A program made the translations under genes and the position numbers. DNA of 4,001 nucleotides, from contig JAVZDR010000043.1 in assembly GCA_038873795.1 (NCBI GenBank), forward strand, positions 1 through 4,001, in the 5' to 3' direction. The DNA comes from Candidatus Micrarchaeaceae archaeon. Lineage in GTDB: Archaea; Micrarchaeota; Micrarchaeia; Micrarchaeales; CABMGC01. Position 1 is the stretch's first letter. Every line of letters begins with the position of its first letter. Of the stretch, positions 1 through 4,001 are shown piece by piece. The notes beneath the pieces are model-generated. The model had not been told where the DNA came from. It made no database searches and was given only the letters and a program-made list of their open reading frames with translations.

Positions 1-698
1 ATGTCGGTTCTTGTGGCGTTGACTATTGCTGTTATGTACTTTGCCACATCGTCAGGCAGCACAACATCCTTTGCATGCTGCTGCATTTCCAGTATGTCGC
101 TTGTTGTTAATATCTTGTTAACTGTGACTCTCTCCTCCCTTTCCTTTATGCGCAGCATCTCCCTCTCTTCGCTCTCTGATGGATAAGTAACATCTATCTT
201 GACCATGAACCTGTCTGCTAGTACCTTTGGAAGGGGCTCTGTGCCCTCTATCTTCAGCGGGTTCTGCGTCGCGAATGCTGTGAACGGCGACGGCAACTTC
301 ATGTCGTTGCCGCCTATGGTAACTTGCCTCTCTTCCAGGGTTTCAAGAAGTGCGCTCATTGTCTTAGGCGGCGACCTGTTGAGCTCATCTACAAGAAGGA
401 TGTTTGTAAAGACAGGCCCCTTCTTCAGAACCACGTTGTTTGCATCATCAACATAGGTATAGCCGATTATGTCCTTGGGCTCAAGGTCAGGCGTGCCCTG
501 TATGCGCTTGAAATCAGCCTGTATTGTCTCAGCCAGCGTCTTTGTCATTGTTGTCTTTGCAACTCCTGGAACGCCCTCAAGGAGGGCATGGCCATTTGCA
601 ACAAGCGTCAGGAAGAGAAGCTCAAGGGTCTCCTCCTTGCCGGCTATCCGCTTCTTCATCTCTGCCATAACCTTCTCAAAAGCAAGCTTAGGATCCAA
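1..698 (-). CDS. moxR: MoxR-family AAA+ ATPase (3' end lies beyond the left edge of the window)
   Basis: Manual translation of the minus strand from TTG at 698 (GGTG SD at 707-704; in-frame TGA upstream at 719-717; alternative ATG at 668) is open to the window edge: MDPKLAFEKVMAEMKKRIAGKEETLELLFLTLVANGHALLEGVPGVAKTT...FKRIQGTPDLEPKDIIG...KKGPVFTNILLVDELNRSPPKTMSALLETLEERQVTIGG...ATQNPLKIEGTEPLPKVLADRF. Walker A GVPGVAKT is at 575-552 and Walker B ILLVDELNR at 401-375; the HALLEG, TPDL, GPVF, ATQNP and DRF motifs are typical of MoxR. Absent from the ORF track because it has no stop in the window. Confidence 0.93.
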   Translation of the reverse strand, partial: MDPKLAFEKVMAEMKKRIAGKEETLELLFLTLVANGHALLEGVPGVAKTTMTKTLAETIQADFKRIQGTPDLEPKDIIGYTYVDDANNVVLKKGPVFTNILLVDELNRSPPKTMSALLETLEERQVTIGGNDMKLPSPFTAFATQNPLKIEGTEPLPKVLADRFMVKIDVTYPSESEEREMLRIKEREERVTVNKILTTSDILEMQQHAKDVVLPDDVAKYITAIVNATRTD

Positions 699-722
699 AG
701 AGGCACCAATAGATAATCATAC

Positions 723-740
723 AAAAAAGTTATAAATACT
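723..740. promoter_or_regulatory. Archaeal BRE/TATA element, probably shared by divergent moxR and rpoF
   Basis: AAAAAAG (BRE-like, 723-729) is followed by TTATAAAT (730-737); the minus strand reads TATTTATAA. It lies roughly midway between the SD of moxR (707-704) and the SD of rpoF (759-765). Confidence 0.65.
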
Positions 741-770
741 AGCATGCAAAGAGTAATAGGAGGTGCAGTT

Positions 771-1109
771 ATGATAGGAAAGGAGCGGAGCGAGGCAAGC
801 GTAGCAACAGTCTACGACGCCTTCGAGATACTTGAAAAGAAAAAGAAGGAGGGCGGGGAGCTGGGCTACGAGCAGCAGCTGGCCTACGACCACATAGCTA
901 AGATAAAAAAGATGAGCAAGGAAAAGGCCGAGAAGCTTGCCGAAGAGCTTGAGGAAATTGGGCTTAGCAGGAAGGCCATAGCCAAGATCATAGAGATAAT
1001 GCCCCTAAATGAGCTGCAGCTCAGGCAGGTTCTCATAATAGAGCGTAAGCAGTTCGCTGACGACGAAATTAAGAAGATGCTTGATGCAATAGCCAGATAC
1101 AAAAAGTAG
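771..1109 (+). CDS. rpoF: DNA-directed RNA polymerase subunit F (Rpo4)
   Basis: MIGKERSEASVATVYDAFEILEKKKKEGGELGYEQQLAYDHIAK...AKIIEIMPLNELQLRQVL matches archaeal RpoF (MIGK start, L.YEQ..A.DH, KI..I.P....LR). A GGAGGTG SD at 759-765 supports ATG 771 rather than 744. 112 aa; directly upstream of DUF655 as in other archaea. Confidence 0.92.
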   Translation: MIGKERSEASVATVYDAFEILEKKKKEGGELGYEQQLAYDHIAKIKKMSKEKAEKLAEELEEIGLSRKAIAKIIEIMPLNELQLRQVLIIERKQFADDEIKKMLDAIARYKK

Positions 1110-1133
1110 TTTTATGCATTGCCGGTGGTGTGG

Positions 1134-1709
1134 ATGGAGGAGAGCGAAAAACACGAGGAATTGGAGGAATATGCAATTGTGCTCGACTATCTACCTACTG
1201 GCAAGTCTTCTTCTGCAAGGAGCATGCCAATGGCCCAGCTACTAGGCGAGGCCAAATTCACACTCCTCGAGGCTGTTTCAAAAGAGAATGTTGAGATCAA
1301 GATAGGCGAGAGAGTCTACATAGGCAAGGGTGAGCGTGACAAGATATCGCTGATAAAGGGCAGGATAAGCTATGATTACCTTACAGAGGGATCCAAGAAG
1401 GAGCTGCCCAGTGCGATCATGGCGATAATAAAAAGCAATGAGAAGAAATTTGTCGAGATTTTCAACAAGGCGGGCCCTCTCAACATAAGGGAGCATACCC
1501 TTGAGCTTCTTCCAGGGGTGGGCAAGCGCCACCTTGAGCAGATACTCAAGGCGAGGGAGGAAAAGCCATTTGAGAGCTTTGCGGACATAGCAGCGAGAGT
1601 CCCGCTTCTCCAGGACCCGGTCAAGCTTCTCACAGAAAGGGTATTGTCTGAGCTCAAGGAGGAGAGCAGATTCCACATACTTACCAGGCCTTACTTCAGA
1701 AGGTACTAG
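1134..1709 (+). CDS. DUF655 family putative RNA/nucleic-acid-binding protein (OB-fold plus helix-hairpin-helix)
   Basis: Motifs EEYAIVLDYLPTG, AQLLGEAKFTLLE, IGERVYIGKGERDKI, FNKAGPLNIREHTLELLPGVGKR (HhH) and PFESFADI are characteristic of DUF655. SD GGTGGTG at 1124-1130 favours ATG 1134 over TTG 1119. Conserved position after rpoF. Confidence 0.92.
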   Translation: MEESEKHEELEEYAIVLDYLPTGKSSSARSMPMAQLLGEAKFTLLEAVSKENVEIKIGERVYIGKGERDKISLIKGRISYDYLTEGSKKELPSAIMAIIKSNEKKFVEIFNKAGPLNIREHTLELLPGVGKRHLEQILKAREEKPFESFADIAARVPLLQDPVKLLTERVLSELKEESRFHILTRPYFRRY

Positions 1710-1996
1710 CCAACCTTTTCAAGGTATTTCTGAGGCACTATGAGCTTTTTTGTCGTAGATCTAGAAAGCGCAACGCTCACCACATATGATGAGCCGCGCC
1801 TCTCTGTTATAGTGCCAACCCTGCCCCTAAAGCGCAGGTTTGGTATGTCATTTGAGGTGCCGCCTGGCGCTATCGCAACCCTCTCGCCTATTGCGAACTC
1901 TTTGATCTGCTTTGCTATGCTCATCCTTGAGAGGCGTCTGTGCCTCGAGATGTTCCTTGACCTGCCTGTAAGTAGGCCGTGGGAACGTTTGCTCAT
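1706..1996 (-). CDS. rpl21e: 50S ribosomal protein L21e (eL21)
   Basis: 96-aa basic protein MSKRSHGLLTGRSR...FAIGERVAI...PNLRFRGRVGTITERRGSSYVVSV...KKLIVPQKYL, matching the eL21 pattern (S.G....R, F..G..V.I, RF.GR.G.I...RG..Y.V, K.LIV.P.HL-like). GGTG SD on the minus strand at 2005-2002. Confidence 0.9.
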   Translation of the reverse strand: MSKRSHGLLTGRSRNISRHRRLSRMSIAKQIKEFAIGERVAIAPGGTSNDIPNLRFRGRVGTITERRGSSYVVSVALSRSTTKKLIVPQKYLEKVG

Positions 1997-2018
1997 AAAA
2001 ACACCAGCAAGCAGAAGG

Positions 2019-2050
2019 ATATTGCTAGCAATATTTATAAATACTTTTCA
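2019..2050. promoter_or_regulatory. Bidirectional promoter: palindromic TATA box overlapping a 16-bp perfect palindrome
   Basis: ATATTGCTAGCAATAT (2019-2034) is its own reverse complement, as is TATTTATAAATA (2032-2043; core TTTATAAA at 2034-2041). A purine-rich GAAAAG (minus strand 2049-2044) gives a BRE-like element for rpl21e. The element lies between the divergent starts at 1996 (-) and 2073 (+). Confidence 0.7.
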
Positions 2051-2072
2051 TGACCATCTAATTCTTGATTTC

Positions 2073-2354
2073 ATGGCTAAAAATGCTCGCATCGATTTCA
2101 AAGTCGAGAATATAGTTGCAAGCGCTGACCTTGGGATAGATTTGGATTTGTATGCAATAGCTAGGGCATCAACTGATGTCGACTACGAGCCTGAGCAGTT
2201 TCCAGGAGCAATATGCAAGATACACGAACCCAAGGCCGCTGTGCTTCTTTTCAAGAATGGCAAAATCATCTGCACCGGCGCAAAGACAGAAGCCGAGATA
2301 AGGAAGGTAATAGATCAGGTAGTAAAGATAGTGAAAAACTACACCATATCTTAG
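2073..2354 (+). CDS. Single-repeat (half) TATA-box-binding-protein-like protein, 93 aa
   Basis: MAKNARIDFKVENIVASADLGIDLDLYAIARASTDVDYEPEQFPGAICKIHEPKAAVLLFKNGKIICTGAKTEAEIRKVIDQVVKIVKNYTIS is exactly one TBP repeat (ENIVAS, LDL..IA, YEPEQFPG, PK...LLF..GK..CTGAK, C-terminal helix). The upstream part of track ORF 1740-2354 is antisense rpl21e plus intergenic DNA with no TBP motifs. Confidence 0.88.
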   Translation: MAKNARIDFKVENIVASADLGIDLDLYAIARASTDVDYEPEQFPGAICKIHEPKAAVLLFKNGKIICTGAKTEAEIRKVIDQVVKIVKNYTIS

Positions 2355-2363
2355 CGCACGGCA

Positions 2364-2978
2364 CTATGCTGACCTTATCTTCTTGACCGCTGTCTTATAG
2401 ACTATATAAATGGCTATTGCAAATGCGGCTATTGCTGTCGATGTAATTGCCATGTTGCTTGTTGAAAGGGCATAGAAGCCAAAGAGCACAAGAACTGTGT
2501 CCCAGATCGCAGAACCAAGCATAGAATAGCCATAGAACTTCTTCCACGGCATGAGCGCAAATCCAGCTGGAAAGTTTATCAGGCCCCTTACCAAAGGTAT
2601 GAGCCTTGATATGAAGACAGCAAATGGACCATTCTTTGCAAACCATGCATCGAAGGCATCGAGCTGCTCCCTTCTTATGTGGAAGACCGAAAGGTGCCTG
2701 TAGACAATATCCTTGCCTATGAAATAAGCAATGTAGTAGTTTATGGCCATCCCTATGAAGCTACTTATGTATGTGACTGCCAGCGCAATGTACAAGTCTA
2801 GAGAGCCCTTGGCGGCGAAGTAGCCAATTGTTGGCAGCACGACCTCGCTTGGCACTGGCATCGATGCACTTTCCAGTGTCATAAGAATGAGTATGGCATA
2901 GTAGCCATAGGCACTGACGAGGCTTGCTATTGCAGCTGAAGTCAGGTGGAGCAATGAATAGAGGTCAAAAAATGGCAT
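2364..2978 (-). CDS. dedA: DedA family (SNARE-associated/VTT domain) membrane protein
   Basis: Hydrophobic 204-aa protein with the DedA motifs GYYAILILMTLESASMPVPSEVVLP, G....YYI, WFAKNG.FAVFISRLIPLVRGLINFPAG..M..KF...S..G..IW. Confidence 0.9.
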   Translation of the reverse strand: MPFFDLYSLLHLTSAAIASLVSAYGYYAILILMTLESASMPVPSEVVLPTIGYFAAKGSLDLYIALAVTYISSFIGMAINYYIAYFIGKDIVYRHLSVFHIRREQLDAFDAWFAKNGPFAVFISRLIPLVRGLINFPAGFALMPWKKFYGYSMLGSAIWDTVLVLFGFYALSTSNMAITSTAIAAFAIAIYIVYKTAVKKIRSA

Positions 2979-3138
2979 GGTATAATTTCATGCCCAAGCT
3001 TTTTATCTTTTTGCGCAGAATTCCTCATTGGCCACTGATGGGGCGTTTGCATTGGCAGTAAAAGGCCTGAAAAGGCGGTTTGGTATAATAGAAAAATGTG
3101 GGATGAGGCTGTAAAGAGGCTGCGGCCGTGACGATTCT

Positions 3139-4001
3139 ATGCGAGTAATAAGATTCTCAGAAGAGACGGGCACCATGAAGCTCAGGGCTGATTCCTTTGA
3201 TGATCTGTATCTGCTGCAGCGCATAATAACAGCGGGCGATGTTGTCGAAGCGAAAACCCACAGGCGATTTAAGTCCTATGAGGGCGACGTTGGCACGCAG
3301 AAGGATGTTACAGCAAGGATCAGCGTAGAAAAAGTTGAGTTGGACAAGGGCGCGCTCTCGCTCAGGTTCACGGGCAAGATAATAAGCGGCAGGCCTGAAA
3401 AGTATGTAAGGATAGGCAGCTACCACACAATAACGATAAGCCCAAACGATGAGTTCGAGATACAGAAGGCACAATGGAAGGGCTACATACTCGAAAGGAT
3501 AAGGGAAGCTGCACTCGAGACCAAGAAGCAGAGGCTTGGCGTGATTGCAATGGACGACGAAAAGGCTACTGTGGCATATCTGCGGGGCTATGGCATAGAT
3601 GTCATTGCTGAGATTTATAGCCACCTGAGCAAGAGGATGAATGAGAAGGAATTCGCAAAGCAGCGCGCAAACTACTTCAACGAGATAATCAATGCAATAA
3701 ATGGGATGCAGACAAACCATGTAGTGGTTGCAGGGCCTGGATTCACAAAAGATGATCTCAAGGCATACATAGAAGCAAATAACGTGAAGATTGAGAAGAA
3801 TGTGTTATACACATATGCCAGCAGTGCTGAGCGTTCAGGCGTAAGGGAAGCCCTGCAGAATGAGCAGATAGCAAAGCTCTTCGAGAGTGAGCACGTAAAG
3901 CATGAGTTCGAGCTGCTCAACACATTCCTTGACGGGCTGAGGCTCAACGCAGCCTTCAAGGGCAGAGCAGAGGTGAAGAAAGCGCTTGATTCATACGACG
4001 C
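3139..4001 (+). CDS. pelA: mRNA surveillance / ribosome rescue protein pelota (Dom34), 3' end beyond the window edge
   Basis: Manual translation from ATG 3139 (in-frame TAA upstream at 3112) is open to the window edge: MRVIRFSEETGTMKLRADSFDDLYLLQRIITAGDVVEAKTHRR...ISVEKVELD...LRFTGKII...IGSYHTITI...IQKAQW...LERIREA...RGYGI...HVVVAGPGFTKDDL...SGVREAL. DDL..L, GD.V, G.YHT, K..W and the domain-2 GPGF motif (PGF at 3736-3744) identify pelota. Absent from the ORF track because it has no stop in the window. Confidence 0.93.
   Translation, partial: MRVIRFSEETGTMKLRADSFDDLYLLQRIITAGDVVEAKTHRRFKSYEGDVGTQKDVTARISVEKVELDKGALSLRFTGKIISGRPEKYVRIGSYHTITISPNDEFEIQKAQWKGYILERIREAALETKKQRLGVIAMDDEKATVAYLRGYGIDVIAEIYSHLSKRMNEKEFAKQRANYFNEIINAINGMQTNHVVVAGPGFTKDDLKAYIEANNVKIEKNVLYTYASSAERSGVREALQNEQIAKLFESEHVKHEFELLNTFLDGLRLNAAFKGRAEVKKALDSYD

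What the first reader, a model, noticed from the sequence alone, without database searches (positions are those of the whole stretch)
2073..2354. Stand-alone single-repeat 'half-TBP', a candidate homodimeric TATA-binding factor
Seen: a 93-aa ORF encoding exactly one TBP repeat, with its own TATA box upstream and a stop 9 bp from the convergent dedA stop, so there is no room or remnant for a second repeat on either side. It keeps the NIVAS strand (N13), both intercalating phenylalanines (F43 in YEPEQFPG, F60 in LLFKNGK), the TGAK motif and the acidic stirrup. Established: archaeal and eukaryotic TBPs are ~180-aa two-repeat saddles thought to come from duplication of a one-repeat ancestor; single TBP-like domains also occur in other proteins such as RNase HIII. 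Inference: this protein could homodimerise into a fully symmetric saddle with two TFB-binding stirrups. It could then act as an alternative or ancestral-like initiation factor, a bidirectional-promoter factor, a TBP/TFB antagonist, or one half of a split TBP. The 204-aa automatic ORF call mimics full-length TBP size and would hide this. I cannot tell from the sequence alone whether this family is already described.
Basis: partly seen in the sequence, partly recalled or inferred. Interest (0 to 1): 0.85.

Follow-up and report, generated by a model that had tools for sequence, protein, structure and literature searches.

The report
One-lobe TBP as sole TBP
This small archaeon and its whole order carry only half-sized TATA-binding proteins, so the saddle that starts transcription must be built from two separate subunits, as is proposed for the ancestor of TBP.

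Summary
Window 2073-2354 (+) encodes a 93-aa protein that is one complete TBP repeat (Pfam PF00352, 102 bits, profile 1-85 of 85). The 204-aa ORF is an artefact that runs antisense through the L21e gene.

The window's genome (600 kb, 94% complete) has no two-repeat TBP. It has this gene ("A") and one unlinked 114-aa paralogue ("B", 53% identical), plus one normal TFB.

All 41 sampled genomes of the order show the same pattern. Nine have a single repeat in total, and five checked genomes (two of them single-contig) have exactly one even at E<=10. Other Micrarchaeia families keep two-repeat TBPs with unusually similar lobes.

Rare relatives carry recent A-A fusions whose lobes are 81-87% identical.

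Gene A is syntenic and is the best conserved gene of its neighbourhood (dN/dS about 0.01). It keeps the invariant residues N13, V15, F43, F60, I66 and T68 and the YEPEQFPG stirrup.

A homodimer model scores 0.67 against 0.00 for the best control and uses the canonical inter-lobe interface.

Best reading: this is the lineage's real TBP and it works as a dimer, A2 and possibly also A-B. My nine literature searches found no description of this. Binding was not tested.

The parts
2073..2354 (+). Half-TBP 'type A' coding sequence. It encodes 93 aa and ends in a TAG stop at 2352-2354. It is one complete TBP lobe.
   Evidence: PF00352 scores 102 bits over profile 1-85 of 85. It is 45-50% identical to either lobe of solved archaeal TBPs. 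dN/dS against G001 is about 0.01. The homodimer model scores 0.67 against 0.00 for the best control.
2034..2041 (+). TATA-like palindrome TTTATAAA, starting 39 bases before the ATG. It is the probable promoter of the half-TBP gene and implies a leader of roughly 9 bases if the start site follows the usual archaeal spacing (recalled).
   Evidence: Read directly from the sequence. In the genome, TATA-like hexamers peak 38-26 bases before the ATGs of crude ORF calls. Promoter function was not tested.
1740..2072 (+). The part of the 204-aa automatic ORF that lies upstream of the real start. It is not part of the gene.
   Evidence: No TBP match before residue 119 of the 204-aa ORF. It is antisense to L21e. 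The open frame in the same-genus genome G001 is only 103 aa.
1706..1996 (-). Ribosomal protein L21e gene, the divergent neighbour and a conserved synteny anchor.
   Evidence: PF01157 scores 37.6 bits. It lies beside the type-A gene in 23 of 29 related loci (one of the 23 is from the unpublished genome G038).
2364..2978 (-). DedA/VTT-domain membrane protein gene, the convergent neighbour. Its stop is 9 bases from the half-TBP stop, which leaves no room for a second lobe.
   Evidence: PF09335 scores 72.6 bits. It lies beside the type-A gene in 17 of 29 related loci.

Best explanation
The 93-aa protein is the organism's true TATA-binding protein, in a one-lobe form. Two subunits pair through strand S1 and helix H2 to rebuild the ten-stranded saddle. 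That saddle binds and bends TATA DNA and offers two identical acidic stirrups (YEPEQFPG) to the single TFB.

The type-A homodimer is sufficient on its own. In this genome a heterodimer with the paralogue B on contig C18, or a B homodimer, may also form and act as an alternative TBP. Because the dimer is symmetric, promoter direction would have to come from TFB and its BRE contact and not from TBP.

Shown here: the anatomy, the absence of any two-lobe TBP, the distribution across the lineage, the synteny and the purifying selection.

Predicted only: the dimer and its interface.

Inferred only: TATA binding, TFB recruitment and how promoter polarity is set.
For: **Only TBP-like genes in the genome**
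- G000 (600 kb, 94.3% complete) has two PF00352 matches at E<=1, on contigs C43 and C18. Each is a single repeat.
- It has one TFB with a zinc ribbon and two cyclin repeats.

**Lineage-wide pattern**
- 41 of 41 genomes of the order (3 families, 37 genera) have only single-repeat frames. 31 have two copies on different contigs or at least 17 kb apart. 9 have one copy. 1 (G019) has a repeat plus a partial repeat at a contig end.
- G018 and G058 (one contig each), G003, G044 and G101 have exactly one match even at E<=10.
- By my hand count of the table, 58 of 201 Micrarchaeia genomes that are at least 85% complete have exactly one repeat.

**B is dispensable**
- The B clade (SH-aLRT 99) holds members of families f1 and f3, so it predates their split. 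Yet 22 of 36 f1 genomes have only one repeat match (13 have two or more, one has none). Eight of those 22, placed in the tree, carry type A and lie scattered through the type-A tree.

**Conservation**
- 502 proteins of 51-163 aa match P0001. The best 120 are 93-150 aa and 62-100% identical.
- In alignment A1 (107 sequences) N13, V15, F43, F60, I66, T68 and Y38-P44 are invariant. Their roles in DNA contact and TFB binding are recalled from the TBP structural literature, not taken from a call.
- G000 against G001: 45 synonymous and 6 non-synonymous differences, dN 0.028, dN/dS about 0.01 with dS saturated. The neighbouring genes give 0.03-0.08.
- Type A is 65-96% identical across f1, while its syntenic neighbours are 37-73% identical outside the same genus.

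**TBP-like in sequence, and equidistant from both lobes**
- M. jannaschii TBP: N lobe 71.1 bits, C lobe 66.5 bits. P. woesei TBP: 65.4 and 69.0 bits. The C-lobe stirrup motif YEPEQFPG is identical.

**Pairing**
- The homodimer model has ipSAE 0.67 (runs 0.64, 0.67, 0.68). The best of 3 controls is 0.00, partner pLDDT is at least 87, and the runs share at least 93% of their contacts.
- In the tool's calibration the mark was reached by 20 of 30 proteins solved as pairs of one chain and by 1 of 23 solved as single chains.
- The interface uses residues 6-20, 66-67, 73, 76-77, 80 and 84, with S1 antiparallel to S1'.
- The natural A-A fusion P0121 folds to a TBP saddle: pLDDT 91.3, pTM 0.83, Foldseek TMq 0.79-0.85 to solved TBPs.
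Against: - No experiment: oligomeric state, DNA binding and TFB binding are all unmeasured.
- The complex score may reflect the model's memory of the two-lobe TBP fold, as the tool itself warns.
- This genome keeps paralogue B under strong purifying selection (dN/dS about 0.02). B has its own conserved signature. All but one of the 55 f3 genomes that have a match keep two or more repeats. So an A-B heterodimer could be the main form here.
- The genome is a 55-contig draft. A missing gene cannot be excluded for this genome alone; that argument rests on the closed relatives.
- No RNA run holds the stretch, so expression was not examined.
- My crude promoter scan found no clear one-sided BRE signal. 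How polarity is set remains open.
Confidence: 0.72

Rival explanations
1. Obligate split TBP. In this genome A and B are the two lobes of one heterodimeric TBP, and neither works alone.
For: Both genes are kept under purifying selection in G000 and G001. Each of A and B has a clade-specific conserved signature, for example DLH, AIFR and KLICTG in B. The A/B duplication predates the split of f1 and f3. All but one of the 55 f3 genomes that have a match keep two or more repeats.
Against: 22 of 36 f1 genomes have one repeat only, including single-contig genomes checked at E<=10. The eight of them placed in the tree carry type A, and A-only genomes are scattered in the type-A tree. Natural A-A fusions exist. 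The A-A model passes its controls. A and B are 53% identical and keep the same DNA-contact and stirrup residues, so they are not specialised like eukaryotic N and C lobes. An A-B model was not run because the cap is one job.
Confidence: 0.15
2. Accessory TBP-domain protein, like halobacterial TbpA or the Thermococcales monopartite proteins. A regulator or competitor, while the real general factor is something else that is unassembled or unrecognised.
For: Single TBP-domain proteins beside full-length TBPs are documented in passages of PMC3597702. Single-lobe versions are mentioned in PMC7221094.
Against: No full-length TBP was found in 41 of 41 genomes of the order. No further TBP repeat appears even at E<=10 in five genomes, two of them single contigs. 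The protein is the most conserved gene of its neighbourhood. It scores as high on Pfam TBP as lobes of canonical TBPs, whereas the Thermococcales proteins were reported to be far diverged from TBP.
Confidence: 0.06
3. The protein works as a monomer in another role, for example nucleic-acid binding like the N-domain of RNase HIII, and TBP function has been lost or replaced in this reduced symbiont.
For: Single TBP-fold domains do work in other contexts such as RNase HIII and DNA glycosylases (PMC3597702). The genome is strongly reduced, at 600 kb.
Against: A normal TFB is kept. TATA-like elements peak at promoter distance from the ATGs of crude ORF calls. The TFB-binding stirrup motif and both phenylalanines are invariant, which a non-TBP role would not require. 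There is no fused catalytic domain.
Confidence: 0.05
4. Artefact: a truncated gene call, a misassembly or a recent pseudogene fragment.
For: The genome is a draft of 55 contigs.
Against: The stop position is conserved in 69 loci. Synteny is conserved. Contigs of two runs show no indels. All six strain-level variants are synonymous. dN/dS is about 0.01.
Confidence: 0.01

Closest known systems
Canonical archaeal TBP (two-lobe saddle; solved for M. jannaschii 2z8u, P. woesei 1pcz/1ais/1d3u, S. acidocaldarius 1mp9)
   Same: The same Pfam repeat at full length and 45-50% identity to each lobe. The stirrup motif YEPEQFPG is identical, and the Asn/Val, two Phe and Ile/Thr positions are kept. The predicted dimer uses the interface that joins the two lobes in TBP.
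   Different: One lobe per polypeptide (93 aa against about 180-190 aa). The saddle must be intermolecular and, as A2, exactly symmetric, with two equivalent TFB sites. It is equally distant from the N and C lobes.
Halobacterial TbpA, a monopartite TBP-domain protein (PMC3597702, passages read)
   Same: A single TBP domain that clusters with true TBP lobes.
   Different: TbpA sits beside several full-length TBPs and was reported as not essential. Here no full-length TBP exists in the genome or in the order.
Thermococcales monopartite TBP-domain proteins (PMC3597702, Table 3, passage read)
   Same: About 91-96 aa, one TBP-fold domain, stand-alone.
   Different: Those proteins were reported as far diverged from the TBP of the same genome, and they coexist with it. 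This protein is a close TBP relative and is the only kind present.
Two-repeat TBPs of other Micrarchaeia families, and the A-A fusions P0121-P0124
   Same: The same lineage-specific lobe sequence. P0121-P0124 are 74-80% identical to P0001.
   Different: They are fused into one chain. Their lobes are 81-87% identical to each other (P0121-P0124). The lobes of 19 two-repeat genes from Micrarchaeia genomes are 44-70% identical. The nine two-repeat proteins I used as outgroup are 39-58%. In P0121-P0123 the linker keeps the former N-terminus of a monomer, with AKR or AR after the join.

Membership tests
TBP (Pfam PF00352; archaeal/eukaryotic TATA-binding protein) | TBP repeat above the curated cut-off, at full length | tested here: met
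   102 bits against a cut-off of 22.9, profile 1-85 of 85. E 9e-40 to PDB TBPs.
TBP (Pfam PF00352; archaeal/eukaryotic TATA-binding protein) | Two tandem repeats in one polypeptide forming a pseudo-symmetric saddle | tested here: not met
   One repeat in 93 aa, with no second repeat on either side. The only other repeat in the genome is on another contig. So this is a TBP homologue that departs from the family's defining architecture.
TBP (Pfam PF00352; archaeal/eukaryotic TATA-binding protein) | DNA-contact residues kept: Asn and Val on S1, two intercalating Phe, Ile/Val and Thr on S5 (roles recalled from TBP-DNA structures) | tested here: met
   N13, V15, F43, F60, I66 and T68 are invariant in 107 sequences. 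They align with the same residues in both lobes of 2z8u and 1pcz.
TBP (Pfam PF00352; archaeal/eukaryotic TATA-binding protein) | Acidic stirrup that binds TFB/TFIIB (role recalled) | tested here: met
   Y38-E-P-E-Q-F-P44 is invariant and identical to the C-lobe stirrup of P. woesei TBP in 1ais. Binding itself was not tested.
TBP (Pfam PF00352; archaeal/eukaryotic TATA-binding protein) | Forms a saddle, binds and bends TATA DNA, recruits TFB and supports initiation | not testable with these tools
   Only a homodimer prediction is available: 0.67 against 0.00 for the best control; the calibration mark was reached by 20 of 30 pairs and 1 of 23 single chains. No DNA or TFB was modelled.
Monopartite TBP-domain proteins of Brindefalk et al. 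2013 (TbpA type and Thermococcales type) | A single TBP domain as the whole protein | tested here: met
Monopartite TBP-domain proteins of Brindefalk et al. 2013 (TbpA type and Thermococcales type) | Coexists with a full-length TBP in the same genome (true of all cases listed in the passages read) | tested here: not met
   No two-repeat TBP in G000, in 41 of 41 genomes of the order or in five genomes at E<=10.
RNase HIII N-terminal TBP-like domain | TBP-fold domain fused to an RNase H catalytic domain | tested here: not met
   Pfam reports only PF00352, and the protein ends 3 residues after the repeat.

The most novel reading that the evidence does not exclude
In a large part of the Micrarchaeia, the two-lobe TBP that is otherwise universal in archaea and eukaryotes has been replaced by a one-lobe protein that works as a perfectly symmetric homodimer. 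This would be a living counterpart of the proposed pre-duplication ancestor of TBP.

The lineage is also caught moving between states. It shows one gene, two diverged genes (A and B), and fresh tandem A-A fusions that re-create a two-lobe TBP. The duplication-fusion step that made TBP can therefore be studied with natural intermediates. Promoter direction in these cells would rest on TFB alone.
Probability: 0.6. Interest if true: 0.88.

Novelty: new variant of a known kind. Interest (0 to 1): 0.82.

Why it matters
TBP is the textbook case of a protein made by duplication and fusion of one domain. Whether a one-lobe homodimer can do the job has stayed a thought experiment.

Here a whole archaeal order, and several further families, appear to run all transcription with such a subunit. 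Closed genomes carry a single copy, and natural re-fused forms lie next door.

- The ancestral-homodimer idea becomes directly testable with a 93-aa natural protein.
- It gives a clean system for asking how a symmetric TBP and one TFB set promoter direction.
- It warns annotators that ~100-aa TBP hits in DPANN genomes are real genes and not fragments, and that longer automatic ORF calls such as the 204-aa one here can hide them.

Tried and rejected
**Deep history**
- In the 148-row repeat tree, all Micrarchaeia repeats sit on one side of a branch with SH-aLRT 99, apart from the outgroup N and C clades.
- On a 76-row subset, the AU test does not reject a tree in which all N repeats (outgroup plus Micrarchaeia) form one clade: p 0.265, lnL difference 17.75.
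- So I cannot say whether single-lobe genes arose by loss of a lobe, or whether the two-lobe genes of other families are re-fusions or were homogenised by gene conversion.
- Rows left out: L029 (unpublished genome) from both trees. From the 76-row set also L086, the P-numbered Micrarchaeia two-repeat proteins (P0121-P0136), P0179, P0182, P0184 and most single-repeat rows.

**Promoter motif**
- An EM motif search on 513 crude upstream regions failed to converge on a TATA motif.
- An anchored scan found 63 of 513 regions with at least 7 of 8 matches to TTTATAAA. The flanks were A-rich upstream and T-rich downstream, close to mirror-symmetric.
- There was no control scan and the gene calls were crude, so this is inconclusive on BRE.

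**Expression**
- No RNA holder was listed. This says nothing on expression.

**Earlier findings**

**Global library**
- 5,517 representatives match at E<=0.001. Of the best 150 listed, 5 are short single-stretch proteins.
- Ranking by total score favours two-lobe proteins, so this gives no estimate of how common one-lobe TBPs are outside the Micrarchaeia.

**Not done**
- Any search in other archaeal phyla.

**Literature**
- Nine searches found no paper describing a lineage whose only TBP is one lobe.
- The library holds open-access papers and bioRxiv only. No supplements were opened.

Full report
**1. The observation**

Window 2073-2354 (+) encodes a 93-aa protein, P0001. Pfam finds one TBP repeat covering the whole model: PF00352, 102 bits, residues 8-90 on profile positions 1-85 of 85.

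The convergent DedA/VTT gene (2364-2978, minus strand) ends 9 bases from the TAG at 2352-2354. The palindrome TTTATAAA lies at 2034-2041.

The 204-aa ORF that starts at 1740 has no TBP similarity before residue 119, and that part runs antisense to the L21e gene (1706-1996, minus strand). In the same-genus genome G001 the open frame is only 103 aa, and the protein has the same 93 residues with the same ending.

Contigs of two public runs span the gene and its stop with no indel. The six substitutions inside the gene are all synonymous. One of these runs may be the source sample.

**2. The rest of the genome**

The assembly (600,028 bases, 55 contigs, 94.3% complete) has just two PF00352 matches at E<=1:
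- this gene, which I call type A;
- a second single-repeat gene on contig C18, type B (L002 1420-1764, 114 aa). It scores 91 bits, has its own TTTATATT element about 37 bases upstream, and lies between a thermosome gene and a glycosyltransferase gene.

A and B are 53% identical over 90 residues. There is no two-repeat TBP. There is one ordinary TFB of 366 aa, with a zinc ribbon and two cyclin repeats.

**3. Relatives**

Source names of close homologues place the lineage in Micrarchaeota/Micrarchaeia.

*The order.* In 41 of 41 genomes of the same order (3 families, 37 genera), every TBP match is a single repeat in a short open frame:
- 31 genomes have two copies, on different contigs or at least 17 kb apart;
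- 9 genomes have one copy;
- G019 has a full repeat next to a partial one at a contig end.

Five genomes have exactly one match even at E<=10: G018 and G058 (one contig each), G003 (three contigs, 97% complete), G044 and G101.

*The wider sample.* Among 201 Micrarchaeia genomes at least 85% complete, 196 have a match. By my hand count of the table, 58 have exactly one repeat.

I then fetched 60 more loci, giving 91 in all:
- 70 hold a single-repeat gene (families f1, f2, f3, f7, f10-f12, f14-f18, f20, f22, f24);
- 20 hold a two-repeat gene (f4, f5, f6, f8, f9, f13, f19, and one in f3);
- 1 is the G019 case.

The f3 two-repeat gene (G154, a genome with four matches) groups with the outgroup in the tree. 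It is probably foreign or contamination.

The tallies include two unpublished genomes, G038 and G209. Nothing rests on them.

**4. Selection and synteny**

In family f1 the order Rpo4, DUF655, L21e (-), type A (+), DedA (-), Pelota is conserved. L21e is adjacent in 23 of 29 loci and DedA in 17 of 29.

Type A is 65-96% identical across f1. Outside the same genus its neighbours are 37-73% identical.

| Comparison, G000 vs G001 | Result |
|---|---|
| Type A | 45 synonymous and 6 non-synonymous differences; dN 0.028; dN/dS about 0.01 (dS saturated) |
| Type B | dN/dS about 0.02 |
| Five neighbouring genes | dN/dS 0.03-0.08 |

In 69 single-repeat loci the stop follows the repeat by a median of 2 residues. 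The protein database holds 502 matching proteins of 51-163 aa. In an alignment of 107 of them, N13, V15, F43, F60, I66, T68 and the stretch Y38-P44 never vary.

**5. What kind of lobe it is**

Against solved structures the protein matches both lobes of archaeal TBPs about equally:
- M. jannaschii: 71.1 bits (N lobe) and 66.5 bits (C lobe);
- P. woesei: 65.4 and 69.0 bits.

Its stirrup is identical to the P. woesei C-lobe motif YEPEQFPG. That this stirrup contacts TFB, and that the Asn/Val, Phe and Thr positions contact DNA, I recall from the TBP structural literature. No call shows it.

Type B keeps all of these residues. It also has its own clade-wide signature: DLH, AIFR, IILF, KLICTG.

**6. 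Evolution**

*The B paralogue.* In the 148-row lobe tree the B clade (SH-aLRT 99) holds members of f1 and f3, so the A/B duplication predates the split of those families. Genomes with A only are scattered among A+B genomes in the type-A tree, which points to repeated loss of B.

*Recent fusions.* Four rare two-repeat proteins (P0121-P0124, 195-196 aa) are 74-80% identical to P0001. Their own lobes are 81-87% identical to each other. Both lobes nest inside the f1 type-A clade. In P0121-P0123 the linker still reads like a monomer's C-terminal tail followed by a monomer's N-terminus, with AKR or AR after the join. These are recent tandem duplication-fusions.

In G019 the two copies of a 99-base segment differ at one base, and the contig ends inside the first copy. 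This is either a very young fusion or an assembly effect.

*Lobe symmetry.* The 19 two-repeat genes fetched from Micrarchaeia genomes have lobes 44-70% identical to each other. The nine two-repeat proteins I used as outgroup have lobes 39-58% identical.

*Deep direction.* This is unresolved. All Micrarchaeia lobes fall on one side of a 99-support branch. But an AU test does not reject monophyly of all N lobes (p 0.265).

**7. Pairing**

A two-copy model of type A, built with the 107-sequence alignment, gives:
- ipSAE 0.67 (runs 0.64, 0.67, 0.68) against 0.00 for the best of three controls;
- partner pLDDT of at least 87;
- at least 93% of contacts shared between runs.

In the tool's calibration the mark was reached by 20 of 30 proteins solved as pairs of one chain and by 1 of 23 solved as single chains. 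Those counts hold only roughly with my own alignment.

The interface is symmetric. Residues 6-20 pair antiparallel with 6-20 of the partner, joined by 66-67, 73, 76-77, 80 and 84. These are the S1-S1' and H2 contacts that join the lobes of TBP. Solved TBPs resemble this, so the pass may come from the model's memory.

The natural A-A fusion P0121 folds with pLDDT 91.3 and pTM 0.83. It matches solved TBPs at TMq 0.79-0.85.

**8. Reading**

The simplest account of all this is that type A is the lineage's real TBP and works as a dimer. Where it is the only copy, that dimer must be a homodimer. In this genome A2, A-B and B2 are all possible, and I cannot rank them.

In archaea the direction of the initiation complex is set by TFB on the BRE (recalled: Bell and colleagues, 1999). 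A fully symmetric TBP is therefore workable in principle. My crude promoter scan neither confirms nor excludes a one-sided BRE.

**9. What is known**

- Brindefalk et al. 2013 (PMC3597702, passages read) describe monopartite TBP-domain proteins in Halobacteria (TbpA) and Thermococcales. Every listed case sits beside a full-length TBP.
- Ravarani et al. 2020 (PMC7221094, passages) mention single-lobe versions in archaea in one sentence.
- Adachi et al. 2016 (PMC4910066, passages) found M. jannaschii TBP to be the most internally symmetric of those examined. The word Micrarchae does not occur in that text.
- Two DPANN comparative papers simply list TBP as present (PMC8407392, PMC8204110, passages).

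Nine full-text searches found no report of a lineage whose only TBP is one lobe. Subscription journals and supplements were not covered.

**10. Verdict**

This is a new variant of a known kind, of high interest. It lacks any biochemical test.

Noticed in passing
L014 (G019:C39, contig end), minus strand: An open frame holds the last 37 residues of one type-A repeat, a 20-residue linker and a full second repeat. The two copies of a 99-base segment differ at one base, and the contig ends inside the first copy. This is either a very recent tandem A-A fusion or an assembly effect at a repeat.
   Followed up: partly
P0121-P0124 (proteins): Natural two-lobe TBPs built from two type-A lobes that are 81-87% identical to each other. 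In P0121-P0123 the second lobe still begins with the monomer's N-terminal residues after the join. P0122 is seen on a 138-kb contig.
   Followed up: partly
P0241, P0242, P0243, P0312: Proteins with 3 or 4 TBP repeats in one chain (376, 272, 702 and 329 aa) are among the best global matches. Their origin and meaning are unknown.
   Followed up: no
G117:C1 (three loci, L053-L055) and G135:C62:704-943 and 1973-2215: Family f7 genomes carry three single-lobe TBP genes. In G135 two of them lie about 1 kb apart on one contig.
   Followed up: no
L086 (G154:C43:2733-3251): This is the only two-repeat TBP seen in family f3. It groups with non-Micrarchaeia TBPs on long branches, and the genome has four matches. 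It is probably contamination or transfer.
   Followed up: partly
L092 162-1262 (G000:C47): The single TFB has an N-terminal extension of about 65 residues, rich in Lys, Glu and Ala, before the zinc ribbon.
   Followed up: no
window 726-741 and L002 1379-1393: Further TATA-like elements with an A-rich run just upstream: aaaagTTATAAAT before Rpo4, which also has a GGAGGTG Shine-Dalgarno-like site, and aaaagTTTATATT before half-TBP B.
   Followed up: no
L067 (G129:C15), family f18: The open frame is 182 aa, but only residues 95-182 match a TBP lobe. The first 94 residues are unexplained; they may be an extension or just an upstream open frame.
   Followed up: no
window 771-1709: Rpo4/RpoF (PF03874) is followed directly by a DUF655 protein with a helix-hairpin-helix motif. 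This pairing is conserved next to L21e across the family.
   Followed up: no
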